From the IMG/VR virus record IMGVR_UViG_3300032167_000030: a stretch of DNA of 64,000 nucleotides; one strand, 5' to 3'. The number at the start of each line of letters is the position of its first letter. Position 1 is the first letter of the stretch. A program made the position numbers and the translations under genes. This DNA is from an uncultured virus (IMG/VR IMGVR_UViG_3300032167_000030). Lineage: Duplodnaviria; Heunggongvirae; Uroviricota; Caudoviricetes. Below are positions 1-64,000 of this stretch, piece by piece. The notes below the pieces were generated by a model. That model did no database searches. It was not told the origin of the DNA and saw only the letters and a list, made by a program, of their open reading frames with translations.

Positions 1-225
1 ATCTCTCTTAAATCATTGATTGAATCAGGTTCAAAAGAAGTAGTATATCATGAAACCGATAGTTTATGTAAGAGCTATAAGGCAAAAGATATATTATTAT
101 TGATTAAAACTGCTGATGAACATAAAATATATCATACAACATACTTTAATAAGCTAAAACATTATATAAAAAGCTTATACGATATTGAAAAGATCAATAG
201 TATTGAATATGGTATTATAATTTAA
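1..225 (+). CDS. Partial hypothetical protein (tail-associated), 5' end outside window
   Basis: Frame open from base 1 to TAA at 225, followed by a terminator. Confidence 0.6.
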   Translation: MSLKSLIESGSKEVVYHETDSLCKSYKAKDILLLIKTADEHKIYHTTYFNKLKHYIKSLYDIEKINSIEYGIII

Positions 226-235
226 CTAAAATATA

Positions 236-270
236 AAAAGGGTAAACCTGAAATAATGGTTTACCCTTTT
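236..270 (+). terminator. Intrinsic terminator
   Basis: AAAAGGGTAAACC-N9-GGTTTACCCTTTT inverted repeat after the stop codon. Confidence 0.8.
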
Positions 271-314
271 CTTTAAAAATTCTGAAGCTAATAAATTGAA
301 AGGAGATATTGTAT

Positions 315-2665
315 ATGATTGAGACACCAATTAATACTAGAATACAAAATAAACATGATATTGAAGATAAATGGTTAGCAGCTACAAATTTCATACCTAA
401 AGCTGGTGAATTAATCGTATACGATGTTGATAATAAGTATTCTTATACACGTATAAAAATAGGCGATGGTGAAACTACTGTTAATGATTTACCATTTGTG
501 TATAGTATAAAAACTGGTGGAGATATTAATGTAGATTCTTTTGGTAATATTACTGTTAATGATTCTAGTCATAATCATAGTATGACTAATATAGAAGGTT
601 TACAAGCTAAATTAGAAGAAATTTCTATGACTATAATTGAACCAGCAAATAATGATATTCCAAAAGTTTTTATTACTGGTGAAATGCCTACTACAAAAGA
701 TGATGTAATAGCTGAAATGACTTATATATCAAAGACGCTTAAGTTTCATTCTTATATAAAAATTAAGTGTCAAGGTACATCTTCATTAAGATATCCTAAA
801 AAGAATTTTACTATTAAATTATTCGAAGATAAAGAACGTACAATAAAATTAAAAAATAACTTTAGATGTTGGGGAGAACAGAATAAGTTCTGTTTAAAAG
901 CAAATTGGATAGATATTTCTCATGCAAGAAATATTGTTTCAGCAAGAATATGGTCTGATATTGTAAAAACTCGTAAAAACTATAATGAACTTCCTGAATT
1001 ATTAACTACAAGTCCAAATCAAGGAGCAATTGATGGATTTTTTATAAAGGTTTATTATAATGGAGTTTATCAAGGTAGATATACTTGGAATATTCCAAAA
1101 GATGCTTGGATGACAAATATGGATGATAGTATTGATTCGCATTGTATTCTTTGTGGAGAGAATTATGATAGTGGTTGTTTTAGAGCACTACCAATTATTG
1201 ATGAAAGTGATTGGTCTGATGAAATTCATGATTCATGTCCTAATAGTATTAAGGCTAGATGGACTGAAGTAATTGATTTTGTTATAAATAGTTCTGATGA
1301 AGAATTTAAAACAAACTTAGATAACTATTTTGATATACCAAGTCTATTAGATTACCATATATTTGGTATTGCTATGTGTGGACTTGATTCTTATGGTAAG
1401 AATCAAATATACATGACATATGATGGCAATAAATGGATTGCATCTATGTATGATATGGACAGTACATGGGGTTTATATTGGAATGGAGAAACACTTGTTT
1501 CTTATGATTATGCTCGTACAAGTTTCGAAGATATGGTAAATGAACGTCAAGGAAATTTACTATATGAACGTTTAGAGCAAAATTTCTATAAAGAACTTCA
1601 AGATCGTTGGATAGAATTAAAAAATTCTGCATTATCTTTATCAAATATCATTAATAGATTTGAACGATTTACAGATGTTATATCTTCTGACTTAATAAAA
1701 GAAGATTATGCATCTACTACTGCTAATGGAAATTATGTTGGAATTCCATCTATTGCAAGAAACAATATTCAGCAAATAAGAAACTTTGCTGTTTTAAGAC
1801 GAGATTGGACTGATCACTATTTCAATATGTTATCACCAATCGAAAGAGTACCATGTACTGGTATTACATTATCTGTAACCGAACTTGTATTTACTAGTAG
1901 GGGAACTCAAACATTAATAGCAACTGTTGAACCAATAAATACTACAGATAGAATTATATGGTCTACTAATGATGACAGTGTTGCTACTGTAAAGATGGTG
2001 TTGTTACCGCTATATTTAATGGAAATGCAATTATTACTGCAACTTGTGGTGAATGTTATGCTACATGTTTTGTTGCAATCAGTGGAATTCAAGATTCTAC
2101 TATTCCTGATGATTCAACTTTACTATATAGTCTACCTGCTGTAACCGAATTTGATGGTACAAACTATATTGATACTGGTATCAGTCCTCTAGCAACAGAC
2201 ACACCTTTTACTATTTTTATTGATTGGACTCATACTGGAGAAAGCTCTTTCGTTGCAAGTAAATATGTTGTTGCTCACTGTATGACAGAAGCATATCCTT
2301 ATCCTGGCTTAATCCTACAATATGGTCCTAATGGTATAATATCTGAGTTTAGACAAGATTTAAATATTTCTTCTAACTCTCAAGGTGGTAATATTGCAAA
2401 TGCTGATCTACAACGAGCAAAGGTTGTTTATAGAAAGGCAGCTGATGGCAATATTACAATTTCAAGATGTTACAATGAAAATGGTCAAATTTATACAAAT
2501 ACAAAACAAGTTGAATATGTTGCAGTTCCTGAAAATCTACTTCTCGGTTGTTATCAAACAACAACTGGTGGAAAAGGACGTTTTGCAAAGGGTATTCTAA
2601 ATGATTGTAGAATTTATAATTGTACCTTAAGTGATGAACAGATTGAAGAAATTCTTCTATCTTAA
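315..2665 (+). CDS. Tail-associated protein: Mtd-N-like N-terminus, CotH-kinase-like domain, Ig-like (Big_2) domain and lectin/LamG-like C-terminus; frameshifted at ~1991-1994
   Basis: N-terminal RIQxKHD..GELIVYD..KIGDG; CotH-like QGTSS..YPKKNF, LKANWID, KN..YDMD. The Ig-like sequence VATVK continues as DGVVTAIFNGNAIITATCG in the -1 frame and joins ORF 2282-2665. Confidence 0.75.
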
Positions 2666-2815
2666 AAAAATCACCTAAAAATTCGTTTTTAGGTGATTAA
2701 ACAAATACTTTTTGCAATCGGAAAAACATTACATTAATTATGAAAATTATAAAGTGAGATTGAAATGATATCTCACTATTTGCTCCAAATTTTGAAATTG
2801 ATAAATTGAAAGGAG

Positions 2816-4054
2816 ATGTATAAATTGGCTGAAAAGTTAATCAATGGCAGAATTCAACATAAGCATGATGTTGAAGCCAATTGGCTAAAAGCCATAAACT
2901 TTTCACCTAAAGAGGGTGAATTAATCATCTACGATGTAGATAGTACTCATAACTATCCTCGTATAAAAATAGGCGATGGCGAAACTAATGTTAATGCTTT
3001 ACCTTTTACACAGAGTTTAGCTATAGCCGATAGTAAGTTAGATGCTAACTCTACTAATCCAGTACAAAACAGTGTTATTAAAACTACAATAGACGAACTT
3101 AACAGTAAACTAGATAGAGTAGTAATTGGTCCTGATATTGAAAGTGGTGGTAGCGAAGGTGGAGAAGGTGAAACTGTTGTTATAACTGACAACGTTGCAA
3201 TATTCAGTGACAATACTGGTAAAGTTCTTAAAGATAGCGGATATACTGTTCAGGAAATTATAAATCAGAATGCTTTCAGTGAAGTTAAGGTTGCTGAAAA
3301 AACTCAAGAAGGTGACATAACACATGTTGACAACGTTGCAGCAGAATATGTTACTGACTCTCTAGTTTTAGCTGCTGGTGCTAACATTACTTTAACACCT
3401 GATAAGGAAAATAAAGCTATCATCATCGAAGCTAAAACTTATGATACTGAGATAGATGAGATTAATACAAAGTTAGCTGATTTACTATATGAAGCAATTA
3501 CTATTAGTAGCTTTACTAACAATGTTGGTACTGTTGAAATTGGTTCTACTGTTAACTCTGTTACTCTAACATGGGCTACTAGTAAGACTCCTGAAAGTCT
3601 AACATTAGATGGTACTGCTATAGAAAAGACTCTAACTACTCATACCTATAGTGGTTTAAATCTAACTAGTAAGAAAACCTATAAGATAGTAGCTACTGAT
3701 GAACGTGGAGCTTCTGCAGAGAAGACTACTTCTGTATCCTTTGTTAATGGTGTATACTATGGTGTTATTAGTAATAGTGCAACTGTTGACAATGCAGCTA
3801 TCTTAGGTTTAACTCGTAAGCTACAAAGTTCCAAGAGTATTACCTTTACAGTAAATCCTGGAACTGGTGAGTATATTGTATTTGCTTTACCTGCAGATTA
3901 TGGTACACCTAATTTTAATGTTGGTGGTTTTGATGGTGGCTTCTTCTTAAAAACTACTTTTGATTTAACAAATGCTTCTGGTCATACAGAATCTTATAAT
4001 GTATACTTCTCTGATCAGGTTGCACTTGGTTCATCAACTGTAAAAGTTAGTTAA
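2816..4054 (+). CDS. Tail fibre/virion protein with Mtd-N-like N-terminus
   Basis: N-terminus paralogous to the 315 protein; beta-rich C-terminus; RBS AAGGAG. Confidence 0.7.
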   Translation: MYKLAEKLINGRIQHKHDVEANWLKAINFSPKEGELIIYDVDSTHNYPRIKIGDGETNVNALPFTQSLAIADSKLDANSTNPVQNSVIKTTIDELNSKLDRVVIGPDIESGGSEGGEGETVVITDNVAIFSDNTGKVLKDSGYTVQEIINQNAFSEVKVAEKTQEGDITHVDNVAAEYVTDSLVLAAGANITLTPDKENKAIIIEAKTYDTEIDEINTKLADLLYEAITISSFTNNVGTVEIGSTVNSVTLTWATSKTPESLTLDGTAIEKTLTTHTYSGLNLTSKKTYKIVATDERGASAEKTTSVSFVNGVYYGVISNSATVDNAAILGLTRKLQSSKSITFTVNPGTGEYIVFALPADYGTPNFNVGGFDGGFFLKTTFDLTNASGHTESYNVYFSDQVALGSSTVKVS

Positions 4055-4073
4055 AAGGAGGGAGAAATGATAT

Positions 4074-4520
4074 ATGGCTGTTGAAATACAAAGTACTATA
4101 AAACCAAAAGGTTATTCAACTGGTGGTGGTCAATTCTTCCTAGTTAATGCTGAAGATGTTGATGTTAAATCTGGTGGTGAAGGTAGTAGTTTTCCTAGTT
4201 CATCACTAAGTATGTATTTAGATGAACTTGAAACTAGACTTACTGAGTATATAAAAGGTCTATCAGTATTAGGTTCATTGATTTCTTTTACTAAAGGTGA
4301 TGGAAATGAGGGTTCATTTAATACTACATGGATTGGTACTAGAGAAGAATATGAAGCTGCTAATTCAGAAAATAAGATTCCTGTTGGTACTATTGTAGTA
4401 ATAACTGATGAAGTAGATGAAGACATCAATGATGATACTGGTAATGATGACGATATCAATGCTGATGCTACTTCTTCTATACTTGGCGTTGGTGTTTTAG
4501 GTCAAATGATCCTAGGATAA
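4074..4520 (+). CDS. Tail-fibre-associated protein
   Basis: RBS AGGAGGG; WIGTREEYEA motif common in phage fibre modules; operon context. Confidence 0.6.
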   Translation: MAVEIQSTIKPKGYSTGGGQFFLVNAEDVDVKSGGEGSSFPSSSLSMYLDELETRLTEYIKGLSVLGSLISFTKGDGNEGSFNTTWIGTREEYEAANSENKIPVGTIVVITDEVDEDINDDTGNDDDINADATSSILGVGVLGQMILG

Positions 4521-4546
4521 AAATTTAAAGGAGGAAAATTTAAGTT

Positions 4547-5335
4547 ATGATAATTACTTTAACTGGTGCTAATTTTAGCACATCTAACATTGGTACTCTA
4601 TCTTCTTGGAGTATTTCTACTGTTTTAGGTAGTGGTGCTACCTATAGTGGTAATCGTGTTGTTGACAAGGATGCTGCATTAAATGCAACTGTTACTATTG
4701 CTGAAGGCTATGAACTAGGTGCTGCTGGTGTTACTGTTACTATGGGTGGTTCTGCTGTAACTTCTGGCGTTACTGTTAATGGCAATACTATCATTATTAG
4801 TATTGCAAAGGTTACTGGCACTGTTGTTATTAAGGTTCCTACTAAGAATACTGCTACTGGTGAAGATGATAATGGTGGTAATGGAGATGTTGTTGAGCCT
4901 GAAAATCCTGTTGCAAAACATCCATACGCAAATGGGGCAACTATGCCAAGTGACGGTATTATAACTGCAGATATGACTGTAGTTTTAAATCATACCTGGT
5001 TAAATGGAACTGATACTACTTTATTAGACAATCAAGATGAAAGTGCTGGAACAACAAGTACAAACTATTTCTGTTCTTACTTACCTATTGATATTACAGG
5101 TTATACAAAACTTGATATAACTGCAAATAATGAAAATGCAGCTTACTATCAGTTCTTTACTACTGATGGCTCTTATAAATTGACAGGTGCTAGAATTAAA
5201 GTAGACAAAGGTACTACTTTAAATGAACAAAGTATTCCAAGTAAAGCTAAATATTTAATTGTAGCTCATTCTCGTATTAAGGACGATGGTTTAACATATA
5301 GTTACTTCCCCACTAATTTAAAAATTTATAAATAA
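4547..5335 (+). CDS. Tail-associated beta-rich protein
   Basis: Strong RBS; C-terminal domain paralogous to the C-terminus of 5355-7595 (YYQF..YLIVAH..YFPT). Confidence 0.65.
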   Translation: MIITLTGANFSTSNIGTLSSWSISTVLGSGATYSGNRVVDKDAALNATVTIAEGYELGAAGVTVTMGGSAVTSGVTVNGNTIIISIAKVTGTVVIKVPTKNTATGEDDNGGNGDVVEPENPVAKHPYANGATMPSDGIITADMTVVLNHTWLNGTDTTLLDNQDESAGTTSTNYFCSYLPIDITGYTKLDITANNENAAYYQFFTTDGSYKLTGARIKVDKGTTLNEQSIPSKAKYLIVAHSRIKDDGLTYSYFPTNLKIYK

Positions 5336-5354
5336 TAATTAGGGGGTATTTAAG

Positions 5355-7595
5355 ATGTCTTATTTAATTCAAAATTTTGAAAAAGGTCAAACTTTAGAGG
5401 CTTCCCATTTAAATTTAATTGAACAAGGTATCGTTCAATCAGATAAAGAGAGAATTTATCCTATTACATCTACCGGATATTACTCAGCTTCTTGTTCTGC
5501 TGCTTCAAATTCTTCTTATGAAAAATGCACTTTTGATGTAAGAAAATATAGAGGCAGTACAATTATAGTTAATGCTTATCCAAATTCAACTGGATATTGT
5601 ACTTTAATTGGTTCCTCAAAAACAGATATAATTGAGCAGTGGAATTCTGGAACTTGCAAGTATTTGAGTATTCCAGAAACAGCAACAATGCTTTATATTT
5701 CAAATGATTTTGCTAATTTCTCTGATTTTAATATTGAAGTTCCAAAATCTAAAGAACGCCATAAAGGTTTTTTATATTTTGCTGATTTTGCTAATCCCGA
5801 TTCTTTAGATTACAACGATTTTGTAGACCATAAAATCAATGGTACTTTTAAAGATGGTGGCTTAGTTTTAAATACTGGTATTGGAAATGGAATCTTATTA
5901 AATAAAGTTATTTTAGCAGATGCTCAAACTATGGCTGTTGAAGTACAAACAATCACCAATCAAGAAGAAATCTATTTAAGTACTAAAACTACACAAGGTT
6001 CCTGTTCACATGGAACTATGTTATGTGTTAATTTTAAAAATAAAATTATGAAACTAGCAAAAGGAAGTAATGGAGGTAATGTACCTTCTTCTTTCTATAA
6101 GAATGTAGATATTAGCGATGTAGTTGATTCAATTGGTGGTCAAGATAATAATCATCTATTTACAATTAAATTAGAAAAAGCTGATGGTCCTATTAGAGCA
6201 ACAATTATTAATGATCATACAAATAAATCAGTAACTTTCTTAGCCGGATTAGAAACAGTAGCACAAAAGGATGAGTCAAGTACTGGTTTGACTAGAGGAA
6301 AGAGTCCAGTTGGACGTATGTATGATTCTCCACAATTGTTTGTATCATCTGGCTCTCCAGTTATTCGTAAATGGTATGGTCGTACTTGGTGTACTAAACC
6401 CAAGGTTATGTTCTTTGGAGATAGTATTACTCAGGGAACTCATAATCTACCAGACGATGCCTTTGCAATTAGATGTGGTAGATATTTTGGCAATTCTATT
6501 GCTTGTGGTAGAGGTTCTGGAGATATTATGTGTTGTGTTAATACTGTACGTAGTATGGTTCCACGTTTAAAACCTGAAGCTATTGTAGTTACAATCGGCA
6601 CTAATGGTGGTAATAAATATCTATATCAAAAGTTTATTGATATATGTGAGTATTTTAATGTAATTTTAATTTTAAATACTTGCTGGGCTTGTGATGGTCG
6701 TGCTGGAAGTATTAAACCTTTAAATGAACACATTGTTTCTTTAGGACAATTTGGATGTCGCCTTGATTTATTAACTAGTAAAAATAATGTTATTTCTGGT
6801 GGTCAGGATAAAACTTATTTTGCTTCTGATGGAACTCATTTAAGTCCATTAGGAAATACATTGACATATGAAGCTATTACATCTGAATTTAGCTGGTTGC
6901 GTGATAATAGTAACAAGGCTGAATTTGATAGTGAATATAAAGTATATCTTGTATTAGATAGTGGTATTGAATACAGTGGTCCTTCTACAGTACAAAAAGG
7001 ACAGAGTTTTAATGCTACTTTAACTTTAAATAGTGGTTGTTCTTTAGGTAGTGAAGGTATTAGCATTATGATGAGATATGGTGAATTAAAAAATGCTTAT
7101 ACTACTTCTGGAGATGTTACCACTATTAACGTACCAGACGTTAATGGTGATATCTATATCTATGCTGACGTTAAAGGTGGTACTAGTAGTGGTGAAAGTG
7201 AATTACCTGAAGATTTACCAACCGAAGATAAAGTGTTAACTGAATCTGATTTTGAGATATTTGATAATACTTGGATTATGAGTAGTGGTACATCTTTAGC
7301 AACTGCTCAAGATGGTTATTATACTGCTTATTGTCCTATTAAAGGATATTCCAAAATTGATATAACTGCACAAAATAATTTTACCACTTATTATCAGTTT
7401 AGTATTGATGAAGACTTAATTGATTTGAGCGGTTCTCGTCAATCTGTTGAAAAAGGACAGAGCACAACTAATATAGCTGTACCTTCTAACGCTCAATACT
7501 TAATTGTAGCACACCATAGAACTAATTCTACTGATGCTAATGCTGTTGAAGGATATGCTTTATACTTCCCAACTTATATTAAGGCTTATATTTAA
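5355..7595 (+). CDS. Tail spike/receptor-binding protein with SGNH/GDSL esterase domain
   Basis: FFGDS block I, G block II, IGTN block III, DGTH block V; BppU-like N-terminus (QNFEKGQTLEASHLNLIEQGI). Confidence 0.75.
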   Translation: MSYLIQNFEKGQTLEASHLNLIEQGIVQSDKERIYPITSTGYYSASCSAASNSSYEKCTFDVRKYRGSTIIVNAYPNSTGYCTLIGSSKTDIIEQWNSGTCKYLSIPETATMLYISNDFANFSDFNIEVPKSKERHKGFLYFADFANPDSLDYNDFVDHKINGTFKDGGLVLNTGIGNGILLNKVILADAQTMAVEVQTITNQEEIYLSTKTTQGSCSHGTMLCVNFKNKIMKLAKGSNGGNVPSSFYKNVDISDVVDSIGGQDNNHLFTIKLEKADGPIRATIINDHTNKSVTFLAGLETVAQKDESSTGLTRGKSPVGRMYDSPQLFVSSGSPVIRKWYGRTWCTKPKVMFFGDSITQGTHNLPDDAFAIRCGRYFGNSIACGRGSGDIMCCVNTVRSMVPRLKPEAIVVTIGTNGGNKYLYQKFIDICEYFNVILILNTCWACDGRAGSIKPLNEHIVSLGQFGCRLDLLTSKNNVISGGQDKTYFASDGTHLSPLGNTLTYEAITSEFSWLRDNSNKAEFDSEYKVYLVLDSGIEYSGPSTVQKGQSFNATLTLNSGCSLGSEGISIMMRYGELKNAYTTSGDVTTINVPDVNGDIYIYADVKGGTSSGESELPEDLPTEDKVLTESDFEIFDNTWIMSSGTSLATAQDGYYTAYCPIKGYSKIDITAQNNFTTYYQFSIDEDLIDLSGSRQSVEKGQSTTNIAVPSNAQYLIVAHHRTNSTDANAVEGYALYFPTYIKAYI

Positions 7596-7733
7596 TTATA
7601 TAAATAATTGGTAAACATTTAAGATATAAAAATAGCTAAATAATATAAGATTTTTTTATATTATTTAGCTATTTTATAAATTTTTAAACGAAATTTCTCT
7701 ATACAAATTTTGAAAGGAGGTAATTTCAATCAT

Positions 7734-10499
7734 ATGAGTATAAATATCCAACTTGAAAATGGATTACAAAAACTTTCTGGTCAATCAGTAACTAAAAGTA
7801 AGATAATCTCTTCATTAGGTTACACTCCTGCTAAAAATACTGACGTAGATGTTATAAATACTACTATTGATGCGCATAAAAAAGATACTAGTGTTCACTT
7901 TAATGGTAATTATAATGATCTAAAAAATAAACCTAACATTACTGAAGATGGTTCTGGTGAAGTAACTATCGCTGATAAGTCTGGTAATGTTATCTTTAGA
8001 GTAGACGCTCAAGGTGCTCATACTACTAAATTAGAACTTAGTAGTGGAGATATTGATAGACAAATTGATGCTTTAGAGACATCTTTAGCTACTCATAAAG
8101 AAGATACTAGTCTTCATTTTAGTGGTGATTATAACGATCTAGAGAATAAACCTAACATCGTAGAAGATGGTTCTGGTGAAGTTTCTATTACCGATAATGA
8201 TGGTAACATTATCTTTAAAGTAGATGCTCAAGGTGCTCATACTACTAAACTAAGTCTTAGTAGTGGAGACGTTGATAGACAGATTGACGCTTTAGAAACA
8301 TCTTTAGCTACTCATAAAGAAGATACTAGTCTTCATTTTAGTGGAGATTATAACGATCTAGAGAATAAACCTAACATTACCGAAGATGGTTCTGGCGAGG
8401 TTGTAATTGCCGATAATGATGGTAACATTATCTTTAAAGTAGATGCTCAAGGTGCTCATACTACTAAACTAAGTCTTAGTAGTGGAGACGTTGATAGACA
8501 GATTGACGCTTTAGAAACATCTTTAAATGATCATAAAGAGAATGATTTCCACTTCAGTGGTGATTATAACGATCTAGAGAATAAACCTAACATTACCGAA
8601 GATGGTTCTGGTGAGGTTGTAATTGCCGATAACTCTGGTAATGTTATCTTAAAGGTAGACAGTACTGGTCTAGAGACAACTGACATTAAAGCAAAATCTG
8701 TAGTTGTTGAAGGTACTAATGTCACTACTAAGTTTAGTGAACATGAAACCTTAATTAGCAACAAGGTAAATACTGCTGATATAGTTGACAATCTAACTTC
8801 TATTGATACTAATAAGCCTTTAAGTGCTAATCAGGGTAAAGTTCTTAAAGATTTAGTTGATGCAAAAGTAAATACTGCTGATATCATTGATAACTTATCC
8901 TCTACTGATACTAATAAACCTTTAAGTGCTAATCAGGGTAATGTTCTAAAAACTTCAATAGATGAAGTTGATACAGCTTTAGATAATCATAGAGAGAATG
9001 ATTTCCACTTTAGTGGAGATTATAACGATCTAAGTAATAAGCCTAACATTACTGAGGATAACTCTGGTGATGTAGTAATTGCTGATAATTCTGGTAATGT
9101 AATTCTAAGAGTTGATAATTCTGGCCTAGAAACAACTAATGTTAAAGCAAAAACTGTAGTTGTTGATGGTACTGATGTTACTACTAAGTTTAGTGAACAA
9201 GCTACTTTTATAGAAGACTTAAAAAGAAGACTAAATGCATTAGCTGATAGTGATGATACAACTTTAGACCAACTAAGTGAAATTGTTGCATATATTAAGT
9301 CAAATAAGAGTTTAATTGATTCAATTACAACCAGTAAGGTAAATGTTTCTGATATCATTGATAATCTGACTTCTACTGATACTAATAAACCTTTAAGTGC
9401 TAATCAGGGTAAAGTTCTTAGAACATTACTTGATGGGTTATCAACTGCTTTAGATACTCATTCTACTGATGGAAGTATCCACATTACACCTACTGAAAGA
9501 ACTAATTGGGATAACCATATTGCTAATAAGAATAATCCTCATAGTGTTACTAAAGCACAGGTTGGTTTAGGTAATGTAGATAATACATCCGATGCTAACA
9601 AACCTGTTTCAACTGCACAGCAAACAGCTTTAGATGCTCTAAAGGCTGAGTTAAGTGAAACTATTGTTTCTGAATCAAAAGAATGGGTTATTGTTGATAA
9701 TTCTGGTAATGTAATTCTAAGAGTAGATAATTCTGGTCTAGAAACAACTGATATTAAAGCAAAAACTTCAATTACTGTTAATGGTACTGATGTAAAAGTG
9801 GCTCTTGATAGTAAAGTAAATGTTACCGATATTGTTAATAATCTAACATCTACTGATACTAATAAACCTTTAAGTGCTAAACAAGGTAATGTTCTTAAAG
9901 ATTTACTAAGTACTCATGGTAGTGATACTTCTACTCACAGTGATATTCGTACAACTATTACTACTCATACTAGTAATGGAGATATCCATGTTACTAAAGC
10001 AGATAAGACTGCATGGAATGCTAAAGCTGATCAAACAGCTTTAACTACTCATACTGGTAATACTACTGTTCATATTACTGAAGCAGAAAGAACTAAGTGG
10101 AATAAGAACATTACTGATTTAAGTACTCATACTAGTAATGGAGATATCCATGTTACTAAAGCAGATAAGACTGCATGGAATGCTAAAGCTGATCAAACAG
10201 CTTTAACTACTCATACTGGTAATACTACTGTTCATATTACTGCTAATGAGAGAAATACTTGGAATAGTAAATCAGATTTCTCTGGTAACTATAACGATCT
10301 AGATAATGCTCCTAACATTACAGAAGATAATTCTGAGACTTATAATATCGTTGATAAATCTGGTAACATTATTATGACTGTTAATAAAGATGGTATTAAT
10401 ACTACTAATGTTTCATTAAAGGGCGTACCTATTTACAACTATATTGTAGATATTGATTATTCTTTATTATCTTTTGATACTACTGCAATCGTTTCTTAA
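7734..10499 (+). CDS. Long repetitive tail fibre protein
   Basis: Multiple HFSGDYNDLENKPNITEDGSGEV and DNLTSTDTNKPLSANQG repeats; NPHSVTKAQVGLGNVDNTSD fibre motif. Confidence 0.8.
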   Translation: MSINIQLENGLQKLSGQSVTKSKIISSLGYTPAKNTDVDVINTTIDAHKKDTSVHFNGNYNDLKNKPNITEDGSGEVTIADKSGNVIFRVDAQGAHTTKLELSSGDIDRQIDALETSLATHKEDTSLHFSGDYNDLENKPNIVEDGSGEVSITDNDGNIIFKVDAQGAHTTKLSLSSGDVDRQIDALETSLATHKEDTSLHFSGDYNDLENKPNITEDGSGEVVIADNDGNIIFKVDAQGAHTTKLSLSSGDVDRQIDALETSLNDHKENDFHFSGDYNDLENKPNITEDGSGEVVIADNSGNVILKVDSTGLETTDIKAKSVVVEGTNVTTKFSEHETLISNKVNTADIVDNLTSIDTNKPLSANQGKVLKDLVDAKVNTADIIDNLSSTDTNKPLSANQGNVLKTSIDEVDTALDNHRENDFHFSGDYNDLSNKPNITEDNSGDVVIADNSGNVILRVDNSGLETTNVKAKTVVVDGTDVTTKFSEQATFIEDLKRRLNALADSDDTTLDQLSEIVAYIKSNKSLIDSITTSKVNVSDIIDNLTSTDTNKPLSANQGKVLRTLLDGLSTALDTHSTDGSIHITPTERTNWDNHIANKNNPHSVTKAQVGLGNVDNTSDANKPVSTAQQTALDALKAELSETIVSESKEWVIVDNSGNVILRVDNSGLETTDIKAKTSITVNGTDVKVALDSKVNVTDIVNNLTSTDTNKPLSAKQGNVLKDLLSTHGSDTSTHSDIRTTITTHTSNGDIHVTKADKTAWNAKADQTALTTHTGNTTVHITEAERTKWNKNITDLSTHTSNGDIHVTKADKTAWNAKADQTALTTHTGNTTVHITANERNTWNSKSDFSGNYNDLDNAPNITEDNSETYNIVDKSGNIIMTVNKDGINTTNVSLKGVPIYNYIVDIDYSLLSFDTTAIVS

Positions 10500-10677
10500 T
10501 GATTAAAAATTTTCTCCTATATCTAAAACTTTATAGCTTTAGATATAGGAGATTTTTATGCAAATTTTATCTTAAAGAACATACTATTAATAAAGGATAT
10601 GTAAATGGTAAATTGTTCTTAGAAAACTTATATAAAATTTTTATTAAGATTTAGATAAAAGGAGTGGTTAAAATATA

Positions 10678-11520
10678 ATGGATATTTTACAAGCTTTAGT
10701 AAACCTAAGAGACGATTTAAAGACTTGGGTTGCAAACAATTTAAGAAAAAAGGTTGATAAAGTAGACGGAAAAGGATTATCAACTAACGACTATACTACT
10801 ACCGAAAAGAATAAGTTAGCTGGAATTGCTACTGGTGCAGAAGTAAACCAGAATGCTTTTAGTAATGTAAAGGTTGGTTCAACTACTATTGCTGCTGATA
10901 CTAAAACTGATACTTTAACTTTAGTGGCAGGTACTAACATTACTTTAACACCTGATGCTACTAATGATAAGGTTACTATTGCAGCTACTGATACTGTTTA
11001 TACTCATCCTACTACTGCTGGTAATAAACATATTCCTAGTGGTGGTTCTAGTGGACAAATTTTACGTTGGTCTGCTGCTGGTACTGCTGTTTGGGGAGTA
11101 GATAATGATACTGTCACTACTGTAACTGAAACTGGTGATGGTAATGCTATTACTTCTATATCTGCTACTAATGGTGCTGTTACTGCAACAAAGGGTTCTA
11201 CATTTGCACTTTATGATGATGTGTCATCTGCATTTAATGCATTGAAGGAAACTTATTTACCTGCTAATTATATAACTAAAGTTAAAACTAGAGTAACTAT
11301 TACTTTAGCTGTTGCTAGTTGGTCTAGTAATACTCAAACTGTTACTTGCTCTGGTGTTACTACTGATAACTTAGTAATTGTTAGTCCTACATCTGCTTCT
11401 TTAACTGATTATAAGAACGCAGGTGTTACTTGTACCACTCAAGCTGCTAATAGTTTAACTTTTACTTGCGAAAATATACCTACAGCTGACTTAACTGTAG
11501 ATATTGACATTATTGACTAA
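10678..11520 (+). CDS. Tail fibre protein
   Basis: KVDKVDGKGLSTNDYTTTEKNKL and YTHP..HIPSGG fibre motifs; C-terminus nearly identical to that of 11630-15361. Confidence 0.75.
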   Translation: MDILQALVNLRDDLKTWVANNLRKKVDKVDGKGLSTNDYTTTEKNKLAGIATGAEVNQNAFSNVKVGSTTIAADTKTDTLTLVAGTNITLTPDATNDKVTIAATDTVYTHPTTAGNKHIPSGGSSGQILRWSAAGTAVWGVDNDTVTTVTETGDGNAITSISATNGAVTATKGSTFALYDDVSSAFNALKETYLPANYITKVKTRVTITLAVASWSSNTQTVTCSGVTTDNLVIVSPTSASLTDYKNAGVTCTTQAANSLTFTCENIPTADLTVDIDIID

Positions 11521-11629
11521 AATTAACGAATATTAGAATATGCATTTCTTATGCATATTCTAATATCATTTACTTTACTAAAAAACATATCATTATAAGA
11601 AACTATAAAAGAAAGGAGTGTTTTTTAAA

Positions 11630-14600
11630 TTGGGGAATAAGATAAAAGCAAAGCAAATTGATCTTAAAAATTTAATTAATGAGCTTGAATTGAATACCAA
11701 TATAGTTGGTCCTGAATCTGCAGAACTTGATAAAGTTGCTGTATTTGCTGATACTACTGGTAAAGTCATTAAAGATGGCGGATATACAATTCAAGAAATT
11801 TTAAACCAAAATGCTTTCAGTGAAATTAAAATCGCTGAAGTAGTAGAAGATAGTGAAAAAGTAGAGATTGTTGAAGATGTTGTTGCTGAAGCTGTCGCCG
11901 ATACTTTAATTCTAGCTGCTGGTCCTAATGTTGTATTAGAACCTGTTGTTGAAAATAAAGCAGTTGTTATTAAAGCAAAAGATACTACTTATGATACTGC
12001 TACTGATAGTGATCTTGGATTAGTTAAAATCGGTTATAAAGAAAACAAGCAAAACTATCCTGTAGAATTAAACTCCGATGATCAAATGTTCGTTAATATA
12101 CCTTGGACTGATACTAAGGTAACTCAAACACCTAAAATTGATAACAGTCAATATCCTTTATTACTAGGTCCAAGCGGTCAAATTACTAAAACTACAGATA
12201 CTACATTTTTTGATAGTGGCGTAACTTTAAATCCTGAAACTAATACAATAACAGCAAATATTTCTGGTTCAGCTTATAAACTTGCAAATAGTAGAACAAT
12301 ATCTTTAGTTGGTGATGTTTCAGGTTCTGGTAGTTTTGATGGTAGTAGTAATCTAACAATTACAACTACAATACCTAATGGTAATTATAATCATACAATA
12401 TCTGACATTAAAGATATTACTGCTACTGCTAACGAATTAAATGTCTTAGATGGTATTACTGCTACTACTAGTGAACTAAATACTTTACATGGTATTAAAG
12501 CAAACGTTAATGAGTTAAACACTCTAAATGGTATTACAGCTACTACTAGTGAACTAAATACTTTACATGGTATTAAAGCAGATGTTAACGAATTAAACGT
12601 CCTAGATGGTATTACTGCTACTACTAAAGAGCTAAACGTCTTAGATGGCATTGAAGTAACTACTGAAGAACTGAACTATCTAGACGGTATTACCTCTAAC
12701 ATACAAGAACAGCTAACCGAAATCAGAAATAGTTCTGGTGTAAGTATAACTTCACATATTGAAAAATTTGATAACCCTCATAGAGTAACTAATAATCAAG
12801 TAGGTTTAGGTAATGTTACTAATGATGCACAGGTTAAGCGTACTGAAATGGGTACTGCTAATGGTGTTGCTACTTTGGATGAAAGAGGTTTAATTCCTTC
12901 CTCTCAATTACCTTCTTACGTTGATGACATAATAGAAGGCTACTTATACAATAGTAAATTCTATAAAGAATCTAGTCATACTACATTAATAGCTGCAGAA
13001 TCTGGTAAGATTTATGTTGATCTCACTTCTAAGAAAACTTATCGTTGGAGTGGTACTGCTTATGCAGTTATTTCTGAAACGTTAGCTTTAGGTGAAACAT
13101 CAGCTACTGCTTACTATGGTGATAAGGGTAAAATTGCTTATGACCATTCTCAATTATCTCATGCTCCTGCTAATGCTGAAAAGAACCAAAATGCATTTAG
13201 CATTGTAAATGTTACTAATGATGGTACAACTATTCCTCTTGATGCTAATCAATCTGAAAGCAGTTTAGGAATAATTGCTGGTAGTAATATCGTTCTTGAA
13301 GCTAATGAAGATACTGATAGTGTTACCATTAGTGCAAATTATTCTAATGCTACTACTAATAGTAATGGTTTAATGTCATCTAGTGATAAGAAAAAACTAG
13401 ATGGAATTGAAGATAGTGCTAACAATTATACACATCCTACTTATAATGCATATACTGGTGTTCCTACAAAAGATGAATCTCCTAAATTTGGTGGATCCTT
13501 TAATGTAACACAACCTGTATCAGACACCCAAGGACATATAACTGCTATGAATAGTAGAACCATTACTATTCCTGATGATACTGCAACACAATCAACTGAT
13601 GGTTTGATGTCAGCTAATGATAAGAAAAAACTAGATGGAATTGCTGAAGGTGCTGACAAAACTACCCATTATAAGAGTAAAAATATTGTTGGTGCTACTA
13701 ATGATACTTCAAATTCTAGTCAAACTAATGGTAATGTTTTCTTAAATCATGTTGAAAATGATAATGAAGTAACTTCTAGTCATAAGATTACTGGCTCTGG
13801 ATCAGTTAGTGTTACTAGTGATACTAATGGTAATATCACTATTAATGGTGCAGAAAGTGGAGATAACGTAAGTTATACTAGTGCTTTAGCATCTGGTACT
13901 CATATTGGTACTATCAATATCAATGGTAATGATACTAAGTTATATGCGCCTATGCCTGATGAAGCTGTTACTTATGATGCAGGTACTGGTTTAAAACTTA
14001 GCGGTACTACTTTTAACCATAAAAATAGTATTACTGCTGGTACTGCACAAGGTGATGCAAACAAGACTTTAACTTTTGGTGGTACTTTTAATATTCCTAC
14101 TGTTACTTATGACGCTCAAGGTCATATTACTGGAAAAGGTACTACTACTATGACCATGCCAGCTAATCCTAATACTGATACTCATTATGAAAGTAAAAAC
14201 GTAATTAGTAATTCTACTACAGCCAATACTAATACTACTAGTGCTTTAACTAATGGTAAAGTTTTCTTAAATCATGTTGAAAATAATGAAGTAACTTCTA
14301 GTCATAAGATTACTGGTTCTGGATCAGTTAGTGTTACTAGTGATACTAATGGTAATATCACTATTAATGGTACTACTGTAAAGTGTACTAATAATTACAC
14401 AGAAGGTATTCATATTGGTACTGTTACTGTTGGTACAACTTCTACTAATCTATATGCTCCTATGGCTGAAGAAGCAGTTGTCTATCAACATCCTACTTAT
14501 ACTGCATATACTGGTGTTCCTACAAAAAATGAATCTCCTAAATTTGGTGGATCTTTTAATGTAACACAACCTGTATCTGATAATCAAGGACATATAACTG

Positions 14601-15361
14601 GCATGAATAGTAGAACCATTACTATTCCTGATGCAGTTGCTACTACATTAACTGATGGTTTGATGTCAGCTAATGATAAGAAAAAACTAGAAGGTATGGC
14701 TGAAGGAGCTAATAACTATATTCATCCTTCATATGAATCTAAATCTTCTGGTTTATATAAGATTGAAGTAGATAGTTTAGGTCATGTTAGTAGTGTTAGT
14801 AATGTTGCTAAATCTGATATAACTGCTTTAGGAATTCCAAGTGAAGATACTAATACTTGGAAAGCAAATAGTTCTTCAAGTGAAGGTTATGTAACTTCTA
14901 GTAGTGGACAAATTAATAAAGTTTGGAAAACTGATAGTAGTGGTAATCCTGCATGGAGAGATGATTCAGATACTAAGAATACTGCTGGTTCTACTAAGAC
15001 TTCTAGTAAGATTTACTTAGTTGGTGCAATCTCTCTAGCAGATAATTCTCAAACTTATTCTCATGAGACTGCTTATGTAGGAACTGATGGCTGTGTATAT
15101 AGTAATAACAAAAGAACCTGTACTATGACTAATGTTACTGTTAGTTTAACAACAGCAGGTTGGTCTAATAATACACAGACAGTTACTTGTAACGGTGTTA
15201 CTGATAATAATCTAATAATTGTTAATCCTGCATCTTCTTCTTTAACTGATTATAAAGATGCAGAAGTTACTTGTGTTTCTCAAACTACAAATAGCTTAAC
15301 TTTTACTTGTGAAACAACTCCTACAATTGCATTATCTGTAGTTATTGACATCATTGATTAA
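11630..15361 (+). CDS. Long tail fibre protein
   Basis: ELNxLxGIxA 14-aa repeats, GLMSANDKKKLDG repeats, duplicated internal modules; TTG start after AAAGGAG (ORF track starts at 11618). Confidence 0.8.
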   Translation: MGNKIKAKQIDLKNLINELELNTNIVGPESAELDKVAVFADTTGKVIKDGGYTIQEILNQNAFSEIKIAEVVEDSEKVEIVEDVVAEAVADTLILAAGPNVVLEPVVENKAVVIKAKDTTYDTATDSDLGLVKIGYKENKQNYPVELNSDDQMFVNIPWTDTKVTQTPKIDNSQYPLLLGPSGQITKTTDTTFFDSGVTLNPETNTITANISGSAYKLANSRTISLVGDVSGSGSFDGSSNLTITTTIPNGNYNHTISDIKDITATANELNVLDGITATTSELNTLHGIKANVNELNTLNGITATTSELNTLHGIKADVNELNVLDGITATTKELNVLDGIEVTTEELNYLDGITSNIQEQLTEIRNSSGVSITSHIEKFDNPHRVTNNQVGLGNVTNDAQVKRTEMGTANGVATLDERGLIPSSQLPSYVDDIIEGYLYNSKFYKESSHTTLIAAESGKIYVDLTSKKTYRWSGTAYAVISETLALGETSATAYYGDKGKIAYDHSQLSHAPANAEKNQNAFSIVNVTNDGTTIPLDANQSESSLGIIAGSNIVLEANEDTDSVTISANYSNATTNSNGLMSSSDKKKLDGIEDSANNYTHPTYNAYTGVPTKDESPKFGGSFNVTQPVSDTQGHITAMNSRTITIPDDTATQSTDGLMSANDKKKLDGIAEGADKTTHYKSKNIVGATNDTSNSSQTNGNVFLNHVENDNEVTSSHKITGSGSVSVTSDTNGNITINGAESGDNVSYTSALASGTHIGTININGNDTKLYAPMPDEAVTYDAGTGLKLSGTTFNHKNSITAGTAQGDANKTLTFGGTFNIPTVTYDAQGHITGKGTTTMTMPANPNTDTHYESKNVISNSTTANTNTTSALTNGKVFLNHVENNEVTSSHKITGSGSVSVTSDTNGNITINGTTVKCTNNYTEGIHIGTVTVGTTSTNLYAPMAEEAVVYQHPTYTAYTGVPTKNESPKFGGSFNVTQPVSDNQGHITGMNSRTITIPDAVATTLTDGLMSANDKKKLEGMAEGANNYIHPSYESKSSGLYKIEVDSLGHVSSVSNVAKSDITALGIPSEDTNTWKANSSSSEGYVTSSSGQINKVWKTDSSGNPAWRDDSDTKNTAGSTKTSSKIYLVGAISLADNSQTYSHETAYVGTDGCVYSNNKRTCTMTNVTVSLTTAGWSNNTQTVTCNGVTDNNLIIVNPASSSLTDYKDAEVTCVSQTTNSLTFTCETTPTIALSVVIDIID

Positions 15362-15543
15362 AAATTTTGATAAGAAATCTAGGATATGTGTATAAAAAGC
15401 ACATATCCTAGATTTCTTTTTTAGTAACTAACGATAGAACATCTTATTAATTAGATCAATAGAATCTCACTCTATTTTAAAGATTTTATAGTTCAACAAA
15501 TTTATAATAAATAAACTCTGATAAGAAAGGGGTGTTAACTCTA

Positions 15544-16743
15544 ATGTCAGGTAAACTATATATTGGTGTTTCTAATACATCTAAAAAAGGTAAAAAGATA
15601 TATGTAGGTGTTAGTAACGTAGCTAAGCTAGCTAAAAAAGCATACGTTGGTGTTAATGGTGTAGCTAGACCTTTTTTCTCTAGTTCTAAAGAAGTTGCTT
15701 ATTACGGAAATACATTTAATCTAACAAATAGAAGTTTAGGCCATACTGCAACTAATGTAGGTGACTATGTAGTATTTACTGGTGGATATATTGGTGGTTA
15801 TAACAACAATACTGCAAATTTAGAAGCTTTTAATTCTCAGTTAACAAAATTCACTGGTACAATATCTAAATTAACAGAAGCTAAAAGTTATCTAGAATCC
15901 GCATATACTGGTAATAAAGAAAATGCTGTATTTGCTGGAGGTTATAATACTAATGGTTATACAACTTCTTCTTTAGATGTGTATAATGCCAATTTAACTA
16001 AAGTTACTACAAGTCTTACGATAATTTCTATTGCTGATATGACTCCTTTATCCGCTAAAGGATATGCTTTATTTGCTAGTGGTAAATCTGGTTCAGCTTC
16101 TTCATCTATTACATCATATAACAATACAGTATATGTAGTTAACAATAATTTAACTAGTTCTTATGTTAGATTAGTTGCTAATGCTGGTATGTTTAGATCT
16201 ATGCCTGGTAGAGTCGGAGACTACGCTTTATTTGCAGGTGGTGTTGCTGCAGGCTCTGATAAACCTAGAACTACTAATGTTGAAGCTTTAAATCTAAATT
16301 CTATGACTACAACTCTTACTAATGCGTTACCTAACGCAGCAGCTAATGGTGCTGGTGCTTCTATGAATAATTTTGCTGTATTTGCAGGTGGTGATAGCGC
16401 AGAAGCTCATCAAAATAGTGTTGCTTATGCAAATGCTTATAATGCATCATTAACTAGAGTTTCAATAGCAGCATTATCAGAAGCTAGAAGATCTGTAAAA
16501 GGTGTTTCTGCACCAGAAATTGTAGTCGTTGCAGGCGGTTATACTAATAACTATACTCGTTCAAATGTTGCTGAATCTTATGATGCTAATCTAACAAAAC
16601 AAATTCTAACACCTCTATCTGTGGCAAGAGATAACCATGTAGGTGTAGGTGTTGGCGATTATGCTCTTTTTGCTGGAGGTAACATACAAAGCAATGTACA
16701 TGATGACTCAACATATACAGTAGAAGTTTACAAAATACTTTAA
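15544..16743 (+). CDS. Kelch-like beta-propeller tail/receptor-binding protein
   Basis: Repeated (Y/N)ALFAGG blades with LSxAR motifs; IYVGVxxVAK N-terminal repeats. Confidence 0.7.
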   Translation: MSGKLYIGVSNTSKKGKKIYVGVSNVAKLAKKAYVGVNGVARPFFSSSKEVAYYGNTFNLTNRSLGHTATNVGDYVVFTGGYIGGYNNNTANLEAFNSQLTKFTGTISKLTEAKSYLESAYTGNKENAVFAGGYNTNGYTTSSLDVYNANLTKVTTSLTIISIADMTPLSAKGYALFASGKSGSASSSITSYNNTVYVVNNNLTSSYVRLVANAGMFRSMPGRVGDYALFAGGVAAGSDKPRTTNVEALNLNSMTTTLTNALPNAAANGAGASMNNFAVFAGGDSAEAHQNSVAYANAYNASLTRVSIAALSEARRSVKGVSAPEIVVVAGGYTNNYTRSNVAESYDANLTKQILTPLSVARDNHVGVGVGDYALFAGGNIQSNVHDDSTYTVEVYKIL

Positions 16744-16766
16744 TAAAGAAAGGATTGAATAAAACT

Positions 16767-17153
16767 ATGCTAAAAAGATATGCAATTTGGAATAAAGTAG
16801 ATCCCATTATTACTCCTAATGGTAAAGTATTCACTGCTGAACAGTGGATTGAAGAATTCCCTGTAGCAGCAGTTCCCTCTATCACTATTGTTTGCTCTGC
16901 TGGTGAAATCAATGGTGGTTTCTTTGGTACTCTAGGACAGATGGTAATGCAGTATGAGAATGATGGTGCTGATTTCTCTAATGCAACTACTCCTGAAGAA
17001 AAACTAGCTGTTATCGAAGCTTTTGAAGATGCTAAGAATACTCCTTCTGAAGAAATGACTAATGAAGAACTAACTGCTACTTCTCTAGCATCTATTGCTG
17101 CTAGTATGGAATATCAGAATATGATGACTCTAGAAGATGTGGAGGTACAGTAA
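16767..17153 (+). CDS. Hypothetical protein (XkdW-like position)
   Basis: ORF with RBS lying between the fibre gene and XkdX. Confidence 0.55.
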   Translation: MLKRYAIWNKVDPIITPNGKVFTAEQWIEEFPVAAVPSITIVCSAGEINGGFFGTLGQMVMQYENDGADFSNATTPEEKLAVIEAFEDAKNTPSEEMTNEELTATSLASIAASMEYQNMMTLEDVEVQ

Positions 17154-17155
17154 TT

Positions 17156-17287
17156 ATGAATTTTGAAAGAGTTAAGTATTACTTTGATGCTGGCTTATGG
17201 AGCCTACCTATGGTAAAGAATGCTGTTCGTAAAGGTGTTATTACTAAAGAACAGTTCAAGGAAATTACTGGTGTTGACTACGTCTAA
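17156..17287 (+). CDS. xkdX: XkdX family small protein (not in ORF track)
   Basis: RBS GGAGGT; MNFERVKYYFDAGLWSLPMVKNAVRKGVITKEQFKEITGVDYV matches the XkdX pattern (YY..GLW..V..AV.KG.IT.E...ITG..Y). Confidence 0.85.
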   Translation: MNFERVKYYFDAGLWSLPMVKNAVRKGVITKEQFKEITGVDYV

Positions 17288-17439
17288 TCTTTAATACTCT
17301 AATGAGATAAAGGGATAATCTCCCTTTATCTCATTTTTTTATCTATTTCTATAAAAATAGTATTTTTGTTAAAAACATATCATTATAAAGTAAAAATCCT
17401 TAAAGTCATCTAATTTAAGAAAGCAGGTGTTTATGATAT

Positions 17440-18078
17440 ATGTCTTATAATAAAGAAGATTTAAAGAAAATGGGTTTACGTATAGCTAAAAACATCAATC
17501 ATGACCTACAGAGAAGTAAGATGAACTCTTATCTAAAACCTTACTTTACTGAATCTAGTGTTCAGTTTGTAGATAATGGTAAGTTTTTAGGTATTGCTTT
17601 AAATGTAAATCCCATTGATATAGAAGATACTTTAGATGAAATGGAACAAGTAAGATTTATCAATAACATGAAACTCTTACAAGAAACTGTAAATCGTTAT
17701 CTAAAAAAAGAAAAAGCTGATGTTTACTTTGAACTAAAGACTTATTCTGAAGATACTAGATTAATCGAATTTGGTAATACGTATGTAGATAACTACAAGA
17801 ACTTTGCACTAGGTATTAAGTCTGAAGCTTTTGATGATACTATGGACGATAGTAACAAAGTTAGTTTTATAGTTCCTGGCTTTAGTTCCAATACTTATGA
17901 AATTTCTCCTGAAAATCAAGGTAATGCTACTACTAAAGATCTAAAGGATGAAATCAATAATGATGATCCTTTAAGAGTATTAGCTGATCCTAATCAAGGT
18001 AAATTAAAAGTTCCTAATGGTTCTCATTACAACGATATGATTATTGATACTGGTATTCAAAGAGATATCGAAGGCTAA
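17440..18078 (+). CDS. Hypothetical virion protein
   Basis: ORF downstream of late-type promoter at 17374. Confidence 0.55.
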   Translation: MSYNKEDLKKMGLRIAKNINHDLQRSKMNSYLKPYFTESSVQFVDNGKFLGIALNVNPIDIEDTLDEMEQVRFINNMKLLQETVNRYLKKEKADVYFELKTYSEDTRLIEFGNTYVDNYKNFALGIKSEAFDDTMDDSNKVSFIVPGFSSNTYEISPENQGNATTKDLKDEINNDDPLRVLADPNQGKLKVPNGSHYNDMIIDTGIQRDIEG

Positions 18079-18106
18079 TCAACAGAAAGTAGGTGACTAA
18101 TACATT

Positions 18107-18799
18107 ATGGCAATGAATCCTACTGATGTATTGCAATATATAGAACTAAATCTAGGTGCTAGTTTACAAGTATTAGAATTAGATGCTAATGAGATAATGG
18201 ATGTAGTAAGAACTCAGACAGTTCCTACTTTCAGTATTTACTATCCTCATTATGAATTACTAACTATTACTCCAGCTGAAGACAAAGTACCTAATCGTTT
18301 TAATACTTTTTATCTAAAAACTGATAAAGAAATTCTTGGTGTTTCTAAAGTATTAGCAGAGAATTACATGGGTAATTCTGGTTTACCTTTAGCATACTAT
18401 GATAGTGATCCTGTTAATAGACAAATGACAGCTGATATTGCTTCTATGTTCTTACAACCTATTACATTTGCTTATGAAGCACCTAACATAGTTTCAGTAT
18501 ATCCTAAAACTCAACTATTAGGTAAGTTTACTGTAGAAGTAAAAACTATTCATCCTGATCATTTAGCTACTATTCCTTTAGGATATCGAAATGAGTTTTT
18601 AGAATGCGCTTTATATGATGTACGTATAGCTCTTTATCCTATTAGACAACGTTTTGCTACTATCAATACTACATTTGGTAACTTAGAGTTATTCATGGAT
18701 AGACTTGATTCAGCATTTGAAGACAAGAAACAATTACTAGAAAAATGGAGAGGAAACTTCAATAAATCTAGTAGACATAGAAAAATCTTTGTAGGATAA
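18107..18799 (+). CDS. Putative neck/head-completion protein
   Basis: YIxxxLGA..xLEL N-terminus reminiscent of T4 gp13-like neck proteins; late operon. Confidence 0.45.
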   Translation: MAMNPTDVLQYIELNLGASLQVLELDANEIMDVVRTQTVPTFSIYYPHYELLTITPAEDKVPNRFNTFYLKTDKEILGVSKVLAENYMGNSGLPLAYYDSDPVNRQMTADIASMFLQPITFAYEAPNIVSVYPKTQLLGKFTVEVKTIHPDHLATIPLGYRNEFLECALYDVRIALYPIRQRFATINTTFGNLELFMDRLDSAFEDKKQLLEKWRGNFNKSSRHRKIFVG

Positions 18800-18874
18800 A
18801 GATTTAAAAGAACAAATAGATAAATGTAATATGAAAATGTATCTTTAAAAGAGAGGAAGTGCAAGTAAGAAGTT

Positions 18875-19555
18875 ATGAATAAGAATCATTCTTGTAACAT
18901 ATTAGAAAGATTTTATACTTGGTGTGAAGGTAAAAACTTACTAACTGATACTGGTATTGAAAATCTAGAGACTTTTGGTATTAATTCCAAAATGTATACT
19001 GAAGATTTTACTGATCTAGGTAAGGTTCTAGTATCTAACTATTTCACTAAATGGAATGAAACTATTTCCATTGAAAATCTGACTCAAGAATCCACTGATG
19101 AATTCTGGGATAAGCGTTTAAATGAAATGAATCTAGTCTATAAGCGTAAGGTTATCAATGAAAGTAGTTTTAACTTCGATACTACTTTAGATAATACTGA
19201 TTTAGATATTCAGGCTTACTTTGAATCTATTGATTTCAATCTACCTAGTAAAACTAAACAAGTAGTTTTAGATACTGAGTATCATAACCATTATCTAATG
19301 ATCAATGAAGCAGTTGCTTATGATGAAAATGGATTAAGAATTAACTGTGAACCTTTAAAGATTCTATCTTATAATCCTAAATCTTTCTGTGTTCCTGTTA
19401 GAGAATCTTCTGATTTAAGAGAAGTTACTAAGCAGATTATTCGTGGCTTAAAGTTCTTAAAGGAAGAATGGAATAAAGAAGAAAGATATAGCAATGGTAA
19501 AGTTTTAATGGAAGCTAGATTCCCTGAACTTGGTATTGCTATCAAAATGAACTAA
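18875..19555 (+). CDS. Hypothetical virion protein
   Basis: ORF with its own late-type promoter (18811) and a downstream terminator. Confidence 0.55.
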   Translation: MNKNHSCNILERFYTWCEGKNLLTDTGIENLETFGINSKMYTEDFTDLGKVLVSNYFTKWNETISIENLTQESTDEFWDKRLNEMNLVYKRKVINESSFNFDTTLDNTDLDIQAYFESIDFNLPSKTKQVVLDTEYHNHYLMINEAVAYDENGLRINCEPLKILSYNPKSFCVPVRESSDLREVTKQIIRGLKFLKEEWNKEERYSNGKVLMEARFPELGIAIKMN

Positions 19556-19565
19556 AAAAAAAAAT

Positions 19566-19601
19566 GATTGGATAAAGACTAACTAAAGTCTTTATCCAAT
19601 C
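19566..19601. terminator. Bidirectional terminator closing the orphan array transcript
   Basis: GATTGGATAAAGACT-N6-AGTCTTTATCCAATC flanked by A and T runs. Confidence 0.8.
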
Positions 19602-19605
19602 TTTG

Positions 19606-20310
19606 TTTTACATTAAAGATATATGGTACTAATCACAGACATGATTCATTAGCCGCATATGATACTGTTAAAATCATTGATTCATTAGCAAGTGTGATAC
19701 TATTACACTATATGATTCATTGATTTTATGTGTTACTATCAGTTTTTGTGATTCATTTCATCCCCTTGATACAGGTTAGGGATTCAGTGATTCATTACAT
19801 ATATTTGATACTATTCAAAGCTATGATTCATTCCCATTCAATGATACTATCAATTCAAGTTGATTCATTACATATCTTTGATACTTTAAGACCTCCTATG
19901 ATTCATTAGTAAGTCTTGTTACTAAAAATTAGATTCAGTGATTCATTACATTTCTATGATACTATCTATAGTATGATTCACTATTTCCAATTGTTACTAT
20001 TGCACTACATAGTTCATTTCTGGCTACTGATACTTAATTCACTATATTGATTCATTATAACCATGTGATACTTTTAATACATCTGATTCATTAATTAGCA
20101 TTGTTACTATCGTCTACACTGATTCATTAGAATAAACTGTTACTTTTTTGTAGTATTGATTCATTAATTTCCTCTGTTACTTTTTAATACGTTTAATTCA
20201 TTATGAGAGGATGATACTATAGGATTATATGATTCATTATACCAACATGTTACTTTAAATACATCTGATTCATTGTGTACCTTTGATACTATTCGCCTAC
20301 GTGATTAAAA
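19606..20310 (-). repeat. TIGR-like dual-repeat guide-RNA array 1 (orphan), ~19 units of 35-40 nt (mode 36)
   Basis: Plus-strand TGATTCATT-like repeat at 19642,19678,19713,19749,19788,19824,19861,19899,19939,19974,20010,20048,20084,20120,20157,20194,20230,20266, alternating with TG(A/T)TACT usually 9 nt later; intervening segments mostly unique. Confidence 0.9.
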
Positions 20311-20319
20311 ACTTCTATT

Positions 20320-20724
20320 TTAGTAGTAATCTGATAGATTCTTTTCTCTGTCAAATTGTCTATAGAATGGCATATTTGAAATCTGATGTAATTCAATTTC
20401 CCAATTAGGATGGATTAGTTCAGTTCTTTGTTTAATCTCAGTTATAATCTCTAAACTCTTATCCAATCCTCTCTTAGTATGACTAGTACTAGTTTGATAT
20501 ACATATACATCTTTTCTATTTGGTACTAGTACTGGTTTAGTCTCACCATAATAGAATCTACCTTGATCAATATGAAATTCTATCCAGTAAGAATATACTG
20601 CCTTTTCTTTAGTTATGGTTTCTACTTTTTTAGTTCTACCAAAGAAAGTAGTTTCTATAGTTTCATTAAGGATGTTTATTTCATTATCTGATCTAATATC
20701 AATTTTCCTTAATAGAACATTCAT
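20320..20724 (-). CDS. Hypothetical protein immediately upstream of array 1
   Basis: RBS GGAGG; stop codon ~10 nt before the first repeat. Confidence 0.65.
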   Translation of the reverse strand: MNVLLRKIDIRSDNEINILNETIETTFFGRTKKVETITKEKAVYSYWIEFHIDQGRFYYGETKPVLVPNRKDVYVYQTSTSHTKRGLDKSLEIITEIKQRTELIHPNWEIELHQISNMPFYRQFDREKNLSDYY

Positions 20725-20736
20725 TGTTTTCCTCCA

Positions 20737-21084
20737 TTATTCTTTTTTATGAAACAAGTAACTCAGCATATAAACAGAAATCATAGTTTCATTATTTACC
20801 ATGTAGTCAACTCTTACAAAACCATCATCAAATTCTTTGAAATTTTCATAACAATTATTCTGAATTACATAACTGATATTTCCAATATTCTCATTGTAAT
20901 CAGTTAGATCTTCTAAAAATACTAGATAACCACCATCATCATTATCGATATCTCTATCTTTACCATAGTAGTAATCTAGATTTTTTACTTGTGCTTTAGC
21001 ATCTTCAAAAACCTCATAACCAAATGTTTCAACGATCTCATCAATACGCTTATTTAGTCTCTTAAGAGTTCCTACTTTAATCAT
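20737..21084 (-). CDS. Hypothetical protein
   Basis: ORF with RBS GAGGTG in the same operon. Confidence 0.65.
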   Translation of the reverse strand: MIKVGTLKRLNKRIDEIVETFGYEVFEDAKAQVKNLDYYYGKDRDIDNDDGGYLVFLEDLTDYNENIGNISYVIQNNCYENFKEFDDGFVRVDYMVNNETMISVYMLSYLFHKKE

Positions 21085-21088
21085 TAGA

Positions 21089-21571
21089 TTACACCTCTTT
21101 TAATCTTTTGATAAAATCAATATTTCCAAATTTTCTAATTTTGACACCAGCAATTCTTAACATATTTCTAGATGCAATATAGGTAGCTTTATTTGAATCT
21201 TCATCACTCATATATACAACTTCTTTAATTCCAGCTTGAATAATTGCTTTAGCACATTCATTACATGGAAATAAATCTACATAGATAGTACTACCAGTTA
21301 AATCTGAACTACCACTATTTAAAATAGCATTTAATTCAGCATGAACTACATACATCTGCTTATTATCTAATGGATTTTTTTGATTCTTCATCCAAGGAAA
21401 TACATTATCAGAACAACCCCAAGGAAATCCATTATAACCAGTAGCTAGAATTTTCTTATTCTTTACAATACAAGCTCCAACTTGTCTATCTGGATCTTTA
21501 CTACGTTTAGCTGCTAATAAAGCAACTCCCATAAAGTACTCATCCCATGAAATATAGTTTTTTCGTTTCAT
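21089..21571 (-). CDS. dCMP deaminase
   Basis: SWDEYFM, RSKDP..QVGA, HAELNA and PCNEC zinc motifs. Confidence 0.95.
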   Translation of the reverse strand: MKRKNYISWDEYFMGVALLAAKRSKDPDRQVGACIVKNKKILATGYNGFPWGCSDNVFPWMKNQKNPLDNKQMYVVHAELNAILNSGSSDLTGSTIYVDLFPCNECAKAIIQAGIKEVVYMSDEDSNKATYIASRNMLRIAGVKIRKFGNIDFIKRLKEV

Positions 21572-21798
21572 TTAGTTCTAAATCTCCTCTTTTTCCTCTT
21601 ATTTAGCTCTTCTTGAAAGTATGGATACCAAGGATCATCTTCACCAACTATTTTCATACAATTTTTTATATGAGATATTGTCATATCTTTTAGTTTTATT
21701 TTTACTCCATCTCTAGTTACCCATGTATCACAAGGTACTCCAAATGGAAAATCTTTACTAAATTGTGCATTTATCATGTAATCATCGAATAAACTCAT
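21568..21798 (-). CDS. Hypothetical protein
   Basis: ORF (WVTRDG..IKLKDMTISHIKN); first gene after early-type promoter. Confidence 0.6.
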   Translation of the reverse strand: MSLFDDYMINAQFSKDFPFGVPCDTWVTRDGVKIKLKDMTISHIKNCMKIVGEDDPWYPYFQEELNKRKKRRFRTK

Positions 21799-21883
21799 TT
21801 TTTTATAAATTCCCTTCATTATGAGAATCATACTATAACTAAAATATATAGCTATAGTATGATTTAATACGCTTTACTACTAT

Positions 21884-23350
21884 TTAAAAATCTTGTTCGT
21901 TAGTATCTAACATTTCATCTGAGAAATAGAAACCACAATTCTGTAAGAATGGAGTGAAGGTTCCGCTCATGCCAGGATCACCAGCTGAGCTACTAGTTAG
22001 ACCTATTCTTCCAGGATATGAATAGTGCAGACCTCTATAGGATTTATTAACATCTCTACTACCTTCACCTAGACCTTGGAAACCTCTTTGAGAGAATTTA
22101 AGGCTAGGATTGAAAAGTTCAATAGCATTTACACCACCGAAATATCTTAGCAATTCATTACTACCAATCTTCTTTAATACATACATAGGTGTTAATGTAC
22201 TAAACAACTGCTGTCTATCTTTCATTGTAATTTCTGCTTTATTTAATAGACGATAAGTTGCATTAGACATCTTAATTAGCAAATCATAAAGTAAGTATTC
22301 ATTGATTCTAATTCTTTTATAACGTAGATCCATGTTATCCTGATAGATCAAAGTTTCATAGTTTCTTACCATCCATCTAATGATAGCAAAGATATCTTCC
22401 TTATTCTCTTCCTTCAGTCTTAATGTACTTTGAGTAGAATTATCTAGAATACGTCTAAATGAGATTAAGATATCATTAGCCTTACTTTCATAGTTATTCT
22501 TATTTCTACTAAATACTTTACCCATTTCTAGTTTCCAGAAATCTTGATCCATAATCTGGAACATTTCATTTCCACTAAGAATCTCAATTACATTAGTGAA
22601 GAATTTGAAATATCTTTCAAATAGGTTTTCTTCAATAGCTAGAATAGTTTCATTTTTTAGATTAAACATTACATAACTATTATCACTATTTACTAACTTC
22701 TTATATTCCTTACTTTCATCTAGAACTAAATGAATTTTCTTAGTATTTTCTTTACCTAAGAAATACTCAATAGTTTTAGTATAGCCTCTATCTACAAAGA
22801 AATATAGTAAGTAATTCAGCTTATTCTTAAACAAATCTATTACTTTGATATTTCCATCATATTTATTACCCATCATATCATAGAACTCAATGTCCTTAGT
22901 ACGAATAGTAACACCCATTAGTAGAGTTTTTAATGTTAGACTACCATTGTTATTATAAGTAGCACTATCAATAATCTGATAAATAGGGAAGAACTTAGAA
23001 CCATTTAGAATGAAATAAGTCTTATCAATTAGTTTTGGAAAGAATAGACTCTTTTCAATGATTTCTTCTTCACCAGTTTTACTATCAGAAATCTTGAATT
23101 TGAAATCAATCAATACATGTCTAGATTCAGCAATGTTTACCTGATGTTTTTCATGTTTGATATAATCAGGAAAACTAGATTCATCCTCATTAATAGTAGA
23201 ACCTAGAAATTCTACTCCATTAACTACTTCAAGTGCTTTAAAAATAGAATTGATATGAGTTAATACAGTATCATGTTCTTTCAAATAGATCAAATCTTCA
23301 TTAAATCTTTCTGGATTAGCATCTGAATAGTTCTGTAATAGATTATACAT
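21884..23350 (-). CDS. Phage multisubunit RNA polymerase beta subunit, N-terminal half (probably non-virion RNAP)
   Basis: FPKL..YFILNG..FPIYQI and YRGLHYSYPGRI..SS..DPGMSG align with conserved RpoB regions; early-type promoter; ATG 23350 after AAAGGA. Confidence 0.8.
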   Translation of the reverse strand: MYNLLQNYSDANPERFNEDLIYLKEHDTVLTHINSIFKALEVVNGVEFLGSTINEDESSFPDYIKHEKHQVNIAESRHVLIDFKFKISDSKTGEEEIIEKSLFFPKLIDKTYFILNGSKFFPIYQIIDSATYNNNGSLTLKTLLMGVTIRTKDIEFYDMMGNKYDGNIKVIDLFKNKLNYLLYFFVDRGYTKTIEYFLGKENTKKIHLVLDESKEYKKLVNSDNSYVMFNLKNETILAIEENLFERYFKFFTNVIEILSGNEMFQIMDQDFWKLEMGKVFSRNKNNYESKANDILISFRRILDNSTQSTLRLKEENKEDIFAIIRWMVRNYETLIYQDNMDLRYKRIRINEYLLYDLLIKMSNATYRLLNKAEITMKDRQQLFSTLTPMYVLKKIGSNELLRYFGGVNAIELFNPSLKFSQRGFQGLGEGSRDVNKSYRGLHYSYPGRIGLTSSSAGDPGMSGTFTPFLQNCGFYFSDEMLDTNEQDF

Positions 23351-23585
23351 ATTCTTAACATTTCCTTTCTTAAAATATGATGTATTACTTCTAACTTCTT
23401 TTATTATATATATTTCAAAATTAAGATAAAAATACAATTTTTACATAAAAAAGAAATAAAAGCTAATAACATATTTATAATACATATAGAAATTAGTTTT
23501 TTCATATAAAAAATCTAAAAACTAATTTTTATAAATAAATGTTAAAAAATTTATTAAAAACTAAAAAAAGGATGGTATATAAATT

Positions 23586-23876
23586 ATGACTAAGACTGAT
23601 CTAGTAAAGGCACTCGCTAAGACTCCTATGGAAAACGTTAAGCTAACTCAGAATGAGGCTAACACTGTTGTTAACACTATTCTAGACCTAATCACTGCTG
23701 GTCTACGTGAAGATGGTATTGTCCAGATTACTGGTTTCGGTACTTTTAAGGCACGTGAAGTAGCAGCTCGTGAAGGCCATAATCCTAAGAACCCTGCTGA
23801 AAAGATTCTAATCCCTGCACGTAAGCAGCCTTCCTTCACTTCTGGCGCACAGCTAAAGAAGGATCTAAACGCTTAA
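23586..23876 (+). CDS. hup: HU-family DNA-binding protein
   Basis: MTKTDLV..., GFGTF, R.GHNP, IPA...P.F..G..LK. Confidence 0.95.
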   Translation: MTKTDLVKALAKTPMENVKLTQNEANTVVNTILDLITAGLREDGIVQITGFGTFKAREVAAREGHNPKNPAEKILIPARKQPSFTSGAQLKKDLNA

Positions 23877-23998
23877 TCCTATTTCATTAAAAATCTAAGA
23901 GGTATACTCAATTGAGTATACCTCTTATTTATTCTTTTAATTTTTACGGAACAATACTATAAAGTATTTAAACGTACCGAGTTAAAGGAGTGAAATAT

Positions 23999-25870
23999 AT
24001 GTGGCCCAAATCCAATACTGAAGAATATAAGAAAATTGTCTATGATTTAGTAGGTGATGAGTATACTGTTATAGGTGAATATGTAAATGATAAAACAAAA
24101 ATTAGAATGAAACATAATGTATGTGGTAAAGATGACTGGTATGTAACACCTTGTCATTTTAAAGATAGAGAAAATAAAAAAGGTACTAGATGTCCTAAAT
24201 GTAATGGAAATCTTAAAAGTACTACAGAAAAATTTAAAAAAGAAGTTTATGATTTAGTAGGTAATGAGTATACTGTATTAGGTATTTACAAAAATAACAA
24301 TACTGATATAGATGTAAAACATAATGTATGTGGTACAATTTATCCAATAATTCCTGCTAGTTTTAAAAAAGGAAAAAACAGATGTAAAATATGTTTACAA
24401 AAAGAAAAGGATGAAAAATTTAGAAAAAAAGTATTTGATTTAGTCGGTGATGAATATATTCCAACTACACCTTTTATTAAAGATAATAAAACTATAACGA
24501 TGTTTCATTCAGTATGTGGTCAGACATATGAAACTACACCTCATGCTTTTACTACAGGTGGAGTTAGATGTAAAATATGTTCATCATATACAACTGAAAG
24601 ATATAAGAAAGAAGTATTTGATTTAGTTGGAGATGAATATACTGTTATAGGTGAATATGTAAATGCTGATACTAAAGTAAGAATGAAACACAATATCTGT
24701 GGTAAAGATGATCTATATATAACTCCTCATTGTTTTAAACAAGGTACTAGATGTAAAGATTGTAGAATAAAAGATGCAACCTTAACTCAAGAAGAATTTG
24801 AAAAACAGGTTTTTGATCAAGTTGGAGATGAATATACTGTTATAGGAAAGTATATAAACTCTAATGTAAAAATAAAAATGAGACATAATACTTGTGGAAA
24901 TGAGTATGAAGTATTACCTCATCATTTTACATCAAAAAAGAGTAGATGTGCTGATTGTTCTCTTATTAAAGGTTATAGTAATGGTGAAAAAGAAATCATG
25001 GATTTTATTAAATCCATTTATAATGGTGAAATAACTGAAAACAACAGAACTATTCTAAATGGTAAAGAATTAGATATCTATATTCCAGATAGAAACTTGG
25101 CTATAGAATTTGATGGATTATATTGGCATTGTGAAAAGAATATATCTGATAAGGATTATCATCTTAATAAAACTGTAAACTGTCGTTTACAGAATATTCG
25201 TTTAATTCATATCTTTGAAGATGAATGGAATTTCAAACAGAATATAGTAAAATCTAAGATAAAACATATTCTTGGTTGTAATAACAATACTAAAATTAGA
25301 GCTAGTAAATGTTATATAGAAGAACTAGACTCAACTACTAAGAATCAATTTCTTAATGAAAATCACATTCAAGGTGAAGATAAAGCTAACATAAAACTTG
25401 GTTTATGGTATCCTATTAATGAAGAAGAACATAGACTAGTAGCGGTTATGACATTTTGTAAACCTAGATTTAATAAGAATCATGATTATGAATTATCTAG
25501 ATTTGCTATAGATATAGAATATCAAGTATATGGTGCATTTGATAAATTATTTAAGTATTTTAAAGAAAACTATGAATGGAATAGCATTATAACATATGCT
25601 GATAGAAGATGGTCTATAGGTGGACTATACGAGAATACTGGATTTAAATTAGATGATATAAGTAAACCTAGCTATTTTTATACTAATTTTACAAATAGAG
25701 AGAATAGAGTTAAATTCCAAAAACATAAATTAGAAAAACTGTTTCCAGAGTATTATGATGAAAATTTAACAGAAAAAGAAATTATGGATAAAACAGATTA
25801 TTATAGAATTTGGGATTGTGGAAATTATGTATATACATATATAAAAAATCCTGATAATAATTCTGACTAA
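23999..25870 (+). CDS. Free-standing homing-endonuclease-like protein: five Zn-ribbon repeats plus PD-(D/E)xK/Vsr-like nuclease (Hef-like)
   Basis: Repeats of VGDEYTVIGEY..HxxCG..RCxxC; ELDIYIP..AIEFDGLYWH; C-terminal ELSRF, TYADRRWS, IWDCG. Confidence 0.75.
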   Translation: MWPKSNTEEYKKIVYDLVGDEYTVIGEYVNDKTKIRMKHNVCGKDDWYVTPCHFKDRENKKGTRCPKCNGNLKSTTEKFKKEVYDLVGNEYTVLGIYKNNNTDIDVKHNVCGTIYPIIPASFKKGKNRCKICLQKEKDEKFRKKVFDLVGDEYIPTTPFIKDNKTITMFHSVCGQTYETTPHAFTTGGVRCKICSSYTTERYKKEVFDLVGDEYTVIGEYVNADTKVRMKHNICGKDDLYITPHCFKQGTRCKDCRIKDATLTQEEFEKQVFDQVGDEYTVIGKYINSNVKIKMRHNTCGNEYEVLPHHFTSKKSRCADCSLIKGYSNGEKEIMDFIKSIYNGEITENNRTILNGKELDIYIPDRNLAIEFDGLYWHCEKNISDKDYHLNKTVNCRLQNIRLIHIFEDEWNFKQNIVKSKIKHILGCNNNTKIRASKCYIEELDSTTKNQFLNENHIQGEDKANIKLGLWYPINEEEHRLVAVMTFCKPRFNKNHDYELSRFAIDIEYQVYGAFDKLFKYFKENYEWNSIITYADRRWSIGGLYENTGFKLDDISKPSYFYTNFTNRENRVKFQKHKLEKLFPEYYDENLTEKEIMDKTDYYRIWDCGNYVYTYIKNPDNNSD

Positions 25871-25909
25871 TTCATTAAAAATTTCCTTTCTTTATACATT
25901 TTCTTAACA

Positions 25910-25950
25910 AAAAAAGAGGATAGACTTTAAATAAGTCTATCCTCTTTTTT
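25910..25950. terminator. Bidirectional terminator between the endonuclease and array 2
   Basis: AAAAAAGAGGATAGACTT-N5-AAGTCTATCCTCTTTTTT. Confidence 0.85.
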
Positions 25951-26448
25951 TCATTATGCGTATCTGATACTATAAACTACTTTGATTCATTGAAATAATA
26001 TGATACTTTTGAAGAGCTTGATTCATTTTTAAAAGTTGATACTATTTTTAATATTGATTCATTTCGGGTTATTGATACTATAGGTCGTCGTGATTTTTTG
26101 TTATATAGATGAAATTCTAAAATCCTCCTTTGATTTTTTTGAATAATTTCATTCAGTGATACTGATACTATATTTGGGTATGATTCATTTATTCCTGTTC
26201 TGTTACTATAATCTTCATTGATTCACTTATATCAACTGATACTATATCGCAGTATGGTTCATTTAGATGACCTTGATACTAAATTTCTGATGATGATTCA
26301 TTTACAGCTAATGATACTATAATGCTCATTGATTCATTTATTCACCATGTTACGAATGTCTATAAGTGATTCATTATCATTTTTGTGATACTGTTTTTAT
26401 GGATGATTCATTATTGATGTATGATACTATATTAAGTAGTGATTAAAA
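25951..26448 (-). repeat. TIGR-like dual-repeat guide-RNA array 2 (8+4 units), directly downstream of the Tas-like gene
   Basis: Same repeats as array 1: TGATTCATT-like at 25983,26019,26055,26181,26219,26255,26294,26330,26367,26404, alternating with TG(A/T)TACT; ~55-nt interruption at 26096-26148. Confidence 0.9.
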
Positions 26449-26475
26449 CAATTAAAGAAATTACATCAAATCCTC

Positions 26476-27747
26476 TTACTTCAAACCAAGAATATTTTTA
26501 TTAGGTGCTTCCATGATATGAACATGACCAAGATGAACTTCAACAAAGGGTCTAGGAGGCTTAACCCCATTCTCATACTCATACCAGACTTCGAACAAGT
26601 GAGAAAGGAAGATCTTAACAGCATAACGCTTAGCCATAGCAATCATATGAGCCATAGGAAGTTTACCAGATTCATAAGTAGCTCTAGTCTTCACATTCTG
26701 AATGTTCTTTTCTTCCAATGCAAGCTTAGCTGCTTCAGCAAAACCACCAGCTTCATTCTTATCAATATAGAACTTCAGCTTTTCAGCATAAAGACCACCA
26801 TAATAAGACTTATAGACAGGCTTACCATTTTCATAAATAGTATTACCATCCTTATCTTTTTTAGTACCAGAAAGCTTTTGAAAACTTTCACCGCACTTCC
26901 AACAAAGAACTCTGAACTTAGGATTATAGTCAAGCTTCACACCCTTCTTACGAGGAGCACGATGACCTTCCCAACCTGCATATCTCCAAATAGAACCTGC
27001 AGTTTGACACTTAGAGATATCAATATAAGAAAGCAAACCTGCAGCTAGAACAGGACCAATACCCTTAGTAGCAATAAGCCATTGACCCATTTTATCATGT
27101 TCAACATAATCCTTCAGCCACTTAACAATAATTCCCTCAATTTCCTTGAATCCAGCATTAACATATGCAAAGGAAATATTTTTTGGATTATTATTGTTAT
27201 TAGTTGCTACACTAGTTCCACTATTATCAAGCTGGAACTGACGGTTACCACCAGCAATTCTAAATGCCTGAATATCATAATACTGGCTTACAAGACTAGT
27301 TACTTCAGATCTAGAAGTTACAGGATTATTCTTAACGGTCTTATTAAAACCTTTTTCAAAGATGTCCTTGAAATCAACAGTTTCCTTTTCTTTTTCTTTC
27401 TTTTCATTAGTAGAAGATTCTTTTTCTTCTACAGATTCATTCATTTCAAGTTCTTCATTAATCTCAATTTCATCATCTACATCATTAATGAAAACATTCA
27501 TTTCAATTTCGCTATCACTGATGAGTTCAGTAGGAATACCAGTTTGTTCAGCAATAGAAATAAGTACAGAACAAATATCTTCACCATTTCCATTATTTAC
27601 TAAGTGTTTAAACAGGCATTTCTCAAAGTTTGCGAGTTTCGTTTTAATTCTATAAGGTTTGCTCAAACTATTGTTTAAGCCCTCGATCATATCTCTATAA
27701 TCTCTAGCAATCTCCTTATAAGAACTCTTATCATTAGTGTTTTTCAT
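26476..27747 (-). CDS. Nop/IS110-C-terminal-domain RNA-binding protein (TIGR-associated, TasA-like) with uncharacterised N-terminal extension
   Basis: Coiled coil (YYDIQAFRI..NR), KGIGPVLAAGLL, SIWRYAG, YNPKFR, YY..Y...K, HMIAMAKRYAVKIFLSHL; no recognisable DEDD RuvC or HNH domain; adjacent 36-nt array. Confidence 0.85.
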   Translation of the reverse strand: MKNTNDKSSYKEIARDYRDMIEGLNNSLSKPYRIKTKLANFEKCLFKHLVNNGNGEDICSVLISIAEQTGIPTELISDSEIEMNVFINDVDDEIEINEELEMNESVEEKESSTNEKKEKEKETVDFKDIFEKGFNKTVKNNPVTSRSEVTSLVSQYYDIQAFRIAGGNRQFQLDNSGTSVATNNNNNPKNISFAYVNAGFKEIEGIIVKWLKDYVEHDKMGQWLIATKGIGPVLAAGLLSYIDISKCQTAGSIWRYAGWEGHRAPRKKGVKLDYNPKFRVLCWKCGESFQKLSGTKKDKDGNTIYENGKPVYKSYYGGLYAEKLKFYIDKNEAGGFAEAAKLALEEKNIQNVKTRATYESGKLPMAHMIAMAKRYAVKIFLSHLFEVWYEYENGVKPPRPFVEVHLGHVHIMEAPNKNILGLK

Positions 27748-27805
27748 TGTTACTGTCTCCTTTGTGTTGTAATGATTAGTAATGTTTAGTCATTATGATA
27801 CTTAT

Positions 27806-28039
27806 TTATCTAGATATGATAGAAAAACTATCATGATCTTGCAAAGCTAAAGTGGAACCATTATCCCAATTCATATGAATTTGACCGATATCATCTACAA
27901 AAGTAACATCTCCTTCAAGACCATATGGCATCTGATCTTCACCTACCATTTTATATAGCCGAATTCTAGTTCCTTTAGGATAAGCTTTTTTTAACAACTC
28001 AACCTTTTGCTTGCTATTAAAGTCTCTTGTACACATCAT
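27806..28039 (-). CDS. DUF4314-like small protein
   Basis: YPKGTRIRL..M......G.V..VDDIGQIHM.WDNGS.LAL; ATG 28039 after AAAGGAG. Confidence 0.8.
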   Translation of the reverse strand: MMCTRDFNSKQKVELLKKAYPKGTRIRLYKMVGEDQMPYGLEGDVTFVDDIGQIHMNWDNGSTLALQDHDSFSIISR

Positions 28040-28208
28040 TTTTAATTCACTCCTTTTTGATTTATTTTTCTTTAGTATACTATCTTTAAAATATATACTT
28101 AAAAATATTAAAAATACGTTTCTCATTATATGTCCATAAACGTTAAAAATACATTTAAACATATATCATAATAACGATACAAATACTAAAATAAAGGAGA
28201 TTATCACA

Positions 28209-28409
28209 ATGAGCTTTGAAGAGACTTTTAAACAACTATTAGAGAACTTTCCAGTATTAGATAAGATTAAAGAAGATGTATGGTTTATTTCACATGAAAA
28301 CGAACTAATTCTTTGTACCAAAAGTAAGAATCACATTGTAAATCAACAGGACTGTCTAGAATTATCTCAGTTATTCGCACTACTAGCTACTGCATTTGAG
28401 GAGGTTTAA
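28209..28409 (+). CDS. Hypothetical protein
   Basis: RBS AAGGAG. Confidence 0.6.
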   Translation: MSFEETFKQLLENFPVLDKIKEDVWFISHENELILCTKSKNHIVNQQDCLELSQLFALLATAFEEV

Positions 28410-28414
28410 TACTA

Positions 28415-28864
28415 ATGGCAACTATCAAAAAGTACAATTATGAAAATGGAGAATGGGTTCCTATGAGTGAAGAAGAACTAGTTACTGTTTTACATGACTT
28501 ATTTGAATATGAACCTGAACTATTTGAAGGAAAAGAAGAAACTTCTATTAATCAAAAGGAAGATATTGATATAACAAAAGTTATTAGTAAAGAAGAATGG
28601 TTAGAAAAAGTTAAAGAAGAACGTATGAATAAACTTAGTAGTGAATCTGAAAAGAAACCTATTAAGGTAAAGGTAACTAAGAGAGCAGAAACTAAGGTAG
28701 AAATTCCTATTGCTGAAAAGAAACCTATTAAGGTAAAGGTAAATAAGAGAACTACTACAAAAACTACTAATACTAAAACCATTACTATTAAGTTTGATAG
28801 AAAATGTTTAGAATGTCCTGCAAGAATCGAAGGATTATGTGAAGGAGAATTTTCATATGAATAA
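28415..28864 (+). CDS. Hypothetical protein with duplicated EKKPIKVKV motif and C-terminal Cys cluster
   Basis: RBS GAGGAGG; internal direct repeat. Confidence 0.6.
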   Translation: MATIKKYNYENGEWVPMSEEELVTVLHDLFEYEPELFEGKEETSINQKEDIDITKVISKEEWLEKVKEERMNKLSSESEKKPIKVKVTKRAETKVEIPIAEKKPIKVKVNKRTTTKTTNTKTITIKFDRKCLECPARIEGLCEGEFSYE

Positions 28865-30869
28865 ACAAGAAATGATAAAAGATTTAAAAAGAACTCTAGA
28901 TAAAGCATGTGATGCTTATTATAACTCTAACCTTCCCATTATGTCAGATGAGGAATTCGACAATGCTTGTATTACTTATCGCAAGCTTAGTGGTGAACCT
29001 TATAATACTGCAACTGCTCCTAGAAAAACTAAAGATGAGAAATCTGGTAAGAAACTAGTAGATACTAAGCATACATTTGAGAATCTACTTTCTACTATTG
29101 ATAATCAGTTCCAGAATCTAGATGATTTCAATGAATGGATTGAAAAACTATTCGGTGATCTAAATCTATCTAAAAATGATGAGTTAGAGATTCTAGTTTC
29201 TGAAAAGTATGATGGCAATTCTATTTGTATTGAGTATGAAGAAGGTAAGTGTAAAGTAGCTTTGACTCGTGGCGAGGACGGTCAAGGTGCTGATTTAACT
29301 GAAATCTTCAAAAATGAAAAACTACTAAAGAAACCTAAGTGGTATTGTGGTATTAAGTATGAGGTTATGCTTACTTATGAAAACTTTGATAAGCTAAATG
29401 AAGTAAGACAAGCTAATAATGAAGCTACTTATGCTAATCCTAGAAATACTGTAGCTGGTCTACTTTCTAGACTAGATGCACCTCAATATAGAAAGTATCT
29501 TACTCTAGTTCCTCTATCTATGAGAATTAAGGATAAGGAAATTGATCGCTATAAAGAACTAGATTACATCGAAAAACTACAGCCTAAATCTGAAGTTGAA
29601 TTTACTGGTGAAATTTTCGAAGGAACATACAAAAATCTTAAAGAAAATGTAAAAGAAATGTATGAAAGATATGCTAAATCCAGAGAAAATCTAGGTTATA
29701 TGATTGATGGTCTAGTTATTGAAGTAATCAATGATGACTATAAGAAGAAACTAGGTAACTTTGCTTCTGGTTCTCCTAAGTGGCAGGCTAAGCTAAAGTT
29801 CCCTTATATGCAGAAAACTACTACTGTAGAAGAAATTGTGTTTGAAGCATCTCCTAATGGTACTGGTAAGATTACTCCTAGCGTTATCTTTAAACCTGTA
29901 TACTTCAATGGTGCTAAGATGACTAAGGTATCTCTAGCTAACTATAAGAGATTTAAAGAATTAGGATTAGGTAAAGGTAGTAAGGTAATGATTGAATATC
30001 GTAATGATGTTCTAAGTTACTGTAGCAAGTTGGATGATCCAATTAATGAAACTATTGACCCTATTCCTTTCACTGATTTCTGTCCTGCATGTGGTAGTAC
30101 TAAACTAAGAGTTAATGAGAATGAAACTTTTGTATACTGTGATAATCCTCTATGTTCTATGAAACGTATTGGTAAGATCAATAACTACACCAATCAGGTA
30201 GGTATTAAAGGTATTGAAGTCTCTACTCTACAGAAGATTATCAATGCAGGTCTATTAGAAACCTCTGCTGATTTGTATAGGCTTAACTACAAGACTCTAT
30301 CTAGAGTTGAAGGTCTAGGTTCTAAATCTGCAGAAAACATTATTGATGCTATCAGATCCAATACACCTAATGACTATGATATCTTAGCTGGTTTAGGTAT
30401 TGATAATTTAGGTAAAGATTGTGCTAAAAACATTCTTTCTGAAGTCAGCTTTGATAGTCTATGTGATTTGGATTATGTAAAATCTAAAGCTTTTAAAGAA
30501 AAGCTTGCCAACATCGAAGGTATAGGTCCAATTATGACTGAAAGAATTCCTAAAGAATTAGTTAACAATAATGCTCTACTTAATGATCTACTTGCTACAG
30601 TAAAGTTTAAAACAGTAAAGCGTGAAAAGGCTACAAATCAGTTAACATTTGTAACTACTGGAGATCCTGATAAGCGTTACTTTGAAAAGAGAGATGATCT
30701 TAAGAACTATATTGAAAATAAAGGTCATAAATTAGTTGGTTCTGTATCTAAAAATACTGACTATTTGGTCACCGAAACACCTAATAGTGGAACCGTTAAG
30801 AATAAGAAAGCTAGAGAGTTAAACAAGCCTATCATTACTTGTGAACAACTAATTGATATGCTAGGATAA
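28857..30869 (+). CDS. ligA: NAD-dependent DNA ligase
   Basis: AYYN..MSDEEFD, EKYDG adenylation motif, TRG, NPRN, IDG, CPAC..C..C zinc finger, HhH, C-terminal BRCT (GSVSKNTDYLV). Confidence 0.95.
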   Translation: MNKQEMIKDLKRTLDKACDAYYNSNLPIMSDEEFDNACITYRKLSGEPYNTATAPRKTKDEKSGKKLVDTKHTFENLLSTIDNQFQNLDDFNEWIEKLFGDLNLSKNDELEILVSEKYDGNSICIEYEEGKCKVALTRGEDGQGADLTEIFKNEKLLKKPKWYCGIKYEVMLTYENFDKLNEVRQANNEATYANPRNTVAGLLSRLDAPQYRKYLTLVPLSMRIKDKEIDRYKELDYIEKLQPKSEVEFTGEIFEGTYKNLKENVKEMYERYAKSRENLGYMIDGLVIEVINDDYKKKLGNFASGSPKWQAKLKFPYMQKTTTVEEIVFEASPNGTGKITPSVIFKPVYFNGAKMTKVSLANYKRFKELGLGKGSKVMIEYRNDVLSYCSKLDDPINETIDPIPFTDFCPACGSTKLRVNENETFVYCDNPLCSMKRIGKINNYTNQVGIKGIEVSTLQKIINAGLLETSADLYRLNYKTLSRVEGLGSKSAENIIDAIRSNTPNDYDILAGLGIDNLGKDCAKNILSEVSFDSLCDLDYVKSKAFKEKLANIEGIGPIMTERIPKELVNNNALLNDLLATVKFKTVKREKATNQLTFVTTGDPDKRYFEKRDDLKNYIENKGHKLVGSVSKNTDYLVTETPNSGTVKNKKARELNKPIITCEQLIDMLG

Positions 30870-30950
30870 AACTAGTATTTAAAGATACTAGTATAGGTTA
30901 ATTCTATACTAGTATCTATTTTTGTTAATCACAAGGAGATTAAGCAGTAT

Positions 30951-31700
30951 ATGATTAATGATTTCATTAGATTTTTAAATACACTACCAGTTTGGTATTT
31001 ATTACTATGTATCTATCTAATACTAGTTTACATTAGTTTTGTATATTTGATTCATAGTAAATATACAGATAAAAGTAGTTATTTTTACTTATTTGTAAAA
31101 TCAATATTTTTTCCAATAACTCTTATATGTACATTTGTATTAGATTTTATAGATTTTTTAATCGATTTGATTTACAATGTTGTATGCTTTACTGGCTATG
31201 CTATTTTAGGATTACTTACAATTCCTATATTACTACTTACTCATAAAGATGATAATGAAGAAGAAACTGAGGAGGATAATAAGACTATGACTGAACAGAA
31301 AGTAATGACAAAGGACAATGTTCTACTATATGAGAAGCATGATGTAACTACCACTGAAGCTTTAAATACTGATGATGGTAAGACCATGTTAGTACGTGGT
31401 GTAAAGATTTTCAGAGTTATTAAACCTTTAGAAAATGGTGAAGCTGAAGTAATTGCTCAGTACTTAGCCGAAACTGATAGTATTGATCTATCTGTTTTAC
31501 ATGATTATATTGGTTATTACATGGCTTCTGTTGATAGAGATTCCTATAATAATGACAAGTTTGTATGGAATTGTGTAGAACTAGGTGAAGGTTCTGAAGA
31601 TTCTACAGTATTTACTATTATGAATTCTAGAGCTTGTACTGAAGATGAAGTAAAGCTACTAAATGAACTATTCCCTGAGTATTATGATCATGCTTTTTAA
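30951..31700 (+). CDS. Membrane protein (N-terminal hydrophobic segments); possible internal start at ~31287
   Basis: Hydrophobic N-terminus; internal GAGGAGG followed by ATG. Confidence 0.55.
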   Translation: MINDFIRFLNTLPVWYLLLCIYLILVYISFVYLIHSKYTDKSSYFYLFVKSIFFPITLICTFVLDFIDFLIDLIYNVVCFTGYAILGLLTIPILLLTHKDDNEEETEEDNKTMTEQKVMTKDNVLLYEKHDVTTTEALNTDDGKTMLVRGVKIFRVIKPLENGEAEVIAQYLAETDSIDLSVLHDYIGYYMASVDRDSYNNDKFVWNCVELGEGSEDSTVFTIMNSRACTEDEVKLLNELFPEYYDHAF

Positions 31701-31824
31701 GTAATATAAATTACGGATTAATGGATATTTTCCATTAATCCGTATTTTTTCTTTTTTTAGATATATATTATAGCTATAGATAAAAACCAATGATAAAAAT
31801 ATACTTTTAAAGGAGTTTTAAGAA

Positions 31825-32019
31825 GTGAAGAAGTATCGTGCGGTGTTGAAACTCAAAAGTGATGAACATCCTGTTTATTTTATCACTGTTGAAGCTAAGA
31901 ATGATGACGAAGCTATTTATAATGCTAAAAAATTTTTAGCTGAAAATGGCTATTGGTCTAGTCTCACACATATTGAAAAAAGAATGGAACAAATCGAATT
32001 TTTGTACTTTGATAGATGA
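31825..32019 (+). CDS. Hypothetical early protein
   Basis: RBS AAGGAG; early-type promoter at 31762. Confidence 0.6.
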   Translation: MKKYRAVLKLKSDEHPVYFITVEAKNDDEAIYNAKKFLAENGYWSSLTHIEKRMEQIEFLYFDR

Positions 32020-32040
32020 TTTAAAAGGAGATTACTTATA

Positions 32041-32568
32041 ATGAAACATTATGAAGTTTGGTTTTGTGGTTGTGGTCGTATTCATATCATGCCTCATAGT
32101 GAATTTGATTGGATGAAAGAAGACTATAAAAATCGTTCAATTATTAGAATTTGTGGCAACTGTGGAGCAGCATTTAAGACATTTTTAACTGAATCCTTTG
32201 AAGAAGGATTTGATGTTAACAGTGTCGATCTTAGAGATGATAAAGTTAATGAAGTTAAAAATTCTAAACTTTATTACTCTAAGGGTATTAAGGTTTATAT
32301 GAAGTCTGGTAAAGAAGCTGATACTAAGCAGAATGGCTATTTTGCAAATTGTGAAGAATGGGAATATGAAAATGGAAATAGTTATCAACCCATTCAATAT
32401 GCTGAAGAAGAAAGAAAAGATTGGGCGACTGTTGATACTAAAAGACTTATTGATGATGTAAAAAGACACTATAAAGAAGATGCTGACGATATCCTTAATA
32501 GTATTAGTGGTTATTCTGTAAAGATTCATTGGAAAGATACAGCATATGAGAGAGAATGGAATAAATAA
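32041..32568 (+). CDS. Hypothetical Zn-ribbon protein
   Basis: CGCG and CGNC motifs; RBS. Confidence 0.65.
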   Translation: MKHYEVWFCGCGRIHIMPHSEFDWMKEDYKNRSIIRICGNCGAAFKTFLTESFEEGFDVNSVDLRDDKVNEVKNSKLYYSKGIKVYMKSGKEADTKQNGYFANCEEWEYENGNSYQPIQYAEEERKDWATVDTKRLIDDVKRHYKEDADDILNSISGYSVKIHWKDTAYEREWNK

Positions 32569-32583
32569 AAGGAGAATACAATT

Positions 32584-32808
32584 ATGAGTTTAACACTAAA
32601 AGATCTTGGTTTAGCAAAAAGAATATATGAGAAAGTTTCTTCACCTAAAGGTTTGAAAGGAATTATCTCCAAAGTAGACAATAATGATAAAGTTTCAATG
32701 AATAAATGTAAATTGATTCTTAATAAAGATGTAAAAGGTGATTATTTCATCACTATTAAAACTGATAATCAAACATACCATATTACCTTGGATGAGAAAC
32801 TAATCTAA
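32584..32808 (+). CDS. Hypothetical protein
   Basis: RBS AAGGAG; terminator follows. Confidence 0.6.
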   Translation: MSLTLKDLGLAKRIYEKVSSPKGLKGIISKVDNNDKVSMNKCKLILNKDVKGDYFITIKTDNQTYHITLDEKLI

Positions 32809-32903
32809 ATAAAAAAAAAATAGTATCTTTCTTTAATTGAAAGATACTATTTTTTTTTTTTTTTTTTTTGTAAACATAAGTCTACTGGAACATAGAAAAA
32901 GTA

Positions 32904-34964
32904 TTATTCTTCTTCAGAATCACCCTCTAATGTTTCAGAAAGCATAACTTCTTCTAATTCATTTAATTGTTCGTTAACTGATTCTAATTCTTCTTCAATT
33001 TCAGGTACAGATTTTTTATTAATCAGACCTAGAGTTAACATCTGAGTCTTTACTATACGAGAAGTAATAGACTTATTACCAGTTAGGTTAATTTTGTCAA
33101 TATCAAATACATTTCTAGTTAGAAGTGCAGTATTGAAGTTCTTTCTTTCCTCTGGATTAGTAGAAGTTTGTGCTAGATATCTCATTACAAGTGGCATATT
33201 TTGGGTCAACAAAAGAGATGTAAATTCCATTTCTCCACATCTTACTGGAGTCTTTGAGAATAGTGTAGTATGATACTTAAAACTACTACTTTTACTAGGA
33301 ATATTATTAAGACTTAGATCACCGCTTGAACGTGCTGACAACTTTGTACTTGGATCATGCTTTAACCGTAAATAGTAAAGATTACCTATAACAAGTGGTT
33401 TTTCAATTTCTTTTCCGCCAATAGTACACTTATAAGGTTCCCAACCAAATTCTTCATATAACTTATTCATGTTTTCAATAGTAATGTTATCGAAGAAAGG
33501 AGGTTGATGGATATATAATCCGTGTTCATAACTGTCATTAATGAATTCTTCTTTATCACCTAAAGTTTTTACAGATTTCTTAATAAATTCATACTGACTA
33601 GAGTTTACAATCTTATAAAACTTCATAATGTGATCAAATTTTTCTTTTACAGACTCCATAGACTTAGTCTGTCTTACAACCTGATCGCCCATAAAGTTTA
33701 GTTCCTGTTCATATAACTGAGCAATGTTTTCTCTGCCGATGACTCCGAAAGGATTGAGTATGATATCTGCTACTTCTCCATATTCATTCATAGGCATTTC
33801 AGAGTCAGGAAGAATCTTAGAAATGACACCCTTGGATCCATATCTGCCGGTTATCTTAGAGCCAGTGACCAAAGGCTTCTTATTATAGGTTTTAATTCTA
33901 ACAATCATGTTATCAAAAGCATTTCCATCAAATGTAAATTGAGTGTTCTCGCTAATCATATCAATACTACGTTTATAGAAATACTTTACATCACTAGAAC
34001 AAGTATAGCTAGAATCATCCATATAAGGAGCAATAGTAGTTACTACATCATAGTAGTAATTATAGTTCATCTTATAATACTTCATTAACTGGTTGTAATA
34101 AGGATAATCCTTTAATACTTCAGGATCTCCATTACAATACACATCAATGTCATAAACAACACTATCTTTATTTACAAAGAAAATAGAATCAATATCTTGA
34201 TTGATTTTCTTAATATTCTTAGAATTCATCTCAAATAGCATTGATTCATAATCAATTCGTCTTCTACTACATAGAATAGTAGAATTACACATTTCACCAA
34301 CATCAGGAAATGCTTTATAGAACTTGTTATTACCTAGTAGATTTAATAGAATATCGTTATTGTTAAGTGAGATATCAATTTCATCTACTGCATAAGAACC
34401 TAGTTTTTCTGCAGCTGATTCAGAACAAATAATACCATCTTCATATGTGAGATTGTATGCTGCTAAGAATACTGCTTTTAAGTTCTTACCATAACAGAAA
34501 TTCATGTTTTCATCATAAGTTGTACTATGATAAAGAATTTCATCTTTTTCAATATAATCACCAGTATCTTTTTCTAATACTAGATTCTTATAAGTATAAC
34601 CATAACGTTCTGTAATTCGTTCTGCAGGTTTTACATGAAAGAGTTCTAGATTGTTTTCCTTATCCTTAAGAAGATACGTATAATTCATATCATTCTTTTT
34701 AAATTTTTTGATAATCTCCCATTTTCTACTAGCTTTCTTATAACTAGTACTGTACTTACCAATTTGATTTTCAAAGTTAGTAAATACATTTGGAAAGTCA
34801 GGATTAGATAAAACTAATGCCTGTGGTAGATGATTATCAAACATGTTAATTCGTACAGTATCACAGTTGTTTAGATTTGGAATCAATAATTCTTCTGCTA
34901 AGAACTTATGTGAATTTTCTAAATTTACACATGATTCTTGGACTTTTTGAATATCTAAAGGCAT
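32904..34964 (-). CDS. Phage RNA polymerase beta subunit, C-terminal half (probably non-virion RNAP)
   Basis: YEDGI, GSKITGRYGSKGVISKILPDSEMP, ADIILNPFGV..REN, GNLYYLRLKH, RCGEME match conserved RpoB motifs. Confidence 0.92.
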   Translation of the reverse strand: MPLDIQKVQESCVNLENSHKFLAEELLIPNLNNCDTVRINMFDNHLPQALVLSNPDFPNVFTNFENQIGKYSTSYKKASRKWEIIKKFKKNDMNYTYLLKDKENNLELFHVKPAERITERYGYTYKNLVLEKDTGDYIEKDEILYHSTTYDENMNFCYGKNLKAVFLAAYNLTYEDGIICSESAAEKLGSYAVDEIDISLNNNDILLNLLGNNKFYKAFPDVGEMCNSTILCSRRRIDYESMLFEMNSKNIKKINQDIDSIFFVNKDSVVYDIDVYCNGDPEVLKDYPYYNQLMKYYKMNYNYYYDVVTTIAPYMDDSSYTCSSDVKYFYKRSIDMISENTQFTFDGNAFDNMIVRIKTYNKKPLVTGSKITGRYGSKGVISKILPDSEMPMNEYGEVADIILNPFGVIGRENIAQLYEQELNFMGDQVVRQTKSMESVKEKFDHIMKFYKIVNSSQYEFIKKSVKTLGDKEEFINDSYEHGLYIHQPPFFDNITIENMNKLYEEFGWEPYKCTIGGKEIEKPLVIGNLYYLRLKHDPSTKLSARSSGDLSLNNIPSKSSSFKYHTTLFSKTPVRCGEMEFTSLLLTQNMPLVMRYLAQTSTNPEERKNFNTALLTRNVFDIDKINLTGNKSITSRIVKTQMLTLGLINKKSVPEIEEELESVNEQLNELEEVMLSETLEGDSEEE

Positions 34965-35101
34965 AATTAAGTTTTCCTTTCTTTATGTTTTCATCATTAT
35001 ATATAAAAGTAAACTAAATTATCTTTTGTATTAATCATTAAACATATTATACTGGACTGCTAAAGTACAAAAAATCAATAAACCAATTACCAAAAGTGCT
35101 T

Positions 35102-35434
35102 TCATTTAATAATATCATCTCTTTCTTTTTTAACTTCTTTCAACCAATATAGAAAATCCATCCATGTTTCTTCATCACAAGAATGTCCATAATTGTTACA
35201 ACTCTGAATATCTTGAATCATAACAGTAATATCGTTATCAGTAATGAAATCTTTTAAATTTCTTTTAATAAATGATGTTACTAGTTTTGGCATATAAGTC
35301 ATTCTACCAAGGCAATATCTAACAGCACAGATTAGAATAGCACTAAAATCATCTAGATTATCAATATATCCTTCATTTTTTAAAACTAAAGTTTTCTTTT
35401 CAATTACTTTATCTTTCTTTACCATTCTAGCCAT
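35102..35434 (-). CDS. Hypothetical protein
   Basis: ICAVRYCLGRMTYMP motif seen in phage hypothetical proteins; RBS. Confidence 0.65.
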   Translation of the reverse strand: MARMVKKDKVIEKKTLVLKNEGYIDNLDDFSAILICAVRYCLGRMTYMPKLVTSFIKRNLKDFITDNDITVMIQDIQSCNNYGHSCDEETWMDFLYWLKEVKKERDDIIK

Positions 35435-35455
35435 TTATAATTCAACTCCTATATT

Positions 35456-35908
35456 TTAGTAAATGGAAGTTTTATATTTAGTAAGACTTTGAATTCTTTC
35501 TAATGCTTCTTCTGGAGTATGACCATCCCATTCAGGTGCTCTTGCGATTTCTCTAACATTAAATAAATCCCAATAAGGATCAACATCATAATGATAAGTA
35601 GCTTGACCTTCTGGAGTTTCAATTCCTACGATAAACATTCCATCATACATAGGATTACTTTCAGGATCATCATGTTGCATTGACTTCCAAGCATATTGAT
35701 AATAAGTTTCACAAATAGTCTTAAAAAGCATAGCTCTATGATGGTAAAGTTCATTAAAAGTATGATAACCATCTGAAGTATTACCATCAATAGTAGTTGT
35801 AGGCAGATTATTAAGTCTTTCTTTAAGTCCCCAATTATGAGGAGTCCAAACTTCATCGATACAAGTAATCACATCAGTTTTAACTAATAGTTCTTTCTTG
35901 TCACTCAT
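35456..35908 (-). CDS. WDGH-motif phage protein
   Basis: SDGYHTFNELY..R, WKS..H, GQATYH, WDGHT. Confidence 0.75.
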   Translation of the reverse strand: MSDKKELLVKTDVITCIDEVWTPHNWGLKERLNNLPTTTIDGNTSDGYHTFNELYHHRAMLFKTICETYYQYAWKSMQHDDPESNPMYDGMFIVGIETPEGQATYHYDVDPYWDLFNVREIARAPEWDGHTPEEALERIQSLTKYKTSIY

Positions 35909-36320
35909 CTGTATTACTCCTTTTCTTTATACTTCTTCTAGTAGCTATAGATTTACTTACTTTACTACTAGCTTTTTCTTGTTCTTCTTTTTTAAATCTA
36001 AATACTTCTTCCTTATTTTCAGATATGAATTTACTTAACTGTCTTTTAGTATAACACTTTGATCTAGAATACCTTAATTCTGGCATTATACTACAAAGAT
36101 ACTCAGCAAATTCTAATTGTTTTTCAGTTGGTTTTAGTAAATCTGGTATATACAATTTTTCTATACCATAATTAGAAATACTCATGTTCATGAAAATCTT
36201 AATACCACAATTAGGACAATCATACTCATTTATAGAAGATGTAGCTTCACTAGTATCTGAAATGTAGAAGTTTTCTACATTTACTAGTTTCATATGCTTT
36301 TTACATTCTATACATTTCAT
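35901..36320 (-). CDS. Zn-ribbon hypothetical protein (paralog of 36894-37259)
   Basis: CIEC..CPNC, PTEKQ, KFIS. Confidence 0.65.
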   Translation of the reverse strand: MKCIECKKHMKLVNVENFYISDTSEATSSINEYDCPNCGIKIFMNMSISNYGIEKLYIPDLLKPTEKQLEFAEYLCSIMPELRYSRSKCYTKRQLSKFISENKEEVFRFKKEEQEKASSKVSKSIATRRSIKKRSNTDE

Positions 36321-36327
36321 AATACTT

Positions 36328-36540
36328 TTAAAGTTCTATATATCCAATTTTTAATGGACAATTTTCATCTAAAGAATTTTTATCAACTTTATAATCTTCA
36401 TGTTTTAATTGCCAAATCAATTCACAACAACAATGTGGATTACGAGAAAATAGTCCATTTTCATAGTGTCCTATATGTTCACATTCATTACAATTTTTTG
36501 GAATTTCAATACCTTCAAATATAATTTTTGGCATAGTCAA
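36328..36540 (-). CDS. Small Cys-rich hypothetical protein
   Basis: IPKNCNEC...CPL. Confidence 0.6.
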   Translation of the reverse strand: MTMPKIIFEGIEIPKNCNECEHIGHYENGLFSRNPHCCCELIWQLKHEDYKVDKNSLDENCPLKIGYIEL

Positions 36541-36562
36541 TTATCCTCATAAATTCTCTCTA

Positions 36563-36916
36563 TTAAATTCTTACAATACCATTATTTTCTAATACATTAG
36601 AACCATTGCCTATAAAACTATCAAACATTTCAAATTCATATTCTCTGAAAATCTTATTAGTTATATCTTCTTTGTTCTCTTCCCAATTTTCCTTTAAAAC
36701 TAGGAAATATGCCAATTCAGGATTATATCTGGATCTCAAATTTAGAGAATGTAATAGAATATTTGTCATGTCTTCTTGTTTTATATCAAGTTTATAAACT
36801 ATAGGTTCTCTTCCTTGATATTTGTCATATTCTCTACAAAGAATTACTACATAGTCTTTAAGGTTATTACTCATAATTCTGGTATATCTCCCATTAGTAG
36901 TATTCAAATTCACCAT
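36563..36916 (-). CDS. Hypothetical protein
   Basis: ORF in operon; start codon uncertain. Confidence 0.55.
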   Translation of the reverse strand: MVNLNTTNGRYTRIMSNNLKDYVVILCREYDKYQGREPIVYKLDIKQEDMTNILLHSLNLRSRYNPELAYFLVLKENWEENKEDITNKIFREYEFEMFDSFIGNGSNVLENNGIVRI

Positions 36917-37259
36917 ACATTTCTCTGTGCCATTCAAAATACTCTTCTCTGTCATATTTAGCTTGTAGTTTAGCTTCTTCAAAATGTTTAGAAATAAACT
37001 TCCAACACTGTCTTTTTAAAAGTGGTGTAAGATTAGTACCTAATTTTGAATTTATAAAGAGAACAGTTCTAATTTGCTTTTCAGTAGGTCTTTCAAATTT
37101 CTTAGGAATTTTCCATTTTCCATTAACAAAAGTAATTCTACAATCTTTACAATAATGTTCTTCATGTAATGTAGCAGGATAATCCATATCCCAATCACTA
37201 ATACCATAATACCAATATGACTTATCTTTCATTTCTTTTTCACAATTTGGACAAATCAT
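36894..37259 (-). CDS. Zn-ribbon hypothetical protein
   Basis: CPNC..CKDC, PTEKQ, KFIS; RBS AAAGGAG. Confidence 0.65.
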   Translation of the reverse strand: MICPNCEKEMKDKSYWYYGISDWDMDYPATLHEEHYCKDCRITFVNGKWKIPKKFERPTEKQIRTVLFINSKLGTNLTPLLKRQCWKFISKHFEEAKLQAKYDREEYFEWHREMYGEFEYY

Positions 37260-37360
37260 CTTGAATCTAAACTCCTTTCTATAGTTTTTATTTACTATAG
37301 AAAGAATATATAGATGAAAAGGAGATAGAGATTTAACATTCTCTATCTCCTTTGTTTTAT

Positions 37361-40153
37361 TTATTCTTCTTCATATTCTACTTCTACATATTCACCATTC
37401 TCGATGATATAGTACTTACCATCTGTACCTTGGTAAACACCATTTTCTTCATCTACTAGTTCATAAGTAGTTGCTTTAGTAGTTTTAGTTGTCTTACTAG
37501 ATTTCTTACCTGCAGACTTAACATCATCTTCAATTAGTTCATCTAGCTTATTCATATCAATAGACTGACTAGGTGCAACACCAGCTTCAGGTAGGAACTT
37601 AGAATATTCTTCATGAACTGCTGCATCAAAAGCTTTTCTAAGTTCTGCAGATTCATAGTACTTATTCTGGAATTCCTTAATAGAGAACTTAACATCAGGA
37701 CAAGTATCTAGTTTAAAGCTACGACCTGCACCAGTGATACGACCTAGATCCTTAAGATTAGCAAAGTTTGTTAGTAGGTTATTAACACCCTTCTTCTGTT
37801 CAAATACCATCTTAAAGGATACACCAGCTTCAGTAGAACGAGACTTAACTAGAATACCAGATAGATAGAAACCCTTAATACCAAATTCCTTATCAGTTTC
37901 TAGCTTAGAGCCTGTTTCTAGTTTAGTTAGTGTATTAGTTAGGTAAGAAACTGCTTTACCCAATTTTTTACATTTCTTCATTGTAGTTTATTAAGCTACA
38001 AATTTCTCTATGTTTCCATAGAAGTTGAGACTATATCTTCAAAGATTCCATTTCCTTTTCATTTGAAAAGTAAAATTAGTCGTTGAACTAGTATAAAATA
38101 CTAGATGCTGATTGTTTTATAAATTTTCCAGCATTTAAGAATATACATCAGGCAGTAAATAGTTTACCTGGAATTGACTCATCCTGCTTAAGATAGTTTA
38201 TCTGAGCCTTGGTTCGAGCCATCGGATTAATCAATTGTATTATTAGTACGTTCATTAATCGTACTTAAGTCTTCTATTTTCATAGAAGTTCAGACTATAT
38301 CTTCTAAGTCTTATACTAACTATAGATTTCTATAGTATATAGTCGTTGAACCCTTAATATAAGGGATGCTGATTTATCTTATCGATTTTTCCAGCAATTC
38401 TTAAGATTTTACATTGACAAAAATCTATCAATTTTCTGTGTAATATGATTAACTAGCATTAGAATAATGTTAGCATTCTGCATAGGAGACATAATACGCT
38501 TAAAAACGTTAGTATTTGCCTTTGCAATTGCTGTTGCCAGCTTTTATTTGAAGAATTGTTAGTTCTTCTTCTAAGTATTACTACTTAGATTAGACTATAT
38601 CTTTACTGTTTCCAGTACTCAATATTCACATTGCACTTGCAATGACATAGTCGTTGAACTTATAAACAATTAGAGAAATCTTTTTCTCTACATGTACAAA
38701 ATCCAGTTTCATGTACATCACACATATTGTATCTTGTATCTACACTAATTCCATTTCGTTTAGGTATTTCACAAAGACAGAATTTATATTCCATACTTAC
38801 AGGTAAAATTTCTTTAAATTGATACATAAGATCCAAAAACTTATATTGGTCTTTCTTTTTTGAAAGGATAATATCTTTAATCTTTTTAGTACCATTATAG
38901 TAATCATACTTATAAGTAAAATTTAAACCAAATTTTTCATTGATTTGAGGTGTTAAGTTCATAATATCCTCGTCAGCATAGCTCTTTAAAGCAATTCCTA
39001 TTTCAGTTCTAACATAACCAGAAATTTTAGAACTCTTATTTTTACAATTTCTAGCTGTAGTATAACCATCATCTAAAAACCAAAAGAAAAGAGTAGTTGG
39101 AGTAATATACTCAATTGATGGAAGTTTTCTACTTCTATCATTATTTCTAGTTAATTCATAATAAGTTTCAATTAACTCACTATATTTTGAATAAGAAATT
39201 CTAAAACGACAGATATTAGTCATACTTAATCCTTTTAATTCTGAAAACTCTATGTTATTTTCAGATAAAATATTTTTCTTTAAATCAACATAATCTTTAT
39301 TCTCTATCTTATGTCCAAATGAAATTCTATCAAATGTATCTGTTCTAGCTCTAAATTCAAAACTAGAATCACCTAAACAACATCCAACCATAAAACTTTG
39401 AAAATCTATTTTCATTTTTACAACTCCTAACATATAGAATTTAATTATATGTTAGATTTTGGGTGCGAAAATTAGTGCAATAATTTTTTCAACTGTTTAT
39501 AAGCTGCTGATTTTCTAAATTAGTTTTTCCAGCAATTAAGTGAGTTTTAAATGAGCACATTATGCAATTGCAAGTTTACCCATTGATCCCTTTAGTTCAT
39601 CATCATCCTCGACATCTTCAGGAGCTAACATAGCGACGGAGTCTACAATCATAATTGTAGGAGGTAAGATGTAAACAGGTTTACCACTGCCATCTTTTCT
39701 ACCAGTATCAATCTGAATAGCTTCTTTATTTTCCATCTTAATCTTTTCAATTTCTTTACAAGCTCTAAATAGAGTTTCTACAGAAATATTCTCTTGGAAA
39801 ATTTGATACTTTTCATCATAATGATCAGAAGACCAACCAGTTAGAGCCATAACACGTTCCTTACTAGTAGATCTTTCATAATCATAATGCCATACGTCTG
39901 CTTCTTCAAACTGATCGGCGATATAACATGCCTGCTGAATAATCTTAGAAGTCTTACCAGTACCAGACTGACCAATATCCATCATGATTCTACCGCCTTG
40001 GATACCTAAGTCCATAGTACCATCTGCTTTTCTTACACCATTAATATAGTCAAAAATATCAATACCCGTACGATAAAAAGGAATATATTCTACTTTTTTA
40101 CCTAACTTACCATTATCAATAGCCTTGTTAAACTGTGCTTTTAATAAACCCAT
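37361..40153 (-). CDS. recA: RecA/UvsX-family recombinase, 4 exons: 40153-39578, 38537-38427, 38231-38166, 37960-37361 (450 aa spliced)
   Basis: Walker A GQSGTGKT, DYE, Walker B MIVDSV. Spliced junctions read GSMG|ATAIAKAN..LVNHITQKID|INPMA..ESIPG|GKAVSYL, matching RecA (NQ and PGG.A..Y motifs). Confidence 0.9.
37961..38165 (-). ncRNA. Group I intron (recA intron 3), 205 nt, no ORF
   Basis: P1 CAGGU/GCCUG with U.G; AAAUGCUGGAAA (P), AAUCAGCA (Q), UUCAACGACU (R), AAGAUAUAGUC (S); terminal G. Confidence 0.9.
38232..38426 (-). ncRNA. Group I intron (recA intron 2), 195 nt, no ORF
   Basis: P1 AUUGAU/GUCAAU; AAUUGCUGGAAA, AAUCAGCA, UUCAACGACU, AAGAUAUAGUC; terminal G. Confidence 0.9.
38538..39577 (-). 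mobile_element. Group I intron (recA intron 1), 1040 nt, with homing endonuclease in the P6 loop
   Basis: P1 AAUGGGU/GCUCAUU; P, Q, R and S core elements; ORF lies between Q and R; terminal G. Confidence 0.9.
38660..39415 (-). CDS. Intron-encoded LAGLIDADG homing endonuclease (double-motif type)
   Basis: MVGCCLGDSS and LFFWFLDDG motifs; ATG 39415 after AGGAG. Confidence 0.85.
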   Translation of the reverse strand: MKIDFQSFMVGCCLGDSSFEFRARTDTFDRISFGHKIENKDYVDLKKNILSENNIEFSELKGLSMTNICRFRISYSKYSELIETYYELTRNNDRSRKLPSIEYITPTTLFFWFLDDGYTTARNCKNKSSKISGYVRTEIGIALKSYADEDIMNLTPQINEKFGLNFTYKYDYYNGTKKIKDIILSKKKDQYKFLDLMYQFKEILPVSMEYKFCLCEIPKRNGISVDTRYNMCDVHETGFCTCREKDFSNCL

Positions 40154-40329
40154 AATTCTTATTTTCCTTCCTTTATAAAAATTAATCAAGTTTAATGATT
40201 AGTAATTTATAGTTTTCTATTGTTTTTTATGAAAAAATTCGTATTTTTACACTTTATATACATATATTTTAACTATAGTGAACATAGATTGAGTTTACTA
40301 GTATTTTATTACTACAAAGGAGAATTAAA

Positions 40330-40527
40330 ATGAGTATTGGTAACGCTGTTTCTTATAATCCTAGATGGGAAAATGATCATAACAAATATCTTAATAGAAA
40401 ATTAAAGATTCTTAAGGATGACTTTTATATCAATCCTACTGAGAAAGAATTAGAAGTTCTTAAATCTTTTAAAACTCAAGAATCTATTGATAACGCTATC
40501 TTTAGACTTATTGATTCTCGTTATTAA
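40330..40527 (+). CDS. Hypothetical protein
   Basis: RBS AAGGAG; early-type promoter at ~40262. Confidence 0.6.
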   Translation: MSIGNAVSYNPRWENDHNKYLNRKLKILKDDFYINPTEKELEVLKSFKTQESIDNAIFRLIDSRY

Positions 40528-40563
40528 TAAGACATTTCTAAGAAAAGAGTTGATTCTTAATCA

Positions 40564-41142
40564 ATGATTTTATGGACAATACAAACACTAGAAGTTTATG
40601 ATTTAATTCAAAAACAAGGTTATTATTTCTGTGATCCGAATCATGAATCAAGTTGTATTAAAACTATGCAATTTGAAAAACAATATGATTGGTTAGTTGA
40701 AAAAATGAAAGAAAAAATCGGTCAACCTCCTTTAAATATACAATATCCAGTATGGGCATGGTATACATACAACTGGAAACATAAAAAACCTGATTTAAGA
40801 TGTATTGGATTAGGTAATAAAGGTTCTCAATGTGTTTGTATGGAAATTGAAATTCCTGATGAAGATATTGTATTATCAGATCATAATTCATGGCATTATA
40901 TACTTAATAATTGGCATCATAATTATTCTAAAAATGAAGAAGAATGGGATGTGATTAATAATTGGTTAGATTCTTTACCTAACGACGAAAGACAAAAACA
41001 AATTGAGCTTAGTTGGAATAATATTTTCAATATTGATCCAATTGATAATGGATGGATTATACAAGGAAAATACATTCAGGCTACATTTTGGAAGTTATCT
41101 AAAACACAAATTAGAAAAATTCAATTCTTTAAAGCTAGATAA
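40564..41142 (+). CDS. DUF3841-like protein
   Basis: LWTIQ, YDWL..KM, YPVWAW, PDLR, LSD...WH.ILN, IQATFW. Confidence 0.75.
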   Translation: MILWTIQTLEVYDLIQKQGYYFCDPNHESSCIKTMQFEKQYDWLVEKMKEKIGQPPLNIQYPVWAWYTYNWKHKKPDLRCIGLGNKGSQCVCMEIEIPDEDIVLSDHNSWHYILNNWHHNYSKNEEEWDVINNWLDSLPNDERQKQIELSWNNIFNIDPIDNGWIIQGKYIQATFWKLSKTQIRKIQFFKAR

Positions 41143-41157
41143 GAGGGGTAATATTCT

Positions 41158-41457
41158 ATGATGACAAAAACTCAATATGCAAAAAGTATTGTAGAAGAAT
41201 TTTATATTAAGAATTGTCATAGACCAGAATTTTCTAATTATACTTACTATACTGAAGTTAAAGATTGGGGAAAATTTATTAATGAAAGTAGTAAGTTAGC
41301 AGTTGCTCTAGAGTTCCTTGATTTACTAACTGACGAAGAAAAGAAATATACTGAAACTAGAGGTGGACTTGAAAGAATGTTTACTGAAGTAAATAGCAAT
41401 GGTGTAGAATGCGCTATTCTTTCAACTAGAGAACTTCTTTCTTTACTTCCTGATTAA
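41158..41457 (+). CDS. Hypothetical protein
   Basis: RBS GAGGGG; terminator follows. Confidence 0.6.
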   Translation: MMTKTQYAKSIVEEFYIKNCHRPEFSNYTYYTEVKDWGKFINESSKLAVALEFLDLLTDEEKKYTETRGGLERMFTEVNSNGVECAILSTRELLSLLPD

Positions 41458-41661
41458 TCTTAAACTAAAGAGAATTACTTTAAAAGTAATTCTCTTTTTT
41501 TATAAAAATTTTTAATTAAAACTATTAAATACTAATAATATAGGGGATTAAAATAATTATATATAAAAACTAAGCATATAATAAAATATGTATAATAAAA
41601 TTTTATAGTTATATATTATAATAGTATATACTATAAAACTTTTAAAGGAGAATACTATTTT

Positions 41662-41891
41662 ATGGGAAAAAAGAAGATGATGATCTTAGCTTTTATTCAA
41701 TTTATGATTGTTGTAAAATAACAAAAAAAGAAGTTAGTGTAATGACTAATAGAGAATTAAACATGTTACTTGAAGAATCTAAAAGATATAGACCTAGTAT
41801 GAATAGAAACTATGCAATTAACTTGATTGAAGAAGAAATTGAAAAAAGAAAACAAGTTGCAGAACAAATGAAAAGATTGAATGAAAGATAA
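41662..41891 (+). CDS. Small hypothetical protein requiring a -1 shift at A AAA AAG (41667-41673)
   Basis: Promoter, AAGGAG and ATG; the 0 frame stops after 19 codons; the -1 frame is open to TAA at 41891, which abuts the next RBS. Confidence 0.55.
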
Positions 41892-41904
41892 GGAGAATCC
41901 CATT

Positions 41905-42339
41905 ATGATTATTAGTAAAGAATCGATATTTTCAAATGAGAATTATGAAGAGTATTATTATCAACTAAAAAATCTAGTTGGTAGAAATGAGTATTGGCGA
42001 ATATTTTGTGATGAATTACATAACCATATTAACTGCCATCCAAGAGATTATGAATTTGCAAAGATGCTAAACAATATATCTAAAGAAAAGGCTTGTGATT
42101 TACTTTCTTTCTTTGAGTCTAGTGAATTTAGTTATGAGCCTAGTATGAGAACTGAATTGTCTGATGGTATTTGTCCATATTTCTTTAAAGAGCCAAAACA
42201 TAGTAGAGTCTTTTGGGAAGAAAAAGACGAATACAATTTAATTAGTTTTAGTAGTGATAAAGAAATTGGAACTAAATCTTTTAGTTATACAGTTAAGTTT
42301 GATTCTACTAAGAATAAATGGTTTGTGATTAGTATGTGA
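41905..42339 (+). CDS. Hypothetical protein
   Basis: ATG 41905 after AAGGAG. Confidence 0.6.
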   Translation: MIISKESIFSNENYEEYYYQLKNLVGRNEYWRIFCDELHNHINCHPRDYEFAKMLNNISKEKACDLLSFFESSEFSYEPSMRTELSDGICPYFFKEPKHSRVFWEEKDEYNLISFSSDKEIGTKSFSYTVKFDSTKNKWFVISM

Positions 42340-42442
42340 TTATAAAAAAAGATAGTATTTTTATAATACTATCTTTTTTTATAATCTATATAAAGTAACT
42401 ACCAATATATTAATATGTACTATAAAAGTAGGTGAACTAAAT

Positions 42443-43102
42443 ATGATTTTAAATGATAATCAGCTATATATACAATCACAATGTATATTCTTAAATGAAA
42501 CATTGGAAACTAAATTAACTAAACCATTTATAGGTAAAGAAATTACTTTATATCATGCTTCTTCTTTTAGTTTAAGTAACATTAATCCAAATTCATATAA
42601 TGCTGGAACTAGATTATCTACTGGTAGAATGTCTTCTTTCTGGTTTAATAATATAGAACATTCAAAAACTTTTGCAGTTTATGAATACTTAGGAAAATTA
42701 ATCAAAAATGATATTAACATTAAATGTGCTTTTGATATTCCTAATATGAAAGTATTAGTAGATAAAAAAGATAAAGAAAAGTTTATAAAACTATTTACAT
42801 CAGATAAAGTTTTTATTTATGAAAAAACTGTACCTACAAAATTAGTAGGTAGAGGGCATGATAAATCTATTGAAGAGTTCACTATTGATGTCCCAGTAAA
42901 ACCAGATAAAACTTATGTTTTAACATATAAAGATTTAGAGGATAAAATTATCTATACAGATAGTGATACTATTAAAAAAGTATTTAATGAATTTAAAAAA
43001 CATAAATATAGTAGTAATCTAATAAATTCTTTAGTATATCATAAAGATTATAAAGAATATACAAAAGAATTAAAAAAATTGAATAGGGAAAGAAGTGATT
43101 AA
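42443..43102 (+). CDS. Hypothetical protein (possible ADP-ribosyltransferase-like fold)
   Basis: LYHAS strand and a late E residue weakly suggest an ART-like fold; late-like promoter variant. Confidence 0.4.
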   Translation: MILNDNQLYIQSQCIFLNETLETKLTKPFIGKEITLYHASSFSLSNINPNSYNAGTRLSTGRMSSFWFNNIEHSKTFAVYEYLGKLIKNDINIKCAFDIPNMKVLVDKKDKEKFIKLFTSDKVFIYEKTVPTKLVGRGHDKSIEEFTIDVPVKPDKTYVLTYKDLEDKIIYTDSDTIKKVFNEFKKHKYSSNLINSLVYHKDYKEYTKELKKLNRERSD

Positions 43103-43694
43103 AATGTCTAAAATTAAAAATGATGCAGATCTATTAGACGAAGCAGCTACTTTAGTAAAGAATACTGATTTATCAGACATTATAGATGATGAGTATGATT
43201 GTATTGATAAAATAACTCCAGAAGAGTTAGAAAAAGCTCGTAAGAAATATCAAAAGGATATGTTTCTTAAGAAACTCGATATTACTGAATTTGAATTAAT
43301 GAGATTTATTCATAAGGATTATGATTTAGCTGATGTTAGAAATGAATTAGAAGTTAGTAAATTCTTTTCTTCTTTAGCTAAAGATGTTTATCATGATATG
43401 GAACCTATGATTTATGATAATGGTACTCGTTTAATTCGTGATGAAAAGTTTTTAAGACAGATTAAAGATAAGAAATTTCAACGTTATGTTTCTATTAGAA
43501 AAAATTTTTATGCTCTTAAAAGAAAGCTTGAAAAGTCTGATGCTAGTAATAAGGATTATATCAATACTGAGATAATGACTATTACTAAAAAATTGGATGA
43601 ATATATTTCTTCTTATCTATTAACTCTATTAGTTATGAGTAATAAAGAACAATTAATAGAATTTATTAATTGTAAATTAAAGAATAAAAGATAA
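43095..43694 (+). CDS. Hypothetical protein
   Basis: ORF overlapping the previous stop codon. Confidence 0.6.
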   Translation: MIKMSKIKNDADLLDEAATLVKNTDLSDIIDDEYDCIDKITPEELEKARKKYQKDMFLKKLDITEFELMRFIHKDYDLADVRNELEVSKFFSSLAKDVYHDMEPMIYDNGTRLIRDEKFLRQIKDKKFQRYVSIRKNFYALKRKLEKSDASNKDYINTEIMTITKKLDEYISSYLLTLLVMSNKEQLIEFINCKLKNKR

Positions 43695-43707
43695 TGAACA
43701 TTTTATT

Positions 43708-44106
43708 AATAGGTAAGTGATATACTTATAATGTCTTAGTATAAAACCCTTTACTTAAGAGTTGTAAGTAATTATATGATGTTTTAGATTTAAAAAGAGT
43801 AATTACTATCTTGTTTTTTTCTCGCAGATAGTATAAATCTAAAAGGAAATGGTCGTGAATTTCTTCATATTAAGCTTACTAAATAAGATTCTATATTTTT
43901 CTGCCGGGGTGAAAGTTAATATAGAATAGGTCATAGAATTTTTATGGCGAAAGATTCTGTGGAACATAGTCCTTTCTGATTTTCGTATGTGGTCCTCCTC
44001 TTGTGTGATTTGTCCGTGTTTTTATTTTTGTTCTCCTTATTTTTGGTTTTGTGTCGTGAAAATTTAAGTCTAACTACTGTAAAAAGTAGTTAGACTTAAA
44101 TTTTTT
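43708..44106 (+). ncRNA. Candidate structured non-coding RNA
   Basis: Late-type promoter 43697-43708, several inverted repeats, no ORF of 60 aa or more, strong terminator 44059-44106. Confidence 0.45.
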
Positions 44107-44112
44107 CTATTA

Positions 44113-44265
44113 TTACTTAGATTTGTAATTATCATTGAAATTAAAAGAAGCTAAAGTACCATCTTCAGTAATTATACGATTATAATCCTGCTTAGTAGTT
44201 TGTCTTCTTTTCTTTTCTTCCTCTTCTTTTTGTTTCTTTTGTCTCAGTCTTTCAATTTCAGTCAT
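44113..44265 (-). CDS. Small charged protein, 50 aa (not in ORF track)
   Basis: RBS AAGGAGG; MTEIERLRQKKQKEEEEKKRRQ...KSK*. Confidence 0.65.
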   Translation of the reverse strand: MTEIERLRQKKQKEEEEKKRRQTTKQDYNRIITEDGTLASFNFNDNYKSK

Positions 44266-44294
44266 AGTTAATTAACCTCCTTAAAATGAAAATA

Positions 44295-45086
44295 TTACTT
44301 AAATTCTTTGTATTCTAAGAAAGTACACATATCATATAACTCTTTCTTATTACTAGTTACATTTTCATTAGTCATATTTTTAGTAGATACTCTAATAAAT
44401 CCACCTCTATGTTTAATACCTGCTAATTTACCACGCATAGAACTGACTGAGAAATCTTTATAAGTTCCTTCATAAAGATTATATACTTTTCTATTAGTTT
44501 TATCAGCATCAGCTAAATCTTTAGGTGTTACTAGATTAATTGGCTTATTTACAATACTAATACCTGCAAAGTTACAAACAGCAGCTACGAATTCTGAACA
44601 TACTAGTTTTAAACTATCTACTTTAACCTGTATTTTGAATACATTACGTACTAAATTAACAAAATCGTATTTAGTATCCTTACTATGTTTATTATAGTAT
44701 GAAATTCTATTTCTTATAATCTTATAGTATTTTTCTCTTACAAAAAATACATTTACTTTAAAATAAACATCTTCTGATTTTAGTTCTTCGATATAACCAG
44801 CTAAGCTTTCATTACTAAAACCACCCATTCTTAGATTGTCAAAATTGAATGAATATAAGTTTTTAAAAGCTAAATCAAAACCAATGGCAGCATGACTATA
44901 TGGAGATTTGGTAAATTTCTGTATTGCTTTAGATGCAATACAATTACCTGATAAACAGAAAATATAAATAGGATACATTTTTTCATTATTTTGTATAATG
45001 TAATTAGTTTTAGATTCACTGAAAATAGAATAGGATGCATCTTCTAAACAACAAGATCTTTCATCAAACATATACTTTTTTATCAT
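44295..45086 (-). CDS. Permuted papain-like (YiiX/NlpC-P60) amidase
   Basis: SPYSHAAIG precedes YD..LVCSEFV (His before Cys). Confidence 0.75.
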   Translation of the reverse strand: MIKKYMFDERSCCLEDASYSIFSESKTNYIIQNNEKMYPIYIFCLSGNCIASKAIQKFTKSPYSHAAIGFDLAFKNLYSFNFDNLRMGGFSNESLAGYIEELKSEDVYFKVNVFFVREKYYKIIRNRISYYNKHSKDTKYDFVNLVRNVFKIQVKVDSLKLVCSEFVAAVCNFAGISIVNKPINLVTPKDLADADKTNRKVYNLYEGTYKDFSVSSMRGKLAGIKHRGGFIRVSTKNMTNENVTSNKKELYDMCTFLEYKEFK

Positions 45087-45090
45087 CCTT

Positions 45091-47550
45091 TCAATTAAAT
45101 TTCTTTTTTACAGATTTACCTTTATATCTACCTTGTTTATAAAACTTTAAGTATTCTCTTAATGTATGAACTTTATAATTATGAGAATTGATATAAACAT
45201 TGATATGCCCTTCAGCAGGTATGTTCCAATATTCTTTTTCATCATGAATATGTCCATGAACATTGATCTTATTTTTTGGATCTTCAGGACAATGAGAGAA
45301 AATGTAATCATCATTTTCTAATCTATCGGAAACAAAGGTAAATCCCATATCGTAGTAATCTTTTAATGATAAGTTATCATGATTACCAAGTATTAAGATT
45401 TTCTTACTTACATTAAGTCTCTGTATAAAAGATTTAAGATATTCTTTTTGATTAGCATCACCTTTATTACCTAGATCACCAAGAATCATTAATACACCAT
45501 CTACTGAAACTTTAGCATTAATCTCACTAACTAGAATATTAGCTAAGTTAGCTGAGTTACGATTCTTATGATTTAGATGTAAATCTGAAGTAATAAACAT
45601 ATCCTCATTAATATAAGGCAGAATTAGACTCTTTTGTACTTGATCTTCATATTCATTAGCATTTAGTTTTATATAATAACAACCATTTTCATCTTTATGG
45701 TTAGTATAACGATCGATACCAGTAATTACATCTGTAGATTGGTCTTTGTAATCAACTACTTTACTATTTGGTGCAGCAGTAGCATCTATATCTTCAAATA
45801 GTACTACATCTTCCAAAAGCTTTTTACCACGTTTTCTTAAGATAGTATTTAGTCTATCTAAGTATTTACCATAAGAATTAGTAGTATACTCCATAATTGC
45901 ACATAATAAGGTTTTAGTAGGATCTTTAGTATAATCTCCGTCTACTATACCTAATACGTATTCATATTGAGTGGAATCTTTATTCTTTAGAATTTCTATG
46001 AAATAAGAAATTAGATTCTTACCTTTATACCATGCAGTTACTTTTATAATACCAGTTGTTTTGATATGTTTTACTTCACTAGAAGATGCACCTAGTTCCT
46101 TACATAACTGTTGTAAAGAAATTTCTTTATGGTTTTTAGCTATTCTAGAAATATCTAAACAACTATCATAAGCTTTTCTATATTCTTTAATTGCTTTTTC
46201 GATTTTATGAGAATCAGAATTCTTAATTCTTCTTGCAATAAACTTACCGATTTTGAATGGTAACTTTACTATGAACTTAATGATATCCCAAATAATAGCA
46301 CTTAAGATACCATCATCTTCATTAACTATTATTTCTCCTCTATTTTCTGTTAAATCATCTTTTCTATATTTTTTAAATTCTCCTCTTGTAAATATATTGC
46401 TATCAATATCTTTATTATTTTCCATCATAGCTTGAGGTTTTTGTATAACACTAGAAGAATTCTTATCTCTATCAGCAGTATTTTTAACTACATCAACTGG
46501 TTCACTAGTGTCTAACTTAGATGAATAGAAGTCTTCGGAATAAGTAAGATTACTTTCTTCAGGCTCATAGAATTCATCATAGTCAAACATGTTAGGACAA
46601 TCTTTAGTAGCTGGTCTAACAGTATTGTTTACATATGGATTTCTTATAGTTTTCCCAGCCAATGGAGCTACACAAGCTAATCCAGCTACAGATGTTTCTT
46701 TTAAACAATCTAAGTAATTTTCTAATTGAGTTACTATATCATTAGAATTTTCTAATTGATCTATAGAATCTATTAATTTCTCATCCATAATACTTTGCAT
46801 ATCTAGTTTTGAAGTATTTCCAGATAACATAAATCCAGAATCTTCATTAATAGCTAGTTTTCGTTTCATTATGGTTTTATAGTTACTATCAGAAACTACT
46901 TCAAATCCATTATTCTTAAAAAAATTGATAGTTTTGTCATTATCAGATTTAATACTGACTCTAGTAGCTAACTTACCAGTATTAGTATTTAGTAACTTAC
47001 TACCAATACCTTGATTAGTATAAATTGGATTAACTTCAAGGTCGTTTAGATAACCAGATTTAGTATCAACTTGAATAAATCCAGCTACTTGATCTTTACT
47101 ATCAATTAGTAATGTTCCTTTTCTATCTTTACTTTCCTGAATACAGTTTAGTTTAGAGTAGTATTTGCTATACTTTTCAATGTTTCCTTCAGTTAAAGGT
47201 AACTGATAGAAATCTACAAAGTTTAGAAATGGATTATTCTCACTTAACTTTTTTTGTTTTCTATTAGTATTTAGAATATCAGACTGTTGTGATTTAGATA
47301 AATATTTGAAAACTAGAGATTTCTCTGATATTTCTACAGAAAATTTTTTAGCTGCCTTATAAATATTTTCCGCTAATTCTTTTCTATGTTCCTCTGGACA
47401 ATGACCAAACATTTGTATAGCTTTTCTTACATGTTCGGCATCATGTAATGGAAATTGTCTAGTTTTTGGTAAACCAAAATCAGAATCTGCTAACTTATCA
47501 CGTTCAGCTTTTACTAAAGCAGATTCAGTGTATATATTATATAGATTCAT
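45091..47550 (-). CDS. Multidomain protein: small N-terminal domain, GNAT acetyltransferase and calcineurin-like metallophosphoesterase
   Basis: DSDFGLP..RQFPLHD..HVR.AI; V.P.Y.NQGIGSKLL..FF..NGF; SDLH, LGD, GNHD, SH, HGHIH. Confidence 0.75.
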   Translation of the reverse strand: MNLYNIYTESALVKAERDKLADSDFGLPKTRQFPLHDAEHVRKAIQMFGHCPEEHRKELAENIYKAAKKFSVEISEKSLVFKYLSKSQQSDILNTNRKQKKLSENNPFLNFVDFYQLPLTEGNIEKYSKYYSKLNCIQESKDRKGTLLIDSKDQVAGFIQVDTKSGYLNDLEVNPIYTNQGIGSKLLNTNTGKLATRVSIKSDNDKTINFFKNNGFEVVSDSNYKTIMKRKLAINEDSGFMLSGNTSKLDMQSIMDEKLIDSIDQLENSNDIVTQLENYLDCLKETSVAGLACVAPLAGKTIRNPYVNNTVRPATKDCPNMFDYDEFYEPEESNLTYSEDFYSSKLDTSEPVDVVKNTADRDKNSSSVIQKPQAMMENNKDIDSNIFTRGEFKKYRKDDLTENRGEIIVNEDDGILSAIIWDIIKFIVKLPFKIGKFIARRIKNSDSHKIEKAIKEYRKAYDSCLDISRIAKNHKEISLQQLCKELGASSSEVKHIKTTGIIKVTAWYKGKNLISYFIEILKNKDSTQYEYVLGIVDGDYTKDPTKTLLCAIMEYTTNSYGKYLDRLNTILRKRGKKLLEDVVLFEDIDATAAPNSKVVDYKDQSTDVITGIDRYTNHKDENGCYYIKLNANEYEDQVQKSLILPYINEDMFITSDLHLNHKNRNSANLANILVSEINAKVSVDGVLMILGDLGNKGDANQKEYLKSFIQRLNVSKKILILGNHDNLSLKDYYDMGFTFVSDRLENDDYIFSHCPEDPKNKINVHGHIHDEKEYWNIPAEGHINVYINSHNYKVHTLREYLKFYKQGRYKGKSVKKKFN

Positions 47551-47679
47551 CGTATATAATTCACCTACTTTTATATGATTTTCTTATTGTTTATAATGTA
47601 TTGTTAAGGTAAAGTATTATAAAATAGACAAAAAAAGATGCTAGTTCTCATTAGAAAACTAGCATCTTTATAAAAGCTA

Positions 47680-49446
47680 TTAAGTCTTAGAAACGTTAAG
47701 AGTAACGTTACCTCTACCAAACAGTTTGAAAGTCATCTTGACAAAGTCAATTACTTCATCAATATTTTCTTCATTGAAAGAAAGACTAACAGTAGTGTCA
47801 TTGATAAAGTCTTTCTTCTTAGTAACAGGTTCTTCCTTCTTAGGAGGTTCTTTGATGAACTGTTCCTCTTCCTTAATATCTTCCTTAGTAACTACTACTT
47901 CTTCTTTAACATCTTCTTCAATCTTAGTTGCAAGAGCTTCTTCCAACTCAGAATTAGACATTACAGGAGTTTCTTCTTTAACAACAGTAGCAGTAACTAC
48001 AGGAGCTTCAATAGGTTTAGTGCTAACAAATTCCCATCTAATAGAACTATCATCAGAAAGAATAGGATTATCAAGAGTAATCTTCTTCAGAGTGAAATTT
48101 TCATTTCTGAAAGAATTACCTGCAATGAGATTATCAATAGTCTTAATCAGAGTATCATTAGAATCTAGTTCAAATCCTTCTTTCTCAATAGCAGACTTGA
48201 AGTCATAGATGGAAATCCAACTCTGATTTTCACTATGGCTCTGTTTGATAGTTTCTCTAGTAATTCTAATAAGACTAGACAGATTAATTACTTTACGATT
48301 AGTGTTATCATATTCATCCACCTGATCTTTATCAAAATTAGTAACTCTAGAATCATTTTTGTATACACGTACTGCTTGTTTAGTAATTTTCTTACAAAAG
48401 TCTTCCCATGTATCAACTCTAAGAGAATTTTTATTTTTGCAAATACCAAAATAGTTTTTAGCGAATGCTTCAAAACCACTTGCAGAAAACTTATATTTAC
48501 TATAACTATTAGAATTGAAAACTTCCAAAATGAAATTTTGACATTCTTCAAAGGTATTGAATGTTTCTAATTTTTTCTTAATCTCATTTTTTCGAAGATC
48601 ATCGAAAATAAGATGTCTTGCTTTGACCTGTCTAAAATAGTTTACGGAAGGAATACCCAAAATCTTTTCGATTTCATCATGCTTCAGATCATAATCTTTT
48701 AATAGAGTGGTGATTCTATCTTTTCTGGTGTTTTCAGGAAGTTTCAGGAATTCAATAATAGAAATAGGTTTCTTATAGTAATCATCAGATTTCTTAATCT
48801 GATGCTGACTATCAATATTTGAAGTCTTATTTAAAAATTCAACTTTATCTACCAAACCAGTAGTAATATCTACAGTAGTTTTAGTTTCTTGCATTGTTTG
48901 TTCCTCTTTCTTTTTCAAAATATCAGTATTTAATATGAGAGTATAGTTTTCAGGAATATCTTTGAAAAATTCATTCTTAGCAGGAATAAAATTTGTTGTA
49001 TCATCCATTCCAAATAAACTACAGTAGAATTTTAATTCATTCAATGAAATTTTGTAACGTCTCAGAATAGTATGAACACTATACATTGCAAACATAGATG
49101 TTATTCTTTTTCTGATTTCTTTACATGTAACATTTTCTGCTTCCAAGAGCATGTTAAGTTCTTTTTCAAACAGATTTTTTTCTTCGAAAATAGAGATCTT
49201 GTTGTTAATAAAGAACTTACATACAGTAGTTTTGCTAGATCCCCATTTTTTAATCAATTCTTCTAACGTGAATAACTTTGTAATTCGTTGCAAGTATTTT
49301 CTACGATAAATAGGATCTACTTGCTTAGAAGATAATGTACTAAAAGAAAGCAAAACATCATTTTTAGTAATTGCATTAAGCTGTCTTTCCATTTCCTCCA
49401 TAGACATATTCTTTTTTAGTAAGGTTTTCTTTATTGGTTGTGCCAT
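47680..49446 (-). CDS. Large hypothetical early protein
   Basis: RBS AAAGGAGG, early-type promoter at ~49492-49502; possible HTH-like segments. Confidence 0.6.
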   Translation of the reverse strand: MAQPIKKTLLKKNMSMEEMERQLNAITKNDVLLSFSTLSSKQVDPIYRRKYLQRITKLFTLEELIKKWGSSKTTVCKFFINNKISIFEEKNLFEKELNMLLEAENVTCKEIRKRITSMFAMYSVHTILRRYKISLNELKFYCSLFGMDDTTNFIPAKNEFFKDIPENYTLILNTDILKKKEEQTMQETKTTVDITTGLVDKVEFLNKTSNIDSQHQIKKSDDYYKKPISIIEFLKLPENTRKDRITTLLKDYDLKHDEIEKILGIPSVNYFRQVKARHLIFDDLRKNEIKKKLETFNTFEECQNFILEVFNSNSYSKYKFSASGFEAFAKNYFGICKNKNSLRVDTWEDFCKKITKQAVRVYKNDSRVTNFDKDQVDEYDNTNRKVINLSSLIRITRETIKQSHSENQSWISIYDFKSAIEKEGFELDSNDTLIKTIDNLIAGNSFRNENFTLKKITLDNPILSDDSSIRWEFVSTKPIEAPVVTATVVKEETPVMSNSELEEALATKIEEDVKEEVVVTKEDIKEEEQFIKEPPKKEEPVTKKKDFINDTTVSLSFNEENIDEVIDFVKMTFKLFGRGNVTLNVSKT

Positions 49447-49572
49447 GTGTGATTAGTCCTCCTTTGTAAGTAACTATTATTGTATTACTTTTATAATATA
49501 TACTTAAAATTTGAATAAATACGTTAAAAAATTTTCTGTATAGGACTTATTATCCTATACAGAAAATTTAAC

Positions 49573-50760
49573 TTAATCTTTTCGTTCAGTTTTATCAGAG
49601 ATTCTTTCAGATGTAGAAGTTCTACGTTTTCTAGCATCTTCAGTTCTACGCAATTCTAAGCCATCAGTTACTAAGTCTGACATTAATCCAGCGCCTATCA
49701 TAAATACATCAACTGTATTAAGAGTGTATTTATTAGCTGGATCATTTTCTATATCATTTAGAGAACAATAACCCTGTTGTGCTATTTGTTTATATAGCTG
49801 TGTTTTAGCTACACTATCATCAGCTCTTGGACCCATCATCTCTTTTAATCCATCCTCGATTCCCCAAATTGAGGATGCAAAGTTCTCCGCTTCAGTTAAT
49901 CTAGCTACTTTGTCATCGCCAGAAAGCTGATTTGTACGTAGATTACGAGAATCTATTGATAGGCTATAAGAGTTCTTTTTCATCAACATCTGTTGGAGTT
50001 TGCGTATCATTATATCATTATTTCAAGTGTGTAGTCCATTAATCTACACTAATCTTTATATTTCAATAAAGTTTAGACTATATCTTCTATCATATAAGAT
50101 AGTTTTCTTATTTCAGATTCATTTAAATCCTACAAAAATAGTCGTTGAACTAAAAAAAAAGAAGTCACCTGTAAAGACTTCTTCAAAAATGATTTTTTGA
50201 TTATATACTTTTGGAAAGGAGGGATGAGTATAGACCAGCCTTAAAACTATACTCATTAGTATTCTCAGGGTTTTTAGAATACTTTTACGATCTCATGGAG
50301 TTGGGAACGTAATTAAAATATATAAACAAAAATTCATTTAATTTTTTAGCTGCTGATTAACTCTTTACTAAATGAGTATTTCCAGCATTTAAAGAAAATT
50401 TATAAGTTGAGCATATAATGAATTCTTTTACCCAACTGGTACTTTATACTTACTTCTAATTGGATTATCCATATTTCCATTATCACGATAGTATATATAC
50501 TCATCTAATGGAACATCTAGGTATTCTCCAGCTTCAATTAAATCTTTTAGCTTTGGTTCATTTTTATATGGTAAGATTTCCATATAAAAATTTTCCTCAT
50601 CATCTTTTAAGAAATTTTTTGCCCATTTAGAAAATTGATCATCATTCATAGATTTAAAAAAGACTTTATACTTGTTTCCGTTACTACCAGTCTTATCCAT
50701 TAAGTTCATAGTATTGATAATCATAGTTTCTATCTTTTTTCTTTTTTCTTGAATTGTCAA
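49573..50760 (-). CDS. Putative virion RNA polymerase beta C-terminal subunit, 2 exons: 50760-50430 and 50015-49573 (257 aa spliced)
   Basis: Spliced VPVGYIMIRKLQQ..TNQLSG..RLTEAE aligns with RpoB VGYMYMLKL..TQQPLG..RFGEME; late-type promoter at 50803. Confidence 0.75.
50016..50429 (-). ncRNA. Group I intron, 414 nt, with ~190-nt non-coding insert in P6
   Basis: P1 GUUGGGU/GCUCAAC; P10 UCAUUAUAU/AUAUAAUGA; P, Q, R and S elements; terminal G at 50016. Confidence 0.9.
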
Positions 50761-50886
50761 AACTAAAGATACCTCCTTTCATAATACTATTTATAGAATT
50801 GTTTTACTATGGATTTTCTTATTTCTTAAAACAAAACATTATTAAGCTTATCAAAAATAATAAAGATAAGGAGGTAAAAATGTTAT

Positions 50887-51390
50887 ATGAAATATGAGTT
50901 TATAAAATTAGAGGAAGATTTTAAATCTAATCAGAGAAATTTTTATTTAGATGAAAATAAAGATATTTGTATAGATCTTACTGAAATTTTCAAAATAAAT
51001 AAAAAATTAAAATTTCCTATTGGTATTTTTATAAATGGTATTCTATTAGAATCTGTTAATTATAGTTTTGCTAAGAATAAAGTTGTTATTAATAAAGATT
51101 ATCCTGTTTATTCTACTGATAGAATATATATGATTTTTACATCTTCAAGTGCTGGTAATAGTGGTTATATCTCTCAATACAAATTATATAATTTTAATGT
51201 ATTAGATGATACTACTGTAAACTTAAAGGAATCTTTAGTACTTCAAGCTAATAAAACTGTAATAGCAGTAATTGTAAATGGAATTCTATATTCTACTGAT
51301 TTATTTAAATTAAATGCTAACACAATTACATTTAATAGATATCGACCTGATGAAAAAGATGATTTAAGTATTTTAATTCTTAATAGATAA
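50887..51390 (+). CDS. Hypothetical virion protein
   Basis: Two I(F/V)NGIL beta-repeat modules; late-type promoter at 50830. Confidence 0.6.
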   Translation: MKYEFIKLEEDFKSNQRNFYLDENKDICIDLTEIFKINKKLKFPIGIFINGILLESVNYSFAKNKVVINKDYPVYSTDRIYMIFTSSSAGNSGYISQYKLYNFNVLDDTTVNLKESLVLQANKTVIAVIVNGILYSTDLFKLNANTITFNRYRPDEKDDLSILILNR

Positions 51391-51440
51391 TTGACTAAAA
51401 TAATGAGACTAACCTAATTTAAAGGTTAGTCTCATTATTT

Positions 51441-51800
51441 TTAATATGGATATTCAAAGGATAATTGATACTTATCAATTAGTATCATTGTATTGGCATA
51501 AAAATCAGTATATTTTAAACCATCTTTAAAGAAAATATTCTCATCATCAATATATTGTATATTGGTATGATTTATAGCTATAAATTTGTAACAAATATCC
51601 TCTAATGGCGGAAGAGCATATCTATCTTCAAATTTTTTAAAAATATTGATTATGTATTCCAATGATTTATTAATAGTGAATTTTTCATTATTAGATAAAC
51701 AAATCTCGCTTCTATTTTCATTAATACTAAATATTTCAATCCAATCAATATTTTCATCATTTTTAATTATAGATGTTAATGTAGTTTCTCCTATATACAT
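51441..51800 (-). CDS. Hypothetical protein (LytTR-like?)
   Basis: RBS AGGAGG; weak resemblance only. Confidence 0.45.
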   Translation of the reverse strand: MYIGETTLTSIIKNDENIDWIEIFSINENRSEICLSNNEKFTINKSLEYIINIFKKFEDRYALPPLEDICYKFIAINHTNIQYIDDENIFFKDGLKYTDFYANTMILIDKYQLSFEYPY

Positions 51801-51981
51801 AATTCTAAAACTATCCTCCTTTATACAAATACTTTATACAAAGTATAATTTTTTGTTAAACTAAAAATACTATAGAAAGTAAAATAATATATCTTATAAA
51901 AAGGAAACAAATATATAAGAAAGTAAAAAATATATAGATTCGTTTTATATAAAACTAAAATAGAAAGGGGAGCAATAGTAT

Positions 51982-52341
51982 ATGGGATTAGTTAGATCTA
52001 AACAGTTAGATTTACCTGAATTATATGATGTTTTAGATCCAAGATATGCTAAAGCTGGTGCTAGTGTTTGTAAGTTAAATGAAGTTACCATAACTACTAA
52101 TTGGGAATTAAATGGTAATTACTATATGCAAACTATTGGAGATATGGAAGATATTACTGCTAGTTGTAAGTTAGTAGTTCAAGTTAAAAAATTAGTAGAA
52201 GATACTTATGAGCAAACTTTAGAGAAAGATAACTTATTTGCAAATATTGTTAAAATCGTTTCTAATGACGGTTCTATTACAGTTTATAGTAATAAAGCTT
52301 TAACTGAAGCATTTGATATTCAGGTTTTATCTTTTACTTAA
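51982..52341 (+). CDS. Small tail-fibre module protein
   Basis: VTITTNW..Y.QTI module like the fibre C-termini; late promoter at 51906. Confidence 0.55.
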   Translation: MGLVRSKQLDLPELYDVLDPRYAKAGASVCKLNEVTITTNWELNGNYYMQTIGDMEDITASCKLVVQVKKLVEDTYEQTLEKDNLFANIVKIVSNDGSITVYSNKALTEAFDIQVLSFT

Positions 52342-52381
52342 AATAATTGACAAAGGGAATATTAAATTCCCTTTGTCATTT

Positions 52382-53302
52382 TTAATCTGTTAAGGAACTA
52401 GATAATATCCAACCTTTATTAGTTCTAACCCAATCTGTTAAAACTTGAGTTATCTTAACTTCGGCATCCTTATTATATCTACCTAGTTTTGTAGCATTAT
52501 TATTAGGATATTTTCTAATGTTAGTTTTTTCTTTTAATACCTTAGTTACTGGCTGATTTAGAATCAAACCTTCTTCTAGTTGTATCCAACCTTTATCAGT
52601 TCTAGCCCAATTTTCATCGGCCAATTCATAGATATTGACTATATCATTAATGTATTTATAACAGATTTTTCCTGAAGAATAACTGGGTAATTTTCTAATA
52701 GAAACTTTACTAGTACTAGTTATTTTCATAATGTAAATAGGAGTTTCTTCACTTGTTTTTTCATTATCAGATATGGAATAAAAATCCATAGTATTACTAA
52801 TTTCCTCTAATGCATGTTTTGATATGAAGATATCAAAACCTTTAAGTGCATCATTATTACTAATAAGATTTACTGATCCTGTAGGTGTTTTATAATTAAC
52901 TAGATTTTCTTTTATTGCCTTAGTATATTTAGTTGTATATAAATAAGGATCTTTTATAGAAAATGTATTAGTGCTTTCATCAAAACTAGTAATAACTAAG
53001 GATTGTTTTTTATTATATACTGCATTACTTGAATGTATATTTACTACAATAGGATTACCAATTTTTAACTGAGTTATAATTTCATTTATGTTTTCTAGTT
53101 TAGTCATATAAAGTTTATACTTTTCAATAATACCGAATAAATCGTTATTAATAAATTCTGTAGGTAAGATTTCTTGTTTGAATAATATAGAAAGACACAT
53201 AGATATAGATAAATTACTTGTTATCTCAGAAATATCTATATCATTCTTAGATTTTTCTTTATTCCATCTTTCATCAAAATAAGAATGATAAAACTCAGTC
53301 AT
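52382..53302 (-). CDS. SH3b-domain protein with degenerate C39-peptidase-like N-terminus
   Basis: Two NIRKxP...W.RT.KGWI SH3b repeats; I.DPY. Confidence 0.65.
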   Translation of the reverse strand: MTEFYHSYFDERWNKEKSKNDIDISEITSNLSISMCLSILFKQEILPTEFINNDLFGIIEKYKLYMTKLENINEIITQLKIGNPIVVNIHSSNAVYNKKQSLVITSFDESTNTFSIKDPYLYTTKYTKAIKENLVNYKTPTGSVNLISNNDALKGFDIFISKHALEEISNTMDFYSISDNEKTSEETPIYIMKITSTSKVSIRKLPSYSSGKICYKYINDIVNIYELADENWARTDKGWIQLEEGLILNQPVTKVLKEKTNIRKYPNNNATKLGRYNKDAEVKITQVLTDWVRTNKGWILSSSLTD

Positions 53303-53548
53303 GATAATGGTTAACCTCCTAATATTTTTATGATTTTTATCTTCTTTATTAAAATTTGTTTTATAGTATTGTTTGAGTATAAATTTTCTATAAAAAATGC
53401 ACTCTTAATAACCACTCAAAATAGAAAAATGCAACATTTTAAACAAATCTATAATGAATTAAATAATGATTAAAAAGTCCTTTAATTGTAAAAATTCTTA
53501 AAAAAGATAATTTCTTTTAATCTAATGAAGAAAGGAAAGTGATTATAC

Positions 53549-54436
53549 ATGGGTGAAGCTATCCTAGCAAAAGCTACTCGTCCAATTGATGAAATGCCTA
53601 TCTCTGGTAGTCCTAATCTAGTTACATCTGGCGGTATATATACTGCTTTAGAAAATAACATTAGTCCTCCTGAAGTTCATGTTGGTAGTGAGGCTCCTTC
53701 TGGTAGTGAAGTTGTTTGGTTTGTTACTAAAGAAAATAGTAATAATAACAATAGTAGCATAAACAATATAGTTAGTTCAAAAAGTCCTAATCTATTAGTA
53801 GATGCAACTATTTATGTAGGTATATCTGGTAATGATGAAACTGGAGATGGTAGTAAGGATGCTCCTTATGCTACTATTAATAAGGCTTTAAGTGTAATTC
53901 CTAAAAATTTAAATGGTAATAATGCATATATTACCTTTATAGATAATGGAACTTATAATGAAGTCGTTAATGTAACTGGTTTCTTTGGTGGTTCTATTAT
54001 TTTTAGTGGAGATAATTATGATATCACTATCAATAATTTATCCATTTCTTACAGTGTTTCTGTAAAGTTTAATGGAATACACTTAACTGCTAATAGTATA
54101 ACTATTACTGACAGTGCTGTTGTTTTTGATAGTGGATATACAATTACTATTAATAGTACTGATACTGGTATTGAACTAAAAGAAGCTAGTACTTTTATTA
54201 GCAAAGGTATTATCAATGTTAATAGTGCCATTACAGCAGTTAAAGTATCTGAGTTATCTCAGATGTATATAGATACCATTACTGGTGGTAATAATGAAGT
54301 TGTTGATGGTATTATTGTTGATAGTGGAAGTTCTGTAAGTATTAAAACTACTAATTTAGTTGCTAGAACTCTATATACTTATAGTACTGGTGGTACTATT
54401 TCTGTAAATGCTCAACCTACCCTAGCTAACTATTAA
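53549..54436 (+). CDS. Tail fibre/spike protein with beta-helix-like domain
   Basis: IYV..SGND.TGDGS..APYATI.KAL motif followed by beta-helix-like sequence. Confidence 0.7.
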   Translation: MGEAILAKATRPIDEMPISGSPNLVTSGGIYTALENNISPPEVHVGSEAPSGSEVVWFVTKENSNNNNSSINNIVSSKSPNLLVDATIYVGISGNDETGDGSKDAPYATINKALSVIPKNLNGNNAYITFIDNGTYNEVVNVTGFFGGSIIFSGDNYDITINNLSISYSVSVKFNGIHLTANSITITDSAVVFDSGYTITINSTDTGIELKEASTFISKGIINVNSAITAVKVSELSQMYIDTITGGNNEVVDGIIVDSGSSVSIKTTNLVARTLYTYSTGGTISVNAQPTLANY

Positions 54437-54456
54437 TCGGAAGGAGGAAACTTATT

Positions 54457-55218
54457 ATGGCAGGTGTTTTAGTAAAAGGTTTAGTATCTTATGATTATAA
54501 TAAAGCTGTTAGAGGTTCTTCTTTTATTAGATTATATGATGCTAATGGTTTTTGTTTTAAACAATTCTCTGATATTTCTGAAGCTGGTTTTGCTGATTAT
54601 GCTAACTATCAAGTAACTTCTGATAATTCTGCAGTAAGTGGAAAGACTTATTATAAACGTTCTGGTGATACTTTTAAAGCTACTAGTTTTTCTAAAGGTG
54701 TTTATGAATTAATTCCTTTTGAAAAATATGAAGTAGCTTATACTGCTGGTGCTGGTACTGTAGCAGCTACAGTTAATGGTAGTATCGCTGATAAAAAATT
54801 AACATTATCTTTACCTACTGGTATGTACGTACAGAATAAGCTACAGATCAATTTTAAAACTCCAGTAGCTAGTTGTGATTTAACTCACATTGTAATTGAT
54901 GGAGAAAATTATGAATTAGTAGACTCTGAAAACGTCTGTACCTGTAATTATAAACATGCATTTGAAGTTAATAGTATCGTTTCTGTCATTATTGATATGG
55001 AGGATAAAAAAGCTTCCGTACAAAACCTTAAATTCAATAGTAGAATTGAAGTAAGTAAGGTTAGACCTACTGATGAAATTGATGTTTGGTTTAATCCTGA
55101 TGGTACTGGATTTAGTATTGATAATGAAGTAACTTTTGGCAGTGATAATCTTGTCACTTCTAATGCAGTTTATCAATTTGTAATGAATTTACTAGACGAA
55201 AGATTAAAAAATACCTAA
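54457..55218 (+). CDS. Tail-associated protein
   Basis: Strong RBS; S.NLVTS.AVY motif shared with its neighbour. Confidence 0.55.
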   Translation: MAGVLVKGLVSYDYNKAVRGSSFIRLYDANGFCFKQFSDISEAGFADYANYQVTSDNSAVSGKTYYKRSGDTFKATSFSKGVYELIPFEKYEVAYTAGAGTVAATVNGSIADKKLTLSLPTGMYVQNKLQINFKTPVASCDLTHIVIDGENYELVDSENVCTCNYKHAFEVNSIVSVIIDMEDKKASVQNLKFNSRIEVSKVRPTDEIDVWFNPDGTGFSIDNEVTFGSDNLVTSNAVYQFVMNLLDERLKNT

Positions 55219-55263
55219 AAAAAATGATTTCAAAAATTTATAGAATAAAGGGGGTAAATTATA

Positions 55264-56037
55264 ATGGCTGAATCTATAAAAATTAAAATTCCTATTACTG
55301 AAACTTTTGTTGGAAATGGTTCTCAGAAGGATTTTACTTTACAAAATATACCAGACCAAAATGTTAAGATAATTGTATCTGGTGCTAACTCTGGTTATAC
55401 TCTATCTGGTAATGTTGTTACATTCAATACTGCCCCTAGTGGACTCGTTAATATCTCTTATAGTTATTGGGATAGTATTCCTACTACTGCTGGTGCTGAT
55501 GGTAAATCAGCATATGAATCTGCTGTAGCTGGTGGTTATACTGGAACTGAAGCTGCTTTTTATATTGCGTTAGCTAGTATTGCAGGTAAACAAGCTACTA
55601 TTACTGCTAATGGATTATTAAAAGGTAATGGTAATGGTACAATTACAGTTGCTCAAGCTGGTGTAGATTATGTAATTCCTACTGGTAGTGTAAATTCTGC
55701 TGCTAAGTTAACTACTAGTAGAGCTATTAAGATTGGTAATTCTAGTAAGAATTTTGACGGTACTGGTGGTCTTACTTATACCTTATCTGAAGTTGGTGCT
55801 TCTCCTGTAGGTCATACTCACAGTGCATCTGAAGTTAGTGGTGTAGCTCCTACTTCTCACAATCAAGGTGCTAATACTATTACTGCTGGTACTTTAGCAG
55901 GACAAGTTGTTGCTAATGCAAGTGCTGTTACTAACTTAGGTACTAAACAAGTTAGAAACATCTATGCTGGAACTAATGACATTGGTTCTGGTGCTTCACT
56001 ACCTACTGGTGATATCTATATTTGCTATGAAGGTTAA
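55264..56037 (+). CDS. Tail fibre protein
   Basis: GADGKSAYE.AV..GY.GTE, HTHSASEV, GDIYI C-terminus. Confidence 0.7.
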   Translation: MAESIKIKIPITETFVGNGSQKDFTLQNIPDQNVKIIVSGANSGYTLSGNVVTFNTAPSGLVNISYSYWDSIPTTAGADGKSAYESAVAGGYTGTEAAFYIALASIAGKQATITANGLLKGNGNGTITVAQAGVDYVIPTGSVNSAAKLTTSRAIKIGNSSKNFDGTGGLTYTLSEVGASPVGHTHSASEVSGVAPTSHNQGANTITAGTLAGQVVANASAVTNLGTKQVRNIYAGTNDIGSGASLPTGDIYICYEG

Positions 56038-56090
56038 TTAAGTAATTTTTAAGGATAAAGGGAATTAAATTCCCTTTATCCTTTTTATTT

Positions 56091-56540
56091 TTATTCAACA
56101 GATTCAGTAGGTTCTTCAACTACTTCATCAGGATACATTTCTCTAATGCTAGCTTTAGCTTCTGCAATTAAAGCAGATAGTTTACTAGACTTTTCAGTAT
56201 TTCCTTCAGCAGTATAAGCAATCCAAAGTTCATTAGCCTTATCAACAGTAATTGTAGAAGATTCCCAGTTAATAATAGCTAATTCTTTATAAGCCTTTTC
56301 TCTTAATTCAGAAGAAGATAGAATTTCATTAATAGTTTTTACAAAACCATTAGTAGATTTGTTGTAGTACCAATTTTGTTCTACTTTTACATCTTCTTCA
56401 ATTTCCATAAGAGAATCTATAAATACTTTGGAATATCTTTCACTTAATGGTATTTCAGGAAATACAGGATCAAATTCAGGAATAATTTCTAAAACTCTAT
56501 TAGTTTCATCTAATCTTATATATTTCTTATTCATAATCAA
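56091..56540 (-). CDS. Putative tail fibre assembly/chaperone protein
   Basis: Directly downstream of the Gly-rich fibre; K..IR.MYP ending. Confidence 0.5.
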   Translation of the reverse strand: MIMNKKYIRLDETNRVLEIIPEFDPVFPEIPLSERYSKVFIDSLMEIEEDVKVEQNWYYNKSTNGFVKTINEILSSSELREKAYKELAIINWESSTITVDKANELWIAYTAEGNTEKSSKLSALIAEAKASIREMYPDEVVEEPTESVE

Positions 56541-56552
56541 TCATCTCTCCTA

Positions 56553-57629
56553 TTAATACCAAATAAAGACTGCGCCACCAGAACCACTATCAGTGCCAGA
56601 ATTACCTCCAGTACCACCATTAGCAGCAGCAGCACCGCCTCCTCTACCACCATAAGTTTCCCATGCACTACTAGTATCAGGTCCATTACTTCCAGCTCCA
56701 TATTGATTTAGAGAACCAATTACTCCAGTAGTCCAGTACCAACCGCCTCCTCCGCCGCCACCATAACCACCATAAGAATAATCATCATAAGTACTAGGAC
56801 TACGATAATCGCCACTACTTCCATTACCACCAGCTTTACCTCCGCCACCTGTAACTGATAAATAGCTACCAAAGGATGTAGTACCTCCAGTACCACCAAC
56901 ATTACCAATTGTATAATCGGCACTAGTAGTACCAGAAGAACTAGCAATACCGCTACCTCCAGTACCACCAGCTCCAATAGTAACAGCAACAGACGTAGAC
57001 GTTAATGTTACAGTTTTTACCTCACATTTTCCACCAGCTCCACCAGCTCCACCATTACCAGCTTTATACTTAGTGGCGCCAGATGTACTACTATAATAAT
57101 GTCTACCTCCACCACCTCCGCCACCTGCACCATATCCTACACCACTACCTCCTCCACCTCCACTATGACTATTACCAGTACTTTTACCACCACATCCACC
57201 AGCTCCACCATTACCACCTACTTCATCTCTAAGTGCATTACCGCCGCCAGCTTGACCACCATTACCACCACTAACACAAGCAATAGTAATACTATCACCA
57301 GTTTCTAAACCATAAGCACTAAGATCAATAGTTTTACTTGTAGTAAAAACTAGAGGATCACTACCATTATCTCCAGCAACAGTGCCACTTCTATTTTTCT
57401 TCCATACATATTGAGTTGTAGTACCGTCAGTTATAGCACCAGCACAAACATATACTGTATCAGTATTTACAATTGCCATTTGTCCTGCATAACCAATTGT
57501 AGTTGAATTTGGTTCTGAAGATAATTGTAAAACTTCAGATTTTTTCATGCAATCACTTAAATCAGTAATTTTAGCAAATTCACTAGTATCTATACTTTTA
57601 ATTTGGGGTATAGCATTTATAATACTCAT
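56553..57629 (-). CDS. Glycine-rich tail fibre tip/adhesin
   Basis: Polyglycine runs, VTIGAGG, GGTTSFG, GSGGAVFIWY ending. Confidence 0.75.
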   Translation of the reverse strand: MSIINAIPQIKSIDTSEFAKITDLSDCMKKSEVLQLSSEPNSTTIGYAGQMAIVNTDTVYVCAGAITDGTTTQYVWKKNRSGTVAGDNGSDPLVFTTSKTIDLSAYGLETGDSITIACVSGGNGGQAGGGNALRDEVGGNGGAGGCGGKSTGNSHSGGGGGSGVGYGAGGGGGGGRHYYSSTSGATKYKAGNGGAGGAGGKCEVKTVTLTSTSVAVTIGAGGTGGSGIASSSGTTSADYTIGNVGGTGGTTSFGSYLSVTGGGGKAGGNGSSGDYRSPSTYDDYSYGGYGGGGGGGWYWTTGVIGSLNQYGAGSNGPDTSSAWETYGGRGGGAAAANGGTGGNSGTDSGSGGAVFIWY

Positions 57630-57735
57630 AAAATATTTATAACCTCCCTTTTAAAATTTAATAACAAAAACATAAAAATAGCTTTTCAATAACTTCTTAC
57701 CTTTTTAGTTTTAAAAAATTAATAAGCTATTGAAT

Positions 57736-57766
57736 CTAGAAACAAACTATAATAGTTTGTTTCTAG
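57736..57766. promoter_or_regulatory. Palindromic divergent late-promoter element
   Basis: CTAGAAACAAACTAT-A-ATAGTTTGTTTCTAG between divergent genes; minus strand reads AACA-N6-TA. Confidence 0.5.
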
Positions 57767-57867
57767 GAATTAAAATAGTTTATTCTTTAAAATTTTTGAT
57801 TGTTAAATGTTTTAATTAGAAATTAAGTTTTCAAATAAAATCTAATAAGGAGGGTAATAAAGACTTT

Positions 57868-58185
57868 ATGGGTATTATAAATTCAATTCCTCAAGCTAAT
57901 CATGGAAAAGCTTCTTCAGCTACTCTTACTATTTCTGGATGGGAATCTAATTCTGATGGTAGATATAAACAGTCTATATTTGTATCTGGTGTAACTATTA
58001 ATACCCCTATAATTATTGTTGATGCAAGATTATCAGGAACAGATATAGAAGCTGATAAATCAATATTAGAAGCTTGGATTAAAGGACCTTCTTCTCAAAA
58101 GGTAGCTCAAGGTCTTAACAGTTTAACTTTCTATACTGTAGAAATTCCTGAAGTTGATATACCTATAAATATTGGTGTAATATAA
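57868..58185 (+). CDS. Small tail-fibre module protein
   Basis: N-terminus like 57629 (IIN.IPQ); ATLT.SGW..Y.Q...VSGVT module. Confidence 0.6.
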   Translation: MGIINSIPQANHGKASSATLTISGWESNSDGRYKQSIFVSGVTINTPIIIVDARLSGTDIEADKSILEAWIKGPSSQKVAQGLNSLTFYTVEIPEVDIPINIGVI

Positions 58186-58206
58186 TGAAAGGAGACTTGA
58201 AAGAAT

Positions 58207-58650
58207 ATGTCTGTTTTTGTTAAAAGAGGCGGAGATTCTGGTAATATGCCAGAGATGGCTACTATTACATTAAATAGTGATAGAGAACCTGATAGAGAAG
58301 CTTATAGTCCAGCTAATGTTATTATTTACTATGACTATGCTACTAAATCTCTAATTCGTTTAAAAGTAAATGCTGATAATTCAGGAGTCACAATACAAGT
58401 ACCTATAGATTCTATATTTATTATTATGCATAATGTGACTTACACAGGTAGTGCTTATAAATGGGGGATAACTATACCAGAAATTACTCCTGCAGATAGT
58501 TTTGAATCTATAAAGTTTGAGTATTCTAATAGTGATGATTATGATGAAGCATTTATGTGGGTTGTACGTGTCCTTAAAGATAATATGGTTATAGATATGA
58601 ACGCTTATGGTTTTTCTAATAATGAGTTTAGTTATTATTTATCCATCTAA
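58207..58650 (+). CDS. Hypothetical (fibre-tip-like) protein
   Basis: RBS AAAGGAG. Confidence 0.55.
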   Translation: MSVFVKRGGDSGNMPEMATITLNSDREPDREAYSPANVIIYYDYATKSLIRLKVNADNSGVTIQVPIDSIFIIMHNVTYTGSAYKWGITIPEITPADSFESIKFEYSNSDDYDEAFMWVVRVLKDNMVIDMNAYGFSNNEFSYYLSI

Positions 58651-58814
58651 TATATCATAAGAATATAATTTAAGATTAGATTTTAGGATAAATGATTTAA
58701 AATATTTCTTTATCATATAAGTTTTTTAAAAACTAAAAATACTACTAAAAAACTATTAGTTTATATAAATTATATGAACTAAAAATTTAAAAAGGTTGTA
58801 GGTGGTATTTAACT

Positions 58815-58973
58815 ATGGAATTTACTCATGGTAAAAAGCTAATTCACAAGTTTACTAAGGATTATTTATGGGTTCTAAGAGAAGGTAAAGAACAAGTTCT
58901 TTGTCGTACTAAGGATCTAAGAGAGATTTGGTTTTATAAGTTTGAATTAGAAGAATTTATTGATAATAAGTGA
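58815..58973 (+). CDS. Small hypothetical protein, 52 aa (not in ORF track)
   Basis: RBS AGGTGG; MEFTHGKKLIHK...FIDNK*; terminator follows. Confidence 0.55.
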   Translation: MEFTHGKKLIHKFTKDYLWVLREGKEQVLCRTKDLREIWFYKFELEEFIDNK

Positions 58974-59064
58974 TATAAAAATAGGATAAAGGGAATTAAT
59001 TCCCTTTATCCTTTATTCTTTTTTCTTTATCATCATAACTGAAATAAAGTTTAAAAAGATTTTA

Positions 59065-60450
59065 TTAACCAAAGAATACCAATTGTAAAACAATATTGGA
59101 AGTAGGTTTAGTGCCATTAGCAGCAAATGTAATAGTTTTATTGGTTACAGATTGTGCACTGACACTAATTAAAGCATCTGCAGCATCTTCTTTTTGAGCG
59201 GAAGTATTACTATCAGCCAATGCAACAATACCATTTTCAGTAATACCAGAAATATTACTTGCATTATAGGTATAAGGAGCTTCAGTTCCTTCCCAACCAC
59301 TAGCTGATAAAGTAACTGTAGTAGCTGTTGATTTAATAGCATAACTATTTAATGTACTATTTAAATCAGTAGTTTTAACATAACTACTTAAATCAGATGT
59401 TTTAGCATAACTAGTTAATTTACTATTTAAATCAGTAGTTTTAACATAATTAGTTAAATCAGATGTTTTAGCATAATCACTTAAATCAGATGTTTTAGTA
59501 TAATTATTTTCTATATTAGTGACTTTATTTGAAAGATCAGTAAAGTTAGTATTAGTAGTATAAGATTTTAATGTAGCATCTATTTCAGTTTTTTTGTAAT
59601 AATCACCTAATGTAGCATCTATTTCAGTTTTTTTGTAATAATTACTTAATTCAGTAAGAAGTGCATACTTTTTTAAAGTTTCTGTTAGTTCACTATTTTT
59701 AACATAGTTAGCTAGTAAATCAGCTACTTCATCGCTACCAATGTTACCATCTAATTCACCATTTTTAATATAGCCGTCTAATAGTTTATCTATTGCATCC
59801 TTAGTATAATAGCCATCATTTAATACTGTCTCTAATACAGTATCTTTATTATTAGACTTAACATAATTTTCTAAAATACCAGCTAATGCATTAGAATTTT
59901 TTAAATCCTTATCTTGAAGGTAATTTTCTAATAATTTATTTAATTCATCTTCAGTTGGATAATCTTCTAAAGCTGTATTTAAATCAACACTTGGAGTTCT
60001 CCAAACACCATCACCAGATAAGAAAAGAGCTTTATTTGAATTAGAACCAGAAGGTACTAAACCAGGTTCATTACCAGTAAAGGGTAGGAATTTATCTAAG
60101 TCACCTAAAGCTTCGTAAAGATCTATTTCACTACCAGTATAACCATTTTCTTTAGCTACTTCATAAACAGATTTACCATCCTTACCTTTAATAAAAGGTA
60201 GTTCACTATAATAGGTATAGGTAATTGCTATATTTTTATTACCTCTAGCAGGTGCAGATTTAATCTTGACAACTTTATCAGATAAACTATATGTAGATTC
60301 ATCTAATAAATTGTCATCTACAGTAATTTTTTGTATAGCTAAAGGAAGGTGAGTTATAGTAAAATTAGTAGAAGCACTATCACCAGAAAAATATTCAGTA
60401 ATAGTTTGACGTATATTAATAACACTAGGCATAGTTATTTTAACCTCCAT
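59065..60450 (-). CDS. Tail fibre protein with KT(S/T)DL.xY repeats
   Basis: GKDGKSVYE.A..NGY.GSE, FLSGDGVW, YYKKTEIDATL repeats, VTLSASGW C-terminal module. Confidence 0.7.
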   Translation of the reverse strand: MEVKITMPSVINIRQTITEYFSGDSASTNFTITHLPLAIQKITVDDNLLDESTYSLSDKVVKIKSAPARGNKNIAITYTYYSELPFIKGKDGKSVYEVAKENGYTGSEIDLYEALGDLDKFLPFTGNEPGLVPSGSNSNKALFLSGDGVWRTPSVDLNTALEDYPTEDELNKLLENYLQDKDLKNSNALAGILENYVKSNNKDTVLETVLNDGYYTKDAIDKLLDGYIKNGELDGNIGSDEVADLLANYVKNSELTETLKKYALLTELSNYYKKTEIDATLGDYYKKTEIDATLKSYTTNTNFTDLSNKVTNIENNYTKTSDLSDYAKTSDLTNYVKTTDLNSKLTSYAKTSDLSSYVKTTDLNSTLNSYAIKSTATTVTLSASGWEGTEAPYTYNASNISGITENGIVALADSNTSAQKEDAADALISVSAQSVTNKTITFAANGTKPTSNIVLQLVFFG

Positions 60451-60612
60451 TTCCTTTCTTTTTATTTTTTAAGAATCATTAATAGTTTGTTGTTTATAAT
60501 GAGAAGAAATGGAAGATTATACTATTATAAACTCTACCTAATTATTACTCTTAACAATACAATAATCAAGCCTATATAAAAGTTTCTTAAAAGAAAGTTG
60601 AAGTGATTATTT

Positions 60613-61242
60613 ATGACTGAAAAAGAACGTCTTAGGAAAGAGAGATTATCAAACATGAGTAATATCTTAAAAGATGTAAAAGAGGAAAAAGAAACTAAAT
60701 CAAATTATACTGATTTAGCAGAAGAGTTACAGTTTATCTCTGAAAATAATCAAGAAAATTCTGAAATACCTGAAGAGGAATTTACAATAGAAGAACCTAT
60801 TAAAGAAGAAAAGATTTGCAATAGTGTTCTTACTGAAGATGACAAAGAAAGTATTAAAAAAGAGTTATTAAACATACTAACTAGTGAAGAAATAAAAAAA
60901 GTAACATCTAACTTTAATACTAAAGAAGAAAAACAAGCTAAACATAAAATGGAATTTTCTAAAAAAATTACTATAGCTTGTGTTGCACTAGCTTTCTTAT
61001 TCATACTTTTTATATGTATTGAAATGCACTTACAGCAAAATTTAGAACCAGTAGCTTACGTAGGTGCAGGTATTGTTATTATGTTAGGTATCTGTGTTAA
61101 AGCATATATGAAACGAGCTTATCAAAAAGACTTAGTTACAATGAAAGTTTCTCAATCTAAAGAGCTATCAGAATTGAAAAAACACTATGGTGATGACTTT
61201 ATTTATGAGGATATAGATGACATTAGTTTAGATGGAACCTAA
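60613..61242 (+). CDS. Putative holin
   Basis: Two transmembrane segments after MEFSKKI; immediately upstream of the endolysin. Confidence 0.55.
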   Translation: MTEKERLRKERLSNMSNILKDVKEEKETKSNYTDLAEELQFISENNQENSEIPEEEFTIEEPIKEEKICNSVLTEDDKESIKKELLNILTSEEIKKVTSNFNTKEEKQAKHKMEFSKKITIACVALAFLFILFICIEMHLQQNLEPVAYVGAGIVIMLGICVKAYMKRAYQKDLVTMKVSQSKELSELKKHYGDDFIYEDIDDISLDGT

Positions 61243-61262
61243 AATGGAGGATAATTATAAAA

Positions 61263-62381
61263 ATGGGAATTATTAAAGCAATTGATTATGTAAATATAGC
61301 ATTGAAATATGAGAATTATCATGAAAAATTATCCAATGAAAATTTAGAAGATTTCTCAGCAAATGCAGGTAATAATAACTATACTAGATTTAATCGAGAT
61401 TATGGTGTATATACTGGTGTAGGTGAAACTTATTGGCAGGGTCAACCTTGGTGTGCTATGTTTACTTCAGTAATCATGGTAGAATTATGCAAAGGTAATG
61501 TAAAAAAGGCTAAGGAAATGCTATGTGGTGATTTATTCTGTGCTTGTATAGTTGGCTATAACAACTTTAAGGCTAAGAATAGAATCTTTAAAGAACCTAA
61601 AGTTGGTGACATTATCTTTTTCTTATATCCTGATTTAAGTTATAGTATGATGGCACACGTAGGTATTGTCTATAAAGTAGATTCTAATAGAGTTTATACT
61701 ATAGAAGGTAATACTAGTATTGATGATGGTGTCGTAGCCAATGGTGGTGGAGTTGAAAGAAAATCTTATAGACTTGATTACAATCGTATTGCTGGTTACG
61801 GACGTCCTATTGGTTTTTTTGATGGAGATGATACTGTAATTTCTAATGAAGAAAAATTAGAAAAAGAACCTATCAAAACTACTTTAGTTAATAAAGACTA
61901 TGTAGTAAATGTAGCTGCTAATTCTTCTTTAAATGTTCGTAATAATCCTAATACCAATTCTTATATTATTGATACTTTAAAAAGAGGCAAAGTAGTAACT
62001 ATTAGTAAAAAGACTAATGATAACTGGGGTTATATAGAATCTTTAGATGGTTGGGTATCTATGAATTTTCTTACTTTAGCACCTAAGATAGATTTAATCC
62101 CTGTTACTGGCAGTAAGGTATTTGTAGTTACAAATGTAGACAAAGGTGATGTTCTAAACATTCGTAAAGGGCCTAGTACTAACTATGATATAATAACTAC
62201 ATTAAAAAATGGACAAACTGTTCATATCAATAAAAAAACTAATAATGGTTGGGGTTATATACAAAATCTAAAAGGTTATGCTTCAATGAGTTATTTAGAA
62301 CCTTTACAGATTAAAAAGAAAACTCCTAAAAAACCAAATTTGTTTACTAGACTAACTGATAGAATAAATCTAACTAAATAA
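61263..62381 (+). CDS. Endolysin: CHAP domain plus two SH3b domains
   Basis: QPWCAMF, P.VGDI.FF, HVGIV, TIEGNT, IAGYGRP; LN(V/I)R..P SH3b repeats. Confidence 0.9.
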   Translation: MGIIKAIDYVNIALKYENYHEKLSNENLEDFSANAGNNNYTRFNRDYGVYTGVGETYWQGQPWCAMFTSVIMVELCKGNVKKAKEMLCGDLFCACIVGYNNFKAKNRIFKEPKVGDIIFFLYPDLSYSMMAHVGIVYKVDSNRVYTIEGNTSIDDGVVANGGGVERKSYRLDYNRIAGYGRPIGFFDGDDTVISNEEKLEKEPIKTTLVNKDYVVNVAANSSLNVRNNPNTNSYIIDTLKRGKVVTISKKTNDNWGYIESLDGWVSMNFLTLAPKIDLIPVTGSKVFVVTNVDKGDVLNIRKGPSTNYDIITTLKNGQTVHINKKTNNGWGYIQNLKGYASMSYLEPLQIKKKTPKKPNLFTRLTDRINLTK

Positions 62382-62428
62382 AGAAAAGAGTATAACCTAT
62401 TTTAGGTTATACTCTTCTTTTTGTATTT

Positions 62429-63160
62429 TTATTGATCAATTAAGGTATCAACTATGAAAGATTCTTCTTCACAGCTTATTATAGGTTTGCAATGATGGTG
62501 ATGATCCATAGGAGGTGCCATTTCAGGTCTCATATGATGATGAGGAGGAGGACCTAAAGGAGCGGGAGGATGATACATTTCATGCATTTTACGATTAGTA
62601 TGGTGACATTTATGGTTATTATTGTTGCCAATTAAACCACCATTAACGCCACTATTACTACCGTTATTCCCATTATTCTCACCAATTATACCACCGTCAA
62701 CATAATCATCGTCAATTGAACCATTGTTACCACCAATTGAACCACCGTCAACAATTATACCGTCACCAGTTGAATATTCATCGGCACTTAAGATACGAAT
62801 ATTGTCATCATTAAATCCACATAAAATTAAGATAAGTTTTACATCAGACTGATAAAGATGACCTTTAATTATTACAGAATAGAAAGGAACTCTCTTATTA
62901 CCTTTGGTTTCATATTTCTTTAAGAACTCAAAAGCATCTATAGTTAAAGTAGTAGGAATAGAAACAATGTACTTTTTCTTATTGAGATCTTTCTTAAACT
63001 TTTTATTATTTCTTAAGATAACAGTAATACCTTCAACATCAGCTTCAGACTGTACTGCAACATCAAAATATTTTAAAAATACTTCATTTTCATCAAATTC
63101 AAATAACGCAGCTTCTATTGCACTGAAGTCTTCTGAACTACTAGCAGTAATGTTTAACAT
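62429..63160 (-). CDS. Hypothetical protein with Gly/Asn and His/Pro-rich tail
   Basis: RBS AAAGGAG; low-complexity C-terminus. Confidence 0.55.
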   Translation of the reverse strand: MLNITASSSEDFSAIEAALFEFDENEVFLKYFDVAVQSEADVEGITVILRNNKKFKKDLNKKKYIVSIPTTLTIDAFEFLKKYETKGNKRVPFYSVIIKGHLYQSDVKLILILCGFNDDNIRILSADEYSTGDGIIVDGGSIGGNNGSIDDDYVDGGIIGENNGNNGSNSGVNGGLIGNNNNHKCHHTNRKMHEMYHPPAPLGPPPHHHMRPEMAPPMDHHHHCKPIISCEEESFIVDTLIDQ

Positions 63161-63207
63161 AAATTAAAAATCTCCTTTCTTTATTTTTGATTAAAGAATC
63201 CTATAAT

Positions 63208-64000
63208 TCATTGTTCTAGAATACAGGATTCATTTAACATTTCCATCACAGGAGATTCAAAATAGTCATCTATAGCTTTTTGATAGTCTTCTGTCATATA
63301 AGAAAGTATACCTAAATCTTCTTTATTGATAGTTGTAACTTTATCCTTTAGTATAGTCTTATCGAAATCATAGATTTCTTCATCAGTCATACCTAAAGAA
63401 CCAGCTTTATCTCTCCTATCATCAATACCAGCAAATAGCTTATCTATAGCTTTCTTGAAATAAGGAGTTTTCTTTAATAGCTTTTCGATATCATTGATAT
63501 CATTCTGGATTTCTTCTATCTGTTTAGGAGACATGTTCTTTTTGTTAGTTTCTAACTCATACTTTAATTTCTCTAAAGCAAATGTTACACGTTTCTGATG
63601 AGTAGGATGTTCGTCACTCATATAAGCAACGAAATAGAATAAGACATCAGAATAGTAATCTAAGACTCTAACAATAGGAATCTTACTAGCAATTTTTTTA
63701 GAATAAGTAAAGTTAGAGGAAGAGTTGAAAGTATCAACTACACCTAATGCATAACCATAAGAAGCTGCGAAGTTATCACAGAACTTTTCAGCATTATAGT
63801 TCTGAGTTTTCTTAGCTGAATTCTCTAGATTCTTATAAGCCGCAGAATTGACTAATAGAGGGAACATTAGTGTATATATTGCAGTATTTACTAAAGAAAA
63901 AGCAGTAGTTATAACCTTACCTACAACAGTAGCTAAAGTATAGAAAGCTTTACCAATTCCAGTATGGGTAGACTTGTATCTACCATTAATGATGTCAAAA
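63208..64000 (-). CDS. Partial protein with M48/zincin-like C-terminal motifs; 5' end outside window
   Basis: Frame open to the window end; E..CD.FA..YGY and HP....R motifs. Confidence 0.5.
   Translation of the reverse strand, partial: FDIINGRYKSTHTGIGKAFYTLATVVGKVITTAFSLVNTAIYTLMFPLLVNSAAYKNLENSAKKTQNYNAEKFCDNFAASYGYALGVVDTFNSSSNFTYSKKIASKIPIVRVLDYYSDVLFYFVAYMSDEHPTHQKRVTFALEKLKYELETNKKNMSPKQIEEIQNDINDIEKLLKKTPYFKKAIDKLFAGIDDRRDKAGSLGMTDEEIYDFDKTILKDKVTTINKEDLGILSYMTEDYQKAIDDYFESPVMEMLNESCILEQ

Follow-up and report, generated by a model that had tools for sequence, protein, structure and literature searches.

TIGR-Tas systems, the dual-repeat anatomy of their arrays and the TasA class with its repressor activity have been described (PMC12045711; 10.64898/2026.09.09.750476). 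In the dual-repeat TIGR-TasA arrangement (Faure et al. 2025, Science, PMC12045711; Xu et al. 2026), two repeats alternate with spacers of 9 nt in units of 36 nt, the first and the last edge repeat are truncated, a terminator follows, and the protein partner is a nuclease-free Nop-domain Tas. In the structure of TasR, two base pairs join the ends of the tigRNA, for which the authors report support by covariation (PMC12045711). Published arrays are located upstream or downstream of tas, on its flanks or inside it (PMC12045711; 10.64898/2026.09.09.750476; PMC13421893; 10.64898/2026.08.11.744272), and the published surveys scanned 5 kb or up to 10 kb on each side of tas. The available text of PMC12045711, of 10.64898/2026.09.09.750476 and of a 2025 review holds no mention of orphan, multiple or trans-served TIGR arrays, and a literature search for orphan TIGR arrays yielded no relevant paper; the supplements and the web resource of the preprint may nevertheless contain some that lie no more than 10 kb from tas. 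The description of TIGR-Tas dates from 2025.

A distant cas locus can serve orphan or isolated CRISPR arrays in trans, of which 10.64898/2026.04.27.721218 gives an example. The locus described here resembles them in having one repeat type in several dispersed arrays, a single effector locus and spacers that vary between relatives. It differs in that each guide has two spacers, one per DNA strand, that the protein belongs to another family, and that the arrays reside in a jumbo phage of the virulent type rather than in a cell. To our knowledge, no acquisition genes are known for TIGR-Tas, in contrast to CRISPR. The archaeal box C/D sRNAs with Nop5 share with our locus a Nop-domain protein, two guide segments and short box motifs, and their genes, like the arrays here, are dispersed away from the protein gene (PMC12045711). 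These sRNAs form K-turns and guide the 2'-O-methylation of RNA together with fibrillarin and L7Ae (PMC12045711), whereas the present system has no fibrillarin or L7Ae partner, its units of 36 nt are arranged in tandem, and the target shown for its family is DNA. The IS110/IS621 bridge-RNA recombinases (PDB 8wt9, 9t56), whose RNA-binding-domain fold is related to that of the modelled Tas, work with one bridge RNA for each element, carry a DEDD recombinase domain and have no arrays, whereas the Tas protein here is without the catalytic domain.

The window, i.e. the whole stretch of 64,000 nucleotides that was analysed, is DNA of an uncultured virus (IMG/VR IMGVR_UViG_3300032167_000030). In reverse complement it corresponds to positions 160169-224169 of an IMG/VR record, hereafter G001, which comprises 319,626 bp with 28.6% G+C and is complete according to CheckV; one 1-base indel (~1500-2500) separates the two, which were otherwise identical in the sampled 50-mers. 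The phage sequence is present in 11 runs labelled as faeces metagenome, all from a single year and possibly from a single campaign; none of these runs is RNA. A contig from the read runs (four runs examined) covers 19300-20328 with 0 differences and represents the same strain. Joints between the two arrays seen in the read runs have sides of 30 letters; they look like assembly cross-links at the repeats. As a guess at the host, the ligase was looked up in a protein atlas, where it occurs in viral and mixed clusters only.

The array at 19611-20310, termed array 1, is a real and canonical TIGR array and, judged from its sequence, very probably a functional one. We put the probability at roughly 0.8 that it is a working dual-repeat array of a TIGR-TasA system, for which a mechanism of transcription, loading in trans and DNA binding is proposed below. 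It adds a new case to a known system, arranged in a way that the literature does not spell out. The features of the window on which the following account draws are:

19556-19601, minus strand: intrinsic terminator after array 1, 15-bp stem and T-run
19611-20310, minus strand: TIGR array 1, 19 units with a truncated edge repeat at each end
20320-23350, minus strand: co-oriented gene row ending in array 1, from RNA polymerase beta to two ORFs annotated without function
23403-23415, minus strand: early-promoter-like sequence AAATATATATAAT between the divergent HU and RNA polymerase beta genes
25907-25946, minus strand: terminator hairpin and T-run after array 2b, RNAfold -21.5 kcal/mol
25951-26099, minus strand: array 2b, 4 units with its own 5'-truncated start AAAAAATCA
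26148-26448, minus strand: array 2a, 8 units, starting 27 nt past the tas stop codon and ending in the truncated edge AATGAA
26476-27747, minus strand: tas gene, 423 aa, TasA-like by NCBIfam NF052498 and fold
28088-28100, minus strand: promoter-like sequence AAGTATATATTTT before the DUF4314-tas gene pair

The first-pass annotation had described array 1 as about 19 units with the repeats, the strand and the 5' start of a second, Tas-linked array. Parsing of the units confirmed this description and moved the low end from 19606 to 19611. The units follow each other head-to-tail in the order edge repeat AATGAATCA, spacer A, loop repeat WWAGTAWCA and spacer B. Both repeats are 9 nt long and have box-like motifs in common, namely a G as the fourth base and WCA as the last three; the spacers mostly have 9 nt, and the unit is exactly 36 nt long in 10 of 19 cases (range 35-40 nt). 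Among the internal edge repeats, 15 of 18 are exact and the remaining three deviate by one or two bases, a conservation equal to that of the Tas-adjacent arrays (8 of 10 exact). The 5' start is a 5'-truncated edge, TTTTAATCA (20310-20302), and the 3' end a 3'-truncated edge, AATG (19614-19611). Alternating repeats, spacers of ~9 nt, a unit of ~36 nt and truncated ends with a terminator, the features that define dual-repeat TIGR arrays, are thus all present; adjacency to tas is absent. In contrast to the published TIGR-TasA loci, array 1 is found six genes and 6.2 kb from tas as the 3' tail of an unrelated row of genes, with 6,166 nt, comprising six ORFs and array 2, between its start and the tas stop codon.

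The repeats are far more frequent than composition would provide. Read on the plus strand, the window holds 23 copies of TGATTCATT, compared with 1.9 ± 1.5 in 100 shuffles; all 23 copies are on the same strand, 15 of them in 19642-20274 and 8 in 25983-26412. A scan with the composite repeat pattern, as proposed in the first-pass annotation, gave 23 matches in the window with 0.02 expected, and the ~31 guides it had estimated correspond to the 19, 8 and 4 units counted. The spacers of array 1 do differ from those of array 2, with 0 common spacer pairs at up to four differences in 18.

Some units of array 1 stand apart. Units 11 (19947-19908, 40 nt) and 15 (19796-19758, 39 nt) are over-long and irregular, and in both spacer A starts with CTGAATC and is edge-repeat-like; they may contain a slipped or partly duplicated edge and may yield no usable guides. 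Units 2 (20274-20239) and 7 (20092-20057) have near-identical spacers A, GATGTATTT and GATGTATTA, and loosely similar spacers B, a resemblance that suggests either that one unit was duplicated and the copies then diverged or that the two targets are related.

The array next to tas had been regarded as one array and proved to be two arrays placed end to end. The first edge of array 2a (26448-26440) is TTTTAATCA, identical to the start of array 1, and ~50 nt of other sequence separate array 2a from array 2b. In the closest relative, G002, the positional counterpart of array 2b is a separate array at the 3' end of a large HNH-type gene, ~17 kb away from tas and its own array; the double make-up in the window arises because tas and its array are shifted relative to this HNH-side array. 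The terminator of array 2b is convergent with the ORF at 23990-25870 and was not listed by a simple terminator scan; the only match in an Rfam search of the region, below threshold, fell on it. The ORF itself (626 aa), flanked by the HU gene on one side and by array 2b on the other, matches phage HNH/homing-endonuclease families (phrog_559, 2.2e-167); its counterpart in G002 is 73% identical.

The identification of the product of 26476-27747 as a Tas (Nop) protein was substantiated by profile, sequence and fold. The protein matched NCBIfam NF052498 with 152.6 bits (1.4e-44; cut-off 100), and phmmer retrieved PDB 9mty (TasR, 2.6e-12) and TasH (5.5e-7). With an AlphaFold (AF2) model calculated from 42 homologues (mean pLDDT 83), Foldseek returned TasR and TasH chains at all of ranks 1-10 (E 1.5e-6 to 1e-5), followed by the IS621 and ISCro4 recombinases (E 3e-3 to 1e-2). 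Residues ~146-420 constitute the coiled-coil and Nop part. Residues 1-145 were modelled as helices and disordered linker devoid of beta-strands, with a three-helix domain at 7-77 and a disordered acidic linker at 82-121; this additional N-terminal domain distinguishes the protein from the published TIGR-TasA, and most of its homologues, of 270-350 aa, are without an N-terminal extension. The Pfam search retrieved no family at E ≤ 0.01, and neither Pfam nor the modelled N-terminus revealed an HNH or RuvC nuclease domain; the protein was therefore placed in the nuclease-free TasA class.

Processing of the pre-tigRNA by SpTasH depends on the pair Y289/H296 in a C-terminal loop (PMC13421893). H296 aligns with His408 of the present Tas, a residue nearly invariant in the family. 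Y289 aligns with Phe401, and self-processing by this Tas therefore cannot be assumed. In a profile search (hmmsearch) of all six-frame ORFs, exactly one Tas ORF was detected in each of four complete genomes, namely G001 and the relatives G002, G003 and G006; the proposal of a single effector holds for the whole 320-kb genome. A tblastn search of the protein against 50,697 phage records gave one weak match, in a Microcystis phage with 27.5% identity, and a near-identity search with 19000-28000 against the same records gave none. A search for related loci with peptide patterns derived from Tas, which were of low complexity, produced 87 matches, 0 of which were confirmed.

Pairing of the edge halves, a further feature of dual-repeat arrays, was examined by comparing the upstream with the downstream edge copy of each of 196 units. 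Double changes occurred almost only at the pairs 7-2' and 6-3' (upstream versus downstream edge). All six restore Watson-Crick pairs (U-A to C-G four times, A-U to G-C twice), although these six events may represent fewer independent mutations, as array 1 and the syntenic G002 array Z may share one. In permutations of the downstream copies, the mean was 0.16 and the maximum 3, and 0 of 5000 reached six. When the same positions were paired within one repeat copy, the 196 units showed no compensatory changes. One event is located in array 1, where unit 9 (~20018-19974) carries a C-G pair between the edges AATGAACTA and AGTGAATCA; a second event within the window is found in array 2a. Covarying paired edge ends are a trait shared with the described TIGR-TasA (PMC12045711). 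The compensatory changes across units point to selection on an RNA, and they would be difficult to account for if the units were not produced, and put to use, as RNAs. Changes of this kind allow the function of an array to be judged from sequence alone.

The position of array 1 is conserved in G002 with other contents. The local gene order is kept, with identities of 86% for RNA polymerase beta, 64% for the dCMP deaminase, 43% for the ORF starting at 20737 and 69% for that at 20320; next to these come the array, the same terminator and, at 79-90% identity, the convergent genes. By this synteny, the G002 array is the positional equivalent of array 1. It has 12 parsed units instead of 19, and the best pair of units agrees at 11 of 18 positions, a similarity of which ~2 cases are expected in 228 comparisons. 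Across 412 units from 16 contigs, only two similar guides are found between different phages: unit 13 of array 1 resembles a unit of a distal array in G006 with one difference, and one guide pair of G003 and G006 has three differences. The remaining sharing of guides is confined to near-identical contigs. In G002, the same guide is present in the distal and in the Tas-adjacent array. The first-pass annotation had named spacers that are invariant across distant relatives as a sign of a structural or origin repeat. That case is ruled out by the comparison, in which the repeats are fixed and the spacers differ. Syntenic arrays with replaced spacers and duplicate guides within one genome offer material for studying the turnover of spacers.

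The first-pass annotation had also supposed that more arrays exist elsewhere in the genome, and one does. A looser scan of the whole genome, reaching beyond the window, turned up one more canonical array, the third of the genome, with 3 units at G001 266953-267069, 69 kb from tas, which adds up to 34 units together with the 31 in the window. A scan of IMG/VR with the exact pattern found the same repeats at 32 loci on 17 contigs. The arrays of the tas-bearing relatives are distributed as follows:

G002, 299 kb, tas 64% identical: arrays adjacent to tas and at 10.4 and 17.3 kb
G003, 247 kb, tas present: arrays adjacent and at 16, 55, 122 and 151 kb (73 units)
G006, 264 kb, tas present: arrays adjacent and at 9.5 kb
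G007, 210 kb, tas present: array 111 kb from tas
G008, 141 kb, tas present: array 10 kb from tas
G009 and G010, 159 and 104 kb, tas present: adjacent array only (exact pattern)
G011, 31-kb fragment, tas present: array 9 kb from tas

With G001 included, seven of the nine tas-bearing records have an array at 6-151 kb from tas. G004 and G005, both incomplete records, carry arrays and have no tas on the available piece. In the genomes studied, arrays not adjacent to tas encode between 22 of 34 and 59 of 73 guides, and scans of 5-10 kb around tas miss much of the guide set of a phage. An array 69 kb off in the same genome, and up to 151 kb off in relatives, likewise departs from the published TIGR-TasA. 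At 85402-87064, G003 has an exceptionally long, interrupted array, from which 35 units were parsed; a segment of ~670 bp is duplicated within it, and the guides of the two copies differ at 2 of 18 positions.

Array 1 forms the tail of the gene row that consists of RNA polymerase beta, a small ORF (21568-21831), the dCMP deaminase (21089-21571; Pfam PF00383, 4.8e-28) and the ORFs 20737-21084 and 20320-20724. It starts 9 nt past the stop codon of the last of them, and no terminator-like site was found by a terminator scan of the minus strand from 23400 to 19601. The layout given in the first-pass annotation, a 3' tail of the dCMP deaminase row that ends at a terminator, was thereby corroborated. 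The terminator hairpin (19601-19566, RNAfold -22.2 kcal/mol) is common to array 1 and the convergent ORF 18875-19555. The ORF at 21884-23437, with a likely start at ATG 23350, encodes the N-terminal part of a non-virion RNA polymerase beta. It is 40% identical to the RNA polymerase beta of the Bacillus phages AR9 and PBS1, and the phage is therefore regarded as one with AR9/PBS1-type transcription machinery.

In AR9, the consensus of early promoters is AAATATATATTAT-(6N)-G (PMC5312081), from which AAATATATATAAT deviates by one mismatch. The succession of HU gene, promoter and RNA polymerase beta gene (21884-23876) equals that of the AR9 genes g103-g105, where the AR9 record annotates the promoter as early. 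The 13-mer AAGTATATATTTT before the DUF4314-tas pair occurs four times in the 320-kb genome, one copy being 118 nt before the third array, and two arrays of relatives lie directly behind the early-promoter motif TATATATTATAAT. Sigma-70-like sites in the region (49) are below the mean of the shuffles (61 ± 6). The promoter motifs and the AR9 layout lend indirect support to the early transcripts proposed in the first-pass annotation; on this reasoning, tas and the arrays would be expressed early. Early promoters, if this reading is true, would mean action at the start of infection and narrow the possible roles to host shut-off or the exclusion of rivals.

For array 1, we infer that it is transcribed early, processed, loaded onto Tas in trans and used to repress targets, along the following lines. 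The array would be transcribed as the tail of the RNA polymerase beta-dCMP deaminase row, probably from an AR9-type early promoter, and the transcript would stop at the hairpin terminator. Cuts within the edge repeats would release RNAs of ~36 nt, composed of (A)AUCA, spacer A, AUAGUAUCA, spacer B and AAUG(A), with each RNA presumably held together at its ends by two base pairs. The sole Tas, encoded 6.2 kb away, would bind these RNAs in trans, and the same protein would be served by its own adjacent array and by the third array at 69 kb. Most likely, the complex binds matching double-stranded DNA with one spacer per strand. Binding rather than cutting is proposed because Tas is without a nuclease domain; the bound complex would thus block the transcription or replication of a host or of a rival mobile element.

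Targets were sought on this basis. The published geometry of cleavage, with 8-nt 3' overhangs and a C-5 rule (PMC12045711), implies a target in which spacer A is followed, after a gap of 0-2, by spacer B in reverse complement. Searches of the phage's own genome, performed with both possible spacer arrangements and gaps of 0-2, gave 0 exact, 2 one-mismatch and 33 two-mismatch sites, compared with 1-3 and 22-29 of the latter two classes in three controls. In the arrangement deduced from that geometry, the 196 guides had 0 exact and 22 one-mismatch sites in G001 and four relatives, compared with 1 and 18 for the reversed control; neither search rose above its controls. The guide conserved between G001 and G006 matched 104 loci in IMG/VR, 75 of them with a gap of 3 nt and the others scattered; the 3-nt-gap loci are mostly one replicated sequence of the ~57-kb phage G012. 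None of the remaining guides among the 412 matches G012 at up to one mismatch in the same arrangement, and the agreement is attributed to chance. In GTDB genomes, the same guide pattern occurs at no fewer than 120 loci. Among the matches listed, a Streptococcus cluster is a single orthologous site at which the gap base mismatches the guide, and the 15 fuller matches come from taxa unrelated to one another and were rejected as noise. Complementarity between spacers A and B and runs shared by them were seen in 5.1% and 6.1% of units, not significantly different from shuffled sequences (3.4 ± 1.3% and 4.0 ± 1.5%). The spacers have 31-34% G+C, the phage genomes 28-31%; the value fits AT-rich targets and proves nothing.

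The most serious competitor of this reading is that array 1 is a relic, copied from the Tas-linked array during a rearrangement and neither expressed nor used. Its distance of 6.2 kb from tas, the want of a promoter of its own in a sigma-70-type scan, the rearrangement of the region between G001 and G002, the two irregular units and the fruitless target searches would all suit such a remnant. Against it, the repeats are kept as well as those beside tas, and the truncated start, the truncated end and the terminator are intact. The slot is conserved in G002 with all spacers different, a compensatory pair is present within the array, and distal arrays recur in 7 of 9 records; we regard a relic as improbable. 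If the array is expressed, its RNAs might still serve something other than the phage's own Tas, either as a sponge for the Tas of a rival or as a structured 3' tail that regulates how stable the upstream mRNA is. Many phages have exactly the same repeats, cross-loading during co-infection is conceivable, and array 1 is indeed located in a 3' UTR. The diversity of the spacers and their normal length and composition, like those of the Tas-adjacent arrays, nevertheless speak for guides, as does the guide common to a distal and a Tas-adjacent array of G002, and a separate role is not required by any of the data. We consider such a use very unlikely, and less probable than a relic.

Least credible, and very improbable in our judgement, is an action of the repeats as DNA, i.e. 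as origin iterons, a packaging site or protein-binding sites, with no RNA precursor. Regular short repeats in an AT-rich non-coding stretch, with convergent genes on either side, would invite this interpretation. However, exactly these repeats also stand behind tas, every copy lies on the same strand with a terminator as the boundary, the arrays of relatives lie directly behind early-promoter motifs, and the spacers are not conserved. Moreover, the covariation couples the 3' half of one copy with the 5' half of the next, which makes sense only in an RNA unit.

A wider reading is put forward tentatively and is itself rather doubtful: gut jumbo phages of a clade with AR9/PBS1-type RNA polymerase might possess a genome-wide guide network, in which one nuclease-free TasA is supplied by 2-5 arrays with 34-73 guides, placed at the 3' ends of early gene rows or behind early promoters of their own, at up to 151 kb from tas, as semi-independent cassettes. 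If true, the DNA of host or rivals could be silenced from the first minutes of infection. The cassettes would keep their slots while units are exchanged and all spacers replaced, with the flanking proteins still 64-90% identical. This pattern, if true, would imply a novel and fairly fast route for the renewal of paired spacers.

Other features of the genome were recorded in passing. The dCMP deaminase and the AR9-like layout raise the question of uracil-containing DNA as in AR9/PBS1. Tandem in-frame repeats occur at 7875-10266 and 12415-12693 (219 bp x 3.6, 162 bp x 1.9 and 78 bp x 2.5). The only tRNA genes of the genome are eight located at G001 ~289043-291408, specific for Gln, Ser (two genes), Leu, Ile-tat, Gly, Asn and Lys.

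Follow-up and report, generated by a model that had tools for sequence, protein, structure and literature searches.

A Dual-Repeat TIGR-TasA System with Two Arrays in an Uncultured Jumbo Phage

Introduction

TIGR-Tas systems are recently described, compact and PAM-free RNA-guided DNA binders, and their natural targets and role are treated in print as open questions. A dual-repeat TIGR array, as defined by its discoverers, lies next to tas, alternates two distinct repeats of 8-12 nt with spacers of about 9 nt in units of about 36 nt, and includes a truncated first and last edge repeat and a terminator (PMC12045711). TasA proteins, the Tas subtype without an HNH or RuvC nuclease domain, bind 36-nt RNAs (PMC12045711). 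A recent preprint reports that TasA represses transcription in a guide-dependent manner and shifts target DNA in EMSA (bioRxiv 10.64898/2026.09.09.750476).

The locus described here belongs to an uncultured jumbo phage of 320 kb (319,626 bp) and 29% G+C, recovered from animal-faeces metagenomes. Coordinates refer to the window, which is the whole 64-kb stretch of phage DNA that was analysed. Both the kind of system and this very member are already catalogued, because an identical 423-aa protein accounts for 19 entries of Table S1, sheet 2, 'all TIGR systems' (Faure et al., 2025, PMC12045711), and the locus adds no new kind of system. Its value lies in a rare context: a complete 320-kb genome is accompanied by several complete relatives, while most published loci lie on short metagenomic contigs. 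Complete genomes permit statements on guide targets, on distant arrays and on spacer differences between relatives.

The TasA Protein

The tasA gene occupies positions 26476..27747 of the minus strand, including its TAA stop, and encodes 423 amino acids. An AAAGGAG ribosome-binding site lies 9 nt 5' of the ATG. The protein scores 152.6 bits (E 1.4e-44) with the NCBIfam equivalog model NF052498.1 (TIGR_Tas_endo), above its cut-off of 100. The match spans protein residues 151-388 and profile positions 3-214 of 215, and the model detects a single gene in the phage record of 319,626 bp. A phmmer search of the PDB with the protein returned TasR (9mty_A, E 2.6e-12) and TasH (21kl_A, E 5.5e-7). With a profile of alignment A1, built from tasA and its relatives, these values became 1.6e-29 for TasR 9mty and 3.8e-16 for TasH, while IS621 reached just 8.3e-4. 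The AlphaFold2 (AF2) model of the protein has a pLDDT of 79.4. When this model was compared with the PDB by Foldseek, the top 10 matches were all TasH or TasR chains (probability 1.00, E 5.5e-7 to 1.2e-5, target-normalised TM 0.54-0.78), followed by IS621 and ISCro4 (E 2e-3 to 8e-3). A Pfam search at E<=10 found no nuclease family in the protein; the sole match was a weak one to Transposase_20 (PF02371), at 12.1 bits against a cut-off of 21.3. With TasH and TasR as its nearest solved folds and no nuclease domain, the protein is a TasA, a Tas protein without HNH or RuvC.

A preliminary description of the locus had proposed a coiled coil and a Nop/IS110-C-like C-terminal domain with no RuvC, DEDD or HNH domain, and Pfam, AF2 and Foldseek agree on all of these points. 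It had also suggested comparing the protein with Nop, Transposase_20 and Tas models and structures. This comparison held for the Tas model and the Tas folds and failed for the other two, as Pfam Nop (PF01798) gave no match at E<=10 and Transposase_20 stayed below its cut-off. The relation of the protein to Nop5/Nop56/58 is one of fold alone, as published (PMC12045711).

The Transposase_20 match, the label 'transposase' carried by PHROG 4285 (E 8.7e-38 to the protein) and the rank of IS621 and ISCro4 as next-best folds would also be expected of an IS110-type RNA-guided transposase, or of its decayed relic, with the repeats beside it as unrelated debris. However, the NCBIfam IS110 model NF033542 scores only 12.3 bits against a cut-off of 140, the AF2 model contains no DEDD/RuvC domain, and the 'transposase' labels are older than the discovery of TIGR systems. 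The repeats, moreover, are regular and strand-specific, have truncated edges and terminators as their bounds, and are kept in relatives. That the locus is such a transposase or its relic is given practically no credence here.

The Tas core comprises codons 122-423 (26479..27384, minus strand) and combines a coiled coil with a Nop-type C-terminal domain. The coiled-coil dimerisation helix pair falls at about residues 146-216, and the Nop-type RNA-binding domain carries the C-terminal loop HLGHVHI. H408 of this loop region lines up with H296, a processing residue in SpTasH, and its conservation in alignment A1 is at least 90%. F401 sits opposite Y289 of SpTasH, the tyrosine of the processing dyad, where TaTasR has a tryptophan. 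Because Y289 aligns with F401, self-processing by this TasA may differ or may require a host RNase. TaTasR arrays are nevertheless processed in E. coli, despite the tryptophan at the Y289-equivalent position (PMC12045711).

In addition to the core, TasA has an extra N-terminal four-helix domain (codons 1-83; 27499..27747, minus strand), which the AF2 models show to be all helical, with a pLDDT of about 77-91 over residues 11-80, and which is not a nuclease. It is joined to the core by an acidic disordered linker (codons 84-121; 27385..27498, minus strand; pLDDT <50). Everything before the coiled coil is modelled by AF2 as helices or disorder, with no alpha/beta domain. Searches for the fold of the N-terminal domain gave no significant match in the PDB (best Foldseek E 2.8) or in BFVD (best E 1.1), no usable match in the ESM Atlas, and in a VIA search a best Z of 6.9, the noise level for helical bundles. 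Among 27 relatives aligned, out of 120 listed, the domain is present only in P0001 and P0002 and is partial in P0007. P0002, 57% identical overall, keeps it together with the motif LSKPYRIKTKL, while most relatives lack the domain and have lengths of 270-350 aa.

Such a domain raises the question of whether TasA does more than bind DNA. It might recruit a partner in trans, for example a host factor, RNA polymerase or a nuclease, and the outcome for the target could then be cutting, modification or activation instead of occlusion alone. Residues 6-83 fold confidently in the AF2 model, the domain is kept in P0002 and absent in most relatives, a flexible acidic linker joins it to the core, and its lack of a known counterpart leaves room for more than plain binding. 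However, no fold or family match hints at such a function, and no neighbouring gene is conserved as a partner. The gene upstream of tasA encodes a 77-aa DUF4314 protein (27806..28039, minus strand; Pfam PF14192, E 1.2e-23). It was rejected as a system component, since a DUF4314 gene stands upstream of tas in just 1 of 104 related loci (L018), and it is probably just a neighbour. The adjacent gene for an HNH homing endonuclease is convergent with tasA and absent next to the closest relative, in which an AAA ATPase gene follows the array instead. Recruitment of a partner is accordingly rated unlikely.

The TIGR Arrays

Array 1 lies on the minus strand and begins about 32 nt past the tasA TAA stop. 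It contains 12 intact units, each about 36 nt long, in which first the edge repeat AATGAATCA and then the loop repeat ATAGTATCA is followed by a 9-nt spacer. Anchor parsing divides it into a proximal part (26149..26443), in which a 5'-truncated edge (ATCA at 26443) is followed by 8 units, and a distal part (25951..26094), in which 4 units are followed by a 3'-truncated edge (AATGA). A rho-independent terminator, a hairpin with a U-run, follows at 25909..25951 of the same strand (dG -25.3 kcal/mol, z -8.79), and 0 of 200 shuffled sequences were as stable.

The two parts are separated by an interruption of 54 nt (26095..26148, minus strand), which reads as one decayed unit. An edge-like AAAAAATCA is followed by 9 nt, a loop-like stretch, another 9 nt and AAAAAATCA again, with the edge-like copies 40 nt apart. 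These edge-like 9-mers (26139-26131 and 26099-26091) carry 2 mismatches each, and from its layout the interruption looks like the remains of a unit. It was rejected as a terminator, having no stable fold (z 0.08), and its promoter-like hexamers are not above chance (49 in the region vs 61 ± 7.8 in shuffles).

Tandem Repeats Finder, run over 25800-26600, returned low-scoring 18-nt fragments and left the 36-nt array unreported, as would be expected with half of each unit unique. An Rfam search at E<=1 had no match that approached its gathering score. The best were an unrelated sRNA covering the terminator and SNORD116, whose 22 bits (gathering score 35, E 0.99) are at the level of chance, and both were set aside.

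About 5.6 kb downstream of array 1 is a second, larger array, which the preliminary description missed. Array 2 (19610..20305, minus strand) comprises 19 units by anchor parsing and has the same repeats as array 1. It begins with a truncated edge 15 nt past the stop of a 134-aa open reading frame (20320..20724) and closes with another truncated edge (AATG). Its terminator (19556..19601, minus strand) has a 15-bp stem followed by a T-run (dG -22.2 kcal/mol, z -7.0). Both arrays are thus bounded by truncated edges at both ends and then by a rho-independent terminator, and one tas gene is accompanied by two arrays, of 12 and 19 units, that specify 31 guides.

The repeats are strongly enriched over shuffled sequence. 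The 64-kb window contains 23 exact copies of the edge 9-mer, compared with 2.03 ± 1.31 in 100 shuffles, and all of them are on the minus strand within the two arrays (8 in array 1). The exact loop 9-mer occurs 15 times, compared with 2.13 ± 1.47 in shuffles, and 13 of these copies are within the arrays (7 in array 1). Across the two arrays, 15 of 28 steps from unit to unit measure 36 nt (range 35-40). Spacer A has a length of 9 nt in 21 of 31 units, as has spacer B in 24 of 28. Just 8 pairs among the 62 spacers are within 2 letters of each other. In both edge and loop, position 4 is G and positions 6-9 are (A/U)UCA, nearly without exception. G4 is kept in 28/31 edges and 31/31 loops; in the final CA, C is kept in 29/31 and A in 31/31 edges, and both are kept in 31/31 loops. 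This pattern matches the box D / box C rule, under which the boxes of edge and loop may diverge if both repeats covary (PMC12045711). Eleven sequencing runs contain the stretch, none of them listed as RNA. Contigs from four DNA runs contain identical pieces over parts of both arrays, with one low-depth indel variant at 26230/26235, and over these parts no spacer turnover was seen between samples.

Anchor parsing and shuffle controls therefore sustain the earlier account of a minus-strand, dual-spacer array with a period of about 36 nt, 12 units and a terminator. Its estimate of about 30 nt between the stop of the 423-aa gene and the array is close to the measured distance, and the few similar spacer pairs accord with its nearly unique variable segments. 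The broader claim of a TasA-like locus is likewise upheld by the NF052498 score above cut-off, the TasR and TasH matches, the anatomy of the arrays and their recurrence in viral relatives: 76 of 80 viral loci with relatives have, beside the gene, four or more consecutive units with a period of about 36 nt.

Relatives and Distant Arrays

Viral relatives were found with an alignment as query and none with a single protein. A megablast search of positions 25000-29000 against GenBank phages gave no match, and tblastn gave a single distant one, to Microcystis phage Mvi-JY20 (27.5% identity). Relatives also occur at 24 loci in bacterial genomes, which are at most 41% identical and scattered over many phyla, a spread that pointed to no particular host. 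Among the relatives, the repeats are conserved and the spacers have fully turned over: four jumbo-phage loci (L018, L019, L020 and L022), with Tas proteins 45-63% identical, have the same two repeats and no spacer in common.

The distance between tas and its arrays also varies among relatives. In one jumbo phage, about 92 guides are spread over five loci as far as about 150 kb from the single tas gene, and in another the sole array is about 111 kb from tas. One tas thus serves several arrays, some of them distant, and surveys limited to 10-kb flanks would miss the distant ones. An extended interpretation, which is tentative and of low probability, is that this clade of gut jumbo phages maintains a distributed guide library served by one TasA, with arrays timed separately and the subclade-specific N-terminal domain adding an activity or a partner. 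On this interpretation, every array would lie at the 3' end of its own transcription unit, and guides could be released in a stage-specific manner. If true, silencing would be trans-acting and programmed in time, and not the work of a single compact locus.

Guide Targets

No targets of the guides were found in the phage itself or in five relatives. Target geometry was taken as spacer A followed by the reverse complement of spacer B, as deduced from the published 8-nt 3' overhangs. Scans covered four geometries and gaps of 0-12 nt, with the arrays masked and mis-paired guides as controls. In the masked genomes of the phage and five relatives (about 1.4 Mb), the 31 guides had 0 sites at <=1 mismatch and 12 sites at <=2 mismatches, compared with 16.4 for mis-paired controls. 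When 209 guides of the clade were pooled, the phage genomes contained 0 perfect sites and 5 sites at <=1 mismatch, compared with 4.83 for controls. A same-strand geometry gave an apparent excess, with 268 vs 197 sites at up to 3 mismatches (gap 2) and, for pooled guides, 14 vs 5.4 at up to 1 mismatch. It was rejected as a low-complexity artefact because it comes mostly from a few guides made of A and T alone; unit 10 contributes 88 of the 268 sites, and pooled units 155 and 138 contribute 8 of the 14.

These scans bear on the idea that the guides aim at the phage's own promoters or origins and thereby time the infection cycle. The preprint proposes, among other roles, regulation of the viral life cycle (bioRxiv 10.64898/2026.09.09.750476), and arrays 1 and 2 belong to different transcription units. 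However, in the phage's own 319,626-bp genome the 31 guides have 0 sites at <=1 mismatch in either opposite-strand geometry, and looser matches resemble those of mis-paired controls. At <=2 and <=3 mismatches, geometry c1 gives 4 and 51 sites (controls 3.5 and 41.8), and geometry c2 gives 4 and 44 (controls 3.1 and 40.8). Self-regulation of phage genes by the guides is disfavoured by these counts and is considered very improbable. The targets are instead presumed to belong to the host or to unrelated mobile elements. The lack of targets in the phage and its relatives, the distant arrays and the spacer differences make this clade suitable for studying what TasA guides aim at.

A Model for TasA Action

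The locus is, with high probability, a dual-repeat TIGR-TasA system of a jumbo phage, in which 36-nt tigRNAs guide a TasA dimer to 18-bp sites that are blocked without being cut. Gene family, fold, absence of a nuclease, array anatomy, repeat conservation and absence of targets were computed in this analysis, and 36-nt processing, dual-strand pairing and repression are taken from published work on other Tas proteins. In the proposed sequence of events, tasA and array 1 would be transcribed as one minus-strand RNA ending at the terminator (25951-25909), and array 2 would be read together with its upstream gene block. TasA would bind the pre-tigRNA through the invariant G (box D) and (A/U)UCA (box C) of edge and loop. 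By analogy with characterised systems, the precursor would be cut within each edge (AAUGA|AUCA) to yield tigRNAs of about 36 nt, each predicted to consist of half an edge, the 9-nt spacer A, the loop, the 9-nt spacer B and half an edge. A TasA dimer held by the coiled coil would then bring one tigRNA to an 18-bp DNA site, where spacer A may pair with one strand and spacer B with the adjoining stretch of the other, as in other Tas systems. The complex is expected to bind and bend the DNA, and because TasA has no nuclease domain, transcription or replication would be blocked at the site without cutting.

Comparison with Known Systems

The closest described counterpart is FpTasA from Flavonifractor plautii, the type example of the dual-repeat systems (PMC12045711), which is also a solo Nop-domain Tas protein with a coiled coil. 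Dual-repeat TIGR-TasA systems share with this locus a downstream array on the same strand, alternating 9-nt repeats, 9-nt spacers and a 36-nt period, as well as truncated first and last edges, a terminator and a phage host (PMC12045711). Unlike FpTasA-type proteins, this TasA adds an 83-residue N-terminal domain and a linker, giving 423 aa compared with about 300, and the phage has a second array 5.6 kb away. The C-terminal loop also differs, with a tyrosine in FpTasA, SpTasH and ParTasR and a phenylalanine in this TasA. According to the preprint by Xu et al. (bioRxiv 10.64898/2026.09.09.750476), MbTasA and catalytically dead TasR are RNA-guided transcriptional repressors. MbTasA and this TasA are both nuclease-free, and by analogy with that account, guide-dependent DNA binding that blocks transcription would be expected here.

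The nuclease-bearing family members SpTasH (Salicola phage CGphi29; PDB 9w03/9vzx/21kl) and TaTasR (9mty) have the Nop core and coiled coil in common with this TasA and use dual-repeat 36-nt guides like those of this system, whereas this TasA lacks HNH and RuvC. The repeats of TaTasR read UG...CCA, while here the edge reads UG...UCA and the loop AG...UCA. IS110/IS621 bridge-RNA recombinases have a C-terminal RNA-binding fold related to that of this TasA, but they contain a DEDD domain and use one bridge RNA, whereas this system has no DEDD domain and has arrays of many short guides. Nop5/Nop56/58, core proteins of the archaeal and eukaryotic box C/D snoRNP, resemble this TasA, by published structures, in the coiled-coil dimer and in box C/D recognition, and have two guide segments per RNA, as in this system (PMC12045711). 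In contrast to Nop5/Nop56/58, the proposed target here is DNA and not RNA, and the system has no fibrillarin/L7Ae partner.

TasA family and fold

The minus strand of the window carries a real, well-formed TIGR-TasA system, in agreement with the preliminary description; the identification rests on the family match, the fold and the array anatomy. The 423-aa TasA gene lies at 26476..27747 on the minus strand (sequence of 25700-28100). In Pfam, its product gives a sub-threshold Transposase_20 match and nothing else, and in PHROGs it matches an old "transposase" family. The NCBIfam equivalog NF052498 "TIGR-Tas system RNA-guided endonuclease" recognizes it at 152.6 bits, above its cut-off (100). 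The alternative that the protein is an IS110 transposase is not borne out, the NCBIfam IS110 model reaching only 12.3 bits against a cut-off of 140. In phmmer searches of PDB sequences, the protein matches TasR (9mty, E 2.6e-12) and TasH (E 5.5e-7), nuclease-bearing Tas proteins of solved structure. A 28-sequence profile strengthens these matches to 1.6e-29 and 3.8e-16, respectively, with IS621 far weaker (8.3e-4).

The AlphaFold model (pLDDT 79.4) divides into a four-helix N-terminal domain (~residues 6-83), an acidic disordered linker (residues 84-121), and the Tas core after residue 121. The best ten Foldseek matches in the PDB are all TasH or TasR chains (10/10, probability 1.00), followed by IS110-type recombinases. 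Neither Pfam nor the model reveals an HNH- or RuvC-like segment ahead of the core; thus, the architecture is that of TasA (solo-Nop), and the earlier claim of a nuclease-less protein holds. The Nop domain contains a beta-hairpin insertion of ~22-25 residues (KDKDGN...PVYKSYYG; window 26803-26868, codons ~293-314) modelled at pLDDT ~90. This insertion is common to the nearest relatives in alignment A1 (e.g., protein rows P0001-P0010 and P0012) and is missing in more distant ones.

SpTasH cuts its precursor using Y289 and H296 (PMC13421893), which align with F401 and H408 of TasA. H408 and H410 are conserved in at least 90% of alignment A1. In the sequences of Table S1 of PMC12045711, FpTasA, SpTasH, and ParTasR have Y as this aromatic residue. 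TaTasR has W here, and its arrays are still processed in E. coli (PMC12045711).

Array 1 and its interruption

Array 1 begins ~32 nt 3' of the tasA stop and is regular, each unit consisting of an edge repeat AATGAATCA, a ~9-nt spacer, a loop repeat ATAGTATCA, and a second ~9-nt spacer. The window contains 23 exact copies of the edge word versus 2.03 +/- 1.31 expected, without exception on the minus strand and within arrays (23/23). For the exact loop word, 15 copies are present versus 2.13 +/- 1.47 expected, 13 of them within arrays. A 5'-truncated edge opens the first 8 units (26443->26149). A 54-nt interruption (26148-26095, minus strand) separates units 8 and 9, and 4 more units follow (26094->25951). 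The array ends in a truncated edge that leads into a hairpin and U-tail (dG -25.3 kcal/mol, z -8.8). Parsing of the minus-strand sequence reproduces the 12 units and the terminator first described.

The interruption holds two edge-like 9-mers AAAAAATCA, each with 2 mismatches, 40 nt apart and with a loop-like stretch between them. No stable fold was found in its 54 nt, and promoter-like hexamers are not more frequent there than by chance. Judged by its repeat remnants, the interruption looks like one decayed unit lacking its box D G, rather than an inserted element. The interruption also contains AAAGGAGG, with no start codon after it.

A second array and dispersed arrays in related phages

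Scanning the whole genome for the pair of repeats uncovers a second array on the minus strand (20305->19610), which the preliminary description overlooked. Located 5.6 kb further downstream than array 1, array 2 comprises 19 units built from the edge and loop repeats of array 1. An unannotated ORF of 134 aa (20320..20724) has its stop 15 nt ahead of the truncated first edge, and the truncated last edge precedes a terminator with a 15-bp stem (19556-19601, minus strand). Because array 2 adds 19 units, the phage has 31 guides for one tas gene. Spacers are near-identical in array 2 units 2/7, 11/15, and 12/14; units 2 and 7, for example, differ in spacer A by one letter. Among the 62 spacers, 8 pairs differ by at most 2 letters versus a rough chance estimate of ~5 pairs; this hints, weakly at best, at an origin of units through duplication and drift.

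A search for the TasA family (E<=0.001, clustering at 50% identity) yields 2,723 clusters. Of the 80 top-ranking viral loci, 76 carry at least 4 consecutive units with a ~36-nt period next to the gene, mostly downstream and on the same strand. Closest to this phage are other jumbo phages, with records 299, 264, 247, and 210 kb long plus a 65-kb fragment; their Tas proteins share 45-63% identity with TasA. The arrays of four related loci (L018, L019, L020, and L022) have the two repeats of this phage and share zero spacers with it; the array of a fifth relative, G005, is also built on these repeats. Conserved repeats with fully replaced spacers are what is expected of a guide array.

The multiple-array pattern is stronger in these relatives than in this phage. 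With a single tas gene, the related jumbo-phage records G002-G005 place arrays from 0.1 kb to ~151 kb away from it. Arrays lie 0.2, 10.5, and 17.4 kb from tas in G002 and 0.1 and 9.7 kb in G003. G004 contains ~92 units in five places, up to ~151 kb away, and the only array detected in G005 is ~111 kb from tas. These arrays (loci L098-L150) have the same repeats, and some are on the strand opposite to tas. Xu et al. examined flanks of up to 10 kb (bioRxiv 10.64898/2026.09.09.750476). The terms "orphan", "jumbo", and "multiple arrays" are absent from the main texts of that preprint and PMC12045711, which does not show the point to be unpublished.

Neighbourhood, leader motif, and samples

The phage record (319,626 bp, 28.6% G+C, rated complete) places the locus among nucleotide-metabolism and replication genes, including those for a dCMP deaminase, a polymerase-like protein, an HU-like protein, and an NAD-dependent ligase. 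The window is the reverse complement of this record except for a 1-nt length difference within window 1-4000. Eleven DNA runs from animal-faeces metagenomes contain the stretch, and contigs from 4 of these runs show no difference over the parts of both arrays that they match.

A 626-aa HNH/homing-endonuclease-type gene (23990-25870, plus strand; PHROG 559, E 2.2e-167) with repeated zinc-ribbon-like modules is convergent on the array 1 terminator. As a Tas partner it is disfavoured; no such gene was found next to the closest relative's array, which makes a selfish insertion the probable explanation. A DUF4314 gene precedes tas here and, among 104 related loci, in that of the closest relative only.

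The loop-repeat word (A)GTATCA is located between the ribosome-binding site and the tas start codon in 3 of 5 close relatives (L018, L021, and L022). In the window (27773-27803, minus strand), it is directly followed by TAATGA, 43-57 nt upstream of the tas ATG. The background for the word is 4 of 1,021 SD-bearing ORF starts in six genomes. In 9 of 65 viral loci (5 of the 9 being near-duplicates), the locus's own box word lies no more than 30 nt ahead of where tas is inferred to start, versus a mean of 2.0 and a maximum of 4 for unrelated boxes. Going by its placement, the leader word may be a candidate autoregulatory site at which TasA binds its own leader.

Guide targets

Cleavage leaving 8-nt 3' overhangs is published (PMC12045711). 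By deduction, such overhangs fit a single arrangement, with pairing of each spacer to the 3' half of its strand, so that the site consists of spacer A and then spacer B in reverse complement. The genomes of this phage and five relatives, with their arrays masked (~1.4 Mb), were searched with the 31 guides and with mis-paired guides as controls. Adjacent 9+9-nt matches, proposed earlier as a check, do not appear in these six phages: this geometry gives 0 sites at <=1 mismatch and 12 at <=2 mismatches, where mis-paired guides give 16.4. In the mirror geometry, the counts are 0 and 15, respectively, the latter versus 12.6 from mis-paired guides. Pooling 209 guides of the clade yields 0 perfect sites and 5 at <=1 mismatch versus 4.83 in controls. 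Therefore, the guides are not aimed at the phage itself or its close kin, and likely targets are unrelated mobile elements or the host. A same-strand control geometry gave an excess, which was rejected because it came from guides of A and T only.

Comparison with published TIGR systems

The identical 423-aa sequence accounts for 19 entries in Table S1 of PMC12045711 (sheet "ProteinInfo", headed "all TIGR systems"), which also includes Tas proteins identical to those of G003 and G005. Thus, the system is already known, at least at catalogue level. The added value lies in array 2, the dispersed arrays of the clade, the N-terminal domain, and a clean negative on self-targeting and kin-targeting. 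PMC12045711 defines a dual-repeat TIGR array as 5-15 units in which two repeats of 8-12 nt alternate, separated by 9-nt spacers, with a truncated edge at either end, a terminator, and box D and box C letters common to both repeats. On every item of this definition, the box letters being judged by per-position counts, the locus is like the dual-repeat TIGR arrays of Faure et al. (2025).

Follow-up and report, generated by a model that had tools for sequence, protein, structure and literature searches.

TIGR-Tas systems are an RNA-guided DNA-binding family. Their arrays are defined by alternating edge and loop repeats with spacers of about 9 nt in a 36-nt unit, and the coiled coil is the dimerization domain of the Tas protein in solved structures, according to the available text of PMC12045711. 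The same text bears on the preliminary description of the protein reported here, in which known Tas proteins were said to carry RuvC or HNH at the N terminus: this holds for TasH and TasR, but most Tas proteins (TasA) carry nothing there, and TasA is described in that text without accessory domains. As far as the available parts of two preprints go, some TasA N-terminal regions are unresolved or disordered (bioRxiv 10.64898/2026.09.09.750476, 10.64898/2026.08.11.744272). In the available part of the former, published TasA proteins act as DNA binders that repress transcription and do not cleave, dead-RuvC TasR proteins keep their DNA contacts, and a C-terminal Tyr/His loop of dual-repeat Tas proteins processes pre-tigRNA (bioRxiv 10.64898/2026.09.09.750476).

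Here, we describe a tasA gene in a 64,000-nt stretch of DNA from an uncultured virus (IMG/VR record IMGVR_UViG_3300032167_000030), analyzed as a whole and referred to below as the window; the record that hosts the gene is that of a 320-kb jumbo phage (319,626 bp). The Tas core and its array are of a known kind, and what is new and rare is a predicted folded, noncatalytic head on an acidic tether.

A nuclease-free Tas protein with two TIGR arrays

The gene, its surroundings, and the conserved part of its product are laid out as follows.

26476 to 27747, minus strand: tasA, encoding a nuclease-less TIGR-associated protein with an N-terminal extension; intact open reading frame, 423 aa (stop codon included)
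27757 to 27762, minus strand: Shine-Dalgarno AAGGAG, 9 nt 5' of the ATG at 27745 to 27747, read from the sequence
27806 to 28039, minus strand: DUF4314 gene adjoining tasA upstream in the same orientation (Pfam PF14192, E 1.2e-23)
27313 to 27381, minus strand: conserved segment before the coiled coil, TVDFKDIFEKGFNK..NPVTS, residues 123 to 145, placed by alignment A1 and BLASTP start points
27097 to 27312, minus strand: coiled-coil hairpin, residues 146 to 217 (AlphaFold2 helices 146 to 175 and 191 to 217, pLDDT mostly >90)
26479 to 27096, minus strand: Nop-type RNA-binding C-terminal domain, residues 218 to 423 (pLDDT 93 to 98; Foldseek matches to Tas and IS621)

The gene product is a nuclease-free Tas protein (TasA) of the TIGR-Tas family. 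Its Tas-like identity, first proposed from the sequence, is confirmed by fold matches to TasH and TasR together with the neighboring dual-repeat TIGR array. The full-length AlphaFold2 model (mean pLDDT 83.9, core above 90) matched TasH (9vzx_A, E 1.1e-6) and TasR (9mty_A, E 1.7e-6) in a Foldseek search of the PDB, with TM-scores of 0.52 to 0.75 for the Tas matches when normalized to the target. Model and Foldseek matches both place a coiled-coil dimerization hairpin before the Nop-type domain, in line with the coiled coil that had been expected after the linker. PHROG 4285 covers residues 139 to 416 (E 8.7e-38), and homology common to Tas proteins starts at the segment of residues 123 to 145. 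Near the C terminus, H408 and H410 are nearly invariant in the alignment columns, and the C-terminal region also has conserved Tyr residues.

The protein resembles TasA proteins such as FpTasA, PlTasA, and MbTasA in having a coiled coil and a Nop domain, no nuclease, and a phage genome as its home. No HNH or RuvC domain precedes the coiled coil, as residues 1 to 122 match no Pfam family at E<=1 and are predicted to be all helical. It is thus TasA-like by its missing nuclease, yet it is not a solo Nop protein free of any accessory domain, because a folded head of about 80 aa is predicted to precede the core. An accessory domain N-terminal to the coiled coil is shared with TasH and TasR (PDB 9vzx, 9w04, 9mty; core fold E 1e-6). 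The C-terminal RNA-binding fold is also related to that of the IS110/IS621 bridge-RNA recombinases (Foldseek E 2.6e-3 to 8e-3), but the protein has neither a DEDD/RuvC domain nor a bridge RNA, and a TIGR array stands in its place. An IS110 transposase was considered and rejected: PF02371 (Transposase_20) reached only E 0.27 and 12.1 bits against a cutoff of 21.3, and the DEDD domain is missing. The protein is not a transposase, despite the "transposase" label of PHROG 4285.

The arrays lie on the same strand as the gene.

25947 to 26444, minus strand: TIGR array 1, dual-repeat, about 11 units in two subarrays, with edge AATGAATCA and loop (A)TAGTATCA
25909 to 25951, minus strand: terminator-like hairpin (inverted repeat I1) after the truncated final edge repeat of array 1
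19610 to 20306, minus strand: TIGR array 2, about 14 to 18 units with the same edge and loop repeats and 15 exact copies of AATGAATCA

Array 1 sits directly downstream of tasA and has a 36-nt period and 9-nt spacers, with a break at roughly 26100 to 26157. At its end, AATGA gives way to a hairpin that has a 19-bp stem and a T run; the 19-nt arms are 100% complementary and flanked by A/T runs. In its adjacency, unit length, spacer length, and hairpin end, it is like the arrays of TasA systems. Array 2 lies 6 kb away from tasA and ends in a similar hairpin of its own. Edge and loop repeats alternate every 18 nt, and 25 units were parsed over the two arrays, the only ones recovered by a genome-wide pattern scan (16 forward matches, 0 reverse, 0 control). 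Across the whole phage record, with both spacer arrangements and gaps of 0 to 2 allowed, the 25 parsed tigRNA units had no site with at most one mismatch (shuffled controls 0, 0, and 2) and 26 sites with at most two (controls 17, 13, and 11). The scan of the phage's own record thus gives no sign of self-targeting. A separate promoter scan returned 11 sigma-70-like sites, compared to 16.2 expected, and is uninformative. No RNA run covering 25900 to 28200 was listed, which says nothing for or against expression.

Could the N-terminal region be an artifact of annotation? The stretch from 27320 to 27747 that first drew attention encodes residues 1 to 142 of the 423-aa minus-strand frame. If the real start lay downstream, or if the head were a separate gene joined on by misassembly, it would fit that the majority of homologs begin near query residues 95 to 135. 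However, the reading frame is continuous, and a strong AAGGAG stands 9 nt before the first ATG; ahead of the internal Met codons (M20, M83, and M102) the sequence shows no site of the GGAG type, so that the downstream start raised in the preliminary description is not borne out. The homolog P0002 shows the identical order of head, tether, and core. Contigs of four further runs cover tasA and cross the junction with zero differences, contig X5 (record 8) has 0 differing letters across 26400 to 27760, and the identical protein is recorded on 21 contigs. Diverged pieces align just with conserved regions of the core and derive from other Tas genes. The open reading frame is genuine and no assembly artifact, and we give an error of this kind hardly any credence.

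A predicted four-helix head with an invariant loop

The N-terminal extension has three features of its own.

27493 to 27747, minus strand: N-terminal head, residues 1 to 85, a predicted four-helix domain (AlphaFold2; identity to P0002)
27634 to 27666, minus strand: invariant loop LSKPYRIKTKL, residues 28 to 38, joining helix 1 to helix 2, with no difference among the window protein, P0001, and P0002
27382 to 27492, minus strand: acidic tether, residues 86 to 122, recognized by composition, pLDDT, and an 18-nt tandem repeat

The roughly 85 aa of helical sequence noticed at the outset reappear in the AlphaFold2 predictions. Folded alone (residues 1 to 105 with the two homologs P0001 and P0002 as input), the head is modeled with helices at residues 5 to 26, 35 to 52, 58 to 69, and 73 to 93; block means of pLDDT are 91 to 93 over residues 11 to 50, pTM is 0.66, and residues 86 to 105 fall below 50. 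The full-length model has the same head helices at a pLDDT down to 63 to 85. Residues 5 to 85 are predicted to form a compact four-helix domain, in which the fourth helix is counted to about residue 85. A catalytic motif had been judged absent, rightly so: residues 1 to 122 hold one His and two Cys, none of which is kept in P0002.

The head is 43 to 44% identical to that of P0002 over 85 aa (pairwise E 4e-13), with 11 consecutive invariant residues in the loop. On this comparison the head appears to be under constraint, although part of it could reflect recent common descent, since the conservation rests on one diverged homolog. The earlier caution that the region might be disordered or unconserved applies to the linker, which has low pLDDT and is not conserved, but not to the head, which is folded in the model and has this identity to P0002. 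The window protein departs from published TasA proteins in two respects: about 80 aa are predicted with confidence to fold into a head that has an invariant loop, and an acidic tether comes next. It differs from TasH and TasR in that its all-helical head has no match to any HNH or RuvC family and lacks a conserved His/Cys/acidic catalytic set, and in that a flexible tether of 35 to 77 aa replaces their compact junction.

The loop, a candidate binding site, is basic and aromatic, counting four Lys/Arg and a single Tyr. What might it bind? One improbable answer is nucleic acid, with SKPYRIKTK gripping the flanking duplex, the displaced strand, or pre-tigRNA and so stabilizing the roadblock. Its basic and aromatic composition would suit such a contact, as would AT hooks at the same position in the relative P0017 and an analogy to the DNA contacts of dead-RuvC TasR proteins noted in the available part of bioRxiv 10.64898/2026.09.09.750476. 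However, the head overall is roughly neutral, with a net charge of -2, the long acidic tether would repel nucleic acid, and no nucleic-acid-binding family or fold was matched.

Rarity of the head among Tas proteins and beyond

The head was found in just three distinct sequences, namely, the window protein, P0001, and P0002, in a survey of 120 Tas homologs and 1.84 billion representatives. Only 2 of the 120 homologs bear it, and for 117 of them the alignment to the query starts at residue 86 or later. An exhaustive phmmer search with residues 1 to 95 against the 1.84 billion representatives gave four matches at E<=0.001. One was P0001; the other three were long repeat proteins (one HYR-like, one cadherin/Big_9, and one built from a tandem repeat of about 52 aa), whose scores were summed over five to eight stretches and which were judged false. 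P0001 alone was returned by a word-index search limited to residues 1 to 120, and among 50,697 phage records tblastn found nothing at E<=1. Within the 319,626-bp phage record, no paralog was seen at E<=10.

Pattern scans built from the two-sequence alignment confirmed no loci in the viral set, three in metagenomes, and none in genome contigs. Two of these three (L005 and L007) were inspected and rejected, as they have only the seeded peptide in common, in unrelated frames; the third (L006) agrees with L007 in E-value, identity, and matched range.

Family and fold searches with the head were likewise negative. PHROGs gave a best E of 0.097 and no family, a PDB sequence search a best E of 0.2, and the ESM Atlas no usable match; Foldseek and VIA found no significant fold match. 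The structural check proposed beforehand returned a predicted helical domain that resembles no known fold significantly. The ATP-cone (PF03477; beta-hairpin plus four-helix) and the BTG/Tob domain were also weighed as candidates for the head. Comparison with the helical N-terminal extensions of P0049 and P0054 gave hhalign probabilities below 1%, and BLASTP against P0007 gave a best E of 0.43. By sequence and model comparison, the head is an orphan of no recognizable family or fold.

In a syntenic 299-kb phage, locus L001 keeps the DUF4314-tas layout, and its protein P0006 (349 aa) has no head. Both this and the low count among homologs suggest that the head is a lineage-specific add-on rather than a general Tas feature, and the syntenic protein suggests that it is dispensable for Tas function.

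A fast-evolving acidic tether

The highly charged linker DVDDEIEINEELEMNESVEEKESSTNEKKEKEKE recorded in the preliminary description corresponds to residues 89 to 122, and its composition exceeds chance for the 64,000-nt window: when all 15,694 windows of 34 aa from the 50 open frames with 150 aa or more were compared, tasA alone had one that combines at least 61% charged residues with a net charge of -11 or lower. A first part (residues 89 to 108) has I/L/M/V interspersed among its charges, and a second part (residues 109 to 122) is rich in K/E. In the full-length model, pLDDT is about 45 to 53 for residues 82 to 120.

A tandem repeat at 27436 to 27476 (TRF period 18) consists of duplicated E-[IL]-E-[MI]-N-E codons. 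P0001 has a 10-aa deletion in its tether relative to the window protein, and P0002 has a tether of 77 residues compared to 34, with 29% identity and 43 gap columns. The tether thus looks to have been built by 18-nt duplications and to evolve by slippage, and it is conserved in neither length nor sequence. Its sense strand also contains AATGAATC. An intragenic tigRNA within the tether was considered and rejected, because no loop repeat lies at the needed spacing and the two copies of GAAATGAATG are 57 nt apart, not 36.

Three readings of the extension turn on the tether. It may be neutral or nearly neutral baggage, a 5' extension that was captured recently or arose de novo and serves no selected function, which we consider a poor prospect. 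Slippage repeats in the tether would be expected of such an extension, as would the late start of most homolog alignments, the lack of further head relatives among the 1.84 billion representatives, and the syntenic relative without a head. However, a confident fold was predicted from three sequences only, P0002 retains 44% identity and the invariant 11-mer in the head while its tether has diverged past alignment, and the protein is identical on 21 contigs.

Alternatively, and still unlikely, the acidic tether, possibly capped by the head, may fold onto the basic surface of the Nop domain and coiled coil as a nucleic-acid mimic. As an autoinhibitor or specificity filter, it would keep nonspecific DNA binding down and yield its place to a true target. 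Residues 89 to 108 have a net charge of -11, compared to +13 for the Nop domain, and several near relatives without a head also have an acidic tail at the N terminus (P0004, -6; P0007, -18; P0011, -6; P0013, -4; P0059, -13), so that the acidic tail may be a more general feature than the head. Acidic tails of other DNA-binding proteins may offer a parallel. However, not all tails of the near clade are acidic (P0005, +1; P0006, +2; P0012, +4), and such autoinhibition would not account for the head, with its predicted fold and its invariant basic loop. A complex prediction of residues 1 to 90 with residues 122 to 423 scored 0.01 and 0.00, where the mark is 0.32, which is evidence neither way.

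Far less probable is a capsid-targeting propeptide, in which head and tether would steer TasA, or the RNP it forms, into the capsid of the jumbo phage, a prohead protease would cleave them off, and the guide complex would be injected with the DNA. The 320-kb genome is circumstantially in keeping with this, as are S-x-E and I-x-E type motifs in the tether (SVE, residues 105 to 107; INE, residues 96 to 98), which we take to resemble the prohead protease sites of phiKZ-like and T4-like phages. However, so E-rich a stretch should contain three-residue motifs of this kind by chance, and the syntenic relative has no extension.

A modular N-terminal slot

The survey of homologs' N termini that had been called for found unrelated modules in place of the head. 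P0029 begins with a BspA-type LRR (PF13306, E 2.7e-7) and P0017 with an AT hook (E 7e-4). Like the window protein, P0029, P0017, P0007, and P0004 have an add-on upstream of the segment before the coiled coil and a nuclease-less core; unlike its head, their add-ons are LRR, AT hooks, and acidic tails without sequence relation to it. Judging from these sequences, the N terminus of nuclease-less Tas proteins appears to be a modular slot. Helical head, LRR, AT hooks, and acidic tails together widen the view that the Tas N terminus holds HNH, RuvC, or nothing.

What the head may do

Our best guess, offered tentatively, is that the protein is an RNA-guided repressor whose tethered head serves as a binding or adaptor module. 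By analogy with other members of the family, the core (residues 123 to 423) would dimerize, yield 36-nt tigRNAs by processing both dual-repeat arrays, and bind 18-bp DNA targets without cutting them, as is published for other TasA repressors. Atop this core, the lineage has acquired an N-terminal "head on a string." The invariant loop LSKPYRIKTKL would serve as the binding surface of the head, which would bring or hold a phage or host factor at the DNA site chosen by the tigRNA; the tether would give only reach and negative charge, and the head would have no catalytic role. The analysis itself demonstrates Tas membership, the domain architecture, the predicted fold, the pattern of conservation, and how rare the head is; on the side of function, both the binding role and any partner are what we infer.

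Several lines of evidence argue for an adaptor of this kind. The head is folded in the model, and it is kept in P0002 with its invariant 11-mer while the tether between head and core has diverged. It has no catalytic signature, being all helical, with its His and two Cys unconserved and no Pfam family. The N-terminal slot is occupied by other modules in nuclease-less relatives (LRR in P0029, AT hook in P0017), and published TasA proteins repress without cutting, according to the available part of bioRxiv 10.64898/2026.09.09.750476. Other observations speak against it: the head occurs in just three distinct sequences and is missing from the syntenic P0006 of L001, its pLDDT falls in the full-length model, the conservation comes from a single diverged homolog, and a basic loop suits nucleic-acid binding as well as protein binding.

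A stronger form of the adaptor reading, possible but doubtful, is that the protein is a natural nonnuclease effector fusion, the first in TIGR-Tas, whose head draws a factor of phage or host origin to the DNA sites specified by the tigRNA. RNA polymerase, a silencing or partition protein, and a trans-acting nuclease are conceivable recruits. Functional analogies are found in engineered dCas9-effector and TasA-effector fusions, among them the TasA-VPR of bioRxiv 10.64898/2026.08.11.744272, and in nuclease-free type IV and V-M CRISPR systems, all being programmable DNA binders that do not cut, with a tethered effector as an option. The window protein has no relation to them in sequence or fold and, unlike the engineered fusions, would be a natural one.

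Significance

The reach of the finding is limited, because the head is known from three sequences and its function is purely inferred. TIGR-Tas systems are compact, PAM-free RNA-guided DNA binders, already under engineering by fusion of TasA to effectors, and tool builders could gain a small, natural adaptor domain from the head. Its binding target could reveal a native output of TasA other than steric repression. If the effector fusion is real, a passive TasA roadblock becomes a programmable recruiter, and, together with the LRR and AT-hook relatives, it would mark the Tas N terminus as a place where effectors other than HNH and RuvC can generally be plugged in.

A nuclease-less Tas protein of a jumbo phage

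The span 27320-27747, where the preliminary description had placed an unrecognized N-terminal domain and an acidic linker, is the 5' third of the tasA ORF, and that observation is upheld. The features concerned are:

26476-27747 (-): tasA, 423-aa ORF
TasA residues 146-217: coiled coil
TasA residues 218-423: Nop domain
25947-26444 (-): dual-repeat TIGR array 1, directly downstream of tasA on the same strand
~19610-20306 (-): TIGR array 2, sharing array 1's edge and loop repeats, ~6 kb from tasA

The exact TasA protein is on record from 21 contigs, and contigs from 4 other runs, including X5 (record 8; spanning 26400-27760), cover tasA with 0 differing letters, ruling out an assembly artefact. 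The faecal metagenome runs containing the phage also yield contigs with 85 to 90% identity to conserved parts of the tasA core (26882-27087 and 27232-27283), indicating that other Tas-encoding elements co-occur in those samples. The parent virus record comprises 319,626 bp at 28.6% G+C and is 100% complete by CheckV; the source virus is a jumbo phage, and tas is single copy, with no second tas gene found in the whole record. The preliminary description had allowed for a true start farther downstream. An AAGGAG motif precedes the tasA ATG with a 9-nt spacer and no comparable site stands before the internal Met codons, leaving a wrong start with next to no probability.

Pfam matched the full protein only to Transposase_20, below threshold (E 0.27), and residues 139-416 match PHROG 4285 (E 8.7e-38), which bears the label "transposase." For the full-length protein, AlphaFold2 produced from 102 sequences a model with a mean pLDDT of 83.9, exceeding 90 in the core. 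In the PDB it best matches TasH (9vzx_A, E 1.1e-6) and TasR (9mty_A, E 1.7e-6), followed by the IS621 and ISCro4 recombinases (E ~3e-3 to 8e-3), and shared Tas homology begins at about residue 123 (TVDFKDIF...). The window protein thus belongs to the nuclease-less Tas proteins (TasA). According to published accounts, TasA binds 36-nt tigRNAs, reads 18-bp targets via two 9-nt spacers pairing with opposite strands, and represses transcription without cutting (PMC12045711; bioRxiv 10.64898/2026.09.09.750476). The core of the window TasA (residues 123-423) would act in the same way, binding tigRNAs and repressing at 18-bp targets without cutting.

TIGR arrays

In array 1, the edge repeat AATGAATCA and the loop repeat (A)TAGTATCA occur in turn at 18-nt intervals, giving a 36-nt unit with spacers of 9 nt, and the array closes with an edge repeat cut short and then a hairpin with a 19-bp stem. 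It fits the TIGR array definition of PMC12045711. A ~60-nt non-repeat stretch containing AAAGGAGG splits it into two sub-arrays at 26100-26157 (-), and a second irregular insert of 27 nt is located near 26345-26370. Spacers of 10 to 12 nt or degenerate repeats occur in several units of both arrays. Array 2 has 15 exact AATGAATCA copies, ~14 to 18 units, and its own terminal hairpin. Unrelated genes lie between it and tasA: a putative deaminase (assigned by eye), a 517-aa ORF without a Pfam family, an HU-like protein, and a 626-aa ORF. In the last, at 23990-25870 (+), a 70- to 80-aa module (..EVYDLVGDEYTVIGEY..HNxCG..C..C..) is repeated ~5 times and the C-terminal half is distinct; Pfam assigns the ORF to no family at E≤0.01.

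Scanned for the array pattern, the complete phage record yielded arrays 1 and 2 only (forward matches, 16; reverse, 0; control, 0). A lone strict match to a tigRNA unit (AATCA, 9 nt, AAAGTAACA, 9 nt, AATGA) lies outside the window and far from both arrays, at G001:C1:266957 of that record (locus L023), and may be a chance occurrence or a solitary unit. Does the phage target itself? Not obviously: for 25 parsed units, the 320-kb record holds 0 sites at ≤1 mismatch (controls, 0, 0, and 2) and 26 at ≤2 mismatches, against 11 to 17 in controls.

A predicted helical head without a known family

The preliminary description had seen ~85 aa of helical sequence before the coiled coil, and structure prediction agrees. 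When residues 1-105 were folded alone by AlphaFold2, aligned with the Tas homologues P0001 and P0002, helices were predicted at 5-26, 35-52, 58-69, and 73-93 (pTM 0.66), with pLDDT block means of 62, 91, 92, 93, 93, 79, 93, 81, 50, 42, and 43. These means indicate a confident compact helical domain at residues ~5-85 (the head, residues 1-85) and low confidence from residue 86 onward (the tether, residues 86-122). The full-length model has the same four helices at pLDDT 63 to 85, and residues 82-120 at ~45 to 53.

The head has no Pfam family at E≤1, nothing better than E 0.097 in PHROGs or E 0.2 among PDB sequences, and no usable match in the ESM Atlas. Its predicted fold reached at best E 1.2 (PDB) and E 0.74 (BFVD) with Foldseek. 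No paralogue occurs in the phage's own record, tblastn found 0 matches in 50,697 phage records, and viral, metagenome, and genome contigs yielded 0 confirmed loci when scanned. Exhaustive phmmer against 1.84 billion representatives retrieved P0001 and three repeat proteins, the latter judged false positives. P0002 was not among these matches; presumably it sits in one 50% cluster with P0001. The head is therefore an orphan, placed in no fold family. That it is a capsid-targeting propeptide is very improbable.

Conservation of the head and divergence of the tether

A word-index search at E≤0.001 found 121 proteins, 120 of them listed. BLASTP alignments start at query residue 86 or later in 117 of the 120 homologues listed, the exceptions being P0001, P0002, and P0007. 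P0001 (413 aa) has an identical head, a 10-aa tether deletion, and one substitution. In P0002 (471 aa) the head is 44% identical along 85 aa (pairwise E 4e-13), the run LSKPYRIKTKL is invariant in the loop predicted between helices 1 and 2, and the motifs GIPxELIS and FIND are also kept. The long N terminus of P0007 is acidic and unrelated to the head (best E 0.43).

Identity of the window protein to P0002, by segment
Head: 43%
Tether: 29%, 43 gap columns, 34 versus 77 residues
Pre-coiled-coil segment: 43%
Coiled coil: 66%
Nop domain: 79%

These identities indicate an alignable head with an invariant motif and a tether free to vary in length and sequence. The possibility that the region is disordered or unconserved, raised in the preliminary description, thus holds for the tether only (low pLDDT, 29% identity), whereas the head is predicted to fold and aligns with P0002.

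In the syntenic 299-kb phage locus L001, a 66-aa ORF, a DUF4314 gene, and tas follow the window's order, and the Tas protein, P0006 (349 aa), has only a short N-terminal tail and no head. The head is hence a lineage-specific gain or loss at the tas 5' end. That the head is neutral baggage is rather improbable. The window's DUF4314 gene (27806-28039, -) lies directly upstream of tasA, with the divergent 66-aa ORF (28209-28409, +) beyond; L001 has this arrangement at 4645-5906, and DUF4314 does not adjoin tas in loci L002 to L004.

The tether holds 16 Asp/Glu against 5 Lys/Arg. Residues 89-108 carry a net charge of -11 with Ile, Leu, Met, and Val interspersed, and residues 109-122 are rich in Lys/Glu. 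The charged string quoted in the preliminary description corresponds to residues 89-122, and its linker claim stands: of the window's 50 open frames with 150 aa or more, tasA alone contains a 34-aa stretch this charged and acidic. The tether DNA contains an 18-nt tandem repeat (27436-27476) encoding E-I-E-I-N-E and then E-L-E-M-N-E, with a third copy, E-I-E-M-N, upstream.

A modular N-terminal slot

Alignment A2 contained 101 homologues besides the query, the remaining 19 of the 120 being omitted (P0029, P0048, P0063, P0069, P0084, P0087, P0096, P0097, P0103, P0105, P0106, P0108, P0109, P0110, P0112, P0114, P0116, P0118, and P0120) because their alignments were split, they had large insertions or added N-terminal sequence, or they were truncated or the most distant. 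The median length before the coiled coil is 35 aa in A2, with 4 homologues at ≥100 aa, 8 at 60 to 99 aa, 51 at 30 to 59 aa, and 38 at <30 aa. Among near relatives, several have an acidic tail interspersed with hydrophobic residues (P0004, -6; P0007, -18; P0011, -6; P0013, -4; P0059, -13), which is absent from P0005 (+1), P0006 (+2), and P0012 (+4). That the acidic tail of the window protein serves autoinhibition or specificity filtering is unlikely. AT-hook motifs mark the P0017 N terminus (Pfam E 7e-4), RGRP stretches in P0014 and P0018 resemble them, and P0029 has a 218-aa N-terminal extension with a BspA-type LRR (PF13306, E 2.7e-7). For the window's head, a role as an additional nucleic-acid contact has a low probability. 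The helical extensions of P0049 and P0054 show no relation to it. The Tas N-terminal slot is modular, and the window's head is one rare occupant.

Other parts of Tas vary as well. P0048 (711 aa) and P0105 (636 aa) have intein-like insertions (Hint and LAGLIDADG Pfam matches), their Tas core aligning as two separate BLASTP segments, and P0028, P0040, and P0042 (446 to 485 aa) have ~150-aa C-terminal extensions without a Pfam family.

Implications for TasA

We tentatively read the head as a tethered binding or adaptor module, in which the invariant basic-aromatic loop might be the interaction surface and the tether might give reach. The earlier reading, a new noncatalytic module, is plausibly right in kind, its functional part being conjectural. 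In the PlTasA cryo-EM preprint, the N-terminal loop is unresolved in the structure, and the passages of the TasA literature compared here give no description of a folded non-nuclease Tas N-terminal domain. For the founding paper (PMC12045711), TasA is a solo Nop domain and "lacks any accessory domains," whereas the window protein has a predicted folded head and an acidic tether. It is a TasA to which an acidic tether joins an orphan helical head, and this module is very rare.

Follow-up and report, generated by a model that had tools for sequence, protein, structure and literature searches.

Predicted splitting of a jumbo-phage UvsX/RecA-type recombinase gene by three IA2-like group I introns, two of them small and without P2 and P8

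How can one complete recombinase be produced from a gene whose reading frame is interrupted three times within 177 nt of coding sequence? The question is raised by the minus strand of a 64,000-nucleotide stretch of phage DNA (the window), which is part of a 319,626-bp record. The source appears to be an uncultured jumbo phage of ~320 kb related to AR9 and PBS1. The explanation that we consider very probable is that a single UvsX/RecA-type gene of this phage carries three phase-0, IA2-like group I introns, which would be spliced by the standard mechanism to give a 450-aa product.

Exon 1 (E1, 40153-39578, 576 nt, 192 codons) starts at ATG 40153 and encodes the Walker A motif GQSGTGKT. It is followed by group I intron 1 (I1, 39577-38538, 1040 nt) and by micro-exon 2 (E2, 38537-38427, 111 nt, 37 codons), which encodes the peptide ATAIAKANTNVFKRIMSPMQNANIILMLVNHITQKID. 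The ORF-less mini group I intron 2 (I2, 38426-38232, 195 nt) separates E2 from micro-exon 3 (E3, 38231-38166, 66 nt, 22 codons), whose peptide INPMARTKAQINYLKQDESIPG contains the L2-equivalent loop. A second ORF-less mini group I intron, intron 3 (I3, 38165-37961, 205 nt), precedes exon 4 (E4, 37960-37361, 600 nt with the stop, 199 codons plus stop). All of these features are on the minus strand. There is an in-frame stop six codons inside each intron, all three introns are in phase 0, and joining E1 to E4 gives one frame of 450 aa with the exon-exon junctions GGT/GCA, GAT/ATT and GGT/GGT. The intron lengths and coordinates are exactly those of an earlier sequence-only reading, which had also predicted a continuous 450-aa RecA after intron removal and had pointed out that the micro-exons are absent from the ORF track; neither is indeed listed there as a gene. 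A terminator-like hairpin of 14 pairs (37318..37353, no strand assigned) lies directly 3' of the recombinase stop codon, such sites numbering 3 in the region against 0.6 expected. Low-scoring Rfam miRNA/sRNA matches at 37.2-37.4 kb correspond to this hairpin.

The matches found by tblastn are UvsX-like recombinases of AR9/PBS1-like, Staphylococcus jumbo, LPJP1 and phiR1-37 phages (21 records). The database homologues begin with MGLL..., which supports ATG 40153 as the start. With an intronless orthologue as query, PHROG 97 (UvsX-like) was matched with E 7e-37. A profile of 27 homologues matches E. coli RecA chains (E 8e-40 to 1e-7) as well as the UvsX chains 9gbg and 3io5; the Pfam RecA model by itself gives 17.1 bits, under its cut-off of 27. 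Megablast and blastn against cultured phages returned only core matches of 36-97 nt, and no record covering at least 80% of the query. From its RecA-fold ATPase, Walker A motif and L1/L2 region, the host gene is identified as a predicted RecA/UvsX recombinase. When the profile is aligned to E. coli RecA, the GDSHMG stretch ends at junction 1, the loop that follows NQIRMKIG begins at junction 2, and the GG closing this loop coincides with junction 3, in accord with the earlier proposal that the insertions cluster at the L1/L2 region.

Relatives without introns define the junctions directly. In two related metagenomic phage contigs, L015 (a 299-kb relative with 80% nucleotide identity over the coding sequence) and L016, the gene is contiguous and free of indels at every junction. 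For AR9, BpSp and MarsHill, too, UvsX is annotated as an uninterrupted gene, and the three proteins align free of gaps at all junctions, a homologue comparison that the sequence-only reading had proposed. Since the intronless alleles run through all sites, the junctions are fixed independently of intron features. An alternative junction 1, GKLAIA/KANT, is permitted by the repeated GCAATTGCA; it was rejected, since it would leave the 5' exon without its terminal U and does not agree with the GSMGAT or GSMSAT of the homologues.

Compared to the contiguous L015 gene, amino acid identity is 97% for E2 and 100% for E3, and dN/dS is 0.083 for E1, 0.013 for E2, 0 for E3 (0 nonsynonymous and 11 synonymous differences) and 0.133 for E4. 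As judged from this divergence, which gives no date for the intron insertions, all four exons show purifying selection (dN/dS 0-0.13). These values bear on a reading in which the gene is not spliced at all, being a split or dead recombinase with its pieces translated separately or not at all. Gene callers see two large ORFs only, and translation of exon 4 could begin at an in-frame ATG (37981). However, the micro-exons have no start codon or ribosome-binding site, yet they retain their 97-100% amino acid identity while synonymous sites are saturated, and separate pieces would part the ATPase core from the DNA-binding loops. We regard this reading as hardly credible and infer that the transcript of the gene is spliced.

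The three intervening sequences have the hallmarks of group I introns. A P1 helix with a U.G pair can be drawn in each, each 5' exon ending in U: AAUGGGU with GCUCAUU in I1, AUUGAU with GUCAAU in I2, and CAGGU with GCCUG in I3. All three end in G (omega G) and contain the core elements TGCTGG, ATCAGCA, TTCAACGACTA and AAGATATAGTCT. The conserved group I core, with the P3/P7 pseudoknot, P4, P6 and the P/Q/R/S elements, can be assigned in I1-I3. The U.G pair, the P/Q/R/S cores and the terminal G of the earlier reading are all borne out at the level of sequence. In the window, the 11-mer TTCAACGACTA and the 10-mer AAGATATAGTCT each occur exactly four times, all on the minus strand and in pairs 57-74 nt apart; three pairs are inside the recombinase gene and one is in an intron near 50.1 kb. 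In the whole 319,626-bp record the paired core pattern occurs 11 times and a reversed control pattern 0 times, and the genome has at least 15 related introns.

The Infernal search with Rfam RF00028, suggested earlier as a check, was negative for all three introns, with no match to I1, I2 or I3 at the gathering score (50 bits) or at E<=10; the model is therefore unusable as confirmation. Two sibling introns of the same genome exceed the 50-bit threshold with 57.1 and 56.7 bits. According to a 2025 study (PMC11878797), phage introns can escape these models. We built a covariance model, R1, seeded with five introns, all outside the recombinase gene; L012 was left out of the seed as it was misaligned in both MAFFT alignments. 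R1 matches I3 (93.3 bits, E 2.8e-14) and I2 (88.4 bits, E 2.2e-13) over their full lengths, and I1 in two halves, the 3' half with 37.8 bits (E 2e-4) and the 5' half with 25.8 bits (E 0.03). The assignment of I1-I3 as group I introns is thus supported by sequence homology and core features.

The insertion sites recur elsewhere. Among 80 metagenomic homologue loci, 17 are split or end at residues 246-251, and 11 of 56 database homologues stop a few residues past ...IPG. At one locus, L177, the first and the third site are both occupied by introns; at none of the other sampled metagenomic homologue loci was an intron found at the second site. A possible objection is that the phage itself has an intact gene and that the assembler, misled by the repeated intron cores, stitched introns into it. 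The contig was assembled from a metagenome, and the cores are near-identical between copies, being identical over 30-40 nt. Such an artefact is nevertheless very improbable: the guide sequence of each intron fits its own flanking exon, the flanks are unique, and introns at the first and third sites are also present in independent contigs that come from other samples.

In I1, the internal guide sequence GCUCAU(U) is located at ~39556-39550, P4 is formed by TGCTGG with ATCAGCA, P6 (CTTATAA...TTATAAG) surrounds the ORF, R is at 38648-38658, S at 38593-38602 and the terminal G at 38538. A P7.2-like hairpin, CATTGC-AAGT-GCAATG, is followed by P3' TGAGT and then by P8, ACTG-GAAA-CAGT. It should be mentioned that the helices of I1 apart from R/S were assigned by eye. 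The ORF in the P6 loop (38660..39433, minus strand) encodes 257 aa from ATG 39433; ATG 39415, 7 nt after AGGAG and giving 251 aa, is the likelier start from its sequence context. The ORF matches Pfam PF03161 LAGLIDADG_2 (E 8.9e-14, 52.2 bits, cut-off 25) and the homing endonuclease family PHROG 11023 (E 5.9e-7), and its translation has two LAGLIDADG-type motifs, GCCLGDSS and FLDDGY. From the family profile and the two motifs, the product is predicted to be a LAGLIDADG homing endonuclease, which would make I1 mobile. The L177 intron at the same site is a homologous ORF-less intron. I2 and I3, which are ORF-less, would probably spread or persist by co-conversion with I1 or through endonucleases acting in trans.

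The very compact nature of I2 and I3, already noted in the sequence-only reading, results from the missing P2 and P8. In I2, the internal guide sequence GUCAAU is at 38418-38413 and only CUUAG (5 nt) is found between P3' and J8/7. In I3, a P10 strand UUUACU (38159-38154) adjoins the internal guide sequence GCCUG (38153-38149), and only (C)UUUG (4 nt) connects P3' to J8/7. The minimum free energy fold of I2 recovers P4/P5, P6, P7, the hairpin, P9 and P9.1 (z -4.2), and that of I3 recovers P4-P6, P7, the hairpin, P9 and P9.1 (z -2.3).

Covariation places P3' after the P7.2-like hairpin. Over 24 distinct sequences, in an alignment that was fitted to the structure of the model and is thus biased toward it, pairing is seen in 93.7% of cells, both sides vary in 16 of 21 pairs, and all six P3 pairs and all six hairpin pairs covary. 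None of 500 shuffles reached the observed values, and pairing in the slid controls amounts to 28-55% of cells. This analysis supports P3, P6 and the hairpin; P4 and P7 hardly vary and so carry no information. The alternative with P3' before the hairpin and the hairpin serving as P8 was rejected, as no complement of the P3 5' strand exists there in I2 or I3 and the covariation contradicts it. By eye, no consistent substitute pairing partner for the 4-5-nt linker was found in the P9.1 loop or the 3' tail.

The P7.1 and P7.2 hairpins of IA2 introns sit between P7 and P3'. Having both hairpins in domain 7, together with an extended P9 region, is part of a published description of the IA2 subgroup (PMC4227781). 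I1-I3 have a single domain-7 hairpin, and P9 and P9.1 are seen in the folds of I2 and I3. The joining segment after the hairpin reads GAAAU in I3 only, TTAGT in I2 and, by eye, TGAAT in I1. The single hairpin of I3, with GAAAU after it, corresponds to the second hairpin of the two-hairpin relatives L177 and L227. From these features, the three introns are best described as IA2-derived. I2 and I3 would then be reduced derivatives that have lost P2, P7.1 and P8 and keep P1, P3, P4, a short P5, P6, P7, the P7.2-like hairpin, P9, P9.1 and the terminal G.

The same reduced layout is seen in relatives. Of the 24 distinct family members, seven, from at least four records, have 3-6 nt between P3' and J8/7. 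A 74% identical homologue of I2 (L159b) has P2 and P8, with a 29-nt stretch where I2 has 5 nt. Homologues at the site of I3 (160-300 nt) have the ACTGCCT guide region in common, and the third site presents a length series of ~300, 259, 205 and 160 nt within one intron family, the 160-nt intron being that of L239. A 201-nt P8-less intron splits an RNA polymerase beta-prime gene at ...GAD/FDGD.... The host gene of the L005 intron was identified as RNA polymerase beta-prime by tblastn, and Pfam found nothing in the flanking exons. Judging from these sequences, repeated deletion from IA2 introns, of which forms with both helices still exist, appears to be the origin of the P8-less design. Our literature search found no P8-less group I introns described in the papers retrieved.

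P8 is normally counted in the conserved group I core, so unaided catalysis by I2 and I3 is not assured. That I2, I3, the 160-nt L239 intron and the 201-nt beta-prime intron are autonomous self-splicing ribozymes without P2 and P8 is a serious possibility, somewhat short of probable. I2 and I3 could instead be real group I introns crippled by the loss of these helices, splicing poorly or only with a helper, for example an RNA chaperone of phage or host, or an intron-encoded LAGLIDADG protein with maturase-like activity; if splicing were poor, recombinase output would be throttled or the gene would be decaying. The absence of P8, the failure of RF00028 to detect the two introns, and the related introns of the genome, which could use a common helper, all speak for such impairment. 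We nevertheless consider it unlikely: the exons that follow the mini-introns are preserved and evolve under purifying selection, the P8-less layout is shared by other family members, including the one in RNA polymerase beta-prime at ADFDGD, and no damage is seen in P1, P10, the G-binding P7 or J8/7.

In the favored explanation, splicing by the standard mechanism, each intron would fold after transcription and its guide would pair with the upstream exon end (P1, with U.G at the cut). An external guanosine would attack the 5' splice site, and the freed exon would then attack past the terminal G, joining the exons; in I3 a 6-bp P10 would lie beside P1. In the resulting 450-aa recombinase, the L1 end and the entire L2-like loop would come from the 37- and 22-codon micro-exons. 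A bovine-gut metatranscriptome run, in which 5% of the sampled words were present, matched the region only in conserved intron-core pieces that derive from introns of other organisms, with 10 of 20 records less than 95% alike. The single joint in this run, from 38041 to 39527, has a 23-nt side and links two intron cores; it was rejected as a splice.

We have compared this locus to known systems. The Staphylococcus phage Twort gene orf142 reportedly has three group I introns in one gene and undergoes exon skipping (work attributed to Landthaler and Shub, 1999). The crystal structure of the Twort ribozyme has P2 and P8. In both cases one phage protein gene contains several related, IA2-like and mostly ORF-less introns separated by short exons; in contrast to Twort, the host gene here is a recombinase, one intron has a LAGLIDADG gene, and two introns are without P2 and P8. 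Exon skipping is also reported for genes with two group I introns (PMC10136302). As the lengths of both micro-exons are divisible by three and the introns resemble one another, skipping here could yield in-frame recombinase variants without the L2 loop, a prediction from geometry alone.

According to Korn et al. (bioRxiv 10.1101/2020.12.14.422802), many essential genes of AR9 and of the MarsHill-like Staphylococcus jumbo phages contain at least one intron, and the content varies between close relatives; the genes that they list encode RNA polymerase subunits, prohead protease, DNA polymerase, terminase and gyrase. By protein similarity the present phage is of the same lineage, with the same intron habit. 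'UvsX' has 0 occurrences in that preprint, whereas the recombinase is split here. A RecA-family gene is also the host of the recA group I introns known from the Bacillus cereus group and phage 0305phi8-36, which usually are without an endonuclease gene and have a phage link; they are described as combining IA1 and IA3 features and are represented by one intron at one site, unlike the three sites occupied at once here (Tourasse & Kolsto 2008, PMC2504315).

The IC3 intron of Azoarcus pre-tRNA-Ile (~205 nt), the usual benchmark of a small self-splicing group I intron, keeps P2 and P8 docked on each other. I2 and I3 resemble it in length, in being ORF-less and in their minimal periphery; unlike the tRNA-borne Azoarcus intron, they are IA2-derived, located in an mRNA and devoid of both helices. 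A statement on the size of the 'smallest group I intron' was not found by the literature search, and the putative or degenerate 56-81-nt introns reported from fungal rDNA are a different matter (PMC3160393).

Phage genes with several introns, AR9-like phages rich in introns and introns in recA have already been published; the new element here is the small introns I2 and I3, without P2 and P8 and with 4-5 nt from P3' to J8/7. The gene layout is a further case of the known habit of mobile group I introns to accumulate in the best conserved regions of phage genes for DNA metabolism. Annotation pipelines consequently report truncated recombinases, of which the 11 database stubs are examples, and RF00028-based screens undercount phage introns. 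The natural deletion series at one site and the homologue pairs with and without P2 and P8 provide a ready-made test of the need for these helices. If autonomous P8-less splicing is true, these introns would represent a natural minimal group I design no larger than the Azoarcus intron, and P8 would be dispensable once its docking partner P2 is gone.

On the minus strand, the uvsX exons at 40153-39578, 38537-38427, 38231-38166 and 37960-37361 join into a single 450-codon open frame that begins with the ATG at 40153. The three introns of 1040, 195 and 205 nt and the 450-aa product proposed in the sequence-only reading are thereby matched exactly. All three insertions lie between codons, and reading of the sequence places an in-frame stop six codons into each intron. 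As had also been claimed, the micro-exons (exon 2, 111 nt; exon 3, 66 nt) are missed by the ORF list, in which only the two large exons appear, each read on through a few intron codons to a stop. The G+C content is 32-42% for the exons and 26-27% for the introns, with 29% for the window.

Exon 1 matches UvsX-like recombinases in 21 records at 31-43% identity, including AR9/PBS1-like Bacillus phages, Staphylococcus jumbo phages, Listeria LPJP1 and Yersinia phiR1-37. The gene is annotated as uninterrupted in AR9 (g086), BpSp (gp154) and MarsHill (gp247), and the proposed alignment to intronless homologues came out gapless at every junction when the spliced protein was compared with these three. 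Stronger junction evidence than this protein alignment comes from the colinearity of two intronless metagenomic relatives, L015 and L016. In the 299-kb record L015, which is 80% identical in nucleotides to the window uvsX over the coding sequence, the exon equivalents abut exactly (5001-5576, 5577-5687, 5688-5753 and 5754-6365); the four equivalents likewise abut in L016, and the DNA alignments to both contain 0 indels at the junctions. Against L015, dN/dS is 0.083 for exon 1, 0.013 for exon 2 and 0.133 for exon 4, and exon 3 has 0 nonsynonymous and 11 synonymous differences, which marks the micro-exons as selectively constrained coding sequence. An alternative first junction at the repeated GCAATTGCA was rejected, since it would give a 5' exon with no terminal U and since the homologues have GSMGAT or GSMSAT.

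The group I hallmarks described earlier are present in all three introns. The terminal U of each 5' exon faces a guide-sequence G a few bases into the intron, giving a U.G P1 of 7, 6 and 5 pairs for introns 1, 2 and 3, respectively, and each intron reads to a terminal G. In intron 3, a P10 of 6 pairs (GGUAAA with UUUACU) immediately adjoins P1. TGCTGG, ATCAGCA, TTCAACGACTA and AAGATATAGTCT, the P, Q, R and S elements of the classical group I core, follow in the same order in each. TTCAACGACTA and AAGATATAGTCT occur in four copies each in the 64-kb window, always as pairs. The 319,626-bp record G001 contains 100% of the sampled words of the window, and the paired pattern is found there 11 times, vs 0 for the reversed control.

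The suggested Infernal check with RF00028, the Rfam group I intron model, gave no group I match on any of the three introns: the Rfam scan matched nothing in the window at the gathering score, no group I match was returned for 37000-40500 at E<=10, and none of the 13 matches of RF00028 to G001 at E<=10 falls on them. Two sibling introns in other G001 genes score 57.1 and 56.7 bits with this model (threshold 50 bits). Phage intron variants can escape the Rfam and GISSD models, according to a 2025 phage-intron survey (PMC11878797). A covariance model, R1, was seeded with five compact introns, all outside uvsX (three from other G001 genes and two from other contigs). R1 matches intron 3 (93.3 bits, E 2.8e-14) and intron 2 (88.4 bits, E 2.2e-13) over their full length, and intron 1 in two halves, 3' at 37.8 bits and 5' at 25.8 bits. 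The P6 loop of intron 1 holds a 257-aa ORF with a LAGLIDADG_2 match of 52.2 bits (cut-off 25). R1 has 15 matches in G001 at E<=0.01, just 2 of which pass RF00028. Intron content differs between G001 and its 299-kb relative G002, in which R1 has 8 matches and uvsX is uninterrupted.

A fourth group I intron of the same family lies in the window at 50016-50429 on the minus strand (414 nt, phase 1; R1 42.1 bits). It has a P1 of GUUGGGU/GCUCAAC, a P8, and an ORF-less insertion of ~200 nt in P6, and it splits a ~257-aa gene of unknown function with exons at about 50760-50430 and 50015-49573.

The architecture of introns 2 and 3 was examined in 26 matches, 24 of them distinct, in an R1 alignment that was itself fitted to the model, in which 93.7% of cells are paired and 16 of the 21 pairs show two-sided changes. 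All six pairs of P3 and all six of the hairpin after P7 covary, which establishes the strand order P7, hairpin, P3'. The observed values were attained in 0 of 500 shuffles, and sliding the partners reduced pairing to 28-55%. By comparison with the two-hairpin relatives L177 and L227, the retained hairpin would be identified as the second of the two, P7.2 in IA2 terms. P3' is separated from the invariant J8/7 (AAGAUA) by 5 nt in intron 2 and 4 nt in intron 3. Such short spacing (3-6 nt) is found in 7 of the 24 distinct members; the other 17, three of them in visibly misaligned rows, have 13-31 nt there, forming P8. There is likewise no room for P2 in either intron, the guide sequence reading to within 6-11 nt of P3. 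Minimum-energy folds (z-scores of -4.2 for intron 2 and -2.3 for intron 3) independently recover P4, P6, the hairpin, P9 and P9.1 in both; P5 and P7 come out only for intron 2, and for intron 3 the P7 strands pair elsewhere. The loop of P9.1, the hairpin after P9, keeps the motif UUAAUGAA / UAACGA in members with and without P8, and this suggests a possible conserved tertiary contact.

The nearest relative found for intron 2 is the L159b intron, in another gene of a related phage (74% identity over 194 aligned bases). Its P6, hairpin and P9.1 contain compensatory changes, and it carries a 23-nt P2 and a 25-nt P8 exactly at the positions empty in intron 2. No second-site intron was found elsewhere among the sampled uvsX loci. 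Intron 3 belongs to a widespread family at the third site: in 17 of 80 metagenomic homologue loci the gene is interrupted or breaks off at residues 246-251, and the third-site introns of L219 (259 nt), L199 (296 nt) and L227 (300 nt), all with P2 and P8, have the ACTGCCT guide region in common with it. Among 56 database homologues, 11 are stubs, their gene calls cut short by a third-site intron a few residues beyond ...IPG. In the 622-aa homologue P0054, which terminates at ...IPGE..., Pfam detects LAGLIDADG_3 (PF14528); an intein, or an intron ORF in frame with the gene, may be present there in addition to a third-site intron. The metagenomic homologue L177 (L177:1109-3371) has three introns, at the first site, KQD|ES and IPG|G, the last two separated by the 15-nt exon GAGAGTATCCCAGGT. 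A divergent uvsX homologue has a 160-nt intron at the position corresponding to IPG|G (L239:3671-3830). This intron has an intact P1 and P10, both of 6 pairs, and an intact terminal G; there is hardly any P5 or P6, and P8 and P9.1 are lacking.

When 27 homologues were combined into a profile, it aligned with E. coli RecA (3cmu and others; E 8e-40 to 1e-7) as well as with UvsX chains. The RecA profile alignment upholds the clustering of insertions around the L1 and L2 loops. Junction 1 lies immediately beyond the GDSHMG-equivalent, where L1 ends, junction 2 past the NQIRMKIG-equivalent, and junction 3 at the GG preceding NALKFY. This makes micro-exon 3 the coding sequence for the L2-like loop, 11 residues longer here than in RecA.

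The three-intron uvsX is real and, as a gene layout, is of a type already known. Multi-intron phage genes are exemplified by Twort orf142. Intron-rich AR9-like and MarsHill-like phages (bioRxiv 10.1101/2020.12.14.422802) and recA introns of Bacillus and phage 0305phi8-36 (PMC2504315) are already described. The element that appears new is the joint natural loss of P8 and P2, for which nothing relevant was found in print by a phrase search whose reach ended short of the older subscription literature and GISSD.

The P8-less layout recurs across several records. One example without P2 and P8 is a 201-nt intron in the RNA polymerase beta-prime gene (L005:1418-1618; G001 about 34.6 kb), which scores just 34.1 bits with RF00028 and whose excision restores ...GAD|FDGD.... 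This motif has a catalytic role. The exons downstream of the small introns are intact and under selection. These observations lend support to the P8-less introns as a putative working design. The 160-nt intron of L239, if active, would be much smaller than group I ribozymes usually are.
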